In this document: positions 1-49,491 of the stretch, in pieces
How the letters are laid out: the number at the start of each line of letters is the position of its first letter
How positions within the stretch are numbered: position 1 is the first letter of the stretch
From: a virus
Reading direction: 5' to 3' (one strand)
DNA length: 49,491 bases
IMG/VR virus record: IMGVR_UViG_3300005323_000007
The notes under the pieces: generated by a model
What the model was told of the DNA's origin: nothing
The model's input: only the letters and a program-made list of their open reading frames with translations
The model's database searches: none
Made by a program: the position numbers and the translations under genes

Positions 1-123
1 CGGTTTATTCGGATACAACTTATTCAGAGCATCCGTCACGTCGCTGGGGCCGTATTCATCAGGGATAATAGGTTGAATATAATTATCGAGGATATATTGA
101 GTCTGCTCTTCGGGTGTAAGCAG
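1..123. repeat. Terminal overlap identical to 49369..49491 (closure of a circular or circularly permuted genome)
   Basis: The first 123 nt and last 123 nt read base-for-base identical. The minus-strand reading frame is continuous across the junction. Confidence 0.9.
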
Positions 124-2442
124 ATGAATTCCGAAGAGACTCTGTTTCCCCATATCTATTTTAGGAAGAAGGTACCCCATGAGTCCAGCACCACCAGACG
201 GTTTATTCGGATACAACTTATTCAGAGCATCCGTCACGTCGCTGGGGCCGTATTCATTATAAATAGTGGGAGACTGATAATTTTCAAGAATAGATTTTCC
301 ATATTCTTCTGCTGTTGGTATTTTGCTTCTGAATGAAAGTCCTCCAATCATACCATTGGCTGGAGAATTTTTGAACAAATTGGAAAGAGAACCAGTAACA
401 AGATTAGCACCATTTTCATAATATGCAGGAGATTCAGAAACAAGAAGATTCATAACAGTTCTGAACTGAGACATCATTGGGTTGTTTTCATCCATCCCAG
501 CGTTGACAAGTTTATCAAAAAGATTTAATACACTCTTTGAGAAAGCATCTGTCGACAATGAATTTTCTCGCTGTCGGTTAAGCCATCCTGAAAGTAAAAT
601 TTGTTGATCTGTTCCGGCTATCGTTTCTGCACTAAATCCAGTAGCACTCATCAATACTTTTTCAAAATCGGATAAATCTTTTTTTGTTTTAGTACCGTAT
701 TTATCCATCATCTTCAACAATTCTTGTACTGAAAAATCCCACCAGTGAAAGCCAGCCTTTCTCATATCAGTCAATATTTTATTTGCTTCTTCGGTAAAGT
801 CTTTTTTAGTCTCCGTAGTCCAGCTTTCGTTCCCTTCCGCATTTTTGAATTGATCTGCCCAATAAGTATCAAACCATTTCGTGATGAATGATGAACCGGG
901 GAGTTCCAATCCCTTTAAGCCAGATATTTGTAGGCGACGCTGAAGATATGTTTCCCATGTTTCCCTATTTTCCATTGATTCCGCTGTTTTTGGTGGAGTG
1001 TTATCCATCGATGTCGCCGCAGCACCAAGCCTTTTACCTTCAGCGGAAAGTGCTAATTTTTCTTCTATTTTTTTCTGTATTTGTTGCTCTAAAATATTGA
1101 GGTCAAGTTCGTTTACCTTTGTATTATAAACAGGATTCCATGAATATCCTGTAACTTCACCATAATTAGGCATCCATGGCCTATTTTCAATAGTAGGACT
1201 TTTATTAAAAAGATTGTATTTATACCCAGTTCCGAGGAAAGTTCCTGCCGATTCATCTGCCGCATTTTGTTTCTTCAGCGCATCGAGTGCAGCAAGTATT
1301 TCTTGTGGATCTCCTTCGCCAGTTTTTATAAATGTCATTATATCGTGTTCGCGTGAAACGGTAAGTGCCCATGCATTGAATTCGTCAAGCATTTCCTTGA
1401 GCATATTCTGCCAAGAGCTCGTCATTCTAACAAGATTATTGCTCCAGTCATTATCAAGAAAATCATTGAAAGTATTTGCAACCACACCAAGGAATAATGG
1501 GCCAGTTCCAGTCGCCATATCAGAGAGAAGAACTTCCCATTCTCCTTTTGCAATATTTAATTTCCCCTTGTAAGTTTGTTCAACCTGAGAAAGCATCCCA
1601 CTAAACATACCACCTTTTTCAGTCAAGATATCGATTGCTTTATTTACATCTTCAATTCCTATTTTCCCTTGTCTTGTCATAGAGACAATGTTTGCAGTAT
1701 TTGTATTTAGTGCTTGTGCAAGTGCTTCATAAATAGGGATACCATCCCTGACCATTTGAATAAGATTACGTGCCTGCACATTCCCCATGGCAAACATTTC
1801 ACCATATGATTTTGCGACGAGCGCCAATTTATTATTATCGCCCATCGCCATATCGCCAAGTTTCTGCAATATCGTCATCACATCTTCAGCAGCGACGCCA
1901 AACGCCTTCAATTCGAGTGCGGCTGTTTGTGAAGACGAAAAAGTATAAGGAGTCCTCACGGCGAATCCATATATCTTGTCGAACATTGATGCGCCCTGTT
2001 CCATGTCTCCAATAAGGACTCCCCATTGGATTCGGGCCATTTCAAAAGTACCCGCTAAATCAATACTCTGCTTAGCAAGATTTATCATTTCCTGCGCAAT
2101 CTGACGAGTAACCTGAATTGCTGCCCCTATACCTACTGAATAGCCAGCAACTCGAAGAGCGAGTTCTCCGAATGACATTCCGCTTTCTTTATTGGTGGCA
2201 ATATTTCCAGCTGTTGCTGAACTTAGATTTTTTGTTGTTGAGCTAAGATTATTCAATGACTGGTTGAGGTCATAGACGCCAATACCATTTTCTTTTGTGG
2301 AAAGATTTAAGAGTTGTATCTGTTGAGTAAGTTGTTGAGTGGCAATAGAAGCCTGTTGGGAAATGGAAGTTACTTGTTGCAATATTGCCGTGAGTTCATT
2401 CCCGCCAGTATTGGTAAATTTTACATCAAGCCGACTATCCAT
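1..2442 (-). CDS. Tail tape measure protein, N-terminal part (gene wraps the window edge and continues at 49491..47488)
   Basis: The minus frame is open from ATG 2442..2440 to position 1, and the track omits it because it has no stop in the window. Hand translation gives MDSRLDVKF...MFDKIYGFAVRTPYTFSSSQTAALELKAFGV, which resembles a TMP core. It is in frame with 47488..49407 through the overlap and follows the G/GT pair. Confidence 0.8.
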   Translation of the reverse strand, partial: MDSRLDVKFTNTGGNELTAILQQVTSISQQASIATQQLTQQIQLLNLSTKENGIGVYDLNQSLNNLSSTTKNLSSATAGNIATNKESGMSFGELALRVAGYSVGIGAAIQVTRQIAQEMINLAKQSIDLAGTFEMARIQWGVLIGDMEQGASMFDKIYGFAVRTPYTFSSSQTAALELKAFGVAAEDVMTILQKLGDMAMGDNNKLALVAKSYGEMFAMGNVQARNLIQMVRDGIPIYEALAQALNTNTANIVSMTRQGKIGIEDVNKAIDILTEKGGMFSGMLSQVEQTYKGKLNIAKGEWEVLLSDMATGTGPLFLGVVANTFNDFLDNDWSNNLVRMTSSWQNMLKEMLDEFNAWALTVSREHDIMTFIKTGEGDPQEILAALDALKKQNAADESAGTFLGTGYKYNLFNKSPTIENRPWMPNYGEVTGYSWNPVYNTKVNELDLNILEQQIQKKIEEKLALSAEGKRLGAAATSMDNTPPKTAESMENRETWETYLQRRLQISGLKGLELPGSSFITKWFDTYWADQFKNAEGNESWTTETKKDFTEEANKILTDMRKAGFHWWDFSVQELLKMMDKYGTKTKKDLSDFEKVLMSATGFSAETIAGTDQQILLSGWLNRQRENSLSTDAFSKSVLNLFDKLVNAGMDENNPMMSQFRTVMNLLVSESPAYYENGANLVTGSLSNLFKNSPANGMIGGLSFRSKIPTAEEYGKSILENYQSPTIYNEYGPSDVTDALNKLYPNKPSGGAGLMGYLLPKIDMGKQSLFGIHLLTPEEQTQYILDNYIQPIIPDEYGPSDVTDALNKLYPNKP
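199..257. repeat. 59-nt perfect direct repeat of 1..59 (= 49369..49427) inside the tape measure gene
   Basis: Both copies read cggtttattcggatacaacttattcagagcatccgtcacgtcgctggggccgtattcat. They encode EYGPSDVTDALNKLYPNKP twice, 198 nt (66 codons) apart, and the flanking about 20 aa are diverged. Confidence 0.9.
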
Positions 2443-2884
2443 TTTTATTCCTTTCCTTTTCCTTCTGCTCTTCTTTCCTCTTCTCTTCCTGCCACGCCAA
2501 TAATGTATTGTTCATTGCCATAATCGCTTGAGTTTCCCATGCTGAAAACTCATAGCTGGTAATCGTTTCATAGTCCAGAATGTCTCTCCAGCCTATTTTG
2601 ATTCCAGAAAGCCCCTCATGGATACCATTTCTGATATCCCAAAAAATTGACCAAAGATATTCCCATCCTTCAGGAGGCTTGCTTTCATCAAGCCGTGGAC
2701 TATGCCTACCAAAATCACGCTCAATCGCTTCAAGTTCTTCCCGCAAAGTAGGTCTTCCATCGTCCTTTGCGGGAATATTTAACTCACACCATGCCCTAAC
2801 CGAATTGCACAGATCGGTCAGGGCTTCTGAAAATAATTCCTTCGATTCGTGATGATTCCTGAAACGAAATTGGCAAGATACTTT
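2435..2884 (-). CDS. gpT-like -1 frame extension of the tail assembly chaperone (expressed as a G-T fusion)
   Basis: Hand translation shows this frame open from 2884 to 2435. It is the -1 frame relative to 2818..3192 and overlaps that gene's last about 22 codons. It ends in an ATGGATAG overlap with the TMP start. Confidence 0.6.
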   Translation of the reverse strand, partial: KVSCQFRFRNHHESKELFSEALTDLCNSVRAWCELNIPAKDDGRPTLREELEAIERDFGRHSPRLDESKPPEGWEYLWSIFWDIRNGIHEGLSGIKIGWRDILDYETITSYEFSAWETQAIMAMNNTLLAWQEEKRKEEQKEKERNKNG

Positions 2885-3192
2885 TTATCCATGTATTCTC
2901 TTTTTGCCGCATCCTGCGAGAAAGGAAGTTCCTTGCCATCCTTGCCGAGACCTTTCCATCCGAGCGTCGCACGGGAAAGGATTTCGCACGTATCTTCATA
3001 GCTGATTCCAGTTTTTCCATGCGCCTTATTGCGTTTTTCAACTTCCTCAATGGCTTTTTCATAGACTTTAGAATCAGCTCCGAGAAGTGTGAAAAATACA
3101 CCAGTTGAAGTCCCATCCACTGGATCAGGGACTTCAACCTCAATACCTTTTTCGGAAAGAGTGTTAGAATCAAATCTTGAAATGTCGTACAT
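2818..3192 (-). CDS. Tail assembly chaperone (gpG-like)
   Basis: 124-aa ORF between the major tail protein and TMP, with an overlapping -1 frame ORF downstream. This is the canonical siphovirus G/GT position. Confidence 0.65.
   Translation of the reverse strand: MYDISRFDSNTLSEKGIEVEVPDPVDGTSTGVFFTLLGADSKVYEKAIEEVEKRNKAHGKTGISYEDTCEILSRATLGWKGLGKDGKELPFSQDAAKREYMDKKYLANFVSGIITNRRNYFQKP
2881..2887 (-). promoter_or_regulatory. Candidate -1 programmed frameshift slippery site (U AAA AAG)
   Basis: The minus strand reads gat aaa aag tat in the G frame. The T frame opens exactly here (taa|aaa|gta). AAAAAG is a known Lys-tRNA slippery motif. Confidence 0.45.
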
Positions 3193-3219
3193 TCTATGAC
3201 CTCCTTATTCTTTAGAAAC

Positions 3220-4410
3220 TCATGCGAGTTTCCATATTCTCATGCAATTCACGCTTGTCGAGCTGTCTTTCTGTGCCGTGAATGGAATCTGCTGCGTGAT
3301 ATTGTCGGAAGCTTTCGAGAGAGTTTCTGGATTGAGCACGAGCTTCGGCATATCGAAGACATACCCATAACTTCCGCTCGAATCCATAGCTTGCGCACAA
3401 AGCGCAAGGCTGGTACCAGCACGAATCTTTGTAATAAACGAGGAGTCCTGAAGATACATGGTAAGGTTTCCCGTTACCTTGATCTGCCCGACACCCATTG
3501 CCGTAGGATTCTCAAGCCCCGCGGAGAAAAGTGCGGTACGCCCGCCATCAAATGTTATATTCCCGTCTCGCATATAAGCGATAGGAACTCCATCCAGCAT
3601 GAAGACGTTTCCGCTTGCGCTTGTCTTGATAGGAGCATTCGTTGTCGCTGCTACATAGCTTCCTGCATAGGCAGAAGCCGCCGGGCCGACAAGCGATTTC
3701 GCGATCATATCGAAGTTGCAGGTAATGAGTTGATCGAGAGTAAAACTAAGGTTCATGCTTTTGACTATCGCGCCAAGAAGTTCCTGATAGACTGCTATAT
3801 CGGTTTCAGCTTCCTCGATAGCCATCGATTTCTCAGTAGTCCCGACCACAAGATATCCCATTTTCTGCACTGAAACTCCTGTTTGACTAGTACAGGCAGC
3901 GAGCGTTGAAGCTCCGCTTTCGGGATCAATAGCGCCCGCGAACGTCAGAACTCCAGTCGCCGATGCAGAAACTCTCTTGAATCCATTGTTCGCGGTATAT
4001 GGGCTAGTGAATCCTGAAATTTTCACCCAGTCTCCGGCATAAATTCCTGTAGCTATTCCTGTTGCGCTGATGGTGTTCGTACTTCCAGCGACTACAGTTG
4101 CGGAAAGTCCCGTGATTGCGCTTGCAGCGGCAGCGAAGGCGTTCATGAAAAGCGAAGCCAGATAGTCTTCATGCGCGCCATAAATGAGATTTCCGCTCAA
4201 TCCGAAAGTATTATTTTTGTTGCCAAATTGTATTGGACTTGGCGAACGGTCAGCCGTAGCTTCCTGCGACTCAATGGTCGTCCGTGCCTGTTTAATTCCT
4301 GCACTCGCCATAAGAAGTCGATCTTTCGTAAAGGCAGTTCCGGAAGGAGTACCGAGCGAAGACTCGGTAACGTGTGAGACCTGCCATAAAGAGCCACTTG
4401 CCCTTGCCAT
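3220..4410 (-). CDS. Major tail (tube) protein
   Basis: 396-aa Ala/Gly/Thr/Ser-rich ORF lying between the tail terminator-like gene and the G/GT chaperones. Confidence 0.6.
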   Translation of the reverse strand: MARASGSLWQVSHVTESSLGTPSGTAFTKDRLLMASAGIKQARTTIESQEATADRSPSPIQFGNKNNTFGLSGNLIYGAHEDYLASLFMNAFAAAASAITGLSATVVAGSTNTISATGIATGIYAGDWVKISGFTSPYTANNGFKRVSASATGVLTFAGAIDPESGASTLAACTSQTGVSVQKMGYLVVGTTEKSMAIEEAETDIAVYQELLGAIVKSMNLSFTLDQLITCNFDMIAKSLVGPAASAYAGSYVAATTNAPIKTSASGNVFMLDGVPIAYMRDGNITFDGGRTALFSAGLENPTAMGVGQIKVTGNLTMYLQDSSFITKIRAGTSLALCAQAMDSSGSYGYVFDMPKLVLNPETLSKASDNITQQIPFTAQKDSSTSVNCMRIWKLA

Positions 4411-4471
4411 AATGTTCCTCCTGCCCTAATGGGCATTCAATCGATATTGAAAAGGCGTCTCTATAGCCGCC

Positions 4472-4927
4472 TCAATTCACGACATATGCAGAAAAATAGA
4501 CTCGTATCGCAATCACGAAATCGCTTGTTTCTATATCCTGCAATCCTTCAGTACGTCCACATGAACTTATGAAAACAGATTGTCCATTATAGTAAAGATA
4601 ACTGTTTGCCTTGAAACAATCCTGAATCCGTTGAGCTTCCGTTGAAGCCTGAAAATCTCCTTTTGTCCTCGGTTCGGCGACATTTATCTGGAAAAATCCG
4701 GTAAAATGTATCATCGCTCCAAGTCCTGCGCCATCAGTCTTCGGATTATCGTTCGGTACGAAGAAAACACGATACCAAAGATGATCCGTCGGCTTCACAA
4801 CTTCAACTTGAGAAGCATCCAGCTTCTTGTTGTTCTCATACCATGTATAGGCATCGGGGAGCGCCGCTCCAGGACTTGCTGAAATAGCCCGCGAGAGCAA
4901 ACAATTTTTTACGTCAAGTTCGCTCAT
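4472..4927 (-). CDS. Tail terminator / tail completion protein (gpU-position)
   Basis: ORF trimmed to the ATG at 4927, which overlaps the upstream stop (ATGA-type coupling). It sits directly upstream of the major tail gene. Confidence 0.45.
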   Translation of the reverse strand: MSELDVKNCLLSRAISASPGAALPDAYTWYENNKKLDASQVEVVKPTDHLWYRVFFVPNDNPKTDGAGLGAMIHFTGFFQINVAEPRTKGDFQASTEAQRIQDCFKANSYLYYNGQSVFISSCGRTEGLQDIETSDFVIAIRVYFSAYVVN

Positions 4928-5403
4928 CCATTCATCTCCGATAGCGTTACTCCGACCATCCCATGGGGGGCCAGTTTTGAATATCCATTCTGCGAAAATT
5001 TTACCCATCTGGGGCCAGCAATACCATGCTTACTCTTCCCTCTGGGAATATATGTCCCTCGCAGTGGGGGGTTCGGATAAAGCCCGAATTCAAGAACAAC
5101 TGCCTGTGGCGTATTATTCGTCAAATAAAAATCTTCTTTCAAAACATCCCAATTTTTTATCTTCTCTTCTACGGCAGCCTTCGTCGCACTTCCAGAAGGG
5201 TCTGCACTTCCAGTCGTATCCTCGGAAGGAGCTCCAATATTTCCCATCCAGTTTGCTTTCGTAACTCCAGTATCTACAGGAGTCTTATCGATTATTTTAT
5301 TTGATACTTCTGAGGCTATTTCACGTGCGAATTGGCGTGCATTATCGAGTATTTGTATGCAGTTTTGTTCAATACCTACAACAAATTCTAAATTTTCTGC
5401 CAT
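4924..5403 (-). CDS. HK97 gp10-like head-tail/neck protein
   Basis: Start trimmed to MAENLEF (ATG 5403), adjacent to the upstream stop. The motif KTPVDTGVTKANW resembles the PVDTG motif of the HK97 gp10 family. Confidence 0.5.
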   Translation of the reverse strand: MAENLEFVVGIEQNCIQILDNARQFAREIASEVSNKIIDKTPVDTGVTKANWMGNIGAPSEDTTGSADPSGSATKAAVEEKIKNWDVLKEDFYLTNNTPQAVVLEFGLYPNPPLRGTYIPRGKSKHGIAGPRWVKFSQNGYSKLAPHGMVGVTLSEMNG

Positions 5404-5404
5404 T

Positions 5405-6214
5405 TTATGCCCTAGCCTGTATGATGTAGTATACAACTTGCGGCCCAGGTTGAAAAGGTGACACATTCACTATCTTCAACGTCGTTCTTCCAATCGTAAA
5501 TGTTTTATCGACAGACGGTTTCGTAATTTTATTACCATCAGAATCGAATATAGAAAGCATGAATTTTCTGTCTCCACGCAGAATAAGCGTACCGTCGATA
5601 TCCTTCTCAGAATATTCGAGTTCAAGTGCATACACATTGATTGTCGTCGAGGCAGTTGCGGGGTCTACATAAACGGTCGTACCATCTTTCGTCCATGATT
5701 CCTGCCCGGTAATCGGATTATTGTAATAAGACCATCCTGTAGAATCCCCAGGAATGGTGAAAACAAGCTGTTTCCCGCCATTTCGGATATCCTGCAACTC
5801 ATCGAGTCTGTTTGCCTGATATCCTATAATTTCTCCATCAAGAAATAATTGCTCTACTCTCCCGACGATATAATATTCCGTAAGGCCTGTCTGCTTGTTG
5901 ACAGTGCTAAAAATTTCATTCTGTAGAGGGCCTCCATGATAATCAATGAGCATAAGATGTTTCATGAAGCTACGGTTATTGACGCTCACTGGAGAATCTG
6001 ATGGTGTAAGTGGCGTTGATTTTTCTGGGGATATGCTGACTCTATATTTGAATGATACTGGTCCGTCTGAATCAAATGGTACTAAATCATTCGATGGCAC
6101 AAGGTCTTCAGATGGATATAAACCACCAAGAGGATATCTTTCTATCGTGATGATAGTCGGGTCTTCTGCAATCATCTTGATGATTCCAGCCCGCGCCTGC
6201 GCCGCCTTATTCAA
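5405..6214 (-). CDS. Head closure / head-tail joining protein with inserted domain
   Basis: 269-aa ORF in the connector block. It contains the motif GLYPSEDLVPSNDLVPFD, which is shared with the tail-tip protein. Confidence 0.4.
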   Translation of the reverse strand: MNKAAQARAGIIKMIAEDPTIITIERYPLGGLYPSEDLVPSNDLVPFDSDGPVSFKYRVSISPEKSTPLTPSDSPVSVNNRSFMKHLMLIDYHGGPLQNEIFSTVNKQTGLTEYYIVGRVEQLFLDGEIIGYQANRLDELQDIRNGGKQLVFTIPGDSTGWSYYNNPITGQESWTKDGTTVYVDPATASTTINVYALELEYSEKDIDGTLILRGDRKFMLSIFDSDGNKITKPSVDKTFTIGRTTLKIVNVSPFQPGPQVVYYIIQARA

Positions 6215-6693
6215 ATATCTCCTCCCGCGATAATCGGTTTTCGTGTTCTGAAATATCTGCCCGTAGAGGAACCTGACTCCTCTGCGAGTTCCGTATTGAA
6301 TTCAGCTATGAGCATCTGATAATATTCATAAGTATCTTTCAAGGTCGTATATTCGGTGGAATCCGCGCCTTTCGTGAGTCGTGCAATCTGTATTTCCTGC
6401 CCTAACGACGCCAATATCGCACGTATGACTTTTGGAGCGGAACCGGCAACGCCATATAGGTCAATGAGATTTTCGAGCCGATCGTCTGATATTCTCAAGA
6501 TGCAGGGGTCATTCCATGCAGCCAAGTCGAAATCGTAGGTAACATATTCTCCTGAATCCTCTTTATAGTATGCGGTCTGGCGTGCTGGGGAAGACGGAAG
6601 AGCCGCCGTGTTCGCTACCGATAGAATATCGATGACGCCAGCGGGGTCTGAAACCTTGAGTCTCAATTCCTTTACATCACTCCAAGTCGCCAT
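6211..6693 (-). CDS. Head-tail adaptor / head completion protein
   Basis: 160-aa ORF, the first gene after the major capsid gene, overlapping the next gene by 4 nt. Confidence 0.4.
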   Translation of the reverse strand: MATWSDVKELRLKVSDPAGVIDILSVANTAALPSSPARQTAYYKEDSGEYVTYDFDLAAWNDPCILRISDDRLENLIDLYGVAGSAPKVIRAILASLGQEIQIARLTKGADSTEYTTLKDTYEYYQMLIAEFNTELAEESGSSTGRYFRTRKPIIAGGDI

Positions 6694-6704
6694 TATTTTC
6701 CTCC

Positions 6705-6736
6705 AAAAACGGCCCTATGAACAATCACAGGGCCGT
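6705..6736 (-). terminator. Intrinsic terminator after the major capsid gene
   Basis: The minus strand has an 8-bp stem ACGGCCCU/AGGGCCGU with a 12-nt loop, followed by UUUUU. It lies between the capsid stop (6762) and the next start (6693). Confidence 0.7.
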
Positions 6737-6761
6737 CAGACTGAGCATCAACAGCCGTTCA

Positions 6762-7967
6762 TCAGGACGGAAGCGCAATCTTTACAATCGCACCGGTTCC
6801 GGTCACGCTGCCATCGGCACTTGCGTTCCCAAAGAAGTCGGTGAGATATTCACCTTGAATCCGATACCACGCACGCTCTTCGGTGGACAATTGAAGTACT
6901 GAGCCACGTCCGGTTTCCATCGTGAGCGGCCGCTTGTTGAGCACGAACGCATAGGCCTGCGGAACGAAGAGATACGCATATCCCGCCGTAACGCCAGGGA
7001 AGCTCAACGTTTCCTTGTTCCATGTAAGCCCGTTGTTGAACCCACCGTCATACTCGATTATCTCGGCGACGGGGAGTGCCTGGCGGTTGTAGCCGCGGGC
7101 GCCAGCGGCACCGTTGATGTCGAGCTGTCCGTTGATGACACGCTCAAGTTGCCATGTATCGGCGGAGTTCACGAGAAGCGCCATGCGAGTAGGTGTAATT
7201 TTCTGACCACTTTGGGGATCGGTAAGCGCACGCAGTTTCTTGATGGCGTTCATCACGGTCTCATAGGTCTTCTCATCGAGAGTCAGCCCAGCGGTGGAAA
7301 CCGCAGCCTGATAATGTTTTGGAGTCCCTGTTCCTGTATTGAACGCATAGGCAACGATCGCGCCGATAACAGCGGCATTGCGGGCATCGGCGTCGGCGCG
7401 GGCCACGGCGTCGCTGACTTTCTGCATCTCGAAGATCGAGTTGAAAAGCAGGTTCTTGAGGCTATCCTTCCAGCCGATTCCCTTGATACCGAGCGTTATG
7501 GAATCCGTATTTCCGAGACGCTGTTCGATGAGCGGAACGGAATCGTTGTTTCCATACATGGTTTCCATTTTCCCGACATAGGGGTAGAGATATTTGGGAG
7601 TCACGACTTCCGGGAAATCGAGATTTGTCAACTCGGTACAGATTTTTGACGTGAGATCAGGCATTTCCTGAAGCCTTCGGGTAATATCGATGAAATATTT
7701 GCCCAGCAACGCTTCAAGTTCTGAAGAAGACGGAGCGTTCGCCGCGTTTTTCTTGATATGCCCAATTTCATCCCAGAGTTTGAAATACCCCGCCGAATCG
7801 ACCCATGAGTTGTTTTTCATGGGAACGATCATCGACTCTCCGAAGCACTCGGCCTTGAGAGCACTCAGGTTATCCTTGGCGCTTCCTTTGAAGATGTCGA
7901 TCTTCGTCGCGTTCAGTTTCTTGACTCGCTCTTCGACGAGCGTTTCCTGATTTATAATCTTTACCAT
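6762..7967 (-). CDS. Major capsid protein
   Basis: 401-aa ORF following the protease/scaffold and decoration genes (the position of lambda E) and followed by a terminator hairpin. Confidence 0.75.
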   Translation of the reverse strand: MVKIINQETLVEERVKKLNATKIDIFKGSAKDNLSALKAECFGESMIVPMKNNSWVDSAGYFKLWDEIGHIKKNAANAPSSSELEALLGKYFIDITRRLQEMPDLTSKICTELTNLDFPEVVTPKYLYPYVGKMETMYGNNDSVPLIEQRLGNTDSITLGIKGIGWKDSLKNLLFNSIFEMQKVSDAVARADADARNAAVIGAIVAYAFNTGTGTPKHYQAAVSTAGLTLDEKTYETVMNAIKKLRALTDPQSGQKITPTRMALLVNSADTWQLERVINGQLDINGAAGARGYNRQALPVAEIIEYDGGFNNGLTWNKETLSFPGVTAGYAYLFVPQAYAFVLNKRPLTMETGRGSVLQLSTEERAWYRIQGEYLTDFFGNASADGSVTGTGAIVKIALPS

Positions 7968-7978
7968 GTCATTACTCC

Positions 7979-8449
7979 TTAGGTGGCGTCAGTCGCGTTC
8001 TTCCAGAGGGAGGAAGAAGCCTCATACTTGAGGGCCTGGGTATCAGTCGGGGACGAAATGGAAACATCTGCGAGCCCGGCAAGCGTAAGAACGAGCTGAG
8101 GATACCTGAATTTCTCGAAGCGGATGACACCGGAAGCAAGAACTTTCGTGAGTATACCGACTTCGTAGTATCCAACAGTTTTCGTGTCGGAGAACGCGGA
8201 AGCGGCAGCCTTCCAATAGACTTTCTGGCCGAGCGTCGCAAACGTTTTTTCTCCCGTAACAAGGTCATCGGACTGAATTTCGATTCCCTCTTCGACATGA
8301 ACGGTTCCATACGCGCCCGCCGCGATATCCTGGTCCGCGACACCGCATATGCCGTTCATGACAACGAACTGGTTGCGAACGATTGCCACCCCAGAGCCGT
8401 TATAGATAGGAACATGGTCATTCTTTTCTTTATCGACATATACTGTCAT
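7979..8449 (-). CDS. Head decoration protein (DUF2190-like)
   Basis: The pattern GICGVADQDIAAGAYGTVHVEEG...GQKVYW is typical of DUF2190 capsid decoration/cement proteins. The gene lies immediately upstream of the capsid gene. Confidence 0.6.
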   Translation of the reverse strand: MTVYVDKEKNDHVPIYNGSGVAIVRNQFVVMNGICGVADQDIAAGAYGTVHVEEGIEIQSDDLVTGEKTFATLGQKVYWKAAASAFSDTKTVGYYEVGILTKVLASGVIRFEKFRYPQLVLTLAGLADVSISSPTDTQALKYEASSSLWKNATDAT

Positions 8450-8461
8450 GTTCTACTCTCC

Positions 8462-9910
8462 TTAATAATCCATGATCCGTAGGCCAGATTTGACATCCGC
8501 GTTCTTCTTCGTGGATTCCTCGATGACGTTGAACGGCGAATCCTGATCCGCCATGCCAGCACGGATGTTCTTCATGATGTTGTCATCCGCAAGTGCCGTA
8601 ATAGCCTGATTCAGTTTCTCACCGGACAAGTCCCGCGTAACCTTTTCCGCATACTCAAACGCGGGATTGGTTACATCCTTGTCGCCGACTTTCGCGCTTT
8701 CCGCGCCGAACGCCTTCACGAGCGCGTTTTTGCGCAGCACCGTCGCGTTCTGCTTCATCGCATCGGCGAGTTCCTGCACGACCGCAAGTGTATTCTCGAC
8801 GCCGACAATTTTCTCGATGGCGTTGAGTTTCGTGAGCGCGGCGACATCAGCGTCAGTCTTGAGTTGTGACTCAAGCCCCATCGCCTTCGCTATTTCAGGG
8901 AGCGTAATGAGCGCGTTCTGCTTCATCGCAGGGAGCGCGCCGAGTATCGCTTCCTTCGTTACAATGGTTTCGTCTCCATCCATAGTATTTCCCTTTTTCT
9001 TTTTCTTGGAATCGATCTCTTTTATGAGATCGCTTGCCGTGTTGGAAACATCTTCAAGGCCTTGCGCACTTGCCCGCGACGCTACCGCACGCAGGCCGGA
9101 ACGATAGACCATTTCGTTTTTCACAACAGGATACTTCCACCGAGCTTTCGTATCTTCGGTGGCGCTTTGATCTTCGACCATATGAACTTTTGCGTATGCT
9201 TTCCAGTCGTCTCCATTGGTTCCGAGCAGTTTGTTTTCGTCAGAGCTGGTGAATGACCAGGGAGAGGAATTGTCAATCTTCCCGGCGGCAATGAGAGACC
9301 GTACATAGGATACGCACGTCTTATTCAAAATCTGCCCTTCGGCATTTGTCTTCATGTCCATAGCCCCCGTCCCATAATCGACGGCATCGTTTCGTTCGCC
9401 TCCCATGGATTCCACGCAATACCACTGATGCGTACCATCGGGAAGCGTTTGCATCTCATCGCGGGTGGCCGATACGATTGAAAAATCGACCATATTGGCC
9501 TTGCATTCCTTGATGAACATGGTATTGTCGGTATTAGCACCTTTAGGAGGAACATATATTTTAAGCCAAACGGTTCCAGTTCCGTCACCATTCTTGTCAA
9601 CTCGACCGCCGACATTTATAAAATCAGTTGGGCCACGGGCGCCCCATCGTGTTTCATGTCCGTCTTTCGAGCCTGGGATAGGAGCGCGATTGAGTTTATT
9701 GATATAGGAATCCCAGAATGACTCGATATAGGTATAGCCGTTCGCATAAGTGGGATATTCTATTTTTTCTATTTTATAGTAAGGATTTGAATCTCCAGCC
9801 TGAAATTCGGTGAGAACGTTCGATGGGACAAGTGTTGGGATAGTCGCGGGGTCTATGGTAAGTACGGAGTCATCCGAGCGCCGAAGATTGAACTTCCTCT
9901 GAGTAGGCAT
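8462..9910 (-). CDS. Prohead protease fused to a scaffold-like helical C-terminal region
   Basis: The N-terminal half (...PGSKDGHETRWG...VDFSIVSATRDE) resembles a prohead serine protease. The C-terminal 200 aa are Ala/Lys/Glu-rich and helical. It occupies the position of lambda C/Nu3. Confidence 0.5.
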   Translation of the reverse strand: MPTQRKFNLRRSDDSVLTIDPATIPTLVPSNVLTEFQAGDSNPYYKIEKIEYPTYANGYTYIESFWDSYINKLNRAPIPGSKDGHETRWGARGPTDFINVGGRVDKNGDGTGTVWLKIYVPPKGANTDNTMFIKECKANMVDFSIVSATRDEMQTLPDGTHQWYCVESMGGERNDAVDYGTGAMDMKTNAEGQILNKTCVSYVRSLIAAGKIDNSSPWSFTSSDENKLLGTNGDDWKAYAKVHMVEDQSATEDTKARWKYPVVKNEMVYRSGLRAVASRASAQGLEDVSNTASDLIKEIDSKKKKKGNTMDGDETIVTKEAILGALPAMKQNALITLPEIAKAMGLESQLKTDADVAALTKLNAIEKIVGVENTLAVVQELADAMKQNATVLRKNALVKAFGAESAKVGDKDVTNPAFEYAEKVTRDLSGEKLNQAITALADDNIMKNIRAGMADQDSPFNVIEESTKKNADVKSGLRIMDY

Positions 9911-9965
9911 ATTTTGACATATACTACTGTGATTTTAGAAAATCAAGTGGACTATGTATTATTTT

Positions 9966-10604
9966 TTATAACATCAGTTTCCCTTGTCGCGCTTCGATTT
10001 CCTTGTCGTCAAAGAGCTTGGGCTGGGCATAGGCAAGCCGTATTCTTTCGCAGGCTATGTCAAAATATTTCGGCTCAATTTCTATGCCTATAAACTTGCG
10101 GCCGAGATTTGCACAGGCGACACCGGTCGTGCCGGAACCCATAAAGGGGTCGAGAATAGTTTGAGCGTCGGGAATGAAAAAGAGACACCATTGCATAACT
10201 TTTAATGGTTTTTGAGTTGGATGACCGATTCTCTCTGCGTTGGTAGAGGCAATAGTACAATCTATCAATCTCGAATTCATGTCTATATTAGTCCACGCCA
10301 ATTCGACATCTGCTATAGATGGGGCGCTATCTCTTTTATACCAGACTAACCAACCACGAGATACAGGAAGACTAAAATAATTTCCACCCCATATTATTAT
10401 TTTATTCCCAAACGATAATATTTTTGTAATATCAGGTCTTTTTTTATCCCATTGCAAATCAGATTTATGTCCCCATTTGCCGCCACAAGCAAATATCCCA
10501 TATGGCGGGTCTGTAACAACCGCATCTACCTTCCCAAGCGTCGACAGGATTTCCATGCAATCCCCGCAATATAACGTCGCATCGCCTATGTGCTCTATCT
10601 GCAT
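9966..10604 (-). CDS. DNA methyltransferase, beta-class amino-MTase (N6-adenine or N4-cytosine)
   Basis: DPPY motif near the N-terminus, HPTQKP, and C-terminal FMGSGTTGVA. Start trimmed to MQIEHIGD (ATG 10604) by comparison with the paralog at 33866..34585. Confidence 0.85.
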   Translation of the reverse strand: MQIEHIGDATLYCGDCMEILSTLGKVDAVVTDPPYGIFACGGKWGHKSDLQWDKKRPDITKILSFGNKIIIWGGNYFSLPVSRGWLVWYKRDSAPSIADVELAWTNIDMNSRLIDCTIASTNAERIGHPTQKPLKVMQWCLFFIPDAQTILDPFMGSGTTGVACANLGRKFIGIEIEPKYFDIACERIRLAYAQPKLFDDKEIEARQGKLML

Positions 10605-10605
10605 C

Positions 10606-10851
10606 TCAACCTCGATAAACTCCAAGTCTGTGAACACAAGGCCCTTTCAGCAAAGGTTCTCCCATATGAACTGATCTGAACGATTGCGAAACGAACGAAA
10701 TTTCATGTCCTTGCCATGGTTTTCCATGTTTCAGATGATAGTAAAACAGGACATATCCATTTTTATTATGCACACCATATGCTTCTGCTGCCTTGAGTAT
10801 CGAGTCATACCGTGTGCCGTCAACCATGACGGGGACTGATTTTCTGCTCAT
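10606..10851 (-). CDS. Small DNA-binding-like protein (NUMOD/IENR-type helix motif)
   Basis: The segment VMVDGTRYDSILKAAEAYGV resembles DNA-binding modules of homing endonucleases. No nuclease domain is present. Confidence 0.35.
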   Translation of the reverse strand: MSRKSVPVMVDGTRYDSILKAAEAYGVHNKNGYVLFYYHLKHGKPWQGHEISFVSQSFRSVHMGEPLLKGPCVHRLGVYRG

Positions 10852-10852
10852 A

Positions 10853-10924
10853 CTAGGGCGGCTGGATTCGAACCAGCGATAACCAGAACCAAAATCTGGC
10901 GGCTTACCACTTGCCTACACCCTA
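10853..10924 (-). tRNA. tRNA-Gln (anticodon UUG)
   Basis: Hand-folded 72-nt cloverleaf. Acceptor UAGGGUG/CGCCCUA with U1-A72 and G73; 3-bp D stem with loop AAGUGGUAA; anticodon stem CCAGA/UCUGG with loop UUUUGGU; T arm GCUGG-UUCGAAU-CCAGC. No CCA is encoded. Confidence 0.85.
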
Positions 10925-11030
10925 AAATGGCCAGAGAAACCCGACCGCCCAGTTTTGCGCGCTACCACTCAACGTCTTGCGGGCCAAACCGGCCCACAGG
11001 TTTAGCATCCTGTGCTGGCCTCCGGTTCGC
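10925..11030 (-). ncRNA. Unassigned structured 106-nt spacer between the two tRNAs
   Basis: Minus-strand hairpins CACAGG-AUGCUAAA-CCUGUG and GGGCC-GGUUU-GGCCC. There are also long-range complementarities, GGCCAG...CUGGCC and CGAACCGG...CCGGUUUG. It will not fold as a canonical cloverleaf. Confidence 0.4.
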
Positions 11031-11102
11031 TGGAGTTAATGGGATTTGAACCCATAACCTTTGGCTTGCAATGCCAACGCTCTACCATTGCGCTATAACC
11101 CC
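11031..11102 (-). tRNA. tRNA-Ala (anticodon UGC)
   Basis: Hand-folded 72-nt cloverleaf. Acceptor GGGGUUA/UAACUCC with the G3:U70 Ala identity pair and A73; anticodon stem UUGGC/GCCAA with loop AUUGCAA; T arm AUGGG-UUCAAAU-CCCAU. Confidence 0.85.
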
Positions 11103-11339
11103 TTAACTATTCTTTTCAATCACAATACTTCTCGCCACGCCCGGGGACATCGAAATATATCCCTTCTTACAGAGTGCTCTTAAATGACAATATGCTCCCT
11201 TCCTCGACATCTTGAAGTGATCTCCCACATCCTGAGATGACGGTGAATATCCTTTCTCCATGATGTATGATTTTAGATACACAAATATGTCATTCTGAAT
11301 CGGTGTCAATGGTCTCATGTTCCTTCCTTTCAGGCTCAT
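11103..11339 (-). CDS. LexA N-terminal (winged-helix DNA-binding) domain-only protein
   Basis: LTPIQNDIFVYLKSYIMEKGYSPSSQDVGDHF..AYCHLRALCKKGYISMSPGVARSI matches the pattern of the LexA DNA-binding domain. There is no S24 peptidase domain. Met8 (11318) has the better RBS. Confidence 0.6.
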   Translation of the reverse strand: MSLKGRNMRPLTPIQNDIFVYLKSYIMEKGYSPSSQDVGDHFKMSRKGAYCHLRALCKKGYISMSPGVARSIVIEKNS

Positions 11340-11417
11340 TTTCTATGGCGTTTAATAAAATATCGAGCATTTTCTCCTCTTTTACAATGATTTCACGCAA
11401 TATATCGACATTTTCGT

Positions 11418-11726
11418 TCATACAGACCGCTCCATTATCTTCCTTGAAATATGGTACGTTTTACCACGAATCCGCATTTCTCCGTTGTGTTTCATGGCTT
11501 TCGCAAGATACCATAATGTGCTTATCCCAAGCTTATCGCACAATTCGCTTGCGGTGAATGGCCCATTTAATATTCCGTCTTTTCCAGTATAATAATATTC
11601 AGCGCACAGATGCGATATTCCTGTCGTTCCACCTCTATCGCAAGTCAATCTGTTCCAGAGTGGCCCCGGATTATTTTTGTCGCACGGTGCGATAGGCGGT
11701 TCCATACGTGTCGCGTCATATATCAT
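11418..11726 (-). CDS. Hypothetical protein with a probable HTH
   Basis: Start trimmed to MIYDATR (ATG 11726), preceded by GGAAGGGGAAGAG. The C-terminal segment FTASELCDKLGISTLWYLAKAM looks like an HTH. Confidence 0.4.
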   Translation of the reverse strand: MIYDATRMEPPIAPCDKNNPGPLWNRLTCDRGGTTGISHLCAEYYYTGKDGILNGPFTASELCDKLGISTLWYLAKAMKHNGEMRIRGKTYHISRKIMERSV

Positions 11727-11771
11727 CACTCTTCCCCTTCCACTCCATACTACACACATACTACGCAGTTG

Positions 11772-13172
11772 TCAAGTACTTGTTGTACCATTTACGTCAT
11801 CCGCCGCGCTGCCGTCCGGTGGCGTCTCCTCTTTCGTCGCGGGCTGCATATCAGTCATGAACTCCTCGAATGTCGCTTCCGTCGCTTCGGGATAATTCGT
11901 TTTCCACAAATTCCATATCTGTTTCTTGGTCATCAGTTCTTTCCCGGCCACGACCGCCAGCCCCGATGCGAAATTCTTGAATATTTCCGATTTCACCTTT
12001 TCGCTTATGCCGTCCAGTCTATTCCATCCCATCTCGAACGCGCCTCTCGTACCCGTACCGCTTATGCCCAGCAGTTCGAGCGACGCCCTGAACAGTCGTT
12101 CGTAGGACGGCGTGATCTGCGTCCGCTTTATATCGACGAACCGTATCATGCTCTGTCGCTGGTCATCGACGCTCGCTTCGTTACCCGACGCCTGAAGTCC
12201 CCAGAATATCTCCGGCACGGTACCGCACTCGACGATCTTCCAATAGGTCGTCTTCATGGCCGCTTCATACGCATCCGTCGCGTTCTTCGCCGTCTCAAAC
12301 TTCGTATCTTCCAAATCCTTGATATTGACCACGAAGTCTATGCTCCATGGGTCTATTTCTCCGATGTCGTTATATCCGTTATTATCGAGCCACTTGCCGA
12401 GATCATTCACTTCCTGGATCATCTTAGGCTTGAACTTCGTGAGTATCTCCGAACGAGCCAGGTCGATATCGTGATAGTTTTTCAAATCCGGCAGCATCCG
12501 TTCATAGTCGCTTATGCCGCGCTGGTTGTCCGGTTCGGCCATATTCGCAAACGATATCGGCAATATGCCGAGCACGTTCCGTATCGTCTTGTCCATGAGC
12601 GACGCCGCAAGCTCTCCAGCGCTCTCCCATTTTACCTCGATCTGCTGTGCCGTGAATTTCCGCTTCCTTCTTGCGAACGTCATCTGTGTATCACTCGTCG
12701 CTATCTTGAACTCTTCATCCGTATATATCGCCACCACTTCTTGTGTATCTGGAGATTTCACAATCGCGGTGATCGTGTCGTCCGGTATGAACTCCCATAT
12801 GAGCCGGCCACCCTTCCGGTCATACTTCGGCCATATCCATACGGTGCCATCCCGTGGCACCATGATATGGAGCGCGGTCATTCGTCGTGCCATGCTCTTT
12901 ACGATCGCGTCCAGCGTCTCCTGCGTCTTCTTATTATCCGCCTTCGGCGTCGGCAGTCCCATGAACATGACTGGGTGCGCGATCGGCGCATACGCGAGTG
13001 CCCCCGCAAGCTTCAGTCCCGCATAGGTATTATGGTACAACCCTTTCGTCAGTTCCGAGTTGCAGGTCATCTCCTCCGATATGTCATGCGGACTCGGCTG
13101 TCGCCTCGGCTGTTTCGTCACCGCATGCACTTCCTTATGCCCGCCAAACCACGAAAACACACCTCTTGCCAT
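11772..13172 (-). CDS. Portal protein
   Basis: 466-aa ORF immediately downstream of the large terminase. Size and position are typical of a portal. The long antisense ORF 11610..13280 is treated as a shadow. Confidence 0.7.
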   Translation of the reverse strand: MARGVFSWFGGHKEVHAVTKQPRRQPSPHDISEEMTCNSELTKGLYHNTYAGLKLAGALAYAPIAHPVMFMGLPTPKADNKKTQETLDAIVKSMARRMTALHIMVPRDGTVWIWPKYDRKGGRLIWEFIPDDTITAIVKSPDTQEVVAIYTDEEFKIATSDTQMTFARRKRKFTAQQIEVKWESAGELAASLMDKTIRNVLGILPISFANMAEPDNQRGISDYERMLPDLKNYHDIDLARSEILTKFKPKMIQEVNDLGKWLDNNGYNDIGEIDPWSIDFVVNIKDLEDTKFETAKNATDAYEAAMKTTYWKIVECGTVPEIFWGLQASGNEASVDDQRQSMIRFVDIKRTQITPSYERLFRASLELLGISGTGTRGAFEMGWNRLDGISEKVKSEIFKNFASGLAVVAGKELMTKKQIWNLWKTNYPEATEATFEEFMTDMQPATKEETPPDGSAADDVNGTTST

Positions 13173-13190
13173 ATATGGCCTCCATATCCA

Positions 13191-14750
13191 TCATCCGCGT
13201 ATTTGTCCGTTCGCCACCCGTCTCGCCCGCATCGCGTCCCGCTGCGCCTGGTCGAACACTCTTCCCGATCCCATGAGTAACGCGTACCCGTCGCTCATAT
13301 TATCTACTTGGTCATCATGCTGTTTCCCCGTCCCGTCGAACCGCAGAAGCTCATCTATCCATGCGTCGTTCCACGCTCCCCGTTTGGCGTGCACGTGCCC
13401 AGGTGCGCTGAATATCGGTTCGAGCGGCGTCGCCCTCGCACCCTTGTCGCCATGCTCCTGAACCGGCATCCATGCCAATGACGGAAGCGCGCTCATGAGG
13501 TACATGTACGCATCCTTAGAATCCAGCGAACTCGCTACCGCCTGCCGGACATACGGCCCGTCGATCATCGCCGTCGTCTGTATCATCGCGTCCCGCTTAA
13601 GCGCGCCCTCCCGCGTCCGCTGCACGTCATCGATATACATGTGCGGCACGGGGTCGCCCGCTCTACGTTCGAACGCGATTTTCGTTCCACTTGTCCAGTC
13701 GGGATCGTCGCCCGCGCGCTGTTTCGCCGTATGCGCCAGATCCCACATCCTCGCCCACTGCATCCCTCGGATATCCGGCGTCACCTCATAGTAATCGATC
13801 GTCGAGATATCGAACCGGCCGCCTGTTCTCGGAAGCGGGTTGCAATCCATAAGCGCGGACGCTGAATACTTACCCAACGTCGCGTACTGCTCCTCGTACC
13901 ATCGCTTGCCGAGTCGCTCCTCAAACAAATACTCGCCTTTATACTGCTCGTCATCCGGATGTTGCTCTTTCCAGTCACTCGCCCTCGCGGGGAACGACAG
14001 TATCTCGAACTGCGGGAAGTTCGGGTCATCCTTCATCGCGGCGCGTATACGCCCGTTGATATCGTCCACGTGCCATTGCGTCGCAAGCACGATCGTGATC
14101 GACACCGGAGCCCGGCGCGTCATGAAATCATTGGTGAACGCTCCCCACGTTGCGTTGCGGTATGCGAGCGATTCCGCATCCGCACGACCAGCGCAGTAAT
14201 CGTCAAGGATTCCGAGATGGTATCCTTTTGAGTTGAGCCCTGCGGTCAACCCAGACGCCCTGAACCATCCGCCGGTCTTGCGCCGGTTGTTATCGACGAG
14301 CGCCCACGCGCTTTTGCTGTCCGATGACGGGGATATGTGCACATTAGGATACATTCTAGAGTAGTAGTCCGATTTTACCAAGTTACGGGCGTCATCGCTG
14401 AAGCCCTCGGCAACGTCTTTGTTGTAGGATGCGAGGATAACTTCCTTGCTCGGAAACTCGCCCAAGAAGTGCGGCCCAAGAAACCGTGAGACGATATCGG
14501 ATTTGCCGGAACGATGATGTACTGCGATAAGGAGGAAGGTTGATTGCCCCGCGCGGAACTTGTCGAACGCGAGATCGATCGCGTCGCAGATGCGACGCGT
14601 GTGAAAACCCTCGATGAAAGGTTCGTCGGTTTTGAGCCAGCAGCGTTTGATAAACTCAAGGTGCATCGCTCGCGCGTTGGACATGCGGAGTTTGGAGATC
14701 AGACGCTCGCCGTCATCGAGGTGCTCAGCGCACTCTGTATCCATTTGCAT
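13191..14750 (-). CDS. terL: Terminase large subunit
   Basis: 519 aa with a Walker A-like HHRSGKSD, a Walker B-like HLGILDD, and a C-terminal nuclease-like region. It lies upstream of the portal gene. Confidence 0.85.
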   Translation of the reverse strand: MQMDTECAEHLDDGERLISKLRMSNARAMHLEFIKRCWLKTDEPFIEGFHTRRICDAIDLAFDKFRAGQSTFLLIAVHHRSGKSDIVSRFLGPHFLGEFPSKEVILASYNKDVAEGFSDDARNLVKSDYYSRMYPNVHISPSSDSKSAWALVDNNRRKTGGWFRASGLTAGLNSKGYHLGILDDYCAGRADAESLAYRNATWGAFTNDFMTRRAPVSITIVLATQWHVDDINGRIRAAMKDDPNFPQFEILSFPARASDWKEQHPDDEQYKGEYLFEERLGKRWYEEQYATLGKYSASALMDCNPLPRTGGRFDISTIDYYEVTPDIRGMQWARMWDLAHTAKQRAGDDPDWTSGTKIAFERRAGDPVPHMYIDDVQRTREGALKRDAMIQTTAMIDGPYVRQAVASSLDSKDAYMYLMSALPSLAWMPVQEHGDKGARATPLEPIFSAPGHVHAKRGAWNDAWIDELLRFDGTGKQHDDQVDNMSDGYALLMGSGRVFDQAQRDAMRARRVANGQIRG

Positions 14751-14757
14751 ACGTCAG

Positions 14758-14770
14758 ATATACCGCATGA
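14758..14770. repeat. 13-nt direct repeat ATATACCGCATGA, copy 1
   Basis: Identical to 14879..14891. The two copies flank the terminator hairpin in the terL leader. Confidence 0.7.
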
Positions 14771-14778
14771 GCGCAGAT

Positions 14779-14815
14779 AAAAAAAGCCCCTCCGGGGAGC
14801 CTGGACCGGAGGGGC
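14779..14815 (-). terminator. Strong intrinsic terminator 29 nt upstream of the terL start, same orientation
   Basis: The minus strand reads GCCCCUCCGG-(10 nt)-CCGGAGGGGC followed by UUUUUUU, a 10-bp GC stem. Confidence 0.75.
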
Positions 14816-14878
14816 GCGCCTCATGCCCGAAGCGCTATGCGAAAAGGAGGTACCGAGCGTCGCAGCTCGATACCTCAT

Positions 14879-14891
14879 ATATACCGCATGA
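14879..14891. repeat. 13-nt direct repeat ATATACCGCATGA, copy 2
   Basis: Identical to 14758..14770, 121 nt away. Confidence 0.7.
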
Positions 14892-15019
14892 CAAGCACGG
14901 CGTCAAGCGAGATCGCCCAGAACCTCGGCCGCCACTGATCCCACACGATCGCCGATACGCATGACTACGAGGAGAAATCCTCCTGTATTATTTTTCATAC
15001 ATGCTAAACCATAACCATG

Positions 15020-15037
15020 TGTATAATAAATTATACA
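15020..15037. promoter_or_regulatory. Palindrome TGTAT-N8-ATACA (copy 1) containing back-to-back TATAAT boxes
   Basis: Reads tgtataataaattataca. It contains TATAAT on both strands and lies just downstream of the 15067 stop, at the head of the terL leader. Confidence 0.45.
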
Positions 15038-15045
15038 TCTTAAAC

Positions 15046-15063
15046 TGTATGATAAATAATACA
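15046..15063. promoter_or_regulatory. Palindrome TGTAT-N8-ATACA (copy 2)
   Basis: Reads tgtatgataaataataca, 26 nt centre-to-centre from copy 1. Confidence 0.45.
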
Positions 15064-15066
15064 TAC

Positions 15067-15291
15067 TCAATCAAAAGGAATAAACCCGCGTGGCAGTGAA
15101 GATTTATCTCCTCCCATTTTTGCAGGGGGGGGGCGAACAGCTCCGATAATGGTATATTTTTTGGCGACATCCTCAATGGTTAGACAGGCAACATCTCCTG
15201 GCAACCAACTGTTGCCTAGATCATCCATCCACATGACTCCCCACCCGCGGCCATCTAGGGCCTGTACATAATAATATCCGCTTTTCATCAT
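15067..15291 (-). CDS. Hypothetical protein
   Basis: ORF trimmed to MMKSGYYY, preceded by GGAGG (15299..15295). Confidence 0.45.
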   Translation of the reverse strand: MMKSGYYYVQALDGRGWGVMWMDDLGNSWLPGDVACLTIEDVAKKYTIIGAVRPPPAKMGGDKSSLPRGFIPFD

Positions 15292-15300
15292 AAACCTCCA

Positions 15301-15318
15301 TGTATCTAAAATCATACA
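15301..15318. promoter_or_regulatory. Palindrome TGTAT-N8-ATACA (copy 3)
   Basis: Reads (a)tgtatctaaaatcataca(t), immediately upstream of the RBS of 15067..15291. Confidence 0.45.
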
Positions 15319-15605
15319 TACTTAACTACATCCGCCATGTATATACACCATCTATCATCCATACTACACAAGTGCCCACTATGTATCTAGGCGATAATAT
15401 AGATACCACCACTACATATAGTGGCGTTGCAATATCCCGCAACGTTAGACGATACCGGACAAACATTATAACTCTATATAATATATGTAATTAAACACGA
15501 CGCGATTATATTGGATTTAAGGTACCACAATTTTCGTGCCATGCGTTTATATGGACACGTGCCCGCAAACGCAATGGCGGGCGTTTATGACGCTATCAAT
15601 ATATG

Positions 15606-16145
15606 TCAGTGTTTATCAACGTTTGCAGTACTTTGCTCTTGTATGTCATCGTCTGGCAATATCTGCACTTCCACGTCAGTCGCGGGGCCTTTTGGTATCA
15701 CCGAGGCCTGTCGCGCGCGTATGGCGTCGCGCTTTTTAAGCGCATCCTCAAGCTCTTCCCGAAGCGCCTCGTCAGTCATCCCGGCAAGATCATGATCAGG
15801 CGCTTTCATGTCGATAAAAAGTTTTGTGCCTTCCGTGGCTTTGCGCATCTCTGTGAGCATCGCCCGCGCGGTGGCGTCCGACCTGGTAATCATTTTGGTC
15901 ATCACTCGGTTGACAAGTTGACGCCCAGTGAGTTTTTGTTCCTTTTTATCGAGCGTTACCTTATGTTCCGTAATTAACCATTCTGCATAGATTTGCGACA
16001 TCGCAATTTTCTTGCGGCGCGACTCAATTGATTTTTTGGCCCCCTCGATACCTATTTTGCGTGCCTCCTCCGTGGTGAGACGCCGCAAATTGCCGCCATT
16101 TGAGAGTATAATTTTGCCGTTACCATCCTCTGCCATATTTGTCAT
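15606..16145 (-). CDS. Possible terminase small subunit / DNA-binding protein
   Basis: 179 aa. The N-terminal segment GGNLRRLTTEEARKIGIEGAKKS is common in phage small terminases and DNA-binding proteins. It is the first gene of the late arm, but a terminator separates it from terL. Confidence 0.3.
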   Translation of the reverse strand: MTNMAEDGNGKIILSNGGNLRRLTTEEARKIGIEGAKKSIESRRKKIAMSQIYAEWLITEHKVTLDKKEQKLTGRQLVNRVMTKMITRSDATARAMLTEMRKATEGTKLFIDMKAPDHDLAGMTDEALREELEDALKKRDAIRARQASVIPKGPATDVEVQILPDDDIQEQSTANVDKH

Positions 16146-16495
16146 AATGGCACTATCCGAGCCCTAAAGACAAGCCCCCAAGCGGCAAGCCTCCCTATAT
16201 GCGGTTCTGAGTATTCTGATATTTATTCATTCTATTATGTATATTTACTACATTATTATAATTCATTACATTAAAAGTAATTAAAAACATATTAAATATT
16301 ACGACTCCTTAATATAGTGAGAATATCTATACCCTATATAGACTTCTTGACTGGTGATATTTCAATAATTTCGGGTGACGAAAACGGCCAAAAAGGATAT
16401 AACCTATATTTTTTTTATTATTATTAACTTCCAAAAAATTTTCTCTGGCCATTTTTTCTCATTTTGGGAACTTTACCTTTTAATGTTTTACTATC

Positions 16496-16569
16496 TATAT
16501 ATATATTATATTTATTTATAATATAATAATATAATATAATAATATAAAAAGATATATATTTAATAAATA
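16496..16569. repeat. A/T-only low-complexity tract ((ATAAT/ATA)n)
   Basis: 74 nt with a single G, inside the 590-nt divergent intergenic region. Confidence 0.8.
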
Positions 16570-16673
16570 GTGTAGATAAAAAAAAATATGATGGGAAACG
16601 ATGTGACACTCACCCCGTGCCTGATGGGTATATGTAGTACACAAAGGTGCAAGGGGTAAATACCACAAACCTA

Positions 16674-16703
16674 TTGACGATATACGGGGAGACGTGGTAA
16701 ACT
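16674..16703 (+). promoter_or_regulatory. Sigma70-like promoter candidate for the early arm
   Basis: TTGACG, an 18-nt spacer, then TAAACT, about 35 nt upstream of ATG 16738. Confidence 0.35.
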
Positions 16704-16737
16704 GAAAAAATAGAATTGTATAAAAGGAGTATAAAGC

Positions 16738-17304
16738 ATGGCGAAAAAAATTTGTGCGTCGAAATGGGAAGCGATAACATGGGCGGGGGAATGCCCGATC
16801 GCGTGGGAAAGAATGGGAATGTTTGTGGGGATGGATGAAAATGGGAACGTCATGGCACAAATGGCATGGAAGCCCCGGCACGACACAAAAGTGTATTTAC
16901 AGCGGGCGCCTATCGCGTGGTCAAGCTCGGAAACCGTCAGACAGCGCCTGGGGCTCGATCCTCCAGGGATAGGGTCGCGGTGCCGGAAAGGCGGATCGAC
17001 AACCACCGAGCGCAAAGCCGAGGCGGCGCGTGCGAACGGTCTGAAGGGCGGTACACGCCTCTCCTGCGCGCCGGTGCCGGAAGGCGAAAAGATGAACCGA
17101 CAGGTGATCTATTTGACGACAAGCGCGTTGCAGATGCTTCGCTCACACGGTCAGGGAAAAATGTCGGCATATGTCGAAAAATTGATACGCGACGATAACA
17201 CCGCCGTAAAAAAATGGGAAAACACGCAGGCGATCATGAAAATGAAAATGCCCGCGATGAACGGCGATGCCGTCATCGTCGAGACAGGGGAGAGCGCAAC
17301 ATGA
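16738..17304 (+). CDS. Early protein with a ribbon-helix-helix-like C-terminal region
   Basis: RBS AAGGAG. RQVIYLTTSALQMLRSHGQGKMSAYVEKLI looks like an RHH. It shares the W..ETVRxRLGLD motif with the next gene. Confidence 0.5.
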   Translation: MAKKICASKWEAITWAGECPIAWERMGMFVGMDENGNVMAQMAWKPRHDTKVYLQRAPIAWSSSETVRQRLGLDPPGIGSRCRKGGSTTTERKAEAARANGLKGGTRLSCAPVPEGEKMNRQVIYLTTSALQMLRSHGQGKMSAYVEKLIRDDNTAVKKWENTQAIMKMKMPAMNGDAVIVETGESAT

Positions 17305-17639
17305 TGATGAAAAAAGAGTGGGACGAGTACCGCGCAAAAGACGAGGCGACACCGCGAAAAAAAGTCGTCAAAAACGTCGAAGAAGCGGAATGGTTCTGCA
17401 AGGGCGGAAACTGGAAAAGCACCAAGGTGGCCATATTTGTACAGAGCTATAACCACGCCTCCGCCTGTATCCGGCGTGGAGGGCAGAGCCGCGTCATCCA
17501 GGTGTCGGCTGATACGATGCGCTGGTCGCCGATGGAAACCGTGCGCGAACGCTTAGGCCTCGATCTGATCCAGGGCCTTTATCATACCGAGGAGGAGGCC
17601 CGCGCCGCTGGATGGGATGGCCCCATGACCAAGGGATAG
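17301..17639 (+). CDS. Hypothetical early protein (paralogous motif WSPMETVRERLGLD)
   Basis: ATGA overlap with the upstream stop. Start trimmed to 17301. Confidence 0.5.
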   Translation: MMMKKEWDEYRAKDEATPRKKVVKNVEEAEWFCKGGNWKSTKVAIFVQSYNHASACIRRGGQSRVIQVSADTMRWSPMETVRERLGLDLIQGLYHTEEEARAAGWDGPMTKG

Positions 17640-17694
17640 TAAACGCTTGTGTAGTAGTTATGATGATAAATCGTAAAAATAATAATTATAATCA

Positions 17695-17723
17695 TTGACA
17701 TAATGTCATAACGGGTGTATATT
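17695..17723 (+). promoter_or_regulatory. Near-consensus sigma70 promoter with a palindrome over the -35 element
   Basis: TTGACA, a 17-nt spacer, then TATATT. The -35 element is part of TTGACATAATGTCA. Confidence 0.55.
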
Positions 17724-17756
17724 GATAATAGAGAGATTGAGAGAGGAGATAAAGAG

Positions 17757-17960
17757 ATGACAGCACTAGAGCAGATACAGAGCACACTTCACCGCGATGG
17801 TATGGTGACGGTATCTACTCACCTGAGATGTACACAGTATCTAGGTGCAAAATATGAGCACTGGTTTAGCGATGATGCGCGCGGCGATCTGTATGTACAG
17901 TCTGGAGCCAAACGCGTCTGTATATCGTTTTGTCAGATTAAGTTGTATCAAAAGCGGTAG
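17757..17960 (+). CDS. Hypothetical protein
   Basis: Start trimmed to MTALEQ, preceded by GAGAGGAG. Confidence 0.45.
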   Translation: MTALEQIQSTLHRDGMVTVSTHLRCTQYLGAKYEHWFSDDARGDLYVQSGAKRVCISFCQIKLYQKR

Positions 17961-18033
17961 AGAGCGCGGGCGACGCAGGGCGCGTTAAACCGGAGGCCGA
18001 GTCCAAACCCTCGGCAGGTATGGAGGTAGAGAG

Positions 18034-18270
18034 ATGAAATTGGCGATTGGAGTAAAAACGGTCGATTTGGGTGGTGGTGAGTATTTGCATTTTTGGTATG
18101 CAAATAACGCAGGTAGGGGGTGCAGTAACTGCACAATAATCAGATCCAGAAGCCCTGCCCGTGCAATTTGTGCAAAAAAACAGGCAGATGTCATCTCACA
18201 GGTGAAAACGAGTGCATGGAAGGGCCACGTAAATTTCAGCCAGCCGACAAAAACCGCACTTGGCCTATAG
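18034..18270 (+). CDS. Hypothetical protein (uncertain; the region is also hairpin-rich)
   Basis: 78-aa ORF with GGAGG 8 nt upstream of the ATG. No recognisable motifs. Confidence 0.35.
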   Translation: MKLAIGVKTVDLGGGEYLHFWYANNAGRGCSNCTIIRSRSPARAICAKKQADVISQVKTSAWKGHVNFSQPTKTALGL

Positions 18271-18299
18271 CTAAGGCGATGGGGCCCGCGCAAGCGGGC

Positions 18300-18355
18300 T
18301 CTGGTCTGGCGCTCGATCGCGCCACTGATGAGACCCCGCGAGGGTCGAAACCAGA
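18300..18355 (+). ncRNA. Type III hammerhead ribozyme
   Basis: Reads UCUGGU-C|UGGCGC-UCGAUC-GCGCCA-CUGAUGA-GACCC-CGCGA-GGGUC-GAA-ACCAGA. The full invariant core and GUC cleavage triplet are present. Stems I, II and III are 6, 5 and 6 bp, with stem III open-ended. Confidence 0.85.
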
Positions 18356-18385
18356 AGAGAACTTCAGAAAAATGGAGGTCGTAAG

Positions 18386-18628
18386 ATGAAACGCAGATTT
18401 ATGGCATGGTGCCGTGGAAGTTGTAATAGTTTAAGAGTTACGCGCTCGGCAAGCGACGCGGTTGATGCTGGCGTTGAGGATATTGATTTTGGTATCAACC
18501 TGATGATGTCGGGCGATTCCGTCGCGGTATATCTCAACTCCGGGCGGAAAGGCGACCTGAATCATCTGCTATTGGGCGAGTATTCCCGCGCCGATCTTGT
18601 AAGGATGACGGCGGAGGCCAGAAGATGA
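18386..18628 (+). CDS. Hypothetical protein
   Basis: 80-aa ORF with GGAGG 7 nt upstream. It is the first cistron downstream of the hammerhead. Confidence 0.5.
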   Translation: MKRRFMAWCRGSCNSLRVTRSASDAVDAGVEDIDFGINLMMSGDSVAVYLNSGRKGDLNHLLLGEYSRADLVRMTAEARR

Positions 18629-18664
18629 GATTCGCTACAGCAAGCCAACAATTGGTATGCATAA

Positions 18665-18710
18665 GGCGCGAGCGGTGGTTCTTGTGGCGGTTCAACCCCG
18701 CCACGCGCCA
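18665..18710 (+). ncRNA. tRNA-like acceptor/T-arm minihelix
   Basis: GGCGCG...CGCGCC stem stacked on (G)UGGCGG-UUCAACC-CCGCCA(C), with a T-loop-like UUCAACC, then an unpaired A. Only 14 nt occupy the place of the D and anticodon arms. Confidence 0.5.
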
Positions 18711-18745
18711 GCTTCAGAAAATTTGATATTGCAAGGGAGGTTGAA

Positions 18746-18964
18746 ATGAAAAAGGCAGAACGCGACTCGTTCGCTCGGGCTCTTATGGAAAACGCAATTA
18801 AAGGCATTTGTCGGGGGCTGGAAAATGCCCCTGAAACATGGGATGGTGTAGAAATACGTCAATACTGCATGGATTATGTAAAAAACAATGTTGTTTTCTG
18901 CAAAATGCCAAAAAGTAGGAAGGCCGCATATAATAATACTATTTTAATCAATAATCTTTTATAA
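18746..18964 (+). CDS. Hypothetical protein
   Basis: 72-aa ORF with RBS GGGAGG. Confidence 0.5.
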   Translation: MKKAERDSFARALMENAIKGICRGLENAPETWDGVEIRQYCMDYVKNNVVFCKMPKSRKAAYNNTILINNLL

Positions 18965-18975
18965 GAAGGTAAATC

Positions 18976-19179
18976 ATGATTGATTCTTTGATCGCGTGTT
19001 TCAAAAAGGAAATGACGGTTGCCAAGGCGATTCGCACCACGGCAAAGGAAAAGGGCGAGTGGCCGAGCGCCCGGGATGTGCTTCAGGCGCAAAAAGCATT
19101 GAAGAAAGATGATGACGAAGAGGACGACGAGGACAGTGAAGGTCAGCGGATGATCGACCGAGAAATAGCGAGTTACTGA
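18976..19179 (+). CDS. Hypothetical protein with an acidic tract
   Basis: 67-aa ORF with RBS GAAGG. Contains a DDDEEDDEDSE tract. Confidence 0.45.
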   Translation: MIDSLIACFKKEMTVAKAIRTTAKEKGEWPSARDVLQAQKALKKDDDEEDDEDSEGQRMIDREIASY

Positions 19180-19224
19180 AATGGGGCGTTGCCTTAGTGG
19201 AATATCAGTCGTGGATGTATGACA

Positions 19225-19344
19225 ATGAAGTTGAAAGACAAGCGCACGAAAGCGCAGGCTGAGAAAGCGATCAAGAGGGCGATCCGCAAATTCGGCGACC
19301 GCGACGGTTCACTCAAGAAAAAGCTGAAGGAGGTTGAGGGATGA
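19225..19344 (+). CDS. Small basic ORF (39 aa), below the track threshold
   Basis: Hand translation gives MKLKDKRTKAQAEKAIKRAIRKFGDRDGSLKKKLKEVEG. It has an ATGA overlap with the next gene. Confidence 0.3.
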   Translation: MKLKDKRTKAQAEKAIKRAIRKFGDRDGSLKKKLKEVEG

Positions 19345-19610
19345 ATCTCAATGAGTATCTTGCAACGATTCTACAGTGGCCTGGTCTCACAAAAGAAGAG
19401 GCGGCTGAGGCTCAAGCAAAAATCAAAAGACTTTATCAGGGCCGGAATCTAAAAAACAGAAAAGTGTATTTTACCTATCCTTTTGAAGAAAATAGGCCAA
19501 ATTTATCGCGACTTTTTATTTTTGCTCAAACAAAAGAAGGACATTCATATTGGTATCATCTTTATGAGGCGGAATGCGAATTTTATAGATTAAAGGAGGT
19601 ATCTGGATGA
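19341..19610 (+). CDS. Hypothetical protein
   Basis: 89-aa ORF with RBS GGAGG. Confidence 0.5.
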   Translation: MNLNEYLATILQWPGLTKEEAAEAQAKIKRLYQGRNLKNRKVYFTYPFEENRPNLSRLFIFAQTKEGHSYWYHLYEAECEFYRLKEVSG

Positions 19611-19660
19611 AATAATCGGTCGATTCAAGATTTTGAAAGGGTCGCGCTGAGGCGCGACCC

Positions 19661-19711
19661 CGGTCGTGGCGTGATGCTCGCCGCCTGAATGAGTCCAGCA
19701 GGACGAAACCG
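19661..19711 (+). ncRNA. Hammerhead-like (type III topology) element with a 1-nt core insertion
   Basis: Reads CGGU-C|GUGGCG-UGAUGCU-CGCCGC-CUGAAUGA-GUCC-AGCA-GGAC-GAA-ACCG. The layout matches 18300..18355, but the core is CUGAAUGA rather than CUGAUGA and stem III is only 4 bp. Confidence 0.5.
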
Positions 19712-19730
19712 AAAAATGGGAGGATAAGGA

Positions 19731-19961
19731 ATGACGAATATCCCCACCTCAGTTCATTCGCTCTCGCAACCGGTGCGAAGGTACGATATTCAGGTATCGT
19801 TCTATGGTCGAAGGCCCGTCGCGGAATTCGAAGATATCAAAGCGAATTGTGCGGAGGATGCGAGAGCATGGGCACGGAAAATCTGTGAAGAATATTACTC
19901 ATACCCTATCAAAAACATTATGGCAATCGAAGTCAAAACGATAAGGAGAATGCCATGCTAG
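19731..19961 (+). CDS. Hypothetical protein
   Basis: 76-aa ORF with GGGAGG 7 nt upstream. It is the first cistron after the second hammerhead-like element. Confidence 0.5.
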   Translation: MTNIPTSVHSLSQPVRRYDIQVSFYGRRPVAEFEDIKANCAEDARAWARKICEEYYSYPIKNIMAIEVKTIRRMPC

Positions 19962-20053
19962 ACGATGATGATGACGATGATCCAGAGCCGCAGCCTGAGT
20001 TACACGACGAAACGTACTATAATATTCTGTACGGCGTTAGTAGGAGCGATTGA
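19955..20053 (+). CDS. Small acidic ORF (32 aa), below the track threshold
   Basis: Begins MLDDDDDDDPEPQPELHDETYYNILYGVSRSD. RBS AAGGAG. Its stop abuts the next ATG (tgaATG). Confidence 0.3.
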   Translation: MLDDDDDDDPEPQPELHDETYYNILYGVSRSD

Positions 20054-20242
20054 ATGCCAAGCGAACGGATAATCGAAACAAGACAGCACGGCAATGATAC
20101 GCTTGAATGCGTGGTTCCGTCCGGCGGAGATCCTGTGGGGTGTCCGAAATGCTTTTTCTTCGTGGGGCTTGATGGGTATTGCGCCCCTTCTTCTCACGCA
20201 TGTGAGAAATATTTGCGGTCATATTGGAGGTTGAAGAGATGA
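20054..20242 (+). CDS. Hypothetical Cys-rich protein
   Basis: 62-aa ORF with an ATGA overlap onto the clamp gene. Confidence 0.4.
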   Translation: MPSERIIETRQHGNDTLECVVPSGGDPVGCPKCFFFVGLDGYCAPSSHACEKYLRSYWRLKR

Positions 20243-21255
20243 TGTTATCAAAGGAGTTCCTGAAAATCGCGCATAAGATTGCGCCCAGAAAAGATGGTCT
20301 GTCGGTTTTTGAGTACATCGAAAGCGACGGAACGCAACTCAAGGTTTCCAACGGTGCAGAATTTTTAATCTGCAAGCAGCCGATGGAAGAGAAAGGTCTT
20401 TTCAATTTTAAACAGAGCGAAGTTCTGGGGAAACTGTCATCGCCATGGGGTGGTAAATTTGAAAAGGCCTATGAAAAAGAACTTCCCGAAACGCCTCACT
20501 ATGATGATTTGTCTTTCGTCGCGCTCAGTGATCGTCAGAAAAAGAAATTGCTTGAGGCTTCGGGATTCGTTTCGCAGGACGAGACGAGGTTCTTCATGAA
20601 TGGCGTTTATTTCAGTCCTGAAGATAAAATCGTCGCAACGGATGGGCGCATAATGTACGTCGCTTCAGGTTTCGAGGGCCTGTCGTCGAACGTCATCGTC
20701 AGAATGACGCCGGCGCTTCAGGTCATCCTCAGTGAAAAATGTATCGTCGAAATGGAATCAAGGACATTCGATGATGCTACATATGGGACGATATTCTTCA
20801 AATTTGAAATAGGCAATATTCAGTACGTCTACGGGAATCAGATAATCGACGGAAAATTCCCGAACTGGAAAAAGGTTATCCCTGAGACTTACGCAAAACA
20901 GACGGGACTCCCCGACAGGAACGCATGGAAAGAAATTTTCAAGAAAGCGCGTGCGCTCAAGTTGTACTCCGTGTGCTTCAGAAAAATATCTGATGAGCAT
21001 GTAGAAGTTTTTATGGAATCGGAGAATCTTGAGCCTATCGAATCTCTGGGGGTTCTTAAATGGAATTTATGGTGCGATGCCACAGGGAGAATTGAGTTGC
21101 GACTCGCCACGAAGTATTTCGACAAAATTCTTGCCATAGAGGGGATCAATGAAATGGCATATAGCGATTTCAGAAAATGTCTTCGCTTCAACGCAGATGA
21201 CGGGACGTTCGCGCTCGTGATGCCCTGCACGCCGCGTGATACAATAAGGAGATGA
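20239..21255 (+). CDS. dnaN: DNA polymerase III beta sliding clamp-like protein
   Basis: QDETRFFMNGVYF...VATDGRIMYV and DGKFPNWKKVIP match hallmark DnaN motifs. Start trimmed to the ATG at 20239, after GGAGG. Confidence 0.7.
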   Translation: MMLSKEFLKIAHKIAPRKDGLSVFEYIESDGTQLKVSNGAEFLICKQPMEEKGLFNFKQSEVLGKLSSPWGGKFEKAYEKELPETPHYDDLSFVALSDRQKKKLLEASGFVSQDETRFFMNGVYFSPEDKIVATDGRIMYVASGFEGLSSNVIVRMTPALQVILSEKCIVEMESRTFDDATYGTIFFKFEIGNIQYVYGNQIIDGKFPNWKKVIPETYAKQTGLPDRNAWKEIFKKARALKLYSVCFRKISDEHVEVFMESENLEPIESLGVLKWNLWCDATGRIELRLATKYFDKILAIEGINEMAYSDFRKCLRFNADDGTFALVMPCTPRDTIRR

Positions 21256-21258
21256 ACC

Positions 21259-21591
21259 ATGCCAAAACGTTTTATCACTGCTGAAATAATGGCGCAGGAG
21301 CGCGGGCTAGATGTTTCGCTCGTCTCGATGATATGGCAACACCTCGGAATTGCGCCGACCGTTTCCGAACGACAAGCGATGCCTGTCCTTGATGAACTCA
21401 TGCGCAGGGGTATGATACACCACAAAGACCCTTCCATAGATCGATTTAAGAAATACGGCACAAGAGTCAGTATGTCGTTCTCGCTGCCCCTCGATGTCGT
21501 GATGTTCCTCAAGGAGCAGGATGGTTCGGCCTCGGCATATGTGACGGGGCTGATCGTGGAGCAGATGCAGAAGGAGGCAGGAAATGTGTGA
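21259..21591 (+). CDS. Hypothetical protein with an RHH-like C-terminus
   Basis: 110-aa ORF. The C-terminal segment RVSMSFSLPLDVVMFLKEQDGSASAYVTGLIVEQM resembles an RHH. Confidence 0.45.
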   Translation: MPKRFITAEIMAQERGLDVSLVSMIWQHLGIAPTVSERQAMPVLDELMRRGMIHHKDPSIDRFKKYGTRVSMSFSLPLDVVMFLKEQDGSASAYVTGLIVEQMQKEAGNV

Positions 21592-21949
21592 GGAAGATGT
21601 AGGGTTGGTGAAGCAGGCGATCGAGCATTATGACAGGATGATTGCATGGGCAAAAAAGCGACGAAACGAAGAGGATATCCGTTATTCCATGGGAAAATGG
21701 ATAATGTATTCTGATATTGGCGAAAACTGGCGCGGCAATTATTGTCCGCTATGCCAAAAATATGGAGACAAGGATTGCATTGGATGCCCCATCTTTGAGA
21801 AAACCGAATTTACAAATTGCGACAATACACCATGGCAAAAATTAAACTACGCTCTGTTGTGGAGCACATGGCTCAAATATGCCAAGCAGGAGCGCAAATT
21901 TCTGCAATCTTTGTTGAAGGAAGGCAGAGATGCGCCGTCAACTCCGTGA
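21584..21949 (+). CDS. Hypothetical Cys-rich protein
   Basis: 121-aa ORF with RBS GGAGG. Contains a CPLC...CIGC pattern. Confidence 0.45.
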   Translation: MCEEDVGLVKQAIEHYDRMIAWAKKRRNEEDIRYSMGKWIMYSDIGENWRGNYCPLCQKYGDKDCIGCPIFEKTEFTNCDNTPWQKLNYALLWSTWLKYAKQERKFLQSLLKEGRDAPSTP

Positions 21950-22031
21950 ATTTCTATGGGGAACCATTGCGGGTGCCGTCTTCGTTATTCCCGTCATCAT
22001 CGTACTTATCGTCCAGGGAGCGTTCAAATGA
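21930..22031 (+). CDS. Small membrane ORF (33 aa), below the track threshold
   Basis: Reads MRRQLREFLWGTIAGAVFVIPVIIVLIVQGAFK, with one TM segment. RBS GGAAGG, and an ATGA overlap with the next ORF. Confidence 0.35.
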   Translation: MRRQLREFLWGTIAGAVFVIPVIIVLIVQGAFK

Positions 22032-22225
22032 GTCTCAGGCTTGTGGTGCTCATCGTAGTTTATATTCCCTTGTGGCTTCACGTCGTGCCGAATGGTGGAT
22101 ATTTCCACCTTAGCACGAATGCGATTGCAGGAGAAATGTGGATCGAATATGGCAATGAGCGCATAAGCATAAATAGGGAAATCGATATTCCAGCTCACGG
22201 GATGATAACCGTAGGATGTAATTAA
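22028..22225 (+). CDS. Small membrane protein
   Basis: Trimmed to MSLRLVVLIVVYIPLWL, a TM segment. Confidence 0.4.
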   Translation: MSLRLVVLIVVYIPLWLHVVPNGGYFHLSTNAIAGEMWIEYGNERISINREIDIPAHGMITVGCN

Positions 22226-22237
22226 AGGAGGCCCATT

Positions 22238-22675
22238 ATGGAGAAAGGCGATTTTTCCGATGTAAGGAGACACAGAGAATCATTCGTTCACCCGACCGCC
22301 GTTTTTTACGATACCATCACTAATGGAAACGAAATTACGCTTCAGGAAATCGAGCGTCGCGCCGGTGGTAAGATCAACAGAAACGAACTTACCGCACAAA
22401 TGGCGCTCAGGGGCTTTGAACGAAAGTATCAAACAAATCCTCCGCGCTATGTCCGGCGTTCATGGTCTACTATCGAACCGTACCGGCAAGCTCAAGGCTG
22501 TACGATCGACGACCTCAAAAACGCGCTTGAGTTCCATAATCTGAAACTTGACATATCGTGGAAGAATATTATTTCAGCGCTGGGTTTCCATGCCCGTCGA
22601 GAAGACGTGAATCGTCATATGAAGGCGCTTGGATATAGTTTTGATCGGAAGCGCGCGCGATGGAATAAAATCTAA
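22238..22675 (+). CDS. Hypothetical protein
   Basis: 145-aa ORF with RBS AAGGAGG. Confidence 0.5.
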   Translation: MEKGDFSDVRRHRESFVHPTAVFYDTITNGNEITLQEIERRAGGKINRNELTAQMALRGFERKYQTNPPRYVRRSWSTIEPYRQAQGCTIDDLKNALEFHNLKLDISWKNIISALGFHARREDVNRHMKALGYSFDRKRARWNKI

Positions 22676-22683
22676 AAATACTA

Positions 22684-22711
22684 TTGACATTTTGTCAAAG
22701 AGGTATACAAT
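22684..22711 (+). promoter_or_regulatory. Sigma70-like promoter with a palindrome over the -35 element
   Basis: TTGACA, a 16-nt spacer, then TACAAT. The -35 element is part of TTGACATTTTGTCAA. Confidence 0.5.
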
Positions 22712-22733
22712 GAACGCACAAAGGAGCTGAATT

Positions 22734-23357
22734 ATGAAGGAACACCCTATATTATTTAGTGGTGAAATGGTACAGGCAATTCCCGAAGGCTACAAGACCA
22801 TGACACGGCGAGTGATTAAGCCACAACCAGATTTTCCCGTTTTTGTTAAAAAAGCAGTTTGTTCATATGATGATGAATCGTCATATTATTGTTGGTGGTT
22901 GCTTGATTCTTTGGATTTGACTATTGATGATTGTTCTTTTTTGCGGTGCCCTTATGGAGTGCCAGGAGACCATTTATGGGCAAAAGAAACATGGGGAATA
23001 GGTACACAACTCGCCGGAGGAATTGTTTATAGAGCAAGTGGTGGGCGTTTAGCAGATGGGGAACATTGGCATCCATCAATTTTTATGCCACGGGAATTAT
23101 CACGCATCACCCTTGAGATTACCAATATCAGGGCGGAAAGGTTACAAGATATAACCGAGGAAGATGCGATGAAAGAGGGGATGGCGCGAGAATTACGCGC
23201 AGCTCTTGGATATTCTCCAGAGGTATCAGAAGAAACTTTCAATTTAACACAAGCCAGAGATACCTTCAGAATTTTATGGGATAAACTCAATTCAAAGCGC
23301 GGCCATGGCTGGAAGAAAAACGATTGGGTATGGGTTATTGAGTTTAAGAAAATATAA
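22734..23357 (+). CDS. ASCH/PUA-like domain phage protein
   Basis: The N-terminal segment HPILFSGEMVQAIPEGYKTMTRRVIKPQP is a common phage ASCH-like signature. Confidence 0.45.
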   Translation: MKEHPILFSGEMVQAIPEGYKTMTRRVIKPQPDFPVFVKKAVCSYDDESSYYCWWLLDSLDLTIDDCSFLRCPYGVPGDHLWAKETWGIGTQLAGGIVYRASGGRLADGEHWHPSIFMPRELSRITLEITNIRAERLQDITEEDAMKEGMARELRAALGYSPEVSEETFNLTQARDTFRILWDKLNSKRGHGWKKNDWVWVIEFKKI

Positions 23358-23375
23358 TTTTCAAAGGAGCTGAAC

Positions 23376-24563
23376 ATGGGTAAAATATTTGGAGACCCGA
23401 AGGTTATTGAGATTGTCGAGAAGATGCCAGCAGGTTCCCCCGCGAACCTTGTTTGTTTGGATGCAATCAAGGATTTGCCGGAAACATTGTCGGGATATAT
23501 TATCCCCGTACCGTATACGGTAAACGATTTCGAGGAAGTTGGCGGCGGAAACTATATGCCTTCTCCTGACCTTGTGAATCGTATTTGCGAGGCACGGGGG
23601 ATATTCGGATGTGATGGCGGAACGGTAGAACCTTTCTATCTTGAGATAGACTGGAATCGTCTTGCCTGTAAATTCGACGAACCGCCCAAGATGGTACGGA
23701 TGCACGTCGGGTATATTGCCAAGAAGCGCGGTCAGGTCATGATGGAAGATGGCGTCATGCGCACGAGCGATGAATGTGTCGTGCTCTACAATGCATGGGA
23801 ACGCCTCTGCGCGGATCGTTGGGGGCCAGAAGAGGCAGGGACAAATTTCTATGACCCGAAAATCGTAAAAACTGACCCGAATGGTTCCCGATATTACGAA
23901 TATTCTTATTACGACAAGAACACGAAGAAAACAGTATCTAGTAAAAAATATCTGAAATATGATACCCGCAGCAAACGTCAACTTAGCTTCGATGAAGAAT
24001 TGAAATTCGCGCAACGCAAGGCGGACACCAAGGCCAGGAACGTCGTTATTCGAGTCATCACGGGGATGAATACAGGCTACACAAAAGAAGACCTGAAAGC
24101 TGGATGCTTCTATTTTCATCGTATTCAGCGTTCGGAATGGTCAATCAAGGCAGAACAGGCGGCATACCTCAAGAGAATCACTGATCCGCAACATGTGGCA
24201 CTCCCTTCTGCCTCCTCAGAAGTTTTCGACTCGCCGCATCCCATTATCGCAGAACCTGTGAATGACACACCCCAGGAATCCCCACCCGAATCTCAGCCAG
24301 AAACTGAATCGGAAGCTGAACCCACACCTCAGAAAACCCACCAGCAGATGCTTATAGACGTTTTGACGACATATAAGGAGCAGAATCTTGTACCAGAAGC
24401 GCGGGTAAAGGGCGTCGATAGTCTGCTTGGATGGCTCGATAAGACGAAAGAGGCCGAGAAGTCTGCATATTGGTCGAAGGCGCTGACGCTTCTGTCGGTG
24501 GTCGAACAGAGTTTGCCTGAAGACAAGAGAATCGAGCATGAAGGGCTGGAGGTAGGGAAATGA
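23376..24563 (+). CDS. Hypothetical protein, possibly a recombination partner (single-strand annealing protein?) of the downstream nuclease
   Basis: 395 aa with an acidic Pro/Glu-rich C-terminal region, translationally coupled (ATGA) to the Mre11-Rad50 fusion. No firm motif. Confidence 0.25.
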   Translation: MGKIFGDPKVIEIVEKMPAGSPANLVCLDAIKDLPETLSGYIIPVPYTVNDFEEVGGGNYMPSPDLVNRICEARGIFGCDGGTVEPFYLEIDWNRLACKFDEPPKMVRMHVGYIAKKRGQVMMEDGVMRTSDECVVLYNAWERLCADRWGPEEAGTNFYDPKIVKTDPNGSRYYEYSYYDKNTKKTVSSKKYLKYDTRSKRQLSFDEELKFAQRKADTKARNVVIRVITGMNTGYTKEDLKAGCFYFHRIQRSEWSIKAEQAAYLKRITDPQHVALPSASSEVFDSPHPIIAEPVNDTPQESPPESQPETESEAEPTPQKTHQQMLIDVLTTYKEQNLVPEARVKGVDSLLGWLDKTKEAEKSAYWSKALTLLSVVEQSLPEDKRIEHEGLEVGK

Positions 24564-27500
24564 TTAAATACCTCTCAGTTCCAGACTTCCATTTTCACCC
24601 TGACTGGCTCGATGTCTCGCTCATGTGTGCGAAGAAAATTGAGGATACCGCACGCGAGCGGAACGTCGATTTCATCCTATTCCCCGGAGACTTTTTTGAC
24701 AAAGCGATTTACGCCACGGACAAGGGCGGTATCAACGAAGCGCGGGGAATCATCCGTCGCCTCAACAAAATATGTCCCGTGGCCGCCATTTATGGTACGC
24801 CGTCGCACGACTATAAAGGATGCTACGGGCCGCTCGAATCCGAAGGGCTTGTCGTTATTCAGCCGGGGATTCCCTATCGGTTCTATAATAGAAATATTTA
24901 TCAATGGGAACAGGGTTCAGATTTCGCCGACGCACTCCTCTTCGGTATCCCCGAACCCACGAAGGAAGTCTACCAGGCGAAACATCCCGAAGTCGCGGCG
25001 GACAAGGTGAACGCCGCCATCGTGAACGCCATCAATCGAATCATCGTTGAGCAGATCGCGCCGTTCAGGCTCATGTTTCCCGATACTCCGATGATAGGTA
25101 TGTTCCATGGCAACGTTTCCGACGCGCAAGACCGCGCCGCAGAGACGAATGTCATCCTCAAGGTTTCGGATATCGTTATCAAAACCGATTCATTCGCTCA
25201 GGCGAATCTCAACCGCTGGGAGTTCGGCCATATTCATACACCATGGGAATCCTCGAAAATATCGGGCGGTTATGCTGGATTTGCGGGAATGGATAGGAAC
25301 CCATGGAACAAAACTGGGTTCTATCCTTCCATGAATTATGTCGAACTCGATGCCACACATCTTCCTACGGTTCAGCGAATTCCATATGGTACACCGAAAC
25401 GAATTATCATAGACAAGCCGCTCAGTTCTTACGAAAAGAACATTGCCTACTGGCTGAAATCAGATGACCATGAGGCAGTTTGTCCCCCCGGTCATCCATG
25501 GAGCAGAATAACCTATAACGAAACGAAGACCGTCAGCCGGCGCGTGGATGAATCGACGCTCGAAAAGGCCAAGACGCTTCCCGAACTGGCGAAGCTCTTT
25601 GACCCGAACGTCAGTAAAAAGACGCTTGATGTCTTTGCTCTCATCGAACAGCAGATGCCGCCAGTTGCGCTCGCCGAACGGAGCGTCGAGCTTCAGAGCA
25701 TCGAAATTACGGGAGCGAAATTCTGGCAAGGTAAAACAGTTTCGCTCGATATATCGAAGCTTCCTGACGGCCTTACACAGATCATAGGTCAGAATGGTTC
25801 AGGGAAATCGGCATTTCTCGGATTCTGCTCTCCCTATCCCTGTTTCATCGGCAAAGATACTGAATCAGGACGGATGTCCGCGATAAAAGATTTTTTTCAG
25901 GAACCGGAATCGGGCATAAAGAAAACAATCCTCTATAATGGGCAGATGCATGAACACATCATCATGATTCGCGGCGCGCACACAAAGACGCCGAAGACGG
26001 AATGTTTTCTGACGATCGACGGCAAGCCCGAACTTGAACGCGCCTCGTTCGACGATATGTTCGCGGCGTGCGAACGATTCTATGGCTCGCTTGCTGATTA
26101 TCTTATGACTTCGTTTTATGTGCAACCTCTTCAGGGCAAGGCAGAGTCGGGACTTATGACCGCGAATATGGCGACGGTGCGGAATCTCGTTCAGTCCATT
26201 GCGGGGCGGGATCATGCTGAAGAAAAGGCCTTCGCTCTCTCGAAGGTTCGTGAGTATGAAGACTTGACGGGCCGTGAGTCGTTACTCATTGAATCGGATG
26301 AACGGCATATTCCCGACATGGATGAAATATTGGCGCGTAAGTCGCAGATTGAACAGGATGTCGAAGATACTAAAACAGTCCAGCGAGACTCGGAGAAAAA
26401 TCTTGAAAGCGTACAGTCTCATTATGACGCGATGAAACTCGCCCATGATGCCGCAGAGGAACGGTTGCAGCGGAAAAATGATCTTCTCAAGAAAGCCGCG
26501 AATGTCGAAAGTGAAATCGAGAATCTTAAAATAAAATCGGATGGATTGAGTTTTGTTATCGCGGGGGCGCAACCTGCGCGTGAAAGTCTTGAGAAAGATG
26601 GAGAGGTAAAGAAAGACTTTGAATCTGCGCGTACTGAATTCATGGCGATGGAATCGCGGAATAGTGAAAAAAAGTTTGCGTGTGAAAAAGCGTCTTCGCA
26701 GATACGTGAAATAGATGCGAGGATTCAGAAGATAAGAGATGATGCCGAGTCAGCATATCGTCTCGAATATTCGCATTGGGAGAAAACCGTTGCAGAAGCG
26801 AAGGAGAAAATCTCTGAACTTACCCACCAGAATGATGTAAAAAACCAGAGCGCGCTTATGGAATGGCAACTCGCAGTAGCGAAAAGAGAATCTGATGAAT
26901 CGAAGAACGCCGCGCTTAACCGTGAAATCGAGCTCATTCGAAAGCCATGCCCAAACTGCGGGTATCTAGCACCAGATATCATCGAAAAGATAAAGACACT
27001 CGAATCTTCTCTTGTCAATATTCCTGTGCATCCTATACGTCCTGATTCGTTTGAGCTTGTTATTCCCATCGAATTGCTTGATAAATTCCATAAAAAAGCT
27101 CCTATACAAGAATCGGTTTCGATACCACAGGGTCTCATTGACCAACGCGCTGCGCTTGAATTAAAAACTGTCTATCTCCCTGAATCAATGACGATGCCTT
27201 CGCGAGGCCTCAGCGATTCCGATATTGCAACACTCAAGAACGACATCGATGAAGCCACTCGCGCTGAAGCCGAACAGAAAATTATTCTCAGTGAAATCAT
27301 CCCGTCGAAAATGCGAGACGTGGAATCGCTTCGAGAGGAATCGCGTGAAATAATCGTTTATTCTATCGACATGAGCGAGGAGAACGAAAAACTCGCCTCA
27401 GCAAAATTGGCATGGTCTTCCGCCGGAGAAAAAATATCTTCACTCAATACCGAATTTGAGGCCGTCAAGAAGGACATCCAGAGCATCATCGACCAGCGTG

Positions 27501-28075
27501 AAGCCCTTGAAGCACGAAAAAGAAAGCTCACAGAATCGAACGAATGGCTCGAAGCATGGCGACAGGCCGACACGATGCTCTCACCCGCAAAGATTCCAGC
27601 TATGGAACTCGAAGCCTCGCTCGATGCCATTGATGGTGAGGCTACAAGAATGATTCAACCATATAGGAATGGACGGTATATCTTCGAGACGGTAACACAG
27701 AAACTTGGCACGAAGGATACGGTCGATAAATTCGACATCATAATTCATGATTGCGAGACAGGGACATCGAAGAGCTTCCTAAACTTCTCCGTCGGAGAAA
27801 AATCGTTCTTCAACGATGCCTATGTGAAATCGCTCGTAAAAATCAGAAAATCAAGGATGCGCGTAAGCTATTCTCCTATCATCATGGACGAAGCGGATTC
27901 CTTCATCGATATTCCAATGATACCGCAGTTCTATGAGATTCAACGTGAATATTACAATGATTCCGATTCGAAAGTCCTGATAGTCTCGCACTCCCCTGAA
28001 GCGGGAAATTTCTTGCAGAGCGTGAAGTCTATGGATGAAATAAAAGGAGGCTACTATGGAATTCAAGAAAGGTGA
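24560..28075 (+). CDS. Fused Mre11/SbcD-like phosphoesterase and Rad50/SbcC-like ATPase
   Basis: The N-terminus has DFHFHPD, GDFFD and FGHIH phosphoesterase motifs. These are followed by Walker A GQNGSGKS, a long coiled coil with a CPNC hook, the signature FSVGEKS, and Walker B IIMDEAD. Confidence 0.75.
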   Translation: MIKYLSVPDFHFHPDWLDVSLMCAKKIEDTARERNVDFILFPGDFFDKAIYATDKGGINEARGIIRRLNKICPVAAIYGTPSHDYKGCYGPLESEGLVVIQPGIPYRFYNRNIYQWEQGSDFADALLFGIPEPTKEVYQAKHPEVAADKVNAAIVNAINRIIVEQIAPFRLMFPDTPMIGMFHGNVSDAQDRAAETNVILKVSDIVIKTDSFAQANLNRWEFGHIHTPWESSKISGGYAGFAGMDRNPWNKTGFYPSMNYVELDATHLPTVQRIPYGTPKRIIIDKPLSSYEKNIAYWLKSDDHEAVCPPGHPWSRITYNETKTVSRRVDESTLEKAKTLPELAKLFDPNVSKKTLDVFALIEQQMPPVALAERSVELQSIEITGAKFWQGKTVSLDISKLPDGLTQIIGQNGSGKSAFLGFCSPYPCFIGKDTESGRMSAIKDFFQEPESGIKKTILYNGQMHEHIIMIRGAHTKTPKTECFLTIDGKPELERASFDDMFAACERFYGSLADYLMTSFYVQPLQGKAESGLMTANMATVRNLVQSIAGRDHAEEKAFALSKVREYEDLTGRESLLIESDERHIPDMDEILARKSQIEQDVEDTKTVQRDSEKNLESVQSHYDAMKLAHDAAEERLQRKNDLLKKAANVESEIENLKIKSDGLSFVIAGAQPARESLEKDGEVKKDFESARTEFMAMESRNSEKKFACEKASSQIREIDARIQKIRDDAESAYRLEYSHWEKTVAEAKEKISELTHQNDVKNQSALMEWQLAVAKRESDESKNAALNREIELIRKPCPNCGYLAPDIIEKIKTLESSLVNIPVHPIRPDSFELVIPIELLDKFHKKAPIQESVSIPQGLIDQRAALELKTVYLPESMTMPSRGLSDSDIATLKNDIDEATRAEAEQKIILSEIIPSKMRDVESLREESREIIVYSIDMSEENEKLASAKLAWSSAGEKISSLNTEFEAVKKDIQSIIDQREALEARKRKLTESNEWLEAWRQADTMLSPAKIPAMELEASLDAIDGEATRMIQPYRNGRYIFETVTQKLGTKDTVDKFDIIIHDCETGTSKSFLNFSVGEKSFFNDAYVKSLVKIRKSRMRVSYSPIIMDEADSFIDIPMIPQFYEIQREYYNDSDSKVLIVSHSPEAGNFLQSVKSMDEIKGGYYGIQER

Positions 28076-28472
28076 TAAGGTTTTGATTGAAGGAGAAGTT
28101 GTAAATATTCATGATAATGAAATTATCATTGAAACCAGGGAAAGCAGAATTTGTTATTGGCTTACCGGTGGTGATCTTAAAAAGCCTTCTTCCGTAATCT
28201 TCGACCCGACAAGCCCAGAGGCGCAAGCGCTGATTGGGAAAGAGGTGGAATTTACCGACTATCATGATTTTCATGTTTATAAAAAAGGAATTTTAAGTTA
28301 CGCAAATTATGGTTCGGAAAGCCCTTTTATAAGGCGCGACGATGAGCGCGGGTATCATTTTATTCGCCCAGTCAAGATTCCTGAAATTTCAGTCGCCGAG
28401 GCCCAGGCCCTGCTCGATAAGCTCAGGCAGAATGTGAAAATAGGGGAGGCACCCGATGAGCAAAGTAAGTGA
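28056..28472 (+). CDS. Hypothetical protein
   Basis: 138-aa ORF with RBS AAAGGAGG. Confidence 0.5.
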   Translation: MEFKKGDKVLIEGEVVNIHDNEIIIETRESRICYWLTGGDLKKPSSVIFDPTSPEAQALIGKEVEFTDYHDFHVYKKGILSYANYGSESPFIRRDDERGYHFIRPVKIPEISVAEAQALLDKLRQNVKIGEAPDEQSK

Positions 28473-28701
28473 GGCATTGGAATTATATAGGACATGTCAT
28501 GTTGATGATAAGTCGCTTGAAATCATGATCGATTCGATGCCCGACATGGCCGCACTGCTCTTGAAGTGCAAGCCGTGGATTGAATGGTTAAAATTATATC
28601 TTAAACAGTATCCGGAATATGCATCGGCTGATTCAAGCATTGCCGAGCTTGAATCCATCCTGGCCGAAATGAATGGGGAGGAGAATCATGAAGGTGCTTA
28701 A
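28456..28701 (+). CDS. Hypothetical protein
   Basis: 81-aa ORF overlapping its neighbours in an operon-like arrangement. Confidence 0.45.
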   Translation: MSKVSEALELYRTCHVDDKSLEIMIDSMPDMAALLLKCKPWIEWLKLYLKQYPEYASADSSIAELESILAEMNGEENHEGA

Positions 28702-28858
28702 AACTATTGAGATAGATGGGGAAAGGTATGATTTGGTGCGTCCAGAAAATTATCTTAGAAAACCTTGCCTAAAATGCATCTTTTTCGATATGTCTCCATT
28801 ATGCGGAATAGTCGATCGTACGCCAGTGCTAAGCACTGTCCCCATGCGGATGATGTAA
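28688..28858 (+). CDS. Hypothetical Cys-containing protein
   Basis: Trimmed to MKVLKTIEIDG, after GGAGGAG. Confidence 0.4.
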   Translation: MKVLKTIEIDGERYDLVRPENYLRKPCLKCIFFDMSPLCGIVDRTPVLSTVPMRMM

Positions 28859-28861
28859 CCT

Positions 28862-29068
28862 ATGAAGAATGCGAGAAGGTACAAGATGGCTGATAGCTTC
28901 GCTAAATTTTGTGCGTGGTCGTTTGCCCACTGTCTGAAAAAGATAGACGGGAAGATTTGCAAAGATTGGAGCTGCGATTATTGCAGCGACAAATGCAAAG
29001 GAGTCCCCTTTGACAAAAGACGTCCACAATGTACACGGTTTATGGAGGAGGAGAAGAAAGGTGAATAA
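28862..29068 (+). CDS. Hypothetical Cys-rich protein
   Basis: 68-aa ORF with 9 Cys. Confidence 0.4.
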   Translation: MKNARRYKMADSFAKFCAWSFAHCLKKIDGKICKDWSCDYCSDKCKGVPFDKRRPQCTRFMEEEKKGE

Positions 29069-29249
29069 ATTAGCAATTGTATTGAGAACTATTGATTATC
29101 GTGGGGATCATGCGTCGGATGTTGAATTGCCAATTGAATATAAGCCAGGCGAAACAATAGATGACCTGGTGGAAAGAAGTACTATTGGCACATCTCAATG
29201 GGCGCGTGGTGAAGTGCTAGAAATTAGACTTATGGCAATATCGGTCTAG
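29061..29249 (+). CDS. Hypothetical protein
   Basis: GTG start after GGAGGAGGAG, overlapping the upstream stop. Confidence 0.4.
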   Translation: MNKLAIVLRTIDYRGDHASDVELPIEYKPGETIDDLVERSTIGTSQWARGEVLEIRLMAISV

Positions 29250-29284
29250 GAGATTACCTATTTAATTGGAGGAGGAGGAGCGAG

Positions 29285-29512
29285 ATGGAAAATAAAACTG
29301 GAATTGAACTAGTAAAATCAATGCTGATAGGTAGAAAATATCGCATAAGATTATCATCTGGGTGGATTGGGGATGTTTATTATCGAGGTTATAGCGATGC
29401 TAGATTTTGTTTCTTTTTTTCAAAAAAACCATTAGGCAGAAAAGCAAATATGCCAATTGATAATTTGGTTGAAACTATATTATTGGATGAGGCCACCAAT
29501 GACCGCGATTGA
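29285..29512 (+). CDS. Hypothetical protein
   Basis: 75-aa ORF with RBS GGAGGAGGAGG. Confidence 0.45.
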   Translation: MENKTGIELVKSMLIGRKYRIRLSSGWIGDVYYRGYSDARFCFFFSKKPLGRKANMPIDNLVETILLDEATNDRD

Positions 29513-30041
29513 ATTGCTGAAAGAAGCAAAAAATGAAGCAGAGCATATGCTTGCCGAAATAAATAAGTTGAACAAGGATGCGGCGGAAGTAAAAAAGTGT
29601 TGCTTGCCAGTCAGTTTGATTTTTGACGAGGTAGCAATAGCCGCACTTGTACAGGATATCGACTTCTATTTTTCCTCTCCGCCGAGCGAGAAGGCGAATG
29701 AACTGATATTTAGAATAAGAGCATATATTATGCGTGAATATTGCGATGGTTGCGATCCAGAAGTCGTATTTGAAATGACGGGTGAGCAGGCAGCCCGCGA
29801 GATTGAGGCGTTCGGGCAAAGATGGGTCCCGATTTCCGTAAAACCCCAGCAAAGGCAAATGGTTTGGATAACTGGGCATGAATATGGTAAACCGGAAAAT
29901 GAAATCTTTTATACATATGGGATGTATGCCGACGGGGTATTCTCTGAAGAAATAGGGGGCATTTATATGAAAGTAACATATGCTGAATATTGGATGCCTG
30001 TTTTGTCCGCGCCGGAAGCGCAAGGAGAAAAGAATGAGTGA
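29499..30041 (+). CDS. Hypothetical protein with a DUF551-like C-terminus
   Basis: The C-terminal pattern WVPISVKPQQ...VTYAEYWMPVLSAPE is typical of phage DUF551. The start is uncertain (29457/29487/29499). Confidence 0.4.
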   Translation: MTAIELLKEAKNEAEHMLAEINKLNKDAAEVKKCCLPVSLIFDEVAIAALVQDIDFYFSSPPSEKANELIFRIRAYIMREYCDGCDPEVVFEMTGEQAAREIEAFGQRWVPISVKPQQRQMVWITGHEYGKPENEIFYTYGMYADGVFSEEIGGIYMKVTYAEYWMPVLSAPEAQGEKNE

Positions 30042-30441
30042 AGAACGGCAAGAAATGCACTGGATAAATGCTACACCAGACGGTGGTTATGTTATTAGAA
30101 TCCTTGAATCCTATATCGATGATTCATATTTTAGCGACAATTTAATGGGTCTCCCGCCAGAAAATCCTATATGCATTGAAATGAACAAGGCAAGAGAAAC
30201 AAGGAACGAGCTCTTGAGAAAAGCAATTAAAATACTCGAGGGAAATTTTACCAAGGATGTTCTTCTCTCCGAGTGTAAGAAGGCGCTGGAATCAGGACTA
30301 ACTGCCCACAGAAAACTTGTTAGTCACTGCTTTAATAGAAACGAAACATGGGAAGAATTCGAGAAAAGAACACATCCGACAGATGCAGAAGTTCAAATGT
30401 CTTTGACATTGAATAAGCTCACGGAGGCAGGGGTAAAATGA
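30034..30441 (+). CDS. Hypothetical protein
   Basis: Trimmed to MSEERQ, after AAGGAG. Confidence 0.45.
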   Translation: MSEERQEMHWINATPDGGYVIRILESYIDDSYFSDNLMGLPPENPICIEMNKARETRNELLRKAIKILEGNFTKDVLLSECKKALESGLTAHRKLVSHCFNRNETWEEFEKRTHPTDAEVQMSLTLNKLTEAGVK

Positions 30442-30635
30442 TTTCGAGCGGCTATTCTTTAGTACTTTATTGTGATGATCCAGATCATATTTTTGAAGCA
30501 TCTCGTCAATATGGGGAATTTGACGATGAAAGGAAAGACGAATGCTGGAAAAACGCGCGTAAGGCTGGGTGGATATTAAAAAGCAATAGAGAATGTATAT
30601 GCCCTATATGCGCAAAAAGGAGAAAGTTAAAATGA
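30438..30635 (+). CDS. Hypothetical protein with a C-terminal CxxC
   Basis: 65-aa ORF with ATGA coupling at both ends. Confidence 0.45.
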   Translation: MISSGYSLVLYCDDPDHIFEASRQYGEFDDERKDECWKNARKAGWILKSNRECICPICAKRRKLK

Positions 30636-30859
30636 AACAGCACACCTTACAGGAGATTGCGGACTTCTTCGGATGCTTTGTCGCTTATGGCCGTTATAGT
30701 TCTGTTTTTTCTTGCCCACGAGAGCCAAGATATTCAGAGGATGTCCACGGATATGTAACACCGTATGCAGAATGTTTTCTCACAATCCCAAGAGAAATAA
30801 TTTCAGACTTTTCCACTCACGACCCTCGCGTTCTGGTGAGGCCAAGGGGATCTAATTAA
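30632..30859 (+). CDS. Hypothetical protein
   Basis: Trimmed to MKQHTLQ, after AAGGAG. Confidence 0.45.
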   Translation: MKQHTLQEIADFFGCFVAYGRYSSVFSCPREPRYSEDVHGYVTPYAECFLTIPREIISDFSTHDPRVLVRPRGSN

Positions 30860-30891
30860 ACGAAGCGCCATTATCTTTTAAGGAGGTTTTT

Positions 30892-31290
30892 ATGAGCATC
30901 AATTCAGTACAGGTGGAAGGGAATCTTGTCGCGGAACCCGAAACCAAAGCCACAGGCACGGGAAGAACGGTTGTCAAATTCACGATCGCCGAAAATGTCA
31001 GGGTTAAGGATTCGGCAACGAATGAATGGAAGGATGGGACGCCGAATTTCTATGACTGCGAGTTCTGGCCGAATGATCCGCAATATTGGCTCAAACGGCT
31101 CGGTAAAGGAGTCGGAGTCGTTATTTTTGGCCGTCTCACACAGGATAAATGGGAAAAGGACGGTCAGAAATACAGCCGAATCAAGATAATCGTCGAGAAG
31201 ATTATTTCCAAATGGCTTCCTGAATTACAGGCAATAGCCCCGAAGGCCGAGGAGAAGGCGCCGGATTTCACGGATGATATTCCATTCTGA
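30892..31290 (+). CDS. ssb: Single-stranded DNA-binding protein
   Basis: OB-fold pattern VQVEGNLVAEPE...GRLTQDKWEKDGQKYSRIKIIVE and an acidic C-terminal tip, DFTDDIPF. Confidence 0.85.
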   Translation: MSINSVQVEGNLVAEPETKATGTGRTVVKFTIAENVRVKDSATNEWKDGTPNFYDCEFWPNDPQYWLKRLGKGVGVVIFGRLTQDKWEKDGQKYSRIKIIVEKIISKWLPELQAIAPKAEEKAPDFTDDIPF

Positions 31291-31298
31291 GGTACACC

Positions 31299-31505
31299 AT
31301 GCATCAGTTACCGTGGAAGGAAGTTATGGGATGCTCCGAGTGCGGCTCTTCAGCGACGGCATATGTTTTCGGGCCATTTACGATGGTGAAGGAAAATCAT
31401 AGCCATAGTCATCACGTAAGATTCAGATATTTCTATAACGGCAAAAGTTTTTATAGCGAATCCGCACTCATTCGATACGTTAATTCAAAGGCAGCGAAGC
31501 GATGA
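31299..31505 (+). CDS. Hypothetical zinc-ribbon-like protein
   Basis: 68-aa ORF with a CSEC motif and an ATGA overlap with the primase gene. Confidence 0.4.
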   Translation: MHQLPWKEVMGCSECGSSATAYVFGPFTMVKENHSHSHHVRFRYFYNGKSFYSESALIRYVNSKAAKR

Positions 31506-33853
31506 GCGATATTTTTGAGCGTGCAAGACCTATCGCGCTAGGCCTTATAAAAACGTGGCTCCCTGGAGGATATATACAGGGCGGCCAATGGGTAGTGAAG
31601 AATCCTACCCGCGCAGATAATAAGGCTGGAAGTTTTCTCATAAATCTCTCTACCGGGAAATGGAACGATTATGCCGACGAAGGCGGAGCGTATGGTCATG
31701 ACGCCATAAGTCTCTATGGGTATCTGAACGGAATGAGAAACTATGATGCGGCAAGAGAAATATTGAGCAAATATGACCCGTCATGGTTTCCCGGGAACGA
31801 TGACCGCGAAGATAAAAGAATCTCATGGTATCAACTCGATAGGGGATGCAAAAACGAACCGGAATTTCCGAAACGCCCAAACGAAACGATGCGCTGGCCT
31901 TTACAGATTCAATCGGGAAAAGAATGGAGAACGGTTATGATGATTATCAGAAGCCAGAACGGCGATGAGAAGCAGGATCTTCCCTGGTCGCTCTGGACTG
32001 ACGGCAAGACTATCGAATGGCGAAATAACGCGCTCAGGGATGTGAAATATCCTCTTTTCAATCTAAAAGGTCTCGCCGATTTTCCGAATGCTCCGTTTAT
32101 CCTCTATGAAGGTCAGAAAGTTCCCTCGGTCGTGCAGCCTGTCGTCGGTGAAGAATATGTCTGCATCGGATGGTATGGTGGCGCGCTGAATACCGATAAA
32201 ACCGATTTCAGCCCACTCGTGGGAAGGCATGGCTATTTCTGTTTCGACGCGGATTCACCAGGAAGAAAAGCCATATCGAAAATTGTTGATGAATATCATA
32301 TTTTTTGTACGCTGGTTTCACCCCCCGATAATGTTCCGAAAGGCTGGGATCATGCCGATGGCATAGCATCAGGCTGGACGAAGGAAGATATTATCGCGTC
32401 GCTCAAGGGAGAAACAACGTCGGTCATTCCCATGGACTGGCTTGATATAGTAGACGTTGTTGAATCTGATTCGGAGCTACCGCTTTCGCTCGATGATCCC
32501 GTTACGCCTGAAACAAAAGAACATGTACTCAGTTCCATTTTTATTCCCGCTCAGGATGGTTACAGGTTGCGGAAGGATTGGTTTTTCTGGATAGTCGATA
32601 ACGATAAAGTCATTCATAACTGCATCAAATATGACTATACCACAGGCACGAAGGCGACTGCCTATGAATCATCGGAAATATTCGATGCTAGCCTCGAACA
32701 CAGACTCGCGCTTCTTGGAGTCCCTGCGAATGTCGTTACGAAAAATATCAAGGAACGGATGTGCAATGAAATAGTGAGGGTCAATTCGAGGTACAACAGG
32801 GTCGCCGATTATATGGATAGGCTTACGGAGAAATACCCTCATGAGAAACAGAATGTGCTTGATGAATTTATGAAGATTTTCGAGTTCAATATCGAGAAAG
32901 AATACGGCGAGACGGATGATGATTATGTCGAAAGGCGAAAGAAAATTATTGGATTGTATAGAGAACTTTTCAACATCTTTTTCATACGGATGCATGCGAG
33001 AATAAACGGCACGCGGAAGAGGAGCGATGGCTCTTATAAAGGGCTTCTACAGAATGATGTCGTGCCCATATTGGAAGGCCCTCAGCAAATAGGAAAAACA
33101 ACGATGTGCCGGTGGCTTTCGTGCGAAGACGAGCTCTATGTCGATTTGGGTTCGGGCATGAAACAGGGATTCGGAGCGGCGGATACCGTCAAGAAAGTCC
33201 GGGGAAGATTGATCGCCGAAATCGGTGAAATGAAAATAATGAAGAACCCAGAATCGCTCGAAACGATAAAAAGTTTCATATCGATGAAGGCGGCGACGAT
33301 AGATATAAAATTCGTAGAGACGCAACGAGATATCCCGATGACGGTCTCATTCATTGGTACATCGAATCCTGACCAATATTTAAGTGATGAAACGGGGAAT
33401 CTGCGCTTCTGGCCTGTGAAGCTCAAAGGTATCGACAAAGACTTCATGTCGGCGAACCCTGAACTCCCGAAGAGACTCCATGCGTACTATGCGAAGTTGA
33501 CCATGAATATGAATGAAATAGATGTGTTCAATGCGTGCAAGCCGAGTGATGAATTGAATGACCTTATGGAATCCATGCGCAAGGATGCGCTCATTACCTA
33601 TTCCGACTATGAAGTATGTCTGAAGGAAATAAAGAAATGGATTCTTGAAAACGCACTGACGGGCGGTACACTCTGTCAAGCCGATGTGGAGAAGATGGGC
33701 GTGGATGATGGATACCCGACAAGAATATCGCAGAGATCGTTCAAGCGTGCGATTATGGATGCGGGATTTGTCCAGGAACGCAAGTTCGACAAGGAGTTGG
33801 GAAGAAGTATGCTTACGTGGACATATCATACAAAGGATGAAGTACCATTTTGA
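31502..33853 (+). CDS. Primase / VirE-type P-loop helicase-like replication protein
   Basis: The N-terminal segment NPTRADNKAGSFLINLSTGKWNDYA resembles a primase N-terminal domain. There is a Toprim-like middle region and a C-terminal P-loop, GPQQIGKTT. Confidence 0.6.
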   Translation: MSDIFERARPIALGLIKTWLPGGYIQGGQWVVKNPTRADNKAGSFLINLSTGKWNDYADEGGAYGHDAISLYGYLNGMRNYDAAREILSKYDPSWFPGNDDREDKRISWYQLDRGCKNEPEFPKRPNETMRWPLQIQSGKEWRTVMMIIRSQNGDEKQDLPWSLWTDGKTIEWRNNALRDVKYPLFNLKGLADFPNAPFILYEGQKVPSVVQPVVGEEYVCIGWYGGALNTDKTDFSPLVGRHGYFCFDADSPGRKAISKIVDEYHIFCTLVSPPDNVPKGWDHADGIASGWTKEDIIASLKGETTSVIPMDWLDIVDVVESDSELPLSLDDPVTPETKEHVLSSIFIPAQDGYRLRKDWFFWIVDNDKVIHNCIKYDYTTGTKATAYESSEIFDASLEHRLALLGVPANVVTKNIKERMCNEIVRVNSRYNRVADYMDRLTEKYPHEKQNVLDEFMKIFEFNIEKEYGETDDDYVERRKKIIGLYRELFNIFFIRMHARINGTRKRSDGSYKGLLQNDVVPILEGPQQIGKTTMCRWLSCEDELYVDLGSGMKQGFGAADTVKKVRGRLIAEIGEMKIMKNPESLETIKSFISMKAATIDIKFVETQRDIPMTVSFIGTSNPDQYLSDETGNLRFWPVKLKGIDKDFMSANPELPKRLHAYYAKLTMNMNEIDVFNACKPSDELNDLMESMRKDALITYSDYEVCLKEIKKWILENALTGGTLCQADVEKMGVDDGYPTRISQRSFKRAIMDAGFVQERKFDKELGRSMLTWTYHTKDEVPF

Positions 33854-33865
33854 AAGGATATAACG

Positions 33866-34585
33866 ATGCAGATTGAGCATATTGGCGACGCGGTTCTGTA
33901 TTGCGGGGATTCGCTTGAAATCCTGCCGACGCTGGGGAAGGTGGATGCTGTTATTACAGATCCACCATATGGAGAAGCAACTCATTCTGGAGCCAGATCT
34001 ATAAAAGATATATCCCATAAGTTTATCGACTTTCCTTCAATCTCTTTTGAAGAAAGTATTTCCATCACCAAAAAATTGTGTAAAATATCAAAGCGTTGGA
34101 TTGTTATGACTTGTGAATGGAGACATGCTGCAAGATTTGAAGAAGAGGGATTACCTCTTATTAGATTAGGAGTTTGGATAAAACCAAACGGGGCTCCACA
34201 ATTTACAGGAGATAGACCCAGTACTGGTTGGGAAGCAATAGCCCTTCTTCACAGAAAAGGTAAAAAACATTGGAACGGAGGAGGGCATTCCGCTGTTTGG
34301 ATACAAAATCGAATTAGCGGAGACCATCCTACCCAAAAACCTCTTTCTTTAGTTTCAGAATGGGTCAGACTATTTTCAGATTTAGGCGAAACCATCCTTG
34401 ACCCCTTCATGGGTTCTGGCACAACCGGCGTCGCCTGTGCGAACTTGGGGCGGCGCTTCATAGGAATCGAGATCGAGCCGAAGTATTTCGATATAGCCTG
34501 CGAAAGAATACGATTAGCATATGCCCAGCCCAAGCTCTTTGACGACAAGGAGATTACAGTAACGCAAGGGAGGCTTGACCTATGA
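33866..34585 (+). CDS. DNA methyltransferase, beta-class amino-MTase (paralog of 9966..10604)
   Basis: DPPYG, DHPTQKP and FMGSGTTGVA motifs. The first about 36 aa and last about 65 aa are nearly identical to the other copy, while the middle region is unrelated. Confidence 0.85.
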   Translation: MQIEHIGDAVLYCGDSLEILPTLGKVDAVITDPPYGEATHSGARSIKDISHKFIDFPSISFEESISITKKLCKISKRWIVMTCEWRHAARFEEEGLPLIRLGVWIKPNGAPQFTGDRPSTGWEAIALLHRKGKKHWNGGGHSAVWIQNRISGDHPTQKPLSLVSEWVRLFSDLGETILDPFMGSGTTGVACANLGRRFIGIEIEPKYFDIACERIRLAYAQPKLFDDKEITVTQGRLDL

Positions 34586-34830
34586 CCCCTCTTCTCGGCT
34601 GTTCAGCTTTCGAGTCTCGCGAGGTTTCCGAGATTGTCCGAGGCTGGCTCAATTTCATCAAGAATAATCGCGGATACGACAAGCTCAAAACGAATATGCT
34701 GCATCTTCTCGAACTTGCGGATGGACTTCCATTCAGCGAGGAATACATGAATGAGATGAAACGATTCATCGATACGCTTGATGATACGAAGCCGGATGTG
34801 CGAAAGGTCAAAAAATGGCTGAATCGATAA
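34582..34830 (+). CDS. Hypothetical protein
   Basis: 82-aa ORF with an ATGA overlap onto the MTase stop. Confidence 0.4.
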   Translation: MTPLLGCSAFESREVSEIVRGWLNFIKNNRGYDKLKTNMLHLLELADGLPFSEEYMNEMKRFIDTLDDTKPDVRKVKKWLNR

Positions 34831-36251
34831 AACTCTGGGACTGGCAGGAACTCACGCTCGACAAGATTCTCGACTTCTATGACCATGGCGGCCATAGTCT
34901 TCTCAGCCAGGCGCCCACGGGAACCGGGAAATCGCTCATTGCCTGCGAGTTCATCAGGCGAATGCGCGAACAGTCGAAGCCTATCTATTTCGTAACTCAT
35001 TCAAAATCGCTTCTGAAACAATTTTCCGATCATCTCACCGAGTTTGACATGTATCATGGGATTATTGCCCCGCGAGCGCCTATCCTACAATATCGAATTC
35101 AGGTCATCAGCGCCGCCTCTCTCATGCGTAGAATAAACCAGATAGATGAACCATGGGGACTTATTTTTGAGGAAGCGCATCATAGTACGACAGAGATGTT
35201 CACCCGCGTTCTCAAGGCATGGCCGAACGCTCGGCTTCTAGGACTTACGGCAACGCCTTACCGCCTTTCCGGTGAACCGCTCAGTATGTATGAATCAATG
35301 ATTACCGCTCCCCCAATGCGCTGGTTCATCGATAATTATTATCTGTCGGAATACGATTATTTCATACCGGCTGAAGTGAATACGGATGGCCTTCATCACA
35401 TCGGCGGAGATTTTAACGTCTCAGAATTAGCGGAACGTCTCAAGGCCGATAATGCCCGTATCGGGAATCTTGTCGAATATTATGAGAAGTATGCGAAAGG
35501 TTTCCCCGGAATCGCGTTCGGAACATCAATCGCCGATGCGGAAGAGATAGGCAAGCGGTTCCGTGATAGCGGATATGACATGAAGGCACTCCATTCAAAG
35601 ACGGATGGTAATGTCCAGGAACTTCTCGACGATGCCCGCGCAGGAAGGCTGAAGATGCTTTCGACCTGCGACATGATTGGCGAAGGCGTGGATGTCAAAG
35701 GTCTTACCGTGGAGATAGACGGCAGACCTACGGAATCGCTCGTCATTGATCTGCAACACGCTGGCCGTGTCCTTCGCGCACAATACGCGAAAGGCTATGA
35801 CCTATCGACCAATGAGGGCAGGAAGGCCGCCATGGAAGCCGGGGGCAAGGGCCATGCGAAGATATTGGACTTCTCGTCGAACTATCTGCGACATGGGCTT
35901 CCCGATGATGAACGGCAATGGAGCTTGAAGGGCGCTCCGAAAATCCATACGCAGAGTGCCTATAAGCGTTGCCCCTCATGCCAGCGTCCCATACCGAACT
36001 TCATGCGCGTCTGCCCTTATTGCCAATATGAGTTTCCGAGACTTGCCTCGCAATCAATGATACCTGAAGAAGTCGAAGGCGCGCTCGTTCCCATGGGTTC
36101 ACTGAGGCAGGAAGATAAAAATGGACTCGTGCTCAAGATAGCGCGAGGCGCGAATTCGCTCAGGGAAGCTATTATGATAGCGAAACAGAATGGCGCGAAT
36201 CATCAGGCCGCGTGGTATGTCTGGACGAAAATTCTCAAGAAAGAGGCTTGA
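34815..36251 (+). CDS. SF2 DEAD/DEAH-box DNA helicase with a C-terminal zinc ribbon
   Basis: Walker A APTGTGKS, DEAH-like FEEAHH, LGLTATP, a helicase C-terminal region, and CPSC...CPYC. Confidence 0.8.
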   Translation: MAESIKLWDWQELTLDKILDFYDHGGHSLLSQAPTGTGKSLIACEFIRRMREQSKPIYFVTHSKSLLKQFSDHLTEFDMYHGIIAPRAPILQYRIQVISAASLMRRINQIDEPWGLIFEEAHHSTTEMFTRVLKAWPNARLLGLTATPYRLSGEPLSMYESMITAPPMRWFIDNYYLSEYDYFIPAEVNTDGLHHIGGDFNVSELAERLKADNARIGNLVEYYEKYAKGFPGIAFGTSIADAEEIGKRFRDSGYDMKALHSKTDGNVQELLDDARAGRLKMLSTCDMIGEGVDVKGLTVEIDGRPTESLVIDLQHAGRVLRAQYAKGYDLSTNEGRKAAMEAGGKGHAKILDFSSNYLRHGLPDDERQWSLKGAPKIHTQSAYKRCPSCQRPIPNFMRVCPYCQYEFPRLASQSMIPEEVEGALVPMGSLRQEDKNGLVLKIARGANSLREAIMIAKQNGANHQAAWYVWTKILKKEA

Positions 36252-36262
36252 CATAATGTCAA
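36248..36262. promoter_or_regulatory. Palindrome TTGACATAATGTCAA (operator-like)
   Basis: 14 of 15 nt identical to the motif at 17695. It overlaps the helicase stop, 21 nt upstream of the HTH gene start. No properly spaced -10 element is present. Confidence 0.4.
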
Positions 36263-36282
36263 TTATATGAGAGGATGGAAGC

Positions 36283-36474
36283 ATGGTACGGAATGTCATT
36301 CAAGCGGACAAACTCTTGAAAGTCATGATGCGGTATAGTCTTGACGAATTCAAGGTTGCGGAACTCACGAATTCGTGCAGCCGTTCCGTCTATCGATGGG
36401 AGATAGGCGGGATACCGGTGAATAAATGGGAGCTGTTGAAACTGAAATTGGGGATAAAGGAGGTCTCGGTGTGA
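36283..36474 (+). CDS. Small HTH DNA-binding protein
   Basis: FKVAELTNSCSRSVYRWEIGGIPV looks like an HTH. 63 aa. Confidence 0.5.
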   Translation: MVRNVIQADKLLKVMMRYSLDEFKVAELTNSCSRSVYRWEIGGIPVNKWELLKLKLGIKEVSV

Positions 36475-36695
36475 GCATATGGCATTTATCGTGGATTATT
36501 CCATCGGCATTTTTTGCGGGGTTCTGTTTGGCGACACTATTCAGAAGCGATCTCGAAAAGGAACTATCGGAATGGCAGGAGAGGGCACTTTCATGGCTCA
36601 AGATATTGCATAGGCTCTATATTGTGCAAGAAATACCTTCACCTGAAGATATGAGCGATCTGGATGATCTGCTCGAAATACAAAAGGAGGACTAG
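36471..36695 (+). CDS. Small membrane protein
   Basis: GTG start (GTGA overlap) after AGGAGG. TM segment IIPSAFFAGFCLATLF. Confidence 0.4.
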   Translation: MSIWHLSWIIPSAFFAGFCLATLFRSDLEKELSEWQERALSWLKILHRLYIVQEIPSPEDMSDLDDLLEIQKED

Positions 36696-36696
36696 G

Positions 36697-36891
36697 ATGC
36701 CCGAAGTAACACTTCCGAATCATCGTGTAAGAATCAATGCCGCACAGGATGCGAAAGGATTCTACAAACTTGAAGCCACGGCTGAATTCGATACCGTGGA
36801 AGATGCCGCCAAAAACGTCGCCGACGCACTCGTTGCCGCGAACGCTTCACTCACTGCCGCTGGATTCAAGGTCATACCGAATCCAGCATGA
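36697..36891 (+). CDS. Hypothetical protein
   Basis: Trimmed to MPEVTLPN, after AAGGAGG. Confidence 0.45.
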   Translation: MPEVTLPNHRVRINAAQDAKGFYKLEATAEFDTVEDAAKNVADALVAANASLTAAGFKVIPNPA

Positions 36892-37247
36892 ACACCGCTC
36901 AGGTCAATGATTTAGCATGGAAGGCGCACCCGTGGACATATCGGAATAATCGCGGGTGCGTCAAAACCGCTCATGCGTTCATCCGGTATGGAATTCCAGA
37001 ACCGAATGGTCAGCATGAATCCGACGACGCCATGAAAGGCGGCGATCGGATAGGGTTCAGCGAAGTCGTCGTTACTCCTGATATGGTAGGAAAGACGATT
37101 GCGGTCTTTACAAATATCGAAGTGAAGGGCGAGGGTGATAGTTTGAAGCCAGGCCAGAAGAAATGGCATAATTTCGTTTTGGCCCATGGCGGTATCAGTG
37201 AAATATGGATGAATGACAAAATCATCAAGGAGCCGATGGATGTGTAG
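36888..37247 (+). CDS. VRR-NUC domain nuclease
   Basis: GGDRIGF...FTNIEVKGEGDSLKPGQKKWHNFVLAHGG fits the VRR-NUC D...E-x-K...Q..W pattern. Confidence 0.55.
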   Translation: MNTAQVNDLAWKAHPWTYRNNRGCVKTAHAFIRYGIPEPNGQHESDDAMKGGDRIGFSEVVVTPDMVGKTIAVFTNIEVKGEGDSLKPGQKKWHNFVLAHGGISEIWMNDKIIKEPMDV

Positions 37248-37318
37248 ATTACAATGGTTATTTCAATATTTTCGTTTATGGATAAAAAAGACTATCGGAA
37301 ATTTTCTTATAGCGCACC

Positions 37319-37579
37319 ATGGATGAAGTTATGAACCATACCCACAAAATAAATCTTACTCCAGAAGAAGAAACCCTTGCCGAGCTTCAAGCAATCTATC
37401 ATCATCTTTCAGGGCCATGCGCAGTTTCGATAATTTTGAAGCAATCCGCCTTTATTTCATTTTCAAGAAATCAGATTCCTGCCAATAAAAAAGACTTGGT
37501 TATAAAAGAATACCAGAGACTCCATCCGGACGCAAAAGCGCCACTGCTTTTTCAAATCCTGGGCAAATCTACAGAGTAA
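37319..37579 (+). CDS. Hypothetical protein (last gene of the plus arm)
   Basis: 86-aa ORF followed by the convergent terminator hairpin. Confidence 0.4.
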   Translation: MDEVMNHTHKINLTPEEETLAELQAIYHHLSGPCAVSIILKQSAFISFSRNQIPANKKDLVIKEYQRLHPDAKAPLLFQILGKSTE

Positions 37580-37610
37580 TAAAAAAACAAGGAGCCTCCG
37601 AAGAGGCTCC
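37580..37610 (-). terminator. Intrinsic terminator at the convergence point of the two arms
   Basis: GGAGCCUC-CGAA-GAGGCUCC, an 8-bp stem. The minus strand follows it with UUGUUUUUUU, whereas the plus-strand tail is U-poor. Confidence 0.7.
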
Positions 37611-37640
37611 CGTTACTCTTTCTACTCCTGGCAGACGAGC

Positions 37641-37832
37641 TTATGAACTCGATACCGTAGTATCGGGTGAGATGAAATAGATATTCACCGCGCTCATTAC
37701 AGCGGTTACGACCGTTACCATAATCGCAGCCCATGAGGGCGTCGAGGCAAACGTCAGCATCACTACGCCCATGACGATTGAAACTGCGCCCGATACGATA
37801 AGTCCGATTCCTTTCTTCTTCCTTGCTGTCAT
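37641..37832 (-). CDS. Small two-TM membrane protein
   Basis: 63 aa with two hydrophobic segments. It is the last gene of the lysis region. Confidence 0.45.
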   Translation of the reverse strand: MTARKKKGIGLIVSGAVSIVMGVVMLTFASTPSWAAIMVTVVTAVMSAVNIYFISPDTTVSSS

Positions 37833-37869
37833 AAAAACACCTCTCTATAGAGATAGTAGGGCATAAGCC

Positions 37870-38112
37870 CTACTTTGCGCCGGTAATAATTTCATCAACC
37901 GAACGGCCCCATGCTTCCCATTCACTCACAAGCTCCTCATAGTATAACAAAATTTGTGCCGTTGTCATATCCGCCGTAATTTCTGCGCGTTGAGGCTTCG
38001 CGGGAAGCGTAACTATCGAAGTTGTCGGCTTACTTGGCGTCTGGCACGCGAGCGTTATTGTGAGCGATAATATCAGCAACGATAGCATCATTATCCGATT
38101 GAGTTTTCGCAT
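37870..38112 (-). CDS. Outer-membrane spanin-like lipoprotein (o-spanin)
   Basis: Signal-like N-terminus ending LTITLAC, followed by a Pro/Thr-rich region. It overlaps the i-spanin-like gene by 83 nt in another frame. Confidence 0.5.
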   Translation of the reverse strand: MRKLNRIMMLSLLILSLTITLACQTPSKPTTSIVTLPAKPQRAEITADMTTAQILLYYEELVSEWEAWGRSVDEIITGAK

Positions 38113-38329
38113 TTTGGATCTTCTCCTTTACCGAATCAGCCCAATTCTTGATTGTCTCATAACCCTCGGCATATTGCTTCAATGCCGCGACATTGTTGGT
38201 CAAGGTTGTTATCTTGCTTTCATAATTGGCCGATTCTTTTTTGAGCGTCTTGTTTTTCTCGGCAAAAATGAATATGATCAAGCCTTCGACGATGACCAAT
38301 ACGATACAGGCGATAAGTGCATATATCAT
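38030..38329 (-). CDS. Inner-membrane spanin-like protein (i-spanin)
   Basis: N-terminal TM segment plus a coiled-coil-like remainder. It overlaps the lipoprotein gene. Confidence 0.5.
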   Translation of the reverse strand: MIYALIACIVLVIVEGLIIFIFAEKNKTLKKESANYESKITTLTNNVAALKQYAEGYETIKNWADSVKEKIQNAKTQSDNDAIVADIIAHNNARVPDAK

Positions 38330-38589
38330 GTCGTTGCCTCCGCATCAGGATTCAGCTTTTTCTTTATCGGCTGTAAAATGTTCTCATAGCAGAGCTGCGA
38401 AGCCGAAACCGCCATAAAGCCTTCCTTCGCCCATGTCGGAGCGATGCCCCAAAGCAAGGGAAGGCCGAAGCAGAGTATCACCTGAAGCGCAGCCCATATC
38501 TTGCCGTCGGCGTTTTTGAAAAAGCCCTTCGCAAATTGAATGATACCCGCCGCGACGAACGCGACATAGCCGATTGTTTCCCAGTTCAT
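38326..38589 (-). CDS. Holin-like membrane protein
   Basis: 87 aa with two or three hydrophobic segments. It lies between the endolysin candidate and the spanins, with ATGA-type overlaps. Confidence 0.5.
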   Translation of the reverse strand: MNWETIGYVAFVAAGIIQFAKGFFKNADGKIWAALQVILCFGLPLLWGIAPTWAKEGFMAVSASQLCYENILQPIKKKLNPDAEATT

Positions 38590-38984
38590 TCTATCCTCCT
38601 TATAATCCTTTTTGAGATAAGTTGCCCTTCAGTCACTGTACGGCTATCTCCGAGCGGATCATAGACAACATTTCCAAATCCATCTCCCGTGACAAAATGA
38701 GAATATGTCATACCCGTCGTTTTCCGTTCAAATCGAAGTATTTCAAGCTCATCCCTTGTAGGTTTATAGTCGGCATTTTCTTTTCGTATATCCCATTTGC
38801 CACCGGCAGCCAATTTTAGCACGGCGGAAGGATCATTGATGTAACAATCATCGTTAATATATTTTTTGTCAAGAGCAAGCTGAAAAAGCGAAAGCGCGGC
38901 ATAATCGGACTTTACGAGATGCAAAAGTGAAAGAAAATAGCAGCCATACTCGCCGAGCATCGCACAAATAGATTGAGTGTTCAT
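38586..38984 (-). CDS. Putative cysteine-peptidase-type endolysin
   Basis: Candidate Cys (EYGCYFLSLL) and His (TYSHFV) dyad. Its position in the lysis cassette supports the call. No lysozyme or amidase motifs. Confidence 0.35.
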   Translation of the reverse strand: MNTQSICAMLGEYGCYFLSLLHLVKSDYAALSLFQLALDKKYINDDCYINDPSAVLKLAAGGKWDIRKENADYKPTRDELEILRFERKTTGMTYSHFVTGDGFGNVVYDPLGDSRTVTEGQLISKRIIRRIE

Positions 38985-39030
38985 TTTATTCCCCTATAGA
39001 TATAGTCAGCGAGGCACAGCTCTTTCGGCC

Positions 39031-39333
39031 TCATATCGTTCCCTTGCTGATATGGTCATCGAGCTTGTCCTCGATGCGGGCGAGGGCGTCCATAATGTGC
39101 TTGATATCCGTCTGGATAGTCGCCATATTTACATCCGTCTTGCTAAGCCGCTCCTGCAAATCCTCGATGCGCTTTTTCGCGAGCAGCAATTCGTCCTCGA
39201 CCTGCCTCTGTTTTTCCTGCTGTTTTCCCTGCTGCTGCATAGCGGCCTCTTTGTACTTGTAGACTTTATAGACGGCGATCAGCACACCCAAGAGCGATCC
39301 GATACTGACCAGTGTTTGCAGATCAACAACCAT
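39031..39333 (-). CDS. TM plus coiled-coil protein
   Basis: N-terminal TM segment LVSIGSLLGVLIAVY, then a Gln/Glu-rich helix. Confidence 0.4.
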   Translation of the reverse strand: MVVDLQTLVSIGSLLGVLIAVYKVYKYKEAAMQQQGKQQEKQRQVEDELLLAKKRIEDLQERLSKTDVNMATIQTDIKHIMDALARIEDKLDDHISKGTI

Positions 39334-39336
39334 TAT

Positions 39337-39498
39337 TTACTCCTGTGTTATAAGAAATTCTGCAACCTGTGTATAAATTTCCGGATGTCTGTCTTGTGTA
39401 AGATGATATGGCACCCATTCGGTGCCATTCTCAACCATAATGACAAATGACCCATCATCGCGTTGTTCAATTTGTTCTTTATCTTGTAACCAATTCAT
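39337..39498 (-). CDS. Hypothetical protein
   Basis: Trimmed to MNWLQDKEQ, after AGGAG. It has an ATGA overlap with the fiber stop. Confidence 0.4.
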   Translation of the reverse strand: MNWLQDKEQIEQRDDGSFVIMVENGTEWVPYHLTQDRHPEIYTQVAEFLITQE

Positions 39499-41138
39499 GC
39501 TAAACTCCTTCTGTACCATACGCTTGAATTTGCCCCGTTGACGGTTAGGGTAGTCCCACCAGCACTCGTGCCTTTCTTAAGTGAGTTAATGGTCGCCCCA
39601 TAGCCGTTGACGGCCCAAATAAACGTTCCGTTTGCAGGAAGCGTGAAAGTGGCTCCGGCGGCCACATCAACGGTATTTTCATAGCCTGCAAGTGCTGTGT
39701 TGGTGTATTCAATCATGGCCGCCGCTGGTCGTGTGCCAGATGCTGCAATATTATTCTGCGTCGCTGTGATTATTTTTGCCGCTACATAAGAATAGCCACC
39801 AGAAAGTTTAGAGCCAGATAGAGTAAGTGTTGCCGACGTTGTAGCGATGGTAATGGAATTGCCAAGTTCGCCAGTACTTCTCGCTGATAGGGTAACAACC
39901 GTAGAGCTAGTGAGTACCGCCAAAACAAGCGGGTGGGCCGCTGCACAATAATAATTTGTTCCGGGGGTTCCGGTATAGTTTATGGCATATACAAGATTTT
40001 GTGCTGCTTCTGCCGCACTTGCGCCGATAAGCACTTGTCCTTCCGTAGTTCCGAGTGTAGTTTTATAGGTGTATACCTTGCCCGATATTGTTACTGTCTC
40101 TCCATCGTTTGGAGCCGTGCCATTATTAGTAATCGTCCCCCTAGCCGCGATGCCTACACCATTTGTATCGCCCAGCTGATCTGCGATTCGCGCCGCTTCT
40201 TCAGACAGCGAGCCGGCAAGGTAAGAGGAGTTACCGATCCATATCCAATCAATTTCAAACCAATCATTGGTAGTAGTATCTGATCCCAACCAAAACGCGG
40301 AGGACAACTGGTTATTTCCAGTTAATAACACAGGGCACAAAACAGCCGCGACGTTCCATTGTGTTGTTGCCTCGACTGTAATAAGCGGCGAAGTTGTTGA
40401 AAATCCACCAAAAGTAAGATTACACCTCTTCGAAGCTCTGAATTTGAATATAATTGTTTTCCCCGACATACCAGGAGAAGTAAGATTTTTTCTTATATAA
40501 ACATTATTTGTTGCACCTCGTACATATCGTAGTGCTCCATCTATAGTAGATAATGTGCCCTCTGCTATCGAGGATGACCATCCATCAAGTGTTACCCATG
40601 CATCTTGTGCATAAATAGGAGTTTCTTCATCCGGCATATTGACTTGTTTTATTGCCCCCGATAATGCACCAAGTAAACTTTTACCCTTGACACTTGTCGT
40701 AGCATCAGGAATCCATGAAACCAATTGTCCATTAGCGTCAGCAATTGGCACTTTCCCTGCCGTTGCCGTCGCTGTCGCATTGTCGGCATTGGTTTTGCCA
40801 GTAGCTGTCGTTATATTCGCCGTGTCTGCATCCGCGCTCACGGTAAGGGTCTTGCCATCTGGATTGGATATTCCCAGCGCGTCGATTGCCTCCTGTTGAG
40901 CATCCGATACGGGCTTGTCAGCATCGGACGTATTATTTACATTATTGAGGCCGAGGGCTATTTTCTGCGCGGCGGCTGTTGCCGCCTGAGTTATCGCTCG
41001 GCCAGCATCGGTCTCGGCATCGAGTATCTGCCCTGCAACTTCTGCCGCCGTCGCAAGATTAGCCATATTCGTGCCATTCAGCTTAGGCGCAGAATTATTA
41101 ACGAAATCAGGAGCAGTATAATTTACTTTCGTCGCCAT
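39495..41138 (-). CDS. Tail fiber protein
   Basis: The N-terminal segment LGLNNVNNTSDADKPVSDAQQEAIDAL and ATTSVKG are conserved tail-fiber N-terminal motifs. The C-terminal half is beta-rich. Confidence 0.7.
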   Translation of the reverse strand: MATKVNYTAPDFVNNSAPKLNGTNMANLATAAEVAGQILDAETDAGRAITQAATAAAQKIALGLNNVNNTSDADKPVSDAQQEAIDALGISNPDGKTLTVSADADTANITTATGKTNADNATATATAGKVPIADANGQLVSWIPDATTSVKGKSLLGALSGAIKQVNMPDEETPIYAQDAWVTLDGWSSSIAEGTLSTIDGALRYVRGATNNVYIRKNLTSPGMSGKTIIFKFRASKRCNLTFGGFSTTSPLITVEATTQWNVAAVLCPVLLTGNNQLSSAFWLGSDTTTNDWFEIDWIWIGNSSYLAGSLSEEAARIADQLGDTNGVGIAARGTITNNGTAPNDGETVTISGKVYTYKTTLGTTEGQVLIGASAAEAAQNLVYAINYTGTPGTNYYCAAAHPLVLAVLTSSTVVTLSARSTGELGNSITIATTSATLTLSGSKLSGGYSYVAAKIITATQNNIAASGTRPAAAMIEYTNTALAGYENTVDVAAGATFTLPANGTFIWAVNGYGATINSLKKGTSAGGTTLTVNGANSSVWYRRSLA

Positions 41139-41159
41139 GGATTACCGCCTTATTGGTCT

Positions 41160-41188
41160 ATTATAACATCGGAATAACCGTTGTTCCA
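41160..41188 (-). promoter_or_regulatory. Weak internal promoter candidate ahead of the fiber gene
   Basis: The minus strand reads TGGAAC, a 17-nt spacer, then TATAAT, about 22 nt upstream of ATG 41138. Confidence 0.3.
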
Positions 41189-41195
41189 CTCCATA

Positions 41196-41582
41196 TCATC
41201 GGTTGATTTTCCATCGCAAAAAGACCTTATTATAAGCCCCCTCATATTTAGGCTTAATCTCATTACCAAAAATAGTGGCATATGGAGTCATGGGATGAAA
41301 ACAGGAATGTTCGTACCCAATCTGAAAATGCTTAAAATTCAATCCGGCTTGAACTCCATATGTCATTTGAAAAGGCATATAATTAACAATAGATGTCGGG
41401 GTAAAATAACAATCCATATTACCTCCAAGATAAAAGCACTGATATTCAGCTTTTGCCTCAAGAGTAGTATAAAGAGCTCCCACATCAACCCAAGCCTTAT
41501 TTTCAGAGCTGTAATTAAAAATACCTCCGGAAACAAAACCAGTCTCCAAGATTGCTGAAAGAATCAACGTTTGGAAAAACAT
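41196..41582 (-). CDS. Small secreted beta-rich protein (possible outer-membrane beta-barrel, moron-like)
   Basis: Hydrophobic N-terminus MFFQTLILSAIL. The remainder has alternating hydrophobic/aromatic strand-like segments. It occupies the position of lambda lom. Confidence 0.3.
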   Translation of the reverse strand: MFFQTLILSAILETGFVSGGIFNYSSENKAWVDVGALYTTLEAKAEYQCFYLGGNMDCYFTPTSIVNYMPFQMTYGVQAGLNFKHFQIGYEHSCFHPMTPYATIFGNEIKPKYEGAYNKVFLRWKINR

Positions 41583-41583
41583 A

Positions 41584-42006
41584 TTACGTCTCCTCTGGCT
41601 CGTTAGGCCAAACTACTGTACCCGGAAATCCTTCCTGCTTTGTAATATCCCGTAAATCCTGAATGTACTGAAGCACTGAAGTTATATCCGTCTCTTTAGT
41701 AGTTATACCCAGACGAGTTTGAGTATCGAAACGCTGAACTCGTTTAATAGCAGAATCAATCCGATAATTACGTTCTGCCCGAACTTGAGCTGCTTGCTCC
41801 TCCTCAGATATAGTATCCTCTGGCCATTGAGATAACTCCATTTCTGGATGGGCTTCTGCATATGTTTTTACTTCGTCGAGTGAATATTTACAACGCTTAA
41901 AGACGTCCCGACTAACGACATTGTATCCAGAATTTTTAGTATTCTTGTCTACCAATACATCATATTCCGTGTCGGAATATTTTATAAAATAACCGAAGTC
42001 AATCAT
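41584..42006 (-). CDS. Tail fiber assembly chaperone-like protein
   Basis: The C-terminal segment LQYIQDLRDITKQEGFPGTVVWPNEP resembles the Tfa-family ending (...WP..P). It has an ATGA overlap with the tip protein. Confidence 0.5.
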   Translation of the reverse strand: MIDFGYFIKYSDTEYDVLVDKNTKNSGYNVVSRDVFKRCKYSLDEVKTYAEAHPEMELSQWPEDTISEEEQAAQVRAERNYRIDSAIKRVQRFDTQTRLGITTKETDITSVLQYIQDLRDITKQEGFPGTVVWPNEPEET

Positions 42007-45000
42007 GCGCTTGTGTCCTCCCAGTAAAGAACCATCCCAGATAAATTACCAGAACCACCCTTATTTATAGTTGCAATGGTAGTACCCCCGGCCTCCACAG
42101 TAGCTGTTGCCGATGCTACGGCTGAATTAATAGCTGCATAATAAGTGCTATTCCACATTATAATATAAAACCATATCCCTCCCGATGGCAGAGTAATAGT
42201 ATAATTTGTATTTGCCGTAGTAACGACAAAAGCCTTAGCTCCAATATTTCCAATTCCGGGGTCGGTTAAAGTAATATTGCTATTTGTTCCTGTTCCCTTT
42301 GATTCAATAGGAGGATGGTCGAAATTGGTATAAGTAACTAGACTTTCATAGGTGATTGCAGAAGAGGTAAAAGAATATAATAGATTATCTATACTATCCT
42401 TTCCACAAACTAAAATAGCATTAAATGAACTATCCTGTAATCTAACTTGATAACGATAACGGGTTATATATACAATAGTTGAGCCGTTATAAGTAAATGT
42501 AGAATCAAAAGCATATCTTCGATTTATAGCCAAACCAGAGAAAAAACTAAAAACGTCTCCCTTGGTATTAGAAGTAGTCCATGCCTTTGAAGATATTGAA
42601 ATTGGTAATGTCGTAGATAATGGGTCGCTTTCAATCGAACCAGAAAAATAGGCGTTCTTTATTATCGCCTCAACAAATTGGGCGCCAAACGATTTTATGA
42701 TCTGGTTCGCCACATCCAATTTAAATCCAGCCGTAGGAAATTCACTGGCATCCTCCGCATAATTATATGATTTCAGATAACCGGATGTTGGAAGAGTTAC
42801 ATTTTGAGCGAATAAATTTTGTATAAACGCTGTCACCGCCCCTAACGCATTGAAAAATGCGTCGAATCCGCCGTAATCTGCCGCAGTTCCATAGCCGTTT
42901 TTCTCTGCCCAGGCGATGTCCGCCAGTGCTGCTGTCATCTTGGCCTGTAGTTCTGTGCTCGACGAGGTTGTGATTCTCACTGGCGTGCCACTATTGCTAT
43001 ACCAGACGCCGCGCTGGATGGGACTGTCGTCGGTGTCGATCACAAGCCACCAGTCGCCGTTATGGTAGCTGGGCGGATGCGCTGCGACAGATCTGCCGAG
43101 ATAGCGGGGGGTATATGTGGTGACAACCGACGTAACGGCATCACTCGTAGCCGTCCAGGCACTCCCAGAATAATAGTACCAGATAGTTGTCGTCGAGTTA
43201 TAATACGTATCGTTCGCGATCATGCCAGAAGTCGGCGCGGTCGTAAGGGAACCATAGGAAATTGAATCAATACGAACATACGAGGCAGCAAGAGCAACGG
43301 TACACCGATAATGAATCGTTGTTCCATAACCAATAGCATTCGCTGAATCGATGAATGTATCATTTATGATTGCATTCGCTTGAGCCAATGCCAATGAACC
43401 CCAACAGGTATTTTTAGTATCAGCTGTGGCTTGAGCTTTCGCGGCAGAATTTTGAGCATTCGAGGCAGCGGTGAGAGTAACGGATACTCCAGTAGGTCTT
43501 GAGATAGATGGCCCTTTTGTGACCTTTGAATTAAATGCGGGTATCGTTCCAGAGTCTGCGGTAAAAATATCTTGAGCGGATTCTACGAGAGTGAGTTTCC
43601 CCGAAAGGTCTGAATTTATGTTCATTCCATAAACAAGACCTTCTATCGTCTCCATCCCCACTTCACCGATAAACATCAAATCGCCCTCGGCGATTGCATC
43701 GTTTACGAATGGAGTCGTAATCTCCAGCATCATCGCATCAAATGGTTTCAAACTGTCGGAAGGGACGAGATTATCCGAAGGATAGAGGCCACGCATCGTA
43801 TTATTTATAAGCGTATAAACGCTTTGACCGTCAGAGGTGCGAATACGAATGGCGTAACTTTTACTCGAATCGAGCGTGATTTTATTATTGCATTGTATTC
43901 CAACAACCTGATCTGAAGAATTTCTCTCGACGAGAACTATTCTTCCATCGGCGAGCCCCTGCCGAGTAGCGAATGACTGGAACCGAACAAGTTCTCCAAG
44001 TCCCACGGCAATACATTCAGCGCTCATGGAAACATCGAATGATTCAGGACGCAACCTTCGGATGGCAAGAAGCCTTCTTCCCCAACAGAATACGGCTTCG
44101 GGGGTTACCTGATAAAGCGCTTCAAGAGTCTCAAACTTTGTCGCAATCGTATAATTTGTATCTGATGTCCTATCGGTGCCCCAGCAATCCCTAAGTACAC
44201 CATCCATCTCAGTGTCATATTTATAACCGTCATCAAGGACTATTCGTTCATCAGAAACATAATCGAGATTTTCATTGACGAATTTTATTCGATAACCATG
44301 AATGACTTCCTTGAATGTTTTATGTTCGGTAAATCCACTTGAATTATGGGGGCCAATATGCTGTTTTATCGTTGTCTGTGGATGGTCATAGACTATTCCA
44401 TAAAGACTGTCTTTGAATGTCAGCATCCCGAAACCGACATTGAGAATATTGTAAAGTTGTGAAGACGCTTTACCACCATCAGTGATAATTCCATCGCATT
44501 TCATTACGTAATCGGTATTCGCCGAATTTGGTTCATTACAGAATGCCGCAAAATTATAGACCGAATCGAGGTCTATCTGTGAAGCCACGCGAGGGCGCGG
44601 AACGCCGTTACTCATTAAAACATGAAGGAAGGCGAGCGCGGGATTCGATGAATTGGCTTCACGAATCGCCGTAAAGCGTGAATCTACGGAATCAAGATAT
44701 GAGTAATCGGCAGAAAGAAGCATATTGACTTTATTCATAACGTTCTGCGTGGCGGTGGAAGCCTTCACCTTTATTGCCATTATCGCTATCTTGTCCCGAT
44801 ACATTTCCGGCATGGTCTCGATCGTAGTCACCGAACGGCATTCCGTCCAATAGACGAGATCGACAATATTCGAATCCTGTGCATCCTTTGTGGCACGAAC
44901 GACCATGACTTCATATTGCCCAAGGATGGTATCGTTTATGTCGGTAAGGGTATTTACCGTCGAAGCGGAATAACGAAGCGTCTCAGCCTTATTATTGCTT

Positions 45001-46271
45001 ATTGTCCCAAAATCATTTTGGAATTCAGTCCAATTCGCGGGAGTCGCACCATCAAGCGTTTTCTGCCGGTAGAATGCTTTGACGAGAACTGAAGCATTAT
45101 TTTTTGAAGATCCGCTATAACGGACAAGTTTTGGAAATGTTATCGTAACGATAATCTGCCGAGTATGTTTTCCGGTGGTATGTACCGCTGATTTATATCC
45201 AATGAGTTGCAGACTTGAAGAACTTTCATTGACAAGATTTCCATCCTGCTGGAAATAAATATAATGTTCATCGACGGCAGTCACTATTTTCTGCCGGTTA
45301 TTCGCGGCATTCGTGAATCCGCTGAACCCTACGCTGTCTCCCACTGCAATACTGATATCCGCATGGTCATTATCAGCATCCGTTAGATTGTTCCATGTGA
45401 TGTCCGAACAATAGGCATATCTTCCTGACGCGCTTATTTGTACCGTATGCCCACTCAGAGATACATTTTTGAATCCAGTAAGTCCTTCCGAGAATGAGCT
45501 TTCTCCCATGCAATAAGGATAAAGGCTGAGTGCGGTTCCATCCTGTCGAATCTCAATTTCGACTCCAGGGACAATACCATCAACGGCGATTGCCCCATTT
45601 TTTACATTCGCTGAATTGGTGGCAATAAGGTTGTCGCCCATCTTGATATTGCTTACTTTTACGGGAGCTATACCAAGTACGAAAGCCATTATCGCATATT
45701 CATCTATACCGTCAGTGCCGCTGATATAGCTATAGGGTGGCGCAAGATATCCAGGGGTATAAAGGTGTGTTCCGAGAGGCAATGGAACCTTGCCGTTTGG
45801 ATTGGAACTGTTGCTTGCGCCGTGAATGGAAGGATGCGTTGTCGTGCCAAGTTCATCCGAATATGGGCCTCCGATTATTCCAGCATCGGTAAGCCCAGCG
45901 ACAATTTGTCCTCCGAGTGCCGTGGCAAACCCAACTGCGATAAGCCATTGAGCGCCAGGGATAATGACTCCCGCGACAATCGCTAAAGCCCCAAGTACTA
46001 CAGAGCCAATAGCTTTTGTGCTGGTAGCTGTTTCACGATTAGTATTAGTATCACTGCTGGTAGGAATAAGCCTGATTATGACTTCATCATCTTTCTGAAT
46101 CTTGTAACCATAATTTTCTTTTGGAATCAATATCCCATTTAAGAAAATATGATAGGTAAGTTCTATTGAAATATTTTTATCGAGAAGTGTATCAATAGGA
46201 GTTCCGTCGGGGACATTGAGTTCCTGACGTTCATGGGTGAATGGGTGCGGGAAATAATAAACGTTAGACAC
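42003..46271 (-). CDS. Tail tip / host-specificity protein (lambda gpI-like N-terminus fused to a gpJ-like body)
   Basis: 1422 aa. The N-terminal about 130 aa comprise a small beta-grasp-like segment plus a Gly/Ala-rich hydrophobic stretch, as in gpI. It follows the M, L and K homolog positions. Confidence 0.65.
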   Translation of the reverse strand: MSNVYYFPHPFTHERQELNVPDGTPIDTLLDKNISIELTYHIFLNGILIPKENYGYKIQKDDEVIIRLIPTSSDTNTNRETATSTKAIGSVVLGALAIVAGVIIPGAQWLIAVGFATALGGQIVAGLTDAGIIGGPYSDELGTTTHPSIHGASNSSNPNGKVPLPLGTHLYTPGYLAPPYSYISGTDGIDEYAIMAFVLGIAPVKVSNIKMGDNLIATNSANVKNGAIAVDGIVPGVEIEIRQDGTALSLYPYCMGESSFSEGLTGFKNVSLSGHTVQISASGRYAYCSDITWNNLTDADNDHADISIAVGDSVGFSGFTNAANNRQKIVTAVDEHYIYFQQDGNLVNESSSSLQLIGYKSAVHTTGKHTRQIIVTITFPKLVRYSGSSKNNASVLVKAFYRQKTLDGATPANWTEFQNDFGTISNNKAETLRYSASTVNTLTDINDTILGQYEVMVVRATKDAQDSNIVDLVYWTECRSVTTIETMPEMYRDKIAIMAIKVKASTATQNVMNKVNMLLSADYSYLDSVDSRFTAIREANSSNPALAFLHVLMSNGVPRPRVASQIDLDSVYNFAAFCNEPNSANTDYVMKCDGIITDGGKASSQLYNILNVGFGMLTFKDSLYGIVYDHPQTTIKQHIGPHNSSGFTEHKTFKEVIHGYRIKFVNENLDYVSDERIVLDDGYKYDTEMDGVLRDCWGTDRTSDTNYTIATKFETLEALYQVTPEAVFCWGRRLLAIRRLRPESFDVSMSAECIAVGLGELVRFQSFATRQGLADGRIVLVERNSSDQVVGIQCNNKITLDSSKSYAIRIRTSDGQSVYTLINNTMRGLYPSDNLVPSDSLKPFDAMMLEITTPFVNDAIAEGDLMFIGEVGMETIEGLVYGMNINSDLSGKLTLVESAQDIFTADSGTIPAFNSKVTKGPSISRPTGVSVTLTAASNAQNSAAKAQATADTKNTCWGSLALAQANAIINDTFIDSANAIGYGTTIHYRCTVALAASYVRIDSISYGSLTTAPTSGMIANDTYYNSTTTIWYYYSGSAWTATSDAVTSVVTTYTPRYLGRSVAAHPPSYHNGDWWLVIDTDDSPIQRGVWYSNSGTPVRITTSSSTELQAKMTAALADIAWAEKNGYGTAADYGGFDAFFNALGAVTAFIQNLFAQNVTLPTSGYLKSYNYAEDASEFPTAGFKLDVANQIIKSFGAQFVEAIIKNAYFSGSIESDPLSTTLPISISSKAWTTSNTKGDVFSFFSGLAINRRYAFDSTFTYNGSTIVYITRYRYQVRLQDSSFNAILVCGKDSIDNLLYSFTSSAITYESLVTYTNFDHPPIESKGTGTNSNITLTDPGIGNIGAKAFVVTTANTNYTITLPSGGIWFYIIMWNSTYYAAINSAVASATATVEAGGTTIATINKGGSGNLSGMVLYWEDTSA

Positions 46272-46650
46272 GATAGAATCCTTCTATTTTAAGCCTAAGT
46301 TGCCGTATCCCGTCCATATTCTCTATAATGGCTCCCGTCGCTTTTGATGTATGCAGAATATCACCATTTCCGATGTAAAGTCCAGTATGGCAGAGTTTCC
46401 CATGAAGACGAATAAGCGCGATATCTCCTGGTTTTGGGATATCTACTCTTTTAGGTTCAATCTCATGCAATCCTGTTTGTACCATATTTTCTGAAGAAGC
46501 ATATTCTGTATCGGGATACCCCGCAAGTGATGGGGCATCCTTGTCGAATTGTTCTTTCAATGCAAGGCGAACTAGCCCCCAGCAATCGCAACCGTTTCTG
46601 TCTCTACCATTATCCTTGAATGGTATGCCGACATATTCGTTGAAATTCAT
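46264..46650 (-). CDS. NlpC/P60-family tail peptidase (gpK-like, without an MPN domain)
   Basis: NGCDCWGLV (catalytic Cys) and KLCHTGLYIGNGDILHTS (His) motifs. Confidence 0.7.
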   Translation of the reverse strand: MNFNEYVGIPFKDNGRDRNGCDCWGLVRLALKEQFDKDAPSLAGYPDTEYASSENMVQTGLHEIEPKRVDIPKPGDIALIRLHGKLCHTGLYIGNGDILHTSKATGAIIENMDGIRQLRLKIEGFYRV

Positions 46651-47120
46651 ATGAATAGCCCTGGAGCCACATTCGGGGTGAGCTCCAAATAAAGCATTTC
46701 ATCGTCGAGACAATCATCAACTTTGAGGGTTGCCTGAATCGCCTGAGAATCGCAATCGATATCAGAAACAATATAACTCATTCCCTTCACTGGATCGAAA
46801 CTCCCATCCTTATAGAAAACAGCCTGAAGGGTAATCGTGATTATACCCTGATAACTTCTTAAAACAGTAATGAGTGCTTCCATATTGGCAATCGTAAGAG
46901 AACCTGTTCCTATGGAATTATTCTGTTCAGTATGCGGAGTCAAGACGAAAGGAATCGCGGTATAGAGTTGGCTGTTATAGGTAAGATCGATAGTGTTGTT
47001 CGTGATATATTGCGTATCATAACCGTCAGCTTCTATCGAAAGCAGTTCGATAAGCGCACCGCTTGTCTGTTGCGAGTAAAGTTCAGCCAATGTTGCAGCG
47101 GAAATAGCCATTATTCCCAA
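46647..47120 (-). CDS. Minor tail protein L-like
   Basis: 157 aa. The pattern ALIELLSIEADG...YTAIPF resembles the gpL/DUF1833 N-terminus, and the position matches. Confidence 0.5.
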   Translation of the reverse strand: MGIMAISAATLAELYSQQTSGALIELLSIEADGYDTQYITNNTIDLTYNSQLYTAIPFVLTPHTEQNNSIGTGSLTIANMEALITVLRSYQGIITITLQAVFYKDGSFDPVKGMSYIVSDIDCDSQAIQATLKVDDCLDDEMLYLELTPNVAPGLFI

Positions 47121-47491
47121 ACCTCCAAAGTAAAACTCACATCATATTCAGGGCCATTCGGAGTTGCCCTCGGCATTGATGATTCAGGATCAAAGCGTGC
47201 TTCATTATAAACCGTCGATTCATCGGAAGATGCATTCCAATCGGGGAAGTAGAAAACTTCGATACCACCTCCCGTCGTTTCGTTGAAAAATGTCTTGAAG
47301 GCAAGATACTGCGTTTTCGTCATATGCATGGAGAGCGATATTTTATATGGAGCGGTCGTTCCTTTGGAACGAATTATTGGAGCTCCTGCATCGGTTTTGA
47401 AGACTATCCTATTGTCGGGGAATTCATCATTGAGACCATCCTGCAAAGGACGCTGAGGAAGTGAAGAAGGCCAATATATTGTCGTACTCAT
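47111..47491 (-). CDS. Minor tail protein M-like (distal tail)
   Basis: 126-aa ORF immediately after the TMP, with a 4-nt overlap. Confidence 0.45.
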   Translation of the reverse strand: MSTTIYWPSSLPQRPLQDGLNDEFPDNRIVFKTDAGAPIIRSKGTTAPYKISLSMHMTKTQYLAFKTFFNETTGGGIEVFYFPDWNASSDESTVYNEARFDPESSMPRATPNGPEYDVSFTLEVWE

Positions 47492-49491
47492 GACCTGTAT
47501 GCTCCATGCACCGTCACGCCGGCGCTTTGCAGTTTTTTGTCTACCATGTCATTCAGCATAAGGATTATCTTTTTATTACCGGCGGCATCGGTCGTCTGAG
47601 TCGTCTTGCTTGATACTGAAGCAGAAGACATATTTTTGACTTCGATACTTACATTGGGAGTTCCAAGACCGACTGCCTTTACGCCAAGACTTCCATCGGA
47701 CGTTTGCGTAACGGGGAAAATACCTTCCTTCTGATAATTTTCCGAGAATATCCCGCCATTTGCGAAGGCAAATACGTGCGGCGTATCATAGATCCCATTT
47801 AGATATTGTCCAAGCGAGGGTGAAGAATAAACGCCACCTTTTGCATTGGTTGTCAATGAAGTACCAGATGAAGAACCTGAACCTTCGAGTAATCCAGAAC
47901 CAAGGCTTCCTGCAAGCCCTAGTCCTACGAGAGTCCATCCTACAGGATCAGTAAAATTAGAGCTGGTCAATAATTGCAATCCAGCCTGTAACTCAAGTTT
48001 TGGAATGAGTTGAGCAATAGACTCAATCATTTCCTTTATCGCGTTTTTGAATGTCCCCGCAGAATTTCCACTATTAGCGAGAGCCTTTCCGACACGTTCA
48101 AGCCCAGTTGCCATACCTTCAATCGCTGTTTGAGCAACATTATCTTTCAATAACTTTTCAAAACTTGTCGCTGTGTCATATTGTTCTTTAAGATTCTGCC
48201 ATTGTTCCTTAAATCCTTCGATGGACATATTATCTTTATTTTTCAAAAGATTTGCTTGCCCAGAGAGCAATTTTTCACGATTGGTGGTCGAGATAAAATT
48301 GGGGTTGAGCGCGTTGGTATATTCCTGCGGGACAACAGCATTCGTGGGAATAGTTCCATTTGCATACGGAGCGTAAATATCTGCCTGTTTTTCATGGAGA
48401 GACTGAGCATATGCTTCAGCGTCAGCATCAGATTTGAATTTTCCAAGATATTCACCAGTCTGCAAATAATAATCCCATGCTTCTTCTTCGGTCATTGTTC
48501 TATTAAGACCAGCTCTGACTCCTGGAACAAGAATATATTTACCTTTATCTTCTGGTGAACGTTCGCCTCCCTTTGCTCTTATATCATCATCAGGCCAAAA
48601 TGTCATTGAATAAACAGTGCTTATTGAACCATCCGCATTATGTACGATTGGTCTATTATTCAAATCAATGTTACCAACTCCATATTCAGATGGTAATGTT
48701 GGTTTTTCAGGATAGACCATTTGTGAAGATTTTAATTTATCTAGTGAGCCTTTTCCGTTTACCGCCTCATAGAGGTCTTGTGCAGTAATTCCAGAAGAAG
48801 GAATCGTTATTGCAGGTGGAGTTATTGCACCAAACAAGGAACCACCGATTCCCGAAGTAAAAGAATATGCGCCAGTAGTTTGGTTTTGGACTCCGGTAGG
48901 CAGGTAAAATCCCATATTGTCGCGTGCATAATTGGGGAAATTCGATAGAATAGAATTAGGCCCATATTCGGAAGGATAGTTCCCTTCAGCCATCATTCTG
49001 CGAAGAATTACGCTTGCGTCATATGAGACTTCTTTCTGGAGAAATTGTACTACATCACTTTGTGCCGTGAATTGTCCTGAAGTAATAAGACTTTCTATTG
49101 CCTTTGAAAAAAGGTCGAGTAATCCAGTATCAGTCTTCCCATTTATTCCCCACATTAAAGATTGCATATTGAATTGTTTTGAAGCCCATTCGGTAATAAT
49201 TTGAACTGCTGTTTTCCCGCTTGTTTGCTCTTCATTAAATCCAGTTATCTGTTGCAAAACTGATAACTGATTCGACGGAACTTTATATGCATCCAATATC
49301 TGTTGAGTTTGCTCCGATATTGTTGGCAATTTTGCCATAAATGAAATTCCGCCCGCTATACCTTTTATCGGTTTATTCGGATACAACTTATTCAGAGCAT
49401 CCGTCACGTCGCTGGGGCCGTATTCATCAGGGATAATAGGTTGAATATAATTATCGAGGATATATTGAGTCTGCTCTTCGGGTGTAAGCAG
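47488..49491 (-). CDS. Tail tape measure protein, C-terminal part (continuation of 2442..1)
   Basis: The track ORF 47488..49407 is the in-window piece. The frame stays open to 49491 and is continuous with 1..2442 through the overlap. The whole gene is about 4323 nt (about 1440 aa). Confidence 0.8.
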   Translation of the reverse strand: MLTPEEQTQYILDNYIQPIIPDEYGPSDVTDALNKLYPNKPIKGIAGGISFMAKLPTISEQTQQILDAYKVPSNQLSVLQQITGFNEEQTSGKTAVQIITEWASKQFNMQSLMWGINGKTDTGLLDLFSKAIESLITSGQFTAQSDVVQFLQKEVSYDASVILRRMMAEGNYPSEYGPNSILSNFPNYARDNMGFYLPTGVQNQTTGAYSFTSGIGGSLFGAITPPAITIPSSGITAQDLYEAVNGKGSLDKLKSSQMVYPEKPTLPSEYGVGNIDLNNRPIVHNADGSISTVYSMTFWPDDDIRAKGGERSPEDKGKYILVPGVRAGLNRTMTEEEAWDYYLQTGEYLGKFKSDADAEAYAQSLHEKQADIYAPYANGTIPTNAVVPQEYTNALNPNFISTTNREKLLSGQANLLKNKDNMSIEGFKEQWQNLKEQYDTATSFEKLLKDNVAQTAIEGMATGLERVGKALANSGNSAGTFKNAIKEMIESIAQLIPKLELQAGLQLLTSSNFTDPVGWTLVGLGLAGSLGSGLLEGSGSSSGTSLTTNAKGGVYSSPSLGQYLNGIYDTPHVFAFANGGIFSENYQKEGIFPVTQTSDGSLGVKAVGLGTPNVSIEVKNMSSASVSSKTTQTTDAAGNKKIILMLNDMVDKKLQSAGVTVHGAYRS
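49369..49491. repeat. Terminal overlap identical to 1..123
   Basis: Identical by direct comparison. Confidence 0.9.

What the first reader, a model, noticed from the sequence alone, without database searches (positions are those of the whole stretch)
17695..19735. System-level view: an early operon punctuated by self-cleaving and tRNA-like RNA elements
A near-consensus promoter at 17695..17723 heads a series of small cistrons. Three consecutive intercistronic gaps longer than 100 nt each hold a compact structured RNA directly upstream of a strong RBS: a hammerhead (18300), a tRNA-like minihelix (18665) and a hammerhead variant (19661). Other gene junctions in the arm are tight, with ATGA/GTGA overlaps.

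This looks like deliberate RNA punctuation. It would cut a polycistronic early transcript into units with defined ends, uncoupling their stability and translation. The genes served are all small and of unknown function (18386.., 18746.., 19731..), the class that often encodes host-takeover or anti-defence proteins. I am not aware of this combined arrangement being described as a phage regulatory strategy, but I cannot search to confirm that.
Basis: inference. Interest (0 to 1): 0.8.

Follow-up and report, generated by a model that had tools for sequence, protein, structure and literature searches.

The report
Ribozyme-punctuated phage operon of small genes
A phage operon of small unknown genes carries self-cutting RNAs (two hammerheads and a decayed twister) and a tRNA-like mini-hairpin in the gaps between genes. 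This layout was described for phages in 2011, and its biological purpose is still unproven.

Summary
Window 18300-18355 is a textbook type III hammerhead. Window 19661-19711 is a hammerhead with a one-base core insertion (CUGAaUGA), a natural variant reported to have low activity. Window 18665-18710 is a 46-nt acceptor/T-arm "tRNA top half". A best-in-region sigma-70-like promoter sits at 17695-17723.

It is canonical in a related phage fragment (L006) but probably crippled here.

All elements lie on the coding strand, 19-35 nt upstream of the next start codon, and the two hammerheads follow a GC hairpin. Between the window and L006 the genes are swapped, while the RNA modules are conserved with sharp edges.

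The "RNA punctuation" idea is not new. Perreault et al. 2011 described multiple hammerheads flanking small prophage genes and proposed that they process polycistronic RNA. My survey of about 119 viral loci shows the hairpin-hammerhead-RBS layout is the norm.

The tRNA-like module is the less ordinary part. Elements of the same architecture form covarying arrays in other phage contigs, sometimes beside hammerheads. However, a model of that family does not recognise the window's copy.

No transcript data exist, so cleavage and its effects are inferred.

The parts
17695..17723 (+). Sigma-70-like promoter, TTGACA-17 nt-TATATT. A TGACA-N3-TGTCA inverted repeat overlaps the -35 box.
   Evidence: 11 of 12 consensus positions, best in the region; 17635-17743 is 99% identical in L006. 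The inverted repeat was read directly.
17757..17960 (+). Small ORF (67 aa) absent from L006. Its stop codon overlaps the 5' end of the twister-like element.
   Evidence: called gene; no counterpart in L006; no family.
17956..18013 (+). Twister-derived element, with the putative cut between U17986 and A17987. Probably impaired. Its 5' part is a 24-nt hairpin identical to the L006 leader; its 3' half is homologous to the L006 twister.
   Evidence: Rfam Twister-P5 gives 22.9 bits (gathering score 37.6). The L006 counterpart at 772-827 scores 52.4 bits, E = 3.6e-9. Alignment. Pseudoknot T2 is kept through a compensatory change, while T1 keeps only 1 of 3 pairs (my inference).
18034..18270 (+). Small ORF (78 aa).
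18283..18299 (+). GC hairpin (GGCCCGC-GCAA-GCGGGC) directly 5' of HH1. It would cap the 3' end of the upstream cleavage product.
   Evidence: -19 kcal/mol for the upstream 40 nt. In L006 the stem is kept and the loop is UUCG instead of GCAA.
18300..18355 (+). HH1, a canonical type III hammerhead. The predicted cut is after C18306.
   Evidence: structure scan and shuffles; Rfam 37.9 bits, E = 1.8e-7; orthologue in L006, 40.9 bits, E = 1.4e-6.
18374..18388 (+). GGAGG ribosome-binding site and ATG of the 80-aa gene. Together with hairpin and HH1 this forms a conserved cassette that ends exactly at the ATG.
   Evidence: identity with L006 runs through the ATG and stops at the next base. The downstream gene in L006 is a different, 142-aa LPD29 protein.
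18386..18628 (+). Small ORF (80 aa).
18665..18710 (+). tRNA top-half mimic: acceptor-like stem, a linker containing UGGU, and a T-arm with loop UUCAACC. The stack totals 12 bp, with A as discriminator and no anticodon arm.
   Evidence: fold, z = -3.1; T-arm motif; 98% identical in L006, conservation ends exactly at the element's edges; the single change G to A keeps a pair; not a tRNA by ARAGORN or Rfam.
18746..19610 (+). Four tightly packed small ORFs: 18746-18964, 18976-19179, 19219-19344 and 19341-19610.
   Evidence: The junctions are 11 nt, 39 nt and an ATGA overlap.
19639..19660 (+). GC hairpin (GGGUCGCGC-UGAG-GCGCGACCC) directly 5' of HH2.
   Evidence: -19.9 kcal/mol.
19661..19711 (+). 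HH2, a type III hammerhead with a one-base insertion in the core (CUGAaUGA). The predicted cut is after C19665.
   Evidence: Rfam 28.4 bits, with the extra A modelled as an insert. Perreault 2011 reports low activity for a natural insertion after A6. Absent upstream of the orthologous gene in L006.
19718..19961 (+). GGGAGG ribosome-binding site and the 76-aa ORF (19731-19961).

Best explanation
**What it is.** Window 17.7-19.7 kb is the promoter-proximal part of a rightward phage operon of small accessory genes. Its longer intercistronic leaders carry RNA cleavage modules. This locus is an ordinary member of the known class of phage and prophage operons punctuated by self-cleaving ribozymes.

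**How it works (inferred).**
- HH1 cuts itself during transcription. HH2 does so more weakly.
- Each upstream fragment then ends in a GC hairpin followed by 5-7 nt with a 2',3'-cyclic phosphate.
- Each downstream fragment starts with a 5'-OH that is already paired in stem I. It keeps a fixed leader 19-30 nt ahead of a strong ribosome-binding site.
- This separates the stability and translation of neighbouring cistrons. It gives each gene a context-independent leader, as engineered ribozyme insulators do.

**The other two elements.** The 46-nt tRNA top-half mimic probably plays the same role through host RNase P and/or RNase Z. The twister-like element is a recombination-damaged copy that may no longer cut.

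**Cassette exchange.** The same modules are the conserved joints at which gene cassettes are exchanged between related phages.

**Shown versus inferred.** The sequence and structure features, their position and strand, their conservation, and the generality of the layout are shown. Cleavage in vivo, the fate of the products and any benefit to the phage are inferred.
For: - **Not chance.** There are two hammerhead hits with stems of at least 4 bp, against none in 100 shuffles. Rfam E-values are 1.8e-7 and 9.5e-5.
- **Orthologue in a relative.** L006 carries HH1 in front of a different gene, and a bona fide twister scoring 52.4 bits against a gathering score of 37.6.
- **Compensatory changes.** Stems I, II and III and the upstream hairpins of HH1 and HH2 differ by compensatory changes.
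- **Sharp module edges.** The hairpin-HH1-RBS-ATG cassette and the 48-nt tRNA-like module are conserved islands between unrelated genes.
- **The layout is general.** In 106 type III hammerheads from IMG/VR loci, 76% have an SD-led start within 40 nt downstream, against 11% at random positions. The 40 nt upstream is more structured than control sequence (mean -12.2 against -7.9 kcal/mol, p about 1e-7). 25 loci carry 2-7 hammerheads.
- **Literature.** Clustered prophage hammerheads cleave in vitro and in E. coli, and mRNA processing was proposed (PMC3088659; PMC6765202).
- **tRNA-like part.** It has the T-arm motif, a 12-bp stack and a UGGU linker. Elements of the same architecture occur in arrays, sometimes on the same strand as hammerheads, in other phage contigs and show stem covariation.
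Against: - There are no transcript-end or activity data for this phage, and the host is unknown.
- Both hammerheads score below Rfam's gathering threshold.
- HH2's core insertion is of a kind reported to give low activity. L006 expresses the orthologous gene without it, so it is not essential.
- The window's twister-like copy lacks two of the three inferred T1 pairs and scores 22.9 bits.
- In hosts that have RNase J, a 5'-OH end can promote decay rather than stability (own knowledge of the glmS system).
- The tRNA-like element is not recognised by ARAGORN, by the Rfam tRNA model (10.3 bits), or by my model of the AACUGG family (8.3 bits).
- Real tRNAs are not interleaved in the other hammerhead arrays examined.
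Confidence: 0.65

Rival explanations
1. The RNA modules persist mainly as recombination joints or selfish cassettes. Short conserved sequences between accessory genes provide homology for cassette swapping between co-infecting phages, like the promoter/stem-loop cassettes of T4-type phages. Ribozyme cleavage would have little regulatory consequence.
For: In the window-versus-L006 mosaic, homology is confined to the promoter, a 24-nt hairpin, the HH1 cassette, the 48-nt tRNA-like module and one tiny ORF, with unrelated genes between them. The window's twister-like element looks like a product of recombination inside its P1 hairpin. HH2 is present or absent in front of the same gene.
Against: Plain homology does not need an intact catalytic core, compensatory stem changes, or a fixed position 19-30 nt upstream of a ribosome-binding site. 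These features hold across about 100 unrelated viral hammerheads. The two roles are also not mutually exclusive.
Confidence: 0.2
2. The ribozymes act as negative or timing devices. Cleavage exposes the downstream early mRNAs to decay, as the glmS ribozyme does through RNase J, and so limits how long the small genes are expressed.
For: The glmS precedent is summarised in PMC6765202. The host is unknown, so an RNase J-type decay pathway cannot be excluded.
Against: The cleavage site lies at the base of a stable stem I, so the new 5' end is paired. The upstream product is capped by a strong hairpin. Both are features that protect RNA ends rather than expose them. A strong ribosome-binding site follows each ribozyme.
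Confidence: 0.12
3. The 46-nt tRNA-like element is not a processing signal. It could be a decayed tRNA gene remnant, a DNA-level site (a palindromic recombination or binding site), or simply a stabilising hairpin.
For: tRNA tools do not recognise it. It has no CCA end. Only two nearly identical copies are known. Its edges coincide with recombination breakpoints. The related AACUG...CAGUU family shows no G-U pairs in 178 cells, which is compatible with DNA-level pairing.
Against: - It has a complete T-loop consensus with a G-C closing pair.
- It has a 12-bp stack.
- A UGGU linker is shared with ten independent elements from other phages.
- Its orientation is always that of the genes.
- The only substitution, G-U to A-U, keeps an RNA pair that would be a C-A mismatch on the other strand.
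- No cellular tRNA gene in 185,579 species genomes carries this T-arm.
Confidence: 0.35
4. The elements are inactive relics. The gaps function only through their hairpins, for example as RNase III or RNase E sites or as pause signals.
For: All Rfam scores in the window are below gathering thresholds. HH2 and the twister-like element deviate from their consensus cores.
Against: HH1 has a perfect core and all three stems, and it differs from its L006 orthologue by only one loop base despite gene turnover on both sides. The descriptor finds no such motif in shuffles.
Confidence: 0.08

Closest known systems
Clustered hammerhead ribozymes flanking genes in prophages (Perreault et al. 2011, PMC3088659)
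   Same: Both have several hammerheads on one strand between small, variable genes of a phage. Both invite the proposal that a long transcript is cut into gene-length mRNAs, and natural core variants occur in both.
   Different: Here the array mixes a type III hammerhead, a hammerhead with a core insertion, a twister-derived element and a tRNA-like module. The phage is an uncultured lineage with no DNA match among deposited phage genomes.
Co-location of twister, hammerhead and other ribozyme classes near phage genes (review PMC6765202; RAGATH motifs, own knowledge of Weinberg et al. 2015)
   Same: A twister (canonical in L006) and hammerheads lie within 0.3-2 kb of each other in one operon.
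   Different: No Rfam family, RAGATH families included, matches the tRNA-like element at E <= 10.
Plant mitochondrial t-elements and the mitochondrial tRNA punctuation model (PMC1920247)
   Same: A partial tRNA mimic with the GGTTCRANYCC T-arm lies between coding regions. This is the kind of signal that RNase P and RNase Z use to create mRNA ends.
   Different: This element is in a phage of a bacterium, is only 46 nt with no anticodon arm, and its processing is untested.
Non-tRNA RNase P substrates of phages: P1/P7 C4 RNA precursor and phi80 M3 RNA (listed in PMC11143913)
   Same: These are phage transcripts shaped so that host RNase P cuts them.
   Different: Those mature small RNAs. Here the proposed role is to separate cistrons.
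Engineered ribozyme insulators such as RiboJ (own knowledge: Lou et al. 2012)
   Same: A hammerhead placed just upstream of a ribosome-binding site removes upstream context and standardises expression.
   Different: RiboJ is a synthetic part derived from a plant satellite RNA. Here the cassette is natural and carries a hairpin on the upstream side.
AACUG...CAGUU T-arm minihelix arrays found here (loci L021, L030, L160-L168)
   Same: The architecture matches: 5-6 bp acceptor-like stem, a linker with UGGU, a 6-7 bp stem with a UUCGAYU loop, and about 12 stacked pairs. The elements sit 17-37 nt upstream of an ATG, on the gene strand, sometimes with hammerheads on the same strand.
   Different: The sequence is different (GGCGCG acceptor, 14-nt linker). 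The covariance model of that family does not detect the window element, so homology is not shown.

Membership tests
Hammerhead ribozyme, type III (RF00008) | Core C3-U4-G5-A6-N7-G8-A9 ... G12-A13-A14 and a cleavage triplet N-U-H. | tested here: met
   HH1 has CUGAUGA ... GAAA with GUC at 18304-18306. HH2 does not meet the strict core, because CUGAaUGA has one extra base.
Hammerhead ribozyme, type III (RF00008) | Three stems, with stems I and II closed by loops and stem III open. Pairs G10.1-C11.1 and A15.1-U16.1 must be intact. | tested here: met
   HH1 stems are 6/5/6 bp and HH2 stems are 6/4/4 bp, and both closing pairs are present in each.
Hammerhead ribozyme, type III (RF00008) | Score at or above Rfam's gathering threshold (48.5 bits). 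| tested here: not met
   HH1 scores 37.9 bits, HH2 28.4 bits and L006 HH1 40.9 bits. E-values are nevertheless 1e-4 to 1e-7. Many bacterial and phage hammerheads differ from the plant and viroid-weighted model (own knowledge).
Hammerhead ribozyme, type III (RF00008) | Site-specific self-cleavage giving 2',3'-cyclic phosphate and 5'-OH ends. | not testable with these tools
   Requires in vitro transcription or end-specific RNA-seq.
Twister ribozyme, type P5 (RF02684) | Score at or above the gathering threshold (37.6 bits). | tested here: not met
   The window element at 17956-18013 scores 22.9 bits. The related element at L006 772-827 scores 52.4 bits and does meet it.
Twister ribozyme, type P5 (RF02684) | Double pseudoknot, with T1 joining L4 to L1 and T2 joining L4 to L2, plus a U-A cleavage step. 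| tested here: inconclusive
   The U-A step is present (UUAAACC). T2 is kept through a compensatory change (GG:CC against GC:GC in L006). T1 keeps 1 of 3 pairs in the window and 3 of 3 in L006. The base-level mapping is my inference and the description in PMC6154101.
tRNA (RF00005 / ARAGORN) | Cloverleaf with an anticodon arm, and detection by tRNA models. | tested here: not met
   ARAGORN makes no call at 18665. Rfam tRNA gives 10.3 bits against a gathering score of 29, aligning only the T-arm and the 3' acceptor strand. There is no anticodon arm.
t-element-like tRNA mimic (RNase P / RNase Z signal) | T-arm motif GGTTCRANYCC, a T-stem stacked on an acceptor-like stem of about 12 bp in total, and ends that coincide with RNA termini. 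| tested here: inconclusive
   The motif is present. A 12-bp stack and a 7-nt loop with a G-C closing pair are present. RNA termini and enzyme cleavage are not testable here.
   Only a local T-loop hit was found, at 8.3 bits and E = 6.7. The model rests on four similar sequences and is narrow.
Phage multi-ribozyme operon (Perreault 2011 arrangement) | Two or more self-cleaving ribozymes on one strand flanking single genes or short gene blocks in a phage genome. | tested here: met
   The phage identity rests on the terminase, tape measure protein and replication genes. HH1 and HH2 lie 1.3 kb apart on the gene strand, flanking five small ORFs.

The most novel reading that the evidence does not exclude
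Self-cleaving ribozymes and small tRNA top-half mimics may be interchangeable "cut here" modules in phage accessory operons. The 46-nt element at 18665-18710 would then represent an undescribed class of phage punctuation signals. That class includes the covarying AACUG...CAGUU minihelix arrays found here in other viral contigs, some of which also carry hammerheads. The signals would be read by host RNase P and/or RNase Z. All these modules would double as standard joints that let accessory genes be swapped while keeping a fixed leader and ribosome-binding site. If true, this would show that the purpose of the long-unexplained phage ribozymes is simply precise mRNA scission.
Probability: 0.3. 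Interest if true: 0.7.

Novelty: new member of a known kind. Interest (0 to 1): 0.42.

Why it matters
The biological role of the thousands of hammerhead and twister ribozymes in bacteria and phages is still unsettled. This locus adds no new principle for the ribozymes.

It does give a compact natural comparison. Two related phages carry the same RNA modules in front of different genes. One ribozyme is present in one phage and absent in the other in front of the same gene. A non-catalytic tRNA-like module occupies an equivalent slot.

If the tRNA-like module is cut by RNase P or RNase Z, that would argue that cleavage itself is the selected function. It would also extend tRNA punctuation, known from mitochondria, to phage operons.

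Tried and rejected
- **Relatives by DNA or protein.** blastn of 17600-20100 against 50,697 phage records found no match. A clamp-protein search in IMG/VR found no relatives.
- **Clamp homologues at 30% identity** (L007, L008) have AT-rich promoter-like gaps and no hammerhead hits in my scan; L007's gaps were also read directly.
- **Nine IMG/VR relatives of the terminase** (52-62% identity, 123 kb) gave no Rfam hit at gathering level and no hammerhead by my structure scan.
- **Pattern scans for HH1 and for the tRNA-like T-arm in IMG/VR** found nothing. The single metagenome scan returned 13 unrelated hammerheads and no relative of this phage.
- **Origin of the tRNA-like element from a cellular tRNA or an attP site.** A 24-mer gave no hit and a 19-mer gave 10 hits in 185,579 species genomes. 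All ten lie outside tRNA genes, in what read as protein-coding contexts.
- **Model R1 of the tRNA-like element** found no further copy in about 1 Mb of viral loci.
- **Real tRNA genes are not interleaved** in 24 multi-hammerhead loci.
- **A recurring CYTCAG motif after the elements** is not enriched in the window.
- **Other ribozyme classes** (pistol, hatchet, twister-sister, HDV-like) gave no Rfam match at E <= 10 in 17600-20100.
- **A solitary CRISPR repeat like the one in L006** is not present in the window.
- **A mistyped ribosome-binding-site pattern search** was uninformative.


Full report
**Context.** The window is a phage-like metagenome contig. Exact matches of its proteins are found on ENA ERZ27247097 k141_474787 (49.5 kb) and JGI 3300027419 Ga0209340_1000675. 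The contig encodes a large terminase, a tape measure protein, a clamp-like protein, an SbcC-like protein and primase/helicase proteins. Genes run leftward up to about 16 kb and rightward from about 16.7 kb. The finding covers the start of the rightward arm.

**Checking the observation: promoter and gaps.**
- The promoter-like site TTGACA-17-TATATT at 17695-17723 matches 11 of 12 positions and is the best in 15.5-22.5 kb. The overall number of such sites is what shuffles give.
- The gene calls give gaps of 117 nt (promoter), 73, 115, 117, 11, 39, an overlap, then 120 nt. Downstream junctions are then mostly overlaps or a few nt as far as 21.9 kb.

**Checking the observation: hammerheads.**
- I wrote a structure scan for hammerheads of all three topologies. 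It finds exactly two loci in the 49.5-kb window on both strands.
- HH1 at 18300-18355 has core CUGAUGA/GAAA, triplet GUC, and stems of 6/5/6 bp.
- HH2 at 19661-19711 has core CUGAaUGA and stems of 6/4/4 bp.
- Block shuffles gave 0.08 hits per window, and none in 100 with all stems of at least 4 bp.
- Rfam missed both in large scans. On short stretches it gives Hammerhead_3 scores of 37.9 bits (E = 1.8e-7) and 28.4 bits (E = 9.5e-5), below the gathering score of 48.5.
- HH2's extra A corresponds to a natural "insertion after A6" that Perreault et al. found to give low activity.

**Checking the observation: the tRNA-like element.**
- Window 18665-18710 folds with z = -3.1 into a 5-bp acceptor-like stem, a 4-bp mini-hairpin and a 7-bp stem with the 7-nt loop UUCAACC. 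That makes 12 stacked pairs, as in the acceptor/T-arm of a tRNA.
- It carries the T-arm motif GGTTCRANYCC. The only other copies of that motif in the window are in the two real tRNA genes.
- It is not a tRNA. ARAGORN is silent and the Rfam tRNA model gives 10.3 bits.

**A fourth element.** The 73-nt gap holds a sub-threshold Twister-P5 match at 17956-18013 (22.9 bits against a gathering score of 37.6).

**A related phage.**
- The clamp protein has one close relative (96% identity) on a 4.6-kb Logan contig, L006.
- L006 shares the promoter (99%) and the right-hand genes (97%), but the small genes in between are different.
- Homology is confined to islands:
  - a 24-nt hairpin;
  - the hairpin-HH1-RBS-ATG cassette, where identity stops at the base after the ATG and the hairpin loop changes from GCAA to UUCG;
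  - the 48-nt tRNA-like module, 98% identical, with edges exactly at the element; the one change, G-U to A-U, keeps a pair;
  - one 41-aa ORF.
- L006 has a canonical twister (52.4 bits, E = 3.6e-9) and HH1 (40.9 bits).
- L006 has no hammerhead in front of the orthologue of the 76-aa gene.

**The window's twister-like element is a hybrid.**
- Its 5' part is the 24-nt hairpin that forms the leader in L006. Its 3' half is homologous to the L006 twister.
- I mapped the pseudoknots from the Rfam consensus, the L006 copy and the description in PMC6154101. T2 is kept through a compensatory change, but T1 keeps only one of three pairs.
- I therefore regard this copy as probably weak or dead. That judgement is inference.

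**How general is the layout?**
- In those loci my scan found 152 hammerheads. 25 loci carry 2-7 each. L028, for example, has seven, six of them 18-21 nt upstream of an ORF of 49-208 aa.
- Of 106 type III hammerheads, 76% have an SD-led start within 40 nt downstream, against 11% at random positions.
- The 40 nt upstream is more structured than control sequence (mean -12.2 against -7.9 kcal/mol, p about 1e-7).
- Thirteen further unrelated metagenome examples look the same.
- The hairpin-hammerhead-RBS cassette of this window is therefore the norm.

**Literature.**
- Perreault et al. 2011 (PMC3088659) state that multiple hammerheads often flank individual genes or short gene blocks in prophages and that the gene identities are not constant.
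- They suggest this implies processing of long phage transcripts into operon- or gene-length mRNAs. They also showed that such arrays cleave in vitro and in E. coli.
[quoted passage not shown] It notes that ribozymes cluster with each other and near phage genes, and says the purpose is still undefined.

**Mechanism (inference from anatomy).**
- HH1 would cut after C18306.
- The upstream RNA would end in the hairpin at 18283-18299 plus UCUGGUC with a cyclic phosphate.
- The downstream RNA would begin with U18307, already paired in stem I, and would keep the ribozyme as a fixed leader 30 nt ahead of the ATG. HH2 has the same layout.
- Both new ends are structured, which argues for protecting both products rather than destroying them.
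- Together with the cassette-like conservation, I read the modules as natural insulators that also serve as recombination joints.

**The tRNA-like lead.**
- A generic scan for short acceptor/T-arm minihelices in the hammerhead-selected viral loci found the same architecture in L021 (two copies) and L030. These lie on the hammerhead strand, 17-37 nt upstream of an ATG.
- A pattern scan plus a covariance model (R2) recovered 19 copies in 10 loci, up to three per locus.
- In the stem below the loop, five of six pairs show changes on both sides, and 98% of cells are paired. The alignment was fitted to the model, and part of the acceptor's invariance comes from how the sequences were selected.
- UGGU in the linker is invariant across family members and the window element.
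- However, model R2, built without the window sequence, does not detect the window element (8.3 bits, local hit). Model R1 of the window element finds no other copy.
- The window element therefore works like that family but cannot be shown to belong to it.
- No cellular tRNA gene carries its T-arm, which weakens an attP or tRNA-fragment origin.
- The closest described analogues are the plant mitochondrial t-elements cut by RNase P and RNase Z (PMC1920247) and phage RNAs that are RNase P substrates (PMC11143913).
- I found no paper describing such elements in phage operons.

**Verdict.** The tRNA-like module is the one component that may be new.

Noticed in passing
L006 1908-1939 (minus strand), in the 176-nt gap before its 72-aa gene: The sequence GTCGCGCCCCGCACGGGCGCGTGGATTGAAAC looks like a solitary type I-C-style CRISPR repeat (Rfam CRISPR-DR9, 23 bits, E = 0.09). 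It is antisense to the operon. It may be an RNA anti-CRISPR-type solitary repeat (compare PMC10651486). No copy exists in the window.
   Followed up: partly
L021, L030, L160-L168 (IMG/VR contigs), e.g. L165 5698-5738, 6171-6212, 6733-6773: These loci hold arrays of about 41-nt elements of the form AACUG(N)-(N)AUGGUC..-stem-UUCGAYU-stem-(N)CAGUU, with covarying stems. There are up to three per locus, 17-37 nt upstream of ATGs, and hammerheads lie on the same strand in L021, L030 and L164. Weak members replace AUGGU and UUCGAYU together with AAAGU and AGCGAUA. I could not check them against Rfam.
   Followed up: partly
IMG/VR loci L018-L136, e.g. L028 3617-6699: Hammerheads in viral contigs sit a median of 21 nt upstream of an SD-led start codon, and the 40 nt before them is unusually structured. 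L028 has seven type II hammerheads in 3 kb, six of them directly upstream of a small ORF.
   Followed up: yes
window 17696-17708: An inverted repeat TGACA-TAA-TGTCA overlaps the -35 box of the promoter and looks like an operator. A 71-aa protein with a LexA-type DNA-binding domain is called on the opposite strand of the source contig (L001 718-933).
   Followed up: no
window 10853-10924 and 11031-11102 (minus strand): Two bona fide tRNA genes (Gln-UUG and Ala-UGC) lie in the leftward structural arm.
   Followed up: no
window 16738-17304 and 17301-17639: The two ORFs upstream of the promoter share a motif, W-S-x-x-ETVR(Q/E)RLGLD. This suggests paralogy. Neither protein matches any family.
   Followed up: no
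L006 1072-1135: In L006, stem III of HH1 can extend to 10 bp by using the 3' strand of the upstream hairpin (GGGCUCUGGU/ACCAGAGCCU). Hairpin and extended stem III are therefore partly mutually exclusive. The window copy has only 6 bp.
   Followed up: no
window 18362-18371, 18712-18721; L006 gaps: A short CYTCAG(A/T)AAA string follows HH1, the tRNA-like element and several L006 modules. It is not enriched in the window as a whole and is probably shared cassette ancestry.
   Followed up: yes

Follow-up and report, generated by a model that had tools for sequence, protein, structure and literature searches.

A type III hammerhead ribozyme in a probable portable processing cassette between small genes of an uncultured tailed phage

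Type III hammerhead ribozymes that flank genes in prophages were described by Perreault et al. (2011, PMC3088659), who proposed that they cut long phage transcripts into gene-length mRNAs. A processing role for phage hammerheads has also been proposed in PMC6765202, which describes the function of bacterial and phage hammerheads, of which there are thousands, as still largely elusive. For the halovirus HF2, the 5' end of a transcript maps at most 3 nt from the hammerhead cleavage site (PMC3088659). Since intergenic phage hammerheads flanking genes were published in 2011, the element reported here (hammerhead 1) belongs to a known kind. It shares with the phage and prophage type III hammerheads (RF00008, PMC3088659) the core, the topology and the intergenic site between same-strand genes and, as in that group (PMC3088659), there are several copies in one operon around single genes or short blocks, and a variant with an insertion after A6 is present.

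RiboJ, which combines the sTRSV hammerhead with a 23-nt hairpin (PMC8794103), likewise has a type III hammerhead upstream of a ribosome-binding site that removes the upstream RNA, as is predicted here, and it keeps a structured 5'-OH leader constant for the downstream gene; the natural counterpart of this constancy is a cassette that is found before different genes. However, the extra hairpin of RiboJ lies downstream of the ribozyme and keeps the ribosome-binding site exposed, whereas the hairpin at our locus lies upstream and would stay on the 5' product, and RiboJ is placed just after a promoter whereas the natural cassette lies between cistrons. The HHphage ribozyme of the haloviruses HF1/HF2 (PMC3088659) also closely precedes a start codon (by 13 nt in HHphage), within a polycistronic unit; two extra nucleotides are inserted near C3 and it depends on very high salt or Mg2+, whereas the core of hammerhead 1 is canonical. 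Intrinsic terminators and 3' stabiliser hairpins share with our locus a GC-rich stem that is closed by a stable tetraloop and follows shortly after a stop codon, and the upstream RNA would end likewise after cleavage, in a hairpin with a short tail. Terminators, however, work through a T-run and polymerase release, whereas there is no T-run here and the 3' end would be formed by predicted RNA self-cleavage.

The window, which is the whole stretch of 49,491 nt that we analysed, is from an uncultured tailed phage whose proteins include a large terminase, a GpJ-like tail protein, a sliding-clamp-like protein, an SbcC-like protein and a VapE-like primase/helicase, and which also carries two tRNAs. 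The terminase is at most 31% identical to those of isolates, megablast against isolate phages gave no nucleotide match, and a search of viral contigs with the clamp protein found no relative. Exact and stem-fixed DNA patterns recovered only two sites in viral contigs, one a type I hammerhead and the other not a hammerhead, and all assemblies of this phage are 100% identical. The genes from ~16.7 to 38 kb are on the plus strand, and hammerhead 1 lies among small ORFs upstream of the replication genes (Table 1); this gene order suggests that the operon is early.

A consensus scan, in which the overall count of promoter-like sites is not above that in shuffled sequences, found a sigma-70-like promoter in a 117-nt AT-rich gap, with hammerhead 1 ~575 nt downstream, and no other plus-strand promoter-like site between it and position 18300. 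Hence, the element is most likely internal to a polycistronic RNA, and this promoter is the likely start of the transcript with both hammerheads. The original prediction had put hammerhead 1 in the 5' UTR of an early phage gene. The ribozyme does precede the downstream gene, and within the putative polycistronic unit it occupies an intercistronic spacer as much as a 5' UTR.

Neither of the flanking small genes has an informative PHROG or Pfam match. The PHROG family weakly matched by the upstream gene is one of unknown function, and the only match to the downstream gene among 5.8 billion proteins was the gene product itself.

Table 1. Coordinates of the two hammerheads and of the features around them in the 49,491-nt window.
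Feature	Position	Strand	Description
Sigma-70-like promoter	17695-17723	+	TTGACA, 17-nt spacer, TATATT; 11/12 matches; consensus scan
Gene before the upstream gene	17757-17960	+	on the upstream RNA in the proposed model
Upstream gene	18034-18270	+	78 aa; called in JGI and ENA assemblies; weak PHROG match, no Pfam match
GC hairpin 1	18284-18299	+	6 bp, GCAA tetraloop; directly adjoins stem III of hammerhead 1
Hammerhead 1	18300-18355	+	type III, canonical core, stems I/II/III of 6/5/6 bp
Hammerhead 1, stem III	18300-18305 with 18350-18355	+	6 bp, open
Hammerhead 1, C17	18306	+	predicted cleavage between C18306 and U18307
Hammerhead 1, stem I	18307-18312 with 18319-18324	+	loop 18313-18318
Hammerhead 1, core strand CUGAUGA	18325-18331	+	C3-U4-G5-A6-N7-G8-A9 present
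Hammerhead 1, stem II	18332-18336 with 18342-18346	+	loop 18337-18341
Hammerhead 1, G12-A13-A14 (GAA)	18347-18349	+	
Linker, SD GGAGG (18374-18378) and ATG (18386)	18356-18388	+	part of the conserved cassette
Downstream gene	18386-18628	+	80 aa, orphan; called as a gene in independent assemblies
GC hairpin 2	19639-19660	+	9 bp, UGAG loop; directly adjoins stem III of hammerhead 2
Hammerhead 2	19661-19711	+	type III, stems I/II/III of 6/4/4 bp; one-base insertion after A6 (CUGAaUGA)
SD GGGAGG	19718-19723	+	6 nt after hammerhead 2; ATG 19 nt after
Gene behind hammerhead 2	19731-19961	+	76 aa, no informative PHROG/Pfam match

On the plus strand, hammerhead 1 reads UCUGGU-C-UGGCGC-UCGAUC-GCGCCA-CUGAUGA-GACCC-CGCGA-GGGUC-GAA-ACCAGA, which is exactly the base-by-base reading of the original prediction. 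Nothing is missing from the ~13 invariant core positions or the 17 stem pairs, which include the A15.1-U16.1 pair (A18350-U18305), the G10.1-C11.1 pair (G18332-C18346) and a GUC cleavage triplet (G18304-U18305-C18306) in which position 17 is a non-G. The minimum free energy (MFE) fold of the isolated 56-mer is exactly this three-way junction, at -23.9 kcal/mol. Members of the hammerhead family cleave 3' of position 17 to give a 2',3'-cyclic phosphate and a 5'-OH, and the cut that had been predicted after C18306 agrees with the hammerhead numbering. Motif, fold, descriptor and covariance models also bear out the type III identity and topology that had been claimed, in which loops close stems I and II but not stem III, and gene calls confirm its position between two genes.

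A descriptor of the type III fold that asks for the exact core, the A15.1-U16.1 pair, any base but G at position 17 and stems no shorter than 4/3/4 bp found hammerhead 1 as its single site in the window, and gave 4 matches in 3794 random windows of the same composition, or ~0.001 per window. Against Rfam RF00008, hammerhead 1 scored 37.9 bits with an E-value of 5.3e-7 in a 251-nt scan; it differs from the phage and prophage type III hammerheads of that family in that this score is below the gathering score of 48.5. Yet 17 environmental type III hammerheads whose cores match the consensus in full gave similar results: 15 stay under the gathering score, at 32-44 bits, and two reach 48.5. Hence, the RF00008 cut-off is conservative for the environmental type III class and a sub-threshold score is no counter-evidence. 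A covariance-model search had been put forward with the original prediction as a check, and a sub-threshold score as one of three results that would jointly refute it; its bit score falls short of the threshold, its E-value is low, and we do not count the outcome against the finding.

Rfam scans over longer stretches listed neither hammerhead, probably because of their speed filters in the case of hammerhead 1, and short-range scans or a filter-free custom model recovered both. The custom covariance model was made from 37 environmental type III hammerheads with the window left out, and was run with filters off on both strands of the whole sequence. It gave hammerhead 1 54.0 bits (E 8e-13), part of which is by construction since the training sequences were picked with a pattern that hammerhead 1 also matches. 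A candidate for a further hammerhead at 8823-8874 on the minus strand was rejected; it is without A9 and stems I and II and lies inside a coding region. By every sequence criterion except Rfam's conservative cut-off, hammerhead 1 looks like a genuine self-cleaving type III ribozyme.

One mosaic relative of the phage was found, in Logan SRR16297627 (L153), with a clamp protein that is 96% identical. Homology to L153 is patchy: 110 nt around the promoter are 99% identical, 18283-18388 is 88.7% identical and 18664-18711, the hairpin of the gap after the downstream gene, is 98% identical, and L153 also has one small gene in common and everything from 19736 onward. The homologous block 18283-18388 runs from the first base of the hairpin region to the ATG, and both genes that flank it are different in L153, where they encode 69 aa and 142 aa (LPD29 domain) and are unrelated to the genes for 78 aa and 80 aa here.

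Inside this block, hammerhead 1 is identical to its L153 counterpart at 55 of 56 positions, the sole change being C18339U in loop 2. The hairpin retains 12 of 12 stem bases and has all 4 loop bases changed, from GCAA to UUCG, both of which are classic stable tetraloops. The 25 nt through the ATG, TCAGAAAAATGGAGGTCGTAAGATG, are identical, and the L153 linker is 5 nt shorter. There is no covariation in the stems of hammerhead 1, since the copies of this phage are identical and the only non-identical relative, L153, has the same stems. This pattern of sequence conservation argues that hairpin stability, ribozyme and translation start region are kept together and reused before different genes. The element had been likened to a natural ribozyme insulator, and that reading gains support from a hairpin-to-ATG block that is kept while both neighbour genes are swapped. 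We consider it likely that 18283-18388 is a portable intercistronic processing cassette with a type III hammerhead, between two small genes of the early or replication-side operon.

The pattern GTCTGG...CCACTGATGAG...CGAAAC matched 18 loci in viral contigs, 8 in 185,579 species genomes and more than 119 in metagenomes, and the matches listed contain 99 distinct cores in 60 clusters. Nearly all of the environmental cores listed have pairing stems, and most of them are flanked by ORFs on the same strand, with an SD and start codon following after 10-35 nt. The stems of the 99 cores differ in sequence yet pair, and the cores are not demonstrably homologous copies. At 38 of the ~145 listed loci, single genes are flanked by more than one hammerhead of the same strand (types I, II and III), an arrangement already published in 2011 (PMC3088659).

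A strong hairpin ends within a few bases of stem III in about a third of the listed clusters, and in one family of four loci the hairpin is terminator-like and its T-run doubles as the 5' strand of stem III, with a compensatory change in the hairpin stem (CCAAG/CUUGG vs CCGAG/CUCGG). Hairpins are enriched at the hammerheads relative to windows 120-400 nt away but not relative to hammerhead-free intergenic gaps of the same contigs, where they are just as strong (44% at or beyond -12 kcal/mol), and the hairpin was rejected as a hammerhead-specific partner. Since intergenic gaps are short, the adjacency of hairpin and hammerhead is partly forced, so we claim only that the layout recurs; and since ribozyme-free gaps have equally strong hairpins, we view the hairpin as a common intergenic element beside which the ribozyme sits.

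Hammerhead 1 was the only ribozyme in the original prediction; on reading the other long gaps of the operon, we found hammerhead 2. Its sequence is CGGU / C / GUGGCG-UGAUGCU-CGCCGC / CUGAAUGA / GUCC-AGCA-GGAC / GAA / ACCG, with the core strand CUGAAUGA at 19685-19692, where one extra base follows A6, so the consensus core strand is not strictly matched. It has GAA at 19705-19707, the pairs A19708-U19664 and G19693-C19704 and a GUC triplet at 19663-19665, and its sequence predicts cleavage between C19665 and G19666. Hammerhead 2 scored 28.4 bits against RF00008 (E 1.7e-4), below the gathering score of 48.5, and 27.3 bits against the custom covariance model (E 2e-5). A relaxed descriptor (core CUGA-N1-2-GA) found just hammerheads 1 and 2 in the sequence, compared to 0.013 type III matches expected per random window.

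Hammerhead 2 is identical in five assemblies, extra A included; hence, the extra A is no assembly error. Its layout is that of hammerhead 1, with hairpin, hammerhead and SD in this order on the same strand, and the MFE fold of its 100-nt context consists of the hairpin and the hammerhead with the SD unpaired. L153 lacks both hammerhead 2 and its hairpin, so hammerhead 2 is dispensable. Perreault et al. reported a natural insertion after A6 ("A6a") with low activity and suggested that slow phage variants may be conditionally active (PMC3088659). A search of viral contigs for relatives of this A6a variant gave two matches, neither of which folds as a hammerhead.

The end of loop 1 in hammerhead 2, UGCU, is complementary to its loop 2, AGCA (4 bp), which resembles the covarying 4-bp loop-loop pairing of six environmental hammerheads; the covarying loop pairs in the environmental subfamily are UCCC/GGGA, UGCC/GGCA, UACC/GGUA and UGCU/AGCA. 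Unlike this related subfamily and hammerhead 2, hammerhead 1 is without a 4-bp loop-loop pseudoknot. The only contact available between its loops 1 and 2 is UCG/CGA (3 bp), which 47% of shuffled loops equal, and a pseudoknot there was rejected as indistinguishable from chance. A tertiary contact between loops 1 and 2 is a requirement for fast hammerhead cleavage at physiological Mg2+. The L153 change C18339U would keep UCG/CGA through a G-U pair.

The third long gap of the operon, 18629-18745, has a hairpin (18683-18705) without a ribozyme and without an Rfam match. A candidate twister of type P5 (RF02684) at 17956-18013 was rejected, at 22.9 bits vs a cut-off of 37.6 (E 0.12 in 4.3 kb). Compared with the description of the family in PMC5408937, only one of its three T1 pairs is possible; T2 is possible through a compensatory change that gives GG/CC in place of GC/GC, and L153 retains the first hairpin only.

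In the mechanism that we propose for the cassette, RNA polymerase would start at or near the promoter at 17695-17723 and transcribe through the operon. As soon as the 3' strand of stem III had emerged, hammerhead 1 would fold and cut between C18306 and U18307. The upstream RNA, with the genes at 17757-17960 and 18034-18270, would then end in the GC hairpin, a 7-nt tail and a 2',3'-cyclic phosphate, an end that would be terminator-like and exonuclease-resistant and would be formed without stopping transcription. The downstream RNA would begin with a 5'-OH and the compact hairpins of stems I and II, followed by an 18-nt linker and the ribosome-binding site, so the gene behind would have the same leader whatever lies upstream. 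The downstream gene would thereby be the first cistron of the cleavage-released RNA, and the predicted fold of this 3' product has GGAGG in a weak local hairpin. Hammerhead 2, probably slower, would cut 1.36 kb further on, and the two hammerheads together would release a five-gene RNA, 18307-19665. The computation shows the motif and its significance, the second copy, and a cassette that is conserved between swapped neighbour genes; cleavage in vivo, the polycistronic transcript and the effects on RNA stability and translation are what we infer from the locus.

The hairpin that would cap the upstream RNA is strong; the 34-nt segment that contains it ranks by folding energy among the top 0.17% of the whole sequence. 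Directly 3' of it is TCTGGTCTGG, with no T-run after the stem; hence, the scan does not score it as terminator-like, and we rejected it as an intrinsic terminator. The original prediction held that this hairpin could extend into the 5' strand of stem III and so act as a switch, and the extension does appear in the RNAfold prediction, where the hairpin spans 18281-18302 and G18281-G18283 pair with U18302-U18300 at the expense of stem III. Within 96 nt of local sequence, the MFE structure is a non-hammerhead fold at -42.1 kcal/mol (the extended hairpin plus a non-native helix) vs -38.4 kcal/mol for the active fold.

These predictions leave room for a regulated ribozyme, which we regard as unlikely. 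Hairpin 1 would gain 2-3 pairs by taking up part of the 5' strand of stem III, which would block the hammerhead, and cleavage would follow upon melting of the extension, e.g. by a ribosome that terminates at the stop codon 18268-18270, ~11 nt upstream, so that processing would be coupled to translation of the upstream gene. RNAfold gives the extension a probability of 0.5-0.67 and the stem III pairs ~0.03, the footprint of a ribosome at the stop codon is expected to reach ~18281-18283, and among environmental type III hammerheads it is common for a hairpin to lie upstream, with an overlap of 0-4 nt between its 3' arm and stem III. However, L153 does not conserve the extension: GGG is replaced by AAG there, which leaves one G-U pair and makes the predicted competition with stem III much weaker (pair probabilities of ~0.22 in the same calculation), although the rest of the cassette is kept. 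Nor is there competition at hammerhead 2, whose MFE fold is the hairpin plus the hammerhead, and the energy differences of 1-4 kcal/mol are within the error of nearest-neighbour folding models, which ignore hammerhead tertiary contacts. A switch at hairpin 1 is therefore possible but without comparative support.

Hammerhead 1 shows no convincing loop-loop contact and has a competing predicted misfold in its local context, both of which would also suit an idle motif. Such a motif would be a relic or a hitch-hiker at an intergenic junction prone to recombination, would cleave little or not at all in vivo and would leave expression unchanged. The loss of hammerhead 2 in L153 is in keeping with this, as is the fact that the intergenic junctions of the operon act as mosaic boundaries anyway. 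However, a neutral relic is expected to decay at least as quickly as its surroundings, whereas every invariant core position and stem pair of hammerhead 1 is intact and a single base differs in L153 despite a changed hairpin loop, a changed linker and two changed genes; we thus hold such a relic to be decidedly unlikely.

The two hammerheads are in tandem orientation on the same strand, and they could in principle excise the 1.36-kb segment 18307-19665, which a host RtcB-type ligase or the reverse hammerhead reaction would join into a circular five-gene mRNA. A 5'-OH and a 2',3'-cyclic phosphate are ends that fit RtcB chemistry, and a 3-bp hybrid stem III could form since the GGU/ACC parts of both stem IIIs are identical. 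Plant retrozymes with type III hammerheads make circular RNAs (PMC4918200). We nevertheless consider circularisation very improbable: the search of Perreault et al. for splicing or circularisation at clustered bacterial hammerheads was negative (PMC3088659), the core variant of hammerhead 2 is one of low activity (PMC3088659), the 3-bp hybrid stem would be weak, and the absence of hammerhead 2 from L153 means that the pair is not a conserved unit.

Two features go beyond the literature that we read: a cassette conserved as a whole, from hairpin to ATG, between neighbour genes that have been swapped, and one operon that pairs a canonical hammerhead with one of the A6a kind. More tentatively, the unit of function and inheritance may be the whole ~105-nt cassette of hairpin, hammerhead, linker, SD and ATG, portable between genes and serving as both 3'-end former and insulator, with the choice of a canonical (fast) or an A6a (slow) hammerhead setting the processing rate at each junction; we put this forward as a conjecture that could well be wrong.

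The locus is a compact testable case, with a canonical and a core-variant hammerhead in one short operon and a defined prediction for both RNA ends, and L153 is a natural comparison phage in which one cassette is kept before a different gene and the other is absent. If the cassette does not act as proposed, hammerhead 1 is one more catalogued phage hammerhead. If it does, it would explain why ribozymes are placed just upstream of ribosome-binding sites in phage operons, and it would provide natural compact parts for operon engineering.

We found a second type III hammerhead ribozyme (hammerhead 2) in the operon that carries hammerhead 1 (type III, window 18300-18355, plus strand), 1.36 kb downstream of the latter; the original prediction had described hammerhead 1 and did not include it. 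Hairpin, hammerhead and SD follow one another in the same order at both sites.

Features located in the window (positions in nucleotides)
Feature	Position	Strand	Remark
tRNA gene	10853-10924	-	RF00005 match
tRNA gene	11031-11102	-	RF00005 match
Type P5 twister ribozyme candidate	17956-18013	+	Weak Rfam match, 22.9 bits vs cut-off of 37.6
Strong hairpin, GUGGCGG-UUCAACC-CCGCCAC	18683-18705	+	Inside gap 18629-18745
Hairpin preceding hammerhead 2	19639-19660	+	
Hammerhead 2, type III	19661-19711	+	CUGAaUGA core, one base inserted after A6

Rfam scans of window stretches of at least 4.3 kb listed neither hammerhead, with E values up to 1 allowed, and scans of 160-250 nt recovered both, at E values of 5e-7 and 2e-4. 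The Rfam speed filters probably mask such short ribozymes, which whole-genome annotation would hence overlook. Both tRNA genes lie between structural and packaging genes (64 and 69.7 bits).

The third intercistronic gap (117 nt) holds a hairpin and no recognizable ribozyme. We found the 10-mer CUUCAGAAAA both here (18714-18723) and in the linker that follows hammerhead 1 (18363-18372). The gap immediately upstream of gene 18034-18270 contains the twister candidate, for which the T2 pseudoknot is possible through a compensatory change. Since its score is below the cut-off, T1 is mostly impossible to form, and L153, a mosaic relative, retains the first hairpin alone, we set this candidate aside; it is probably not a twister.

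Our hammerhead search pattern matched 18 loci in viral contigs vs only eight in 185,579 species genomes. Among the environmental loci, L020, L042, L084, L109, L038 and others have hammerheads of mixed types densely clustered on one strand; L020, for instance, has six, L042 has five and L109 has four in a 1.4-kb stretch. In L038, a type III hammerhead follows ~400 nt downstream of a type II one that is above the Rfam cut-off. In one type III subfamily (L004/L014, L005, L016, L018, L019 and L021), loop 1 has 7 nt (UGAUNNN) and loop 2 has 6 nt; positions 4-7 of loop 1 covary with positions 3-6 of loop 2 to give a 4-bp pseudoknot (UCCC/GGGA, UGCC/GGCA, UACC/GGUA, UGCU/AGCA and UGAC/GUCA for loop 1/loop 2).

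In L153, the promoter gap (17635-17743), the hammerhead cassette (18283-18388) and the next hairpin (18664-18711) are kept, and the small genes between these conserved intergenic blocks are replaced. One junction between the window and L153 falls at a GAGAG microhomology common to window 17739-17743 and 17960-17964. As judged from this sequence comparison, the intergenic elements act as recombination boundaries.

Follow-up and report, generated by a model that had tools for sequence, protein, structure and literature searches.

A tRNA top-half-like fold between two early genes of an uncultured tailed phage, a putative processing signal for host RNase P

Genes and RNA elements of the early operon

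The window, the whole 49,491-nt stretch of DNA that was analysed (IMGVR_UViG_3300005323_000007), belongs to an uncultured tailed phage encoding a large terminase, a tail tube protein, helicases, an SbcC-like protein, an SSB and a clamp-like protein. None of the ORFs tested was seen to encode an RNA ligase, a CCA-adding enzyme or an integrase. A near-consensus promoter (17695..17723, + strand) heads an operon of small genes, with no + strand terminator-like site before 20400. Between two of these genes lies a fold of 46 bases resembling the top half of a tRNA (18665-18710, + strand). The cistron upstream of it (18386..18628, +) encodes 80 aa, and two relatives of the phage, L002 and L022, carry an unrelated LPD29 gene at that place. 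The cistron downstream (18746..18964, +; SD GGGAGG) encodes a 72-aa orphan protein and does not stand downstream of the element in L022.

The preliminary description had located the element in the slot between a stop codon and the RBS of the next gene, and the annotation agreed with this, the element lying on the sense strand between cistrons in a terminator-free operon of small genes. Its likening of this slot to that of hammerhead ribozymes also held, as the other long gaps of the operon were found to contain a hammerhead and a hammerhead variant. The former is a type III hammerhead in the gap preceding the 80-aa cistron (18299..18356, +), matched by the full-length RF00008 model with 37.9 bits (E 2.5e-7); the variant lies in a + strand operon gap at about 19639-19711. 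Two gaps upstream of the element, a twister-P5-like element (17956..18013, +) scored a weak 22.9 bits. Bona fide copies of twister-P5, above the gathering score of 37.6, are present in a corresponding intercistronic gap of L022 (772-827; 52.4 bits) and directly upstream of an LPD29 homologue in L028 (4916-4969; 48.9 bits). The copy in the window reads AAACCC where the consensus has AAGCCC, and judging from this and its low score it may be diverged or inactive.

A hairpin directly 5' of the hammerhead (18284-18299 in the window, about 1060-1075 in L022) keeps the stem GCCCGC/GCGGGC, with the tetraloop GCAA in the window and UUCG in L022, both of which are stable. Once the hammerhead has cleaved itself, the mRNA upstream would carry this hairpin at its 3' terminus. 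Elsewhere in the window, two tRNA genes are located on the - strand, tRNA-Gln-UUG (10853-10924) and tRNA-Ala-UGC (11031-11102), neither of which encodes CCA according to the alignments. The tRNA-Ala has the G3-U70 identity pair.

A shared string, CUUCAGAAAA, had been reported to follow both the element and the first hammerhead. The 10-mer CTTCAGAAAA does occur after the element, at 18712, and after the hammerhead, at 18362, but the link drawn from it failed. The 10-mer was found twice more in the window, at 20976 inside the clamp-like gene and at 46487, and L022 does not keep it 3' of the element; it therefore does not belong to the element.

Fold of the element and its T-loop motif

The acceptor-like stem is formed by the 5' strand GGCGCG (18665..18670) and the 3' strand CGCGCC (18704..18709), a pairing that the preliminary description had proposed and that was recovered both from the sequence and by folding. 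Next to it stands a T-arm-like hairpin of 6-7 bp (18684..18704), recognised from its sequence, motif and folding, in which TGGCGG (18685-18690) and CCGCCA (18698-18703) form the stem and UUCAACC (18691-18697) the loop, as had been described; the optional pair G18684-C18704 extends this hairpin to 7 bp. The two stems adjoin without a gap on their 3' side, which enables the helices to stack into 12 bp, all 12 pairs being Watson-Crick, in agreement with the earlier estimate of about 12 stacked pairs. The 14 nt that had been described as standing in for the D and anticodon arms were found at 18671-18684, between the two 5' strands, and the single unpaired A said to follow the stem is A18710, at the discriminator position. 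The next base is G in all copies, and no CCA is encoded.

Folding of the 46-mer with ViennaRNA gave a minimum free energy (MFE) of -26.0 kcal/mol (z = -2.8), and the MFE structure made up 0.94 of the ensemble, which demonstrated one dominant fold. This fold is a three-way junction consisting of a 5-bp acceptor stem, a 4-bp hairpin GAGC-GGUG-GUUC (18670..18681, +) that replaces the D and anticodon arms, and a 7-bp T arm. With G18670 taken into the small hairpin, the stack is divided into 5+7 pairs as opposed to the 6+6 of the preliminary description, both adding up to 12 bp.

The loop had been called T-loop-like, and together with its closing pairs, GGTTCAACCCC, it fits the tRNA T-arm consensus GGTTCRANYCC. 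The T-loop consensus residues G53, U54, U55, C56, R57, A58 and C61 are all present in the element, as is the 12-bp acceptor/T stack. The motif occurs three times in the window, in the two true tRNAs and in the element, against a chance expectation of 0.43; it is the motif by which Forner et al. 2007 searched for t-elements (PMC1920247). A descriptor combining the T-loop consensus, a G-C closing pair, contiguous 3' strands, a stack of at least 12 pairs and a middle of at most 30 nt matched 0.05-0.08 times per dinucleotide-shuffled window with G-U pairs permitted, and in 0 of 2000 shuffled windows with Watson-Crick pairs only.

The element is not a tRNA gene, as had been stated earlier: just 14 nt separate the acceptor and T stems, and neither ARAGORN nor Rfam gave a call there. 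Across the whole window, ARAGORN reported only the tRNA-Gln and tRNA-Ala at 10.8-11.1 kb. The relaxed covariance search suggested in the preliminary description likewise returned nothing, no Rfam family being found at the element with gathering thresholds, nor with a limit of E<=10 applied to 10 kb or to 116 nt; in the 116-nt search the tRNA model RF00005 did not give even a partial match. Several other identities were also rejected. The tRNA-like domain of a tmRNA was dismissed since ARAGORN reports no tmRNA and the element is contiguous and 46 nt long, and a self-cleaving ribozyme since no ribozyme matched at the element in the 116-nt Rfam search (E<=10). An intrinsic terminator is contradicted by the lack of a U tract, the stem being followed by AGCUUCAG, and by the absence of any + strand terminator-like site in 17500-20400. 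An attP site or integrase-linked tRNA fragment does not agree with the presence of the 5' acceptor strand, nor with the lack of an integrase among the ORFs tested. The T arms of the phage's own tRNA-Ala and tRNA-Gln both differ from that of the element, and an origin from either gene was rejected on this ground. In the window, a 33-aa ORF with a good SD (18625-18726) spans the element and overlaps the upstream stop. A small protein from this ORF was rejected because the upstream sequence is unrelated in L002 and L022, where the TAG of the LPD29 gene abuts the element. Only ORFs in different frames cross the element in L022, and no reading frame is conserved there.

Distribution of the element and the homology island

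The phage lineage was seen in five metagenome samples only: ERZ27247097 (k141_474787, the window), 3300027419, SRR5248198, ERR14064752 and SRR16297627. The copies of the region in JGI 3300027419 (L001) and SRR5248198 (L153) are identical to the window. The order in ERR14064752 (L002) is hammerhead, LPD29 gene (142 aa, PF18847), element and 72-aa gene, with 100% identity to the window from A18664 on and unrelated sequence 5' of it. The order in SRR16297627 (L022) is twister-P5, 69-aa gene, hammerhead, LPD29, element and 39-aa gene; here homology to the window ends two bases past the 3' stem, and the 72-aa and 67-aa genes are absent. Three arrangements are thus represented, in which the element stands between the 80-aa and 72-aa ORFs (window), between LPD29 and the 72-aa ORF (L002), or between LPD29 and the 39-aa ORF (L022).

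In the blastn comparison of L022 with the window, positions 1584-1631 corresponded to 18664-18711 with 97.9% identity as an isolated island. This 48-nt island (18664..18711, +) is the whole module shared with the relatives, flanked on both sides by unrelated sequence in blastn and in the alignments, and across the arrangements the borders of homology fall within 1-2 nt of the stems. The element is on the sense strand and intercistronic in the window, L002 and L022, with a single copy per genome. That it has no constant neighbour gene, upstream or downstream, speaks against a leader or operator tied to a particular gene and in favour of a generic, self-contained unit. The only substitution among all copies is G18672A in L022, which changes a G-U to an A-U pair in the small hairpin. 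The acceptor-like and T-arm-like stems are identical in all copies. In both relatives carrying LPD29, the TAG of this gene overlaps the element (505-507 in L002, 1583-1585 in L022), its G being the first G of GGCGCG.

Further islands shared by L022 and the window were found between unrelated genes, namely the hammerhead cassette (18283-18388, 88.7%) and the promoter region (17635-17743, 99%). The first operon gene of the window (17757-17960) has a 49% identical homologue elsewhere in L022 (1978-2196). From these alignments, the early genes look like shuffled cassettes between conserved linkers. The relocated gene of L022 is preceded by a 176-nt gap (1802-1977) containing a 10-bp GC hairpin (GGGCGCG...CGCGCCC region) and the string GGCGATGGGCGCG, which the 5' flank of the twister has in common; no Rfam family matched in this gap.

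Searches beyond the five samples gave no further copy. None was found in IMG/VR with the 25-mer, the bulge plus T-loop, or the exact P1 pattern; none in the JGI metagenome contigs with the 21-mer T arm; and none in GTDB genomes with two exact patterns, where two other matches were judged to be chance. A looser metagenome pattern, GGCGCG-N-GGTTCAACC-N6-CGCGCC, returned at least 119 loci, which were rejected as homologues and attributed to chance in GC-rich coding DNA, with 0-3 T-stem pairs. Two loci with 5-6 T-stem pairs also look like chance, and the flank of one of them (L102) fits the coding-sequence group. Comparison with cultured phages (INPHARED, blastn) yielded nothing meaningful, and neither did the search of IMG/VR for related loci with three proteins. 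Exact-protein matches were confined to the five samples. The clamp-like protein (338 aa) has one relative at 96% and others at about 30% on short contigs. Among the relatives L002 and L022 and the identical copies, none has a ribozyme in exactly the slot of the element.

As a check at the level of the class, phages with the hammerhead variant (8 loci in 4 phages) were scanned for minihelices. No intergenic minihelix was found, the single match (L161) lying inside a 594-aa ORF. The 17-nt T-arm scan picked out two other tRNA-like folds in unrelated viral contigs, which, having been selected by their T arm, serve as illustrations and not as independent statistics. One of them (L003, IMGVR_UViG_3300037504_000266; 449-517, -) is a non-tRNA with a tRNA-like fold between small ORFs that begins 2 nt past a TGA stop. 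It consists of a 5-bp acceptor stem, the hairpin CGCCGG-GGAA-CCGGCG and a 7-bp T arm with the 17-nt core of the element, followed by CA; it has the same architecture as the element and scored 25.9 bits (model R1). Another, present in three related viral contigs (L015, 6933-6998, +; also L004 and L018), is a degenerate cloverleaf between 65-aa and 87-aa ORFs with an 8-9-bp acceptor stem GCGGCGGC, two tiny hairpins and the T arm of the element, followed by CAAATC. Neither the L003 fold nor the cloverleaf of L004, L015 and L018 was called by ARAGORN or Rfam. A locus in L159 (5239-5311, -) was called as a tRNA by Rfam with 43 bits and was not reported by ARAGORN.

Putative processing and alternative explanations

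RNase P, RNase Z and the CCA-adding enzyme need no more than an acceptor/T-arm minihelix to recognise their substrate, and McClain, Guerrier-Takada and Altman reportedly showed in 1987 that RNase P cleaves such minihelices. We consider it an even chance that the element works like a t-element, as a signal for host RNase P, and possibly also for RNase Z, to process the polycistronic early mRNA. Host RNase P would read the 12-bp acceptor/T-arm stack with its canonical T-loop and cut between A18664 and G18665 (+1), by which the upstream and downstream cistrons would be parted. RNase Z, or an equivalent 3' trimming enzyme, could cut after A18710, a possibility raised by the discriminator-like A without CCA. 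This second cut would release a minihelix of about 46 nt and leave a downstream mRNA beginning at G18711. As both tRNA genes of the phage are without CCA, the phage already relies on host 3' trimming and CCA addition. Through such processing the element would provide a host-enzyme route to what the neighbouring hammerhead and twister achieve by self-cleavage, the ends being a 5'-phosphate and a 3'-OH at the element versus a 5'-OH and a 2',3'-cyclic phosphate at the ribozymes.

Processing is favoured by the dominant fold, the T-loop and 12-bp stack, which no shuffled window reproduced with Watson-Crick pairs, and the sense-strand place between stop codon and RBS, together with the behaviour as a module in three arrangements, the lack of a conserved reading frame and the self-cleaving ribozymes in other gaps. 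The tRNA-like minihelix of the preliminary description stood as regards geometry, T-loop, intercistronic place and self-contained nature in the relatives, its recognition by RNase P, RNase Z or the CCA-adding enzyme being putative. Several features count against processing. The 3' RCCA, the partner of the P15 loop in bacterial RNase P RNA, is replaced by AGCUU in the window and AGUGA in L022 after the stem, and the lack of an encoded 3' CCA would weaken binding to bacterial type-A RNase P. The base at -1 is A and not the preferred U, and the stack is split 6+6 or 5+7, not 7+5. The cut predicted for L002 and L022 lands within the stop codon of the upstream gene (UA|G), and the result would be a truncated stop codon and a non-stop mRNA; that bacterial polyadenylation might complete this stop codon is pure speculation. 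The rarity of the lineage, the single substitution, the lack of a partial match to the Rfam tRNA model and the lack of a ribozyme in the element's slot also argue against processing.

Among the alternatives, it is unlikely, yet deserves real weight, that the element is an unprocessed structural hairpin that would stabilise or insulate the mRNA, block exonucleases or the scanning of RNase E, or uncouple translation, or that it is a relic whose T-loop likeness was left by a tRNA gene stripped of its middle. The great stability of the fold (-26 kcal/mol) agrees with this, as do the plain GC hairpins in other gaps, such as GCCCGC-GCAA-GCGGGC before the hammerhead and one after LPD29 in L028. The 3' half of the element also resembles the 3' end of real phage tRNAs, among them the tRNA-Val(GAC) of L012, whose T arm is the same and whose acceptor strand reads CGCGCC, and as all copies are nearly identical, purifying selection on tRNA-specific features is at most putative. 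A plain stabiliser, however, could do without a canonical T-loop, a stack of exactly 12 pairs and an unpaired A; the coincidence is rare enough to be missing from all 2000 shuffles, and the neighbours are cleavage elements, not hairpins alone. Descent from a tRNA would in any case be compatible with a present function. A role as recombination linker has been proposed for the PeSL cassettes of T4-type phages and for lambdoid boundary sequences. That the element is likewise a linker conserved at the DNA level, through which homologous recombination between phages shuffles early-gene cassettes and whose RNA fold is secondary, seems improbable. Like the hammerhead cassette and the promoter region, the element is a short island between unrelated genes, and gene order differs between the window and L022, where the 49% homologue of the first operon gene has been relocated; but such islands are equally expected if functional RNA elements stay while genes turn over. 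Such a linker would leave the tRNA-like features and the sense-strand bias unexplained, and neither recombinase nor integrase was found among the ORFs tested. A linker of this kind and a processing signal are compatible with each other.

We regard as quite improbable a tRNA mimic acting in trans, in which the excised minihelix of about 46 nt, possibly CCA-tailed, would target, by binding or titration, a host or defence protein that recognises the top half of a tRNA, for instance a toxin modifying the CCA end or acceptor stem, a synthetase or EF-Tu. The layout would allow a discrete small RNA to be released whose ends are tRNA-like, the early operon is rich in small orphan genes of a kind that often counter host defences, and the P4 CI RNA and the P1/P7 C4 RNA are said to be small regulatory phage RNAs matured by RNase P. 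Against such a mimic, no partner could be identified, inspection recognised no identity elements in the acceptor stem (there is no G3-U70, for example), and the element has one copy per genome. A functionless chance inverted repeat is disfavoured and highly improbable. The scan covered very many windows, and about 5% of shuffled windows match when G-U pairs are permitted; against this stand the failure of any of 2000 shuffles to match with Watson-Crick pairs only and the retention of the element with sharp borders in three gene contexts.

The closest analogues of a processing signal at this site are the t-elements of plant mitochondria, reportedly described by Hanic-Joyce in 1990. Those with the GGTTCRANYCC T arm guide RNase P and RNase Z to the cuts by which mRNA ends arise (PMC1920247). 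The phage element shares with them this T-arm motif, an acceptor-like closing stem, a non-canonical or missing D/anticodon part, and a sense-strand position at a cistron boundary in an mRNA precursor. The cuts are shown or inferred for t-elements, whereas processing of the phage element is only predicted. At 46 nt, and with a single 4-bp hairpin as its middle part, the phage element is also smaller, and with no homology and its place in a bacteriophage operon it is an analogue of the t-elements and not a member of the class. The minihelices that serve as model substrates for RNase P, RNase Z and the CCA-adding enzyme have in common with it the 12-bp coaxial stack, the T-loop cap, the single-stranded 5' leader and the unpaired 3' base, but they are designed molecules; the phage element is natural, has no 3' CCA, bears a 14-nt insert at the junction and divides its pairs 6+6 or 5+7 instead of 7+5.

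Other phage transcripts offer tRNA-like acceptor features to host RNase P, as reportedly found for the P4 CI (Forti, 1995), P1/P7 C4 (Hartmann, 1995) and phi80 M3 (Bothwell, 1976) RNAs. These are antisense or immunity regulators with known targets, in contrast to the intercistronic element, for which no target is evident. In animal mitochondria, where tRNA punctuation was reportedly described by Ojala et al. in 1981, tRNA-shaped units between cistrons also set the mRNA ends, and the UA|G cut predicted in L002 and L022 recalls the incomplete stop codons of mitochondrial mRNAs; the mitochondrial units, however, are complete functional tRNAs, whereas the phage element corresponds to a top half. 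Twister ribozymes in phage and prophage gene arrays are said to have been reported by Roth et al. in 2014. Gene arrays flanked by hammerheads are known from phages and prophages (Perreault et al. 2011, PMC3088659). As in such arrays, the element occupies an intercistronic slot immediately before an RBS, and it belongs to one operon with the ribozymes of the window; the hammerhead cassette is, like the element, a conserved island between variable genes. The element differs in having no ribozyme core, so that its cutting would require a host enzyme.

The principle of tRNA-like RNase P/RNase Z signals in mRNAs is already known from t-elements, mitochondrial punctuation and the RNase P-matured phage RNAs. 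Our literature search found no paper on tRNA top-half mimics punctuating phage operons beside ribozymes. As a tentative and rather doubtful generalization, the early operons of phages may be composed of swappable gene cassettes and interchangeable RNA punctuation, either ribozymes or top-half mimics that borrow host RNase P and RNase Z, with these units doubling as the joints of cassette exchange between phages. What hammerhead and twister ribozymes do in bacteria and phages has been an open question since 2011-2014. A predicted cleavage signal for host enzymes, in the same operon and the same type of slot as the ribozymes and with the same behaviour as an island, points to a shared job, which would be the cutting of the multi-gene message between cistrons. 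This idea is open to simple RNase P and RNase Z assays and the mapping of RNA ends. If the generalization above is true, the hammerhead and twister ribozymes of bacteria and phages would simply split polycistronic mRNAs into separate units.

Follow-up and report, generated by a model that had tools for sequence, protein, structure and literature searches.

Hundreds of hammerhead ribozymes have been reported in bacteria and phages (Perreault et al. 2011, PMC3088659). In prophages, multiple hammerheads flank genes, and it was proposed that long phage transcripts are processed by them (PMC3088659). The role of prokaryotic hammerheads was still called open in a 2017 review (PMC6155905). The stretch of phage DNA analysed here, 49.5 kb long and referred to below as the window, contains two hammerhead-like elements. 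The first, HH1, is canonical. The second, HH2, has an extra nucleotide in its core strand, and the original prediction left three options for it: an active variant, a slow one or a decayed copy. An insertion of this kind has been described in one natural hammerhead, in which a single nucleotide directly after A6, termed A6a, left an activity that was low but detectable (PMC3088659, section 8, Figure 5). The low activity was attributed to a disturbed contact of the A6-N7 phosphate to U4 (PMC3088659, section 8). Is HH2 then a ribozyme that works with its extra nucleotide, or is it the remnant of one?

Results

HH2 has a complete type III core with one inserted nucleotide

HH1 and HH2 are 1.36 kb apart. 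Both are intergenic and on the coding strand, each between small ORFs without assigned function (Table 1).

Table 1. Sequence features at and around the two hammerheads (window positions)
Feature	Position	Strand	Description and basis
Promoter-like site	17695-17723	+	TTGACA-17-TATATT, 11/12 matches; consensus match only; upstream of both hammerheads
HH1 cassette hairpin	18284-18299	+	GCAA loop
HH1	18300-18355	+	Canonical type III hammerhead; predicted cleavage after C18306
HH1 SD and start codon	18374-18378 (SD); 18386 (ATG)	+	GGAGG, 7-nt spacer, ATG
Upstream ORF, 89 aa	19341-19610	+	Function not assigned; without Pfam or PHROG match
Hairpin upstream of HH2	19639-19660	+	GGGTCGCGC-TGAG-GCGCGACCC; 9 bp, G+C-rich, UGAG loop; sequence, MFE fold
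HH2	19661-19711	+	Type III hammerhead with 8-nt core strand; sequence, Rfam alignment, MFE fold, descriptor scan
HH2 stem III	19661-19664 / 19708-19711	+	4 bp; sequence
HH2 C17	19665	+	Predicted cleavage between C19665 and G19666
HH2 stem I	19666-19671 / 19679-19684	+	6 bp
HH2 loop 1	19672-19678	+	UGAUGCU (7 nt)
HH2 core strand	19685-19692	+	CUGAAUGA: C3 U4 G5 A6, extra A (A6a, 19689), U7 G8 A9
HH2 stem II	19693-19696 / 19701-19704	+	4 bp
HH2 loop 2	19697-19700	+	AGCA
HH2 G12-A13-A14	19705-19707	+	
Candidate pseudoknot	19675-19678 / 19697-19700	+	Loop 1 UGCU with loop 2 AGCA, 4 bp Watson-Crick; read from sequence
Leader, SD and start codon	19712-19733	+	A-rich leader AAAAAU, SD GGGAGG 19718-19723, 7-nt spacer, ATG 19731
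Downstream ORF, 76 aa	19731-19961	+	Gene called in public assemblies

The HH2 DNA (19661-19711) reads CGGT-C / GTGGCG-TGATGCT-CGCCGC / CTGAATGA / GTCC-AGCA-GGAC / GAA / ACCG. The core joins three helices: stems I and II each end in a loop, and stem III is open. The essential core bases are all present and in order (C19685 U G A19688; G19691 A19692; G19705 A A19707). The A15.1-U16.1 pair (A19708-U19664), H17 (C19665), the G10.1-C11.1 pair (G19693-C19704) and a GUC triplet are also found. Between A6 and G8 there are two nucleotides (A19689 and U19690), compared with the single N7 of the 7-nt strand CUGANGA. Re-reading of the sequence showed that the strings and coordinates of the original prediction were correct to the base, and the type III layout with one extra core nucleotide that it proposed was borne out by the sequence, the Rfam alignment and the minimum free energy (MFE) fold. 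The 4-bp stem III, the GUC triplet and the strong preceding hairpin are likewise present as it gave them.

The unconstrained MFE fold of 19630-19745 consists of exactly the upstream hairpin and the three-way junction (z = -2.4). In a longer context the MFE favours other pairing, with UCGGU 19606-19610 opposite ACCGA and the CGG of stem III opposite the CUG of the core. The upstream hairpin abuts the 5' side of stem III and would be 5 nt from the new 3' end after the predicted cleavage. GGUC at 19640-19643, within the hairpin, was considered as an alternative cleavage triplet; it is implausible because no more than 3 bp would close its 'stem I'.

A 4-bp pseudoknot could form between loops 1 and 2. 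Such complementarity would arise by chance with a probability of 0.015 between random loops and of 0.057 between shuffled versions of HH2's own loops. Stem I exceeds stem II by 2 bp, a geometry tied to pseudoknots in type III hammerheads (PMC3088659, Figure S4 note). Pseudoknots between stems I and II are frequent (PMC3088659).

Rfam Hammerhead_3 aligns to 19658-19714 end to end, with one base inserted after CUGA (28.4 bits, local E = 3.6e-4). The score is below the Rfam gathering score of 48.5 (RF00008, clan CL00010). This threshold is uninformative here, since canonical HH1 itself reaches only 37.9 bits and the type III hammerheads in 13 other loci, canonical and A6a alike, all score below it. 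Whole-window Rfam scans at gathering and E-value thresholds returned only tRNAs, both hammerheads being lost to the filters. With our own type III descriptor, HH1 and HH2 are the only matches on both strands of the window. Over 200 shuffles, matches to the same descriptor averaged 0.015 per window for the canonical type and 0 for the insertion type.

Could the resemblance to a hammerhead be a coincidence, or the site an intrinsic-terminator hairpin followed by unrelated sequence? The score below the gathering threshold is what speaks for this. However, HH1 scores below it too, as do all other type III hammerheads from phages that were examined, and insertion-type matches are absent from the shuffles and, with a relaxed core, from decoys (see below). 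The upstream hairpin is followed by CGGUCGUGG rather than a U-tract, and as a rho-independent terminator it was rejected both for this reason and because there is no + strand terminator call at the site. We consider chance or a terminator extremely unlikely, and the comparative data described next effectively refute it. By its sequence and predicted fold, HH2 is a true type III hammerhead with the A6a insertion.

The A6a insertion recurs among phage type III hammerheads

Public collections were scanned with the retrieval pattern CTGANNGAGTCCNNNNGGACGAAAC, in which both positions between A6 and G8 were left free. Matches were found in 8 viral contigs, 44 metagenome contigs and 1 MAG, and 26 distinct sequences among them parse as clean type III hammerheads. 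The two free positions read AU in 22 of these and AC in 4, and the triplet is GUC in 26/26. The inserted base is thus always A, even with both positions free. The base after the inserted A is more often U than C, as at N7 of canonical cores. Pattern matches without type III stems (L007, L020, L030, L033, L037, L042, L053, L181, L184 and L185) were discarded and taken as chance hits or other topologies.

The stems of these hammerheads covary. Across 21 distinct A6a sequences, pairing in stems I and III is 99.4%, and shifting the partners by 1-3 columns lowers it to about 36%. Double-sided changes number 55, compared with 13.4 +/- 3.4 in shuffles. Stem II is fixed by the retrieval pattern, and the test covers stems I and III. 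Further A6a copies, found as second or third copies in a contig or with a pattern free in stem II, have the stem II sequences GUCU/AGAC, GUUC/GAAC, GGCC, GACC and GCGC and also differ in their periphery. There are up to three A6a copies per contig, with two or three in L015, L021 and L178.

A relaxed-core descriptor run over 1.54 Mb of fetched loci found 63 canonical and 32 distinct A6a hammerheads. In the same scan, 9 further hammerheads had an extra base after A9, 5 had a U10.1-U11.1 mismatch and 2 an extra U before C3. Reversed or complemented decoys of the fetched loci (1.5 Mb) gave no match to this descriptor. Canonical and A6a hammerheads occur together in one contig in the window, L001, L019, L041, L055 and L182. 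At one pair of orthologous loci the two core types replace each other: L035 and L166 match at 89% of positions over 490 nt and share their flanks, L035 has the core CUGAAUGA and L166 the core CUGAUGA, and apart from this indel their hammerheads differ only by a compensatory change in stem I. Among viral stretches, 8 have the A6a core and at least 120 the canonical core with an identical stem II. A6a is a minority state among phage type III hammerheads.

When 21 A6a hammerheads from outside the window were used to build a covariance model, HH2 scored 53.3 bits against it (E about 1e-13) and HH1 24.5 bits; the HH2 score is partly circular and inflated, because the retrieval pattern took its core and stem II from HH2. 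HH2 has the defining features of the A6a hammerheads, namely A after A6, a pyrimidine at N7, a GUC triplet and type III topology. Its periphery, with a 6-bp stem I, a 7-nt loop UGAUGCU and AGCA as loop 2, is unlike that of the main A6a group, in which a GUGU loop closes a 7-bp stem I and stem II is GUCC-RAAA-GGAC. Therefore the conservation seen at the level of the class transfers to HH2 only in part. Other members with an atypical periphery are found in L178, L179, L182 and L183.

The extra A has been reported once in nature and recurs in 32 covarying sequences, and it is therefore a variant within the hammerhead family rather than a ground for exclusion from it. As judged from these comparisons, the A6a insertion is a recurrent, base-specific and evolutionarily maintained state.

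These results bear on the suggestion that HH2 is a crippled canonical hammerhead, in which A6 was duplicated, useful catalysis was lost and the insertion is recent or neutral. Duplication of the A in CUGAUGA would be an easy slippage mutation, the 4-bp stem III is short, and the one published test of A6a gave low activity (PMC3088659, section 8). Against this, 32 distinct hammerheads have kept the insertion together with compensatory changes in their stems, A is the sole inserted base, and several phages have two or three A6a copies each. In HH2 itself, the other core bases, the GUC triplet and the possible 4-bp loop-loop pseudoknot are all intact. We regard a decayed copy as unlikely; HH2 is probably not a broken copy. 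Of the three options in the original prediction, the decayed one thus loses ground to the recurrences with covarying stems and to the interchange between L035 and L166, and the slow one stays plausible, since the sole published test of the insertion found low activity.

HH2 marks the edge of an inserted gene

The window represents the whole or most of the genome of a tailed phage. Its genes include those for a large terminase, a tape-measure protein, a minor tail protein, a J-like tail protein, a VapE-like primase/helicase and an SbcC-like protein, together with two tRNAs. The region compared, 15341-23610, is 100% identical to a 49.5-kb ENA contig. A nucleotide search of INPHARED phages with 17500-21500 gave no match, and a protein-based search of viral contigs for the locus, with the 343-aa neighbour gene, found none. 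Homologues of the flanking 76-aa and 89-aa ORFs were found only in the same phage lineage, those of the 89-aa ORF only in the same phage. On the + strand, there is no convincing terminator from the promoter-like site to ~22.6 kb. The promoter-like site is a candidate start of a polycistronic transcript that both hammerheads would process.

The only other copies of the HH2 locus, L040 and L177, are both 100% identical to it. The 76-aa gene is present in three related contigs (L009, L010 and L011), all of which lack HH2. In L009 and L011 the gene is translationally coupled to the preceding small ORF. In blastn comparisons of these two with the window, homology covers 19213-19339 and resumes at 19719, so that the window has an insertion of ~380 bp (about 19340-19718) comprising the 89-aa ORF, the hairpin, HH2 and the SD. 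Since three relatives carry the 76-aa gene without the hammerhead, HH2 is dispensable for its expression. That close relatives manage without HH2 would also fit a decayed copy, as would the identity of all known HH2 copies, which offers no variation in which purifying selection on HH2 would show.

The original prediction derived HH2 from a duplication of the first cassette. This origin is not supported, as HH2 came in with the inserted 89-aa gene relative to L009 and L011. A comparison of the two cassettes found little in common beyond the universal core and the A-rich SD leader, and HH2 as a recent duplicate of HH1 was rejected. The common order of hairpin, ribozyme, SD and ATG, and the 7-nt spacing that it had noted in both cassettes, agree with the coordinates.

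The HH1 cassette is kept in L010 as a 106-nt island of 88.7% identity, with changes mainly in loops: the hairpin loop GCAA is replaced by UUCG and the stem II loop CGCGA by CGUGA. The genes on both sides of the island are dissimilar between the window and L010. One junction upstream of HH1 in the same operon, L010 has a Twister-P5 ribozyme, whose 52.4 bits exceed the gathering score of 37.6; an SD and an ATG come after it. The window has a weak twister-like match (17956-18013, 22.9 bits) at the corresponding junction. The presence of different self-cleaving folds at these sites suggests that they mark cassette junctions in HH2's phage group.

An island of homology between unrelated flanking genes could also be expected if the structured DNA or RNA mattered and catalysis did not. 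HH2 would then be a non-cleaving intergenic element, such as a 5' stabiliser or RNase barrier, or a DNA-level recombination linker between cassettes. The position of HH2 at the insertion boundary fits this explanation. So does the equivalent junction of L010, which has a different inserted gene, a hairpin-capable sequence (judged by eye) and an SD, without a ribozyme. It leaves unexplained, however, why every catalytic base and C17 are strictly retained across the A6a class, and why equivalent junctions hold self-cleaving RNAs of unrelated folds, namely hammerheads of types I and III and twister. We consider a structural or linker role in place of cleavage improbable. A linker role could coexist with cleavage instead of replacing it, and the self-cleaving reading is retained below.

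A hairpin, ribozyme and start codon form a common module

The original prediction regarded the layout of the two cassettes as a functional module, and an enrichment of hairpins and ORF starts around phage type III hammerheads in general agrees with this. The count took G+C-containing hairpins of at least 8 bp ending no more than 12 nt before stem III, and ATG-initiated ORFs no more than 80 nt downstream. A hairpin precedes stem III in 8/23 A6a and 20/39 canonical type III hammerheads, compared with 20/1420 control positions. An ORF start follows within 80 nt in 22/24 A6a and 32/39 canonical type III hammerheads, and in 36% of controls. The median distance from hammerhead to ORF start is about 25 nt. 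The module hairpins have no U-tracts and would be 5-10 nt from the 2',3'-cyclic-phosphate 3' end after the predicted cleavage. In the literature consulted, we found no description of the tightly coupled upstream hairpin and of the start codon ~25 nt downstream of phage hammerheads.

Unmasking of the SD by cleavage was rejected as the benefit of this arrangement, because in folding the probability that GGGAGG is unpaired is equally low before and after cleavage; it is low because GGGAGG pairs with CCCCACC in the ORF. An 'insulator' effect on translation is therefore without folding support. With SD accessibility unchanged, the likely benefit would instead lie in the chemistry of the mRNA ends, in mRNA stability and in independence from the cistron upstream.

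We also asked whether one kind of gene regularly follows A6a hammerheads; this was rejected, as the genes that follow them are diverse. In one marine group of A6a hammerheads, ArdC-like genes lie downstream.

Discussion

The structure and the comparative data are best explained if HH2 self-cleaves between C19665 and G19666, possibly more slowly than HH1, in the intercistronic processing of an early phage transcript. We give this reading a probability of about 65%. What the sequence and the comparisons show is the fold, the covariation of the A6a class, the fixed inserted base, the interchange with the canonical core and the layout of the module; the cleavage, its rate and its effects on mRNA stability and translation are inferred. 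Compared with canonical HH1, the extra A probably lowers the cleavage rate, yet it is probably compatible with function.

HH2 would be transcribed within a polycistronic early transcript of a tailed phage. Formation of stems I-III would lead to internal transesterification between C19665 and G19666, which a pseudoknot between loops 1 and 2 may assist. The upstream mRNA, with the 89-aa gene, would end in a 2',3'-cyclic phosphate 5 nt past the 9-bp G+C-rich hairpin, and this hairpin near the new 3' end should protect it against 3' exonucleases. The downstream mRNA, with the 76-aa gene, would start with a 5'-OH and the folded ribozyme, followed by the short A-rich leader, GGGAGG and the ATG. In effect, neighbouring, freely shuffled gene cassettes would give mRNAs that are independently stable and independently translated.

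Phage and prophage type III hammerheads (PMC3088659; PMC6155905) are the closest known counterparts. Like HH2, they have a three-helix junction, a conserved core and a GUC site, and pseudoknots are common among them. They lie between small genes without assigned function, with several ribozymes per operon, and were proposed to cut transcripts into gene-length mRNAs, the same role as we propose for HH2. The difference is in the strand from C3 to A9, which is 7 nt long in them and 8 nt in HH2.

The published A6a variant shares with HH2 the natural origin and the insertion directly after A6. It was treated as rare and detrimental (PMC3088659), whereas here the insertion defines a recurrent, covarying subclass in which the inserted base is fixed. 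Neither CUGAAUGA nor CUGAACGA, nor a complement of these strings, occurs in the available part of the PMC3088659 supplementary text. Literature searches gave no match to the string CUGAAUGA and, beyond PMC3088659, no description of A6a in hammerheads. A study of deep-sea viromes (PMC13481778) has nothing on core insertions.

Other single-nucleotide insertions in the same core strand are compatible with natural function. The CChMVd (+) hammerhead reportedly has an extra nucleotide between A9 and G10.1, a finding of De la Pena and Flores from 2001, whose work is cited in PMC6155905. Its insertion lies beyond G8-A9, beside stem II, and differs in this from the insertion of HH2 between A6 and N7. 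The backbone next to stem II can bulge out more easily than that between A6 and N7. The nine phage hammerheads in the fetched loci with an extra base after A9 have the core CUGAUGA followed by U or A.

A likeness can also be drawn to an engineered system. In RiboJ-type insulators, an engineered sTRSV hammerhead is placed between the promoter or upstream sequence and the RBS, and an extra 3' hairpin exposes the RBS. HH2 is likewise a type III hammerhead directly 5' of an RBS and would rid the mRNA of its upstream context and leave a structured leader with a 5'-OH. In RiboJ, however, the extra hairpin is on the 3' side, whereas that of HH2 is on the 5' side, and no change in SD accessibility is predicted for HH2 cleavage.

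The ribozyme class, its phage context and the A6a insertion itself are already published. What is new is that the A6a core is widespread, specific, maintained and interchangeable with the canonical core, and that the architecture of the module has been quantified. An insertion after A6, seen so far as rare and detrimental, recurs, covaries and replaces the canonical core at an orthologous site; this corrects an assumption about the family. Standard annotation overlooks such RNAs, as the canonical and A6a type III hammerheads examined are all below the Rfam gathering score.

For the question of what the hundreds of phage and bacterial hammerheads do (PMC6155905), the HH2 locus is a more testable case and not an answer. 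A single operon offers a canonical and a core-insertion hammerhead, and in natural relatives one of the two is missing, or there is a twister in its place. The arrangement of a 3' hairpin, a ribozyme and a start codon ~25 nt downstream leads to specific predictions on mRNA ends and stability.

A wider reading is that A6a hammerheads are not defects that phages tolerate but a distinct, positively maintained subclass, in which the extra A tunes cleavage and the ribozyme unit serves as a gene-swap cassette. Taken as a whole, this reading is a tentative possibility. If it is true, the extra A would make cleavage slower or dependent on conditions or factors, and phages would set the ratio of processed to unprocessed mRNA junction by junction. 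Tuned A6a hammerheads would then be used beside fast canonical hammerheads and twisters within one operon. The series of gene, 3' hairpin, ribozyme and SD would be the physical unit in which phages exchange small accessory genes, with the conserved ribozyme DNA doubling as a recombination linker.

Ribozyme cassettes and module boundaries

Our comparison of the window with a related contig, L010, revealed a 106-nt island of 88.7% identity that corresponds to the cassette of the canonical type III hammerhead (HH#1) and spans the hairpin, the hammerhead and the SD, as far as the ATG. No protein similarity was detectable between the window and L010 for the genes flanking this cassette on either side. 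The conservation of the cassette between dissimilar flanking genes suggests that ribozyme cassettes are located at boundaries of mosaic modules and that they might serve as recombination linkers.

Across close relatives, the junction that in the window carries HH#2, the type III hammerhead with an extra core A, takes one of three forms. Direct translational coupling of the genes is seen in L009 and L011. L010 has a different 72-aa gene, a sequence that is hairpin-capable as judged by eye rather than by folding, and an SD. The window has an 89-aa gene followed by the hairpin, HH#2 and the SD.

Coordinates of the features and compared regions
Feature	Window	Other contigs	Strand
HH#1 cassette island	18283-18388	L010 1059-1159	
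HH#1	18300-18355		
HH#2 junction compared	19340-19718	L009 2870-3514; L011 506-1181; L010 1642-2247	
Twister-P5-like match	17956-18013		+
ORF after twister-like match	18034-18270		
Twister-P5		L010 772-827	+
tRNA-Gln(UUG), phage-encoded	10852-10925		-
tRNA-Ala(UGC), phage-encoded	11031-11102		-
Upstream UCGGUCG copy	19606-19612		
Segment with CCCCACC in downstream ORF	19752-19760		

A weak Twister-P5-like match (22.9 bits; gathering score 37.6) was also observed in the window. It lies in an intergenic region ahead of an ORF, with AUGGAGG and an ATG downstream of the match. L010 contains a bona fide Twister-P5 (52.4 bits), located at the junction 5' of the gene that precedes HH#1 and followed by AAGGAG and an ATG. 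The two elements have GCGUUAAACCG and GUCCAAA in common. The window copy carries AAACC in place of the consensus AAGCC; neither L009 nor L010 contains the 3' half of this copy. The two tRNA genes of the window sit between the terminase and the structural module.

Pairing alternatives, variants and topologies

An upstream copy of UCGGUCG is able to pair with the stem III 3' strand of HH#2 (ACCGA), and in longer-context MFE folds this pairing forms at the expense of the true stem III. Folding also predicts that the SD GGGAGG pairs with CCCCACC in the downstream ORF, whether or not the RNA has been cleaved.

One marine phage group (L015, L022, L023 and L052) has an ArdC-like anti-restriction gene (PF08401 plus the zincin domain PF18818) immediately 3' of a hammerhead with the extra A between A6 and N7 (A6a). 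In lineages outside this group, the genes downstream of A6a hammerheads encode unrelated small proteins.

Other phage type III hammerheads also depart from the consensus: nine by an additional U or A between A9 and stem II, five by a U10.1-U11.1 mismatch at the start of stem II and two by an extra U 5' of C3; the loci are L015, L018, L022, L047, L048, L144, L186; L091, L093, L095, L110; L124, L170. Some marine contigs (L015, L022) carry several A6a copies together with an A9-insertion copy.

L035 and L166, an orthologous pair with A6a and canonical cores, respectively, share a type I hammerhead of the layout CUCUAA-CUGAUGA-stem II-GAA-stem III hairpin-GUC-UUAGAG, which lies ~480 nt 3' of their type III hammerhead. 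This element is conserved, and its stem II shows compensatory changes between the contigs (GCCC/GGGC versus GUUC/GAAC). One operon thus carries alternating hammerheads of different topology.

Detection by Rfam

Among the canonical and A6a type III hammerheads scored in 13 phage loci (including L001, L015, L021, L022 and L178), none reached the Rfam Hammerhead_3 gathering score of 48.5 bits, and HH#1 likewise fell below it. In multi-kilobase Rfam scans, the filters discard these hammerheads entirely. A whole population of such phage type III hammerheads would escape routine annotation.
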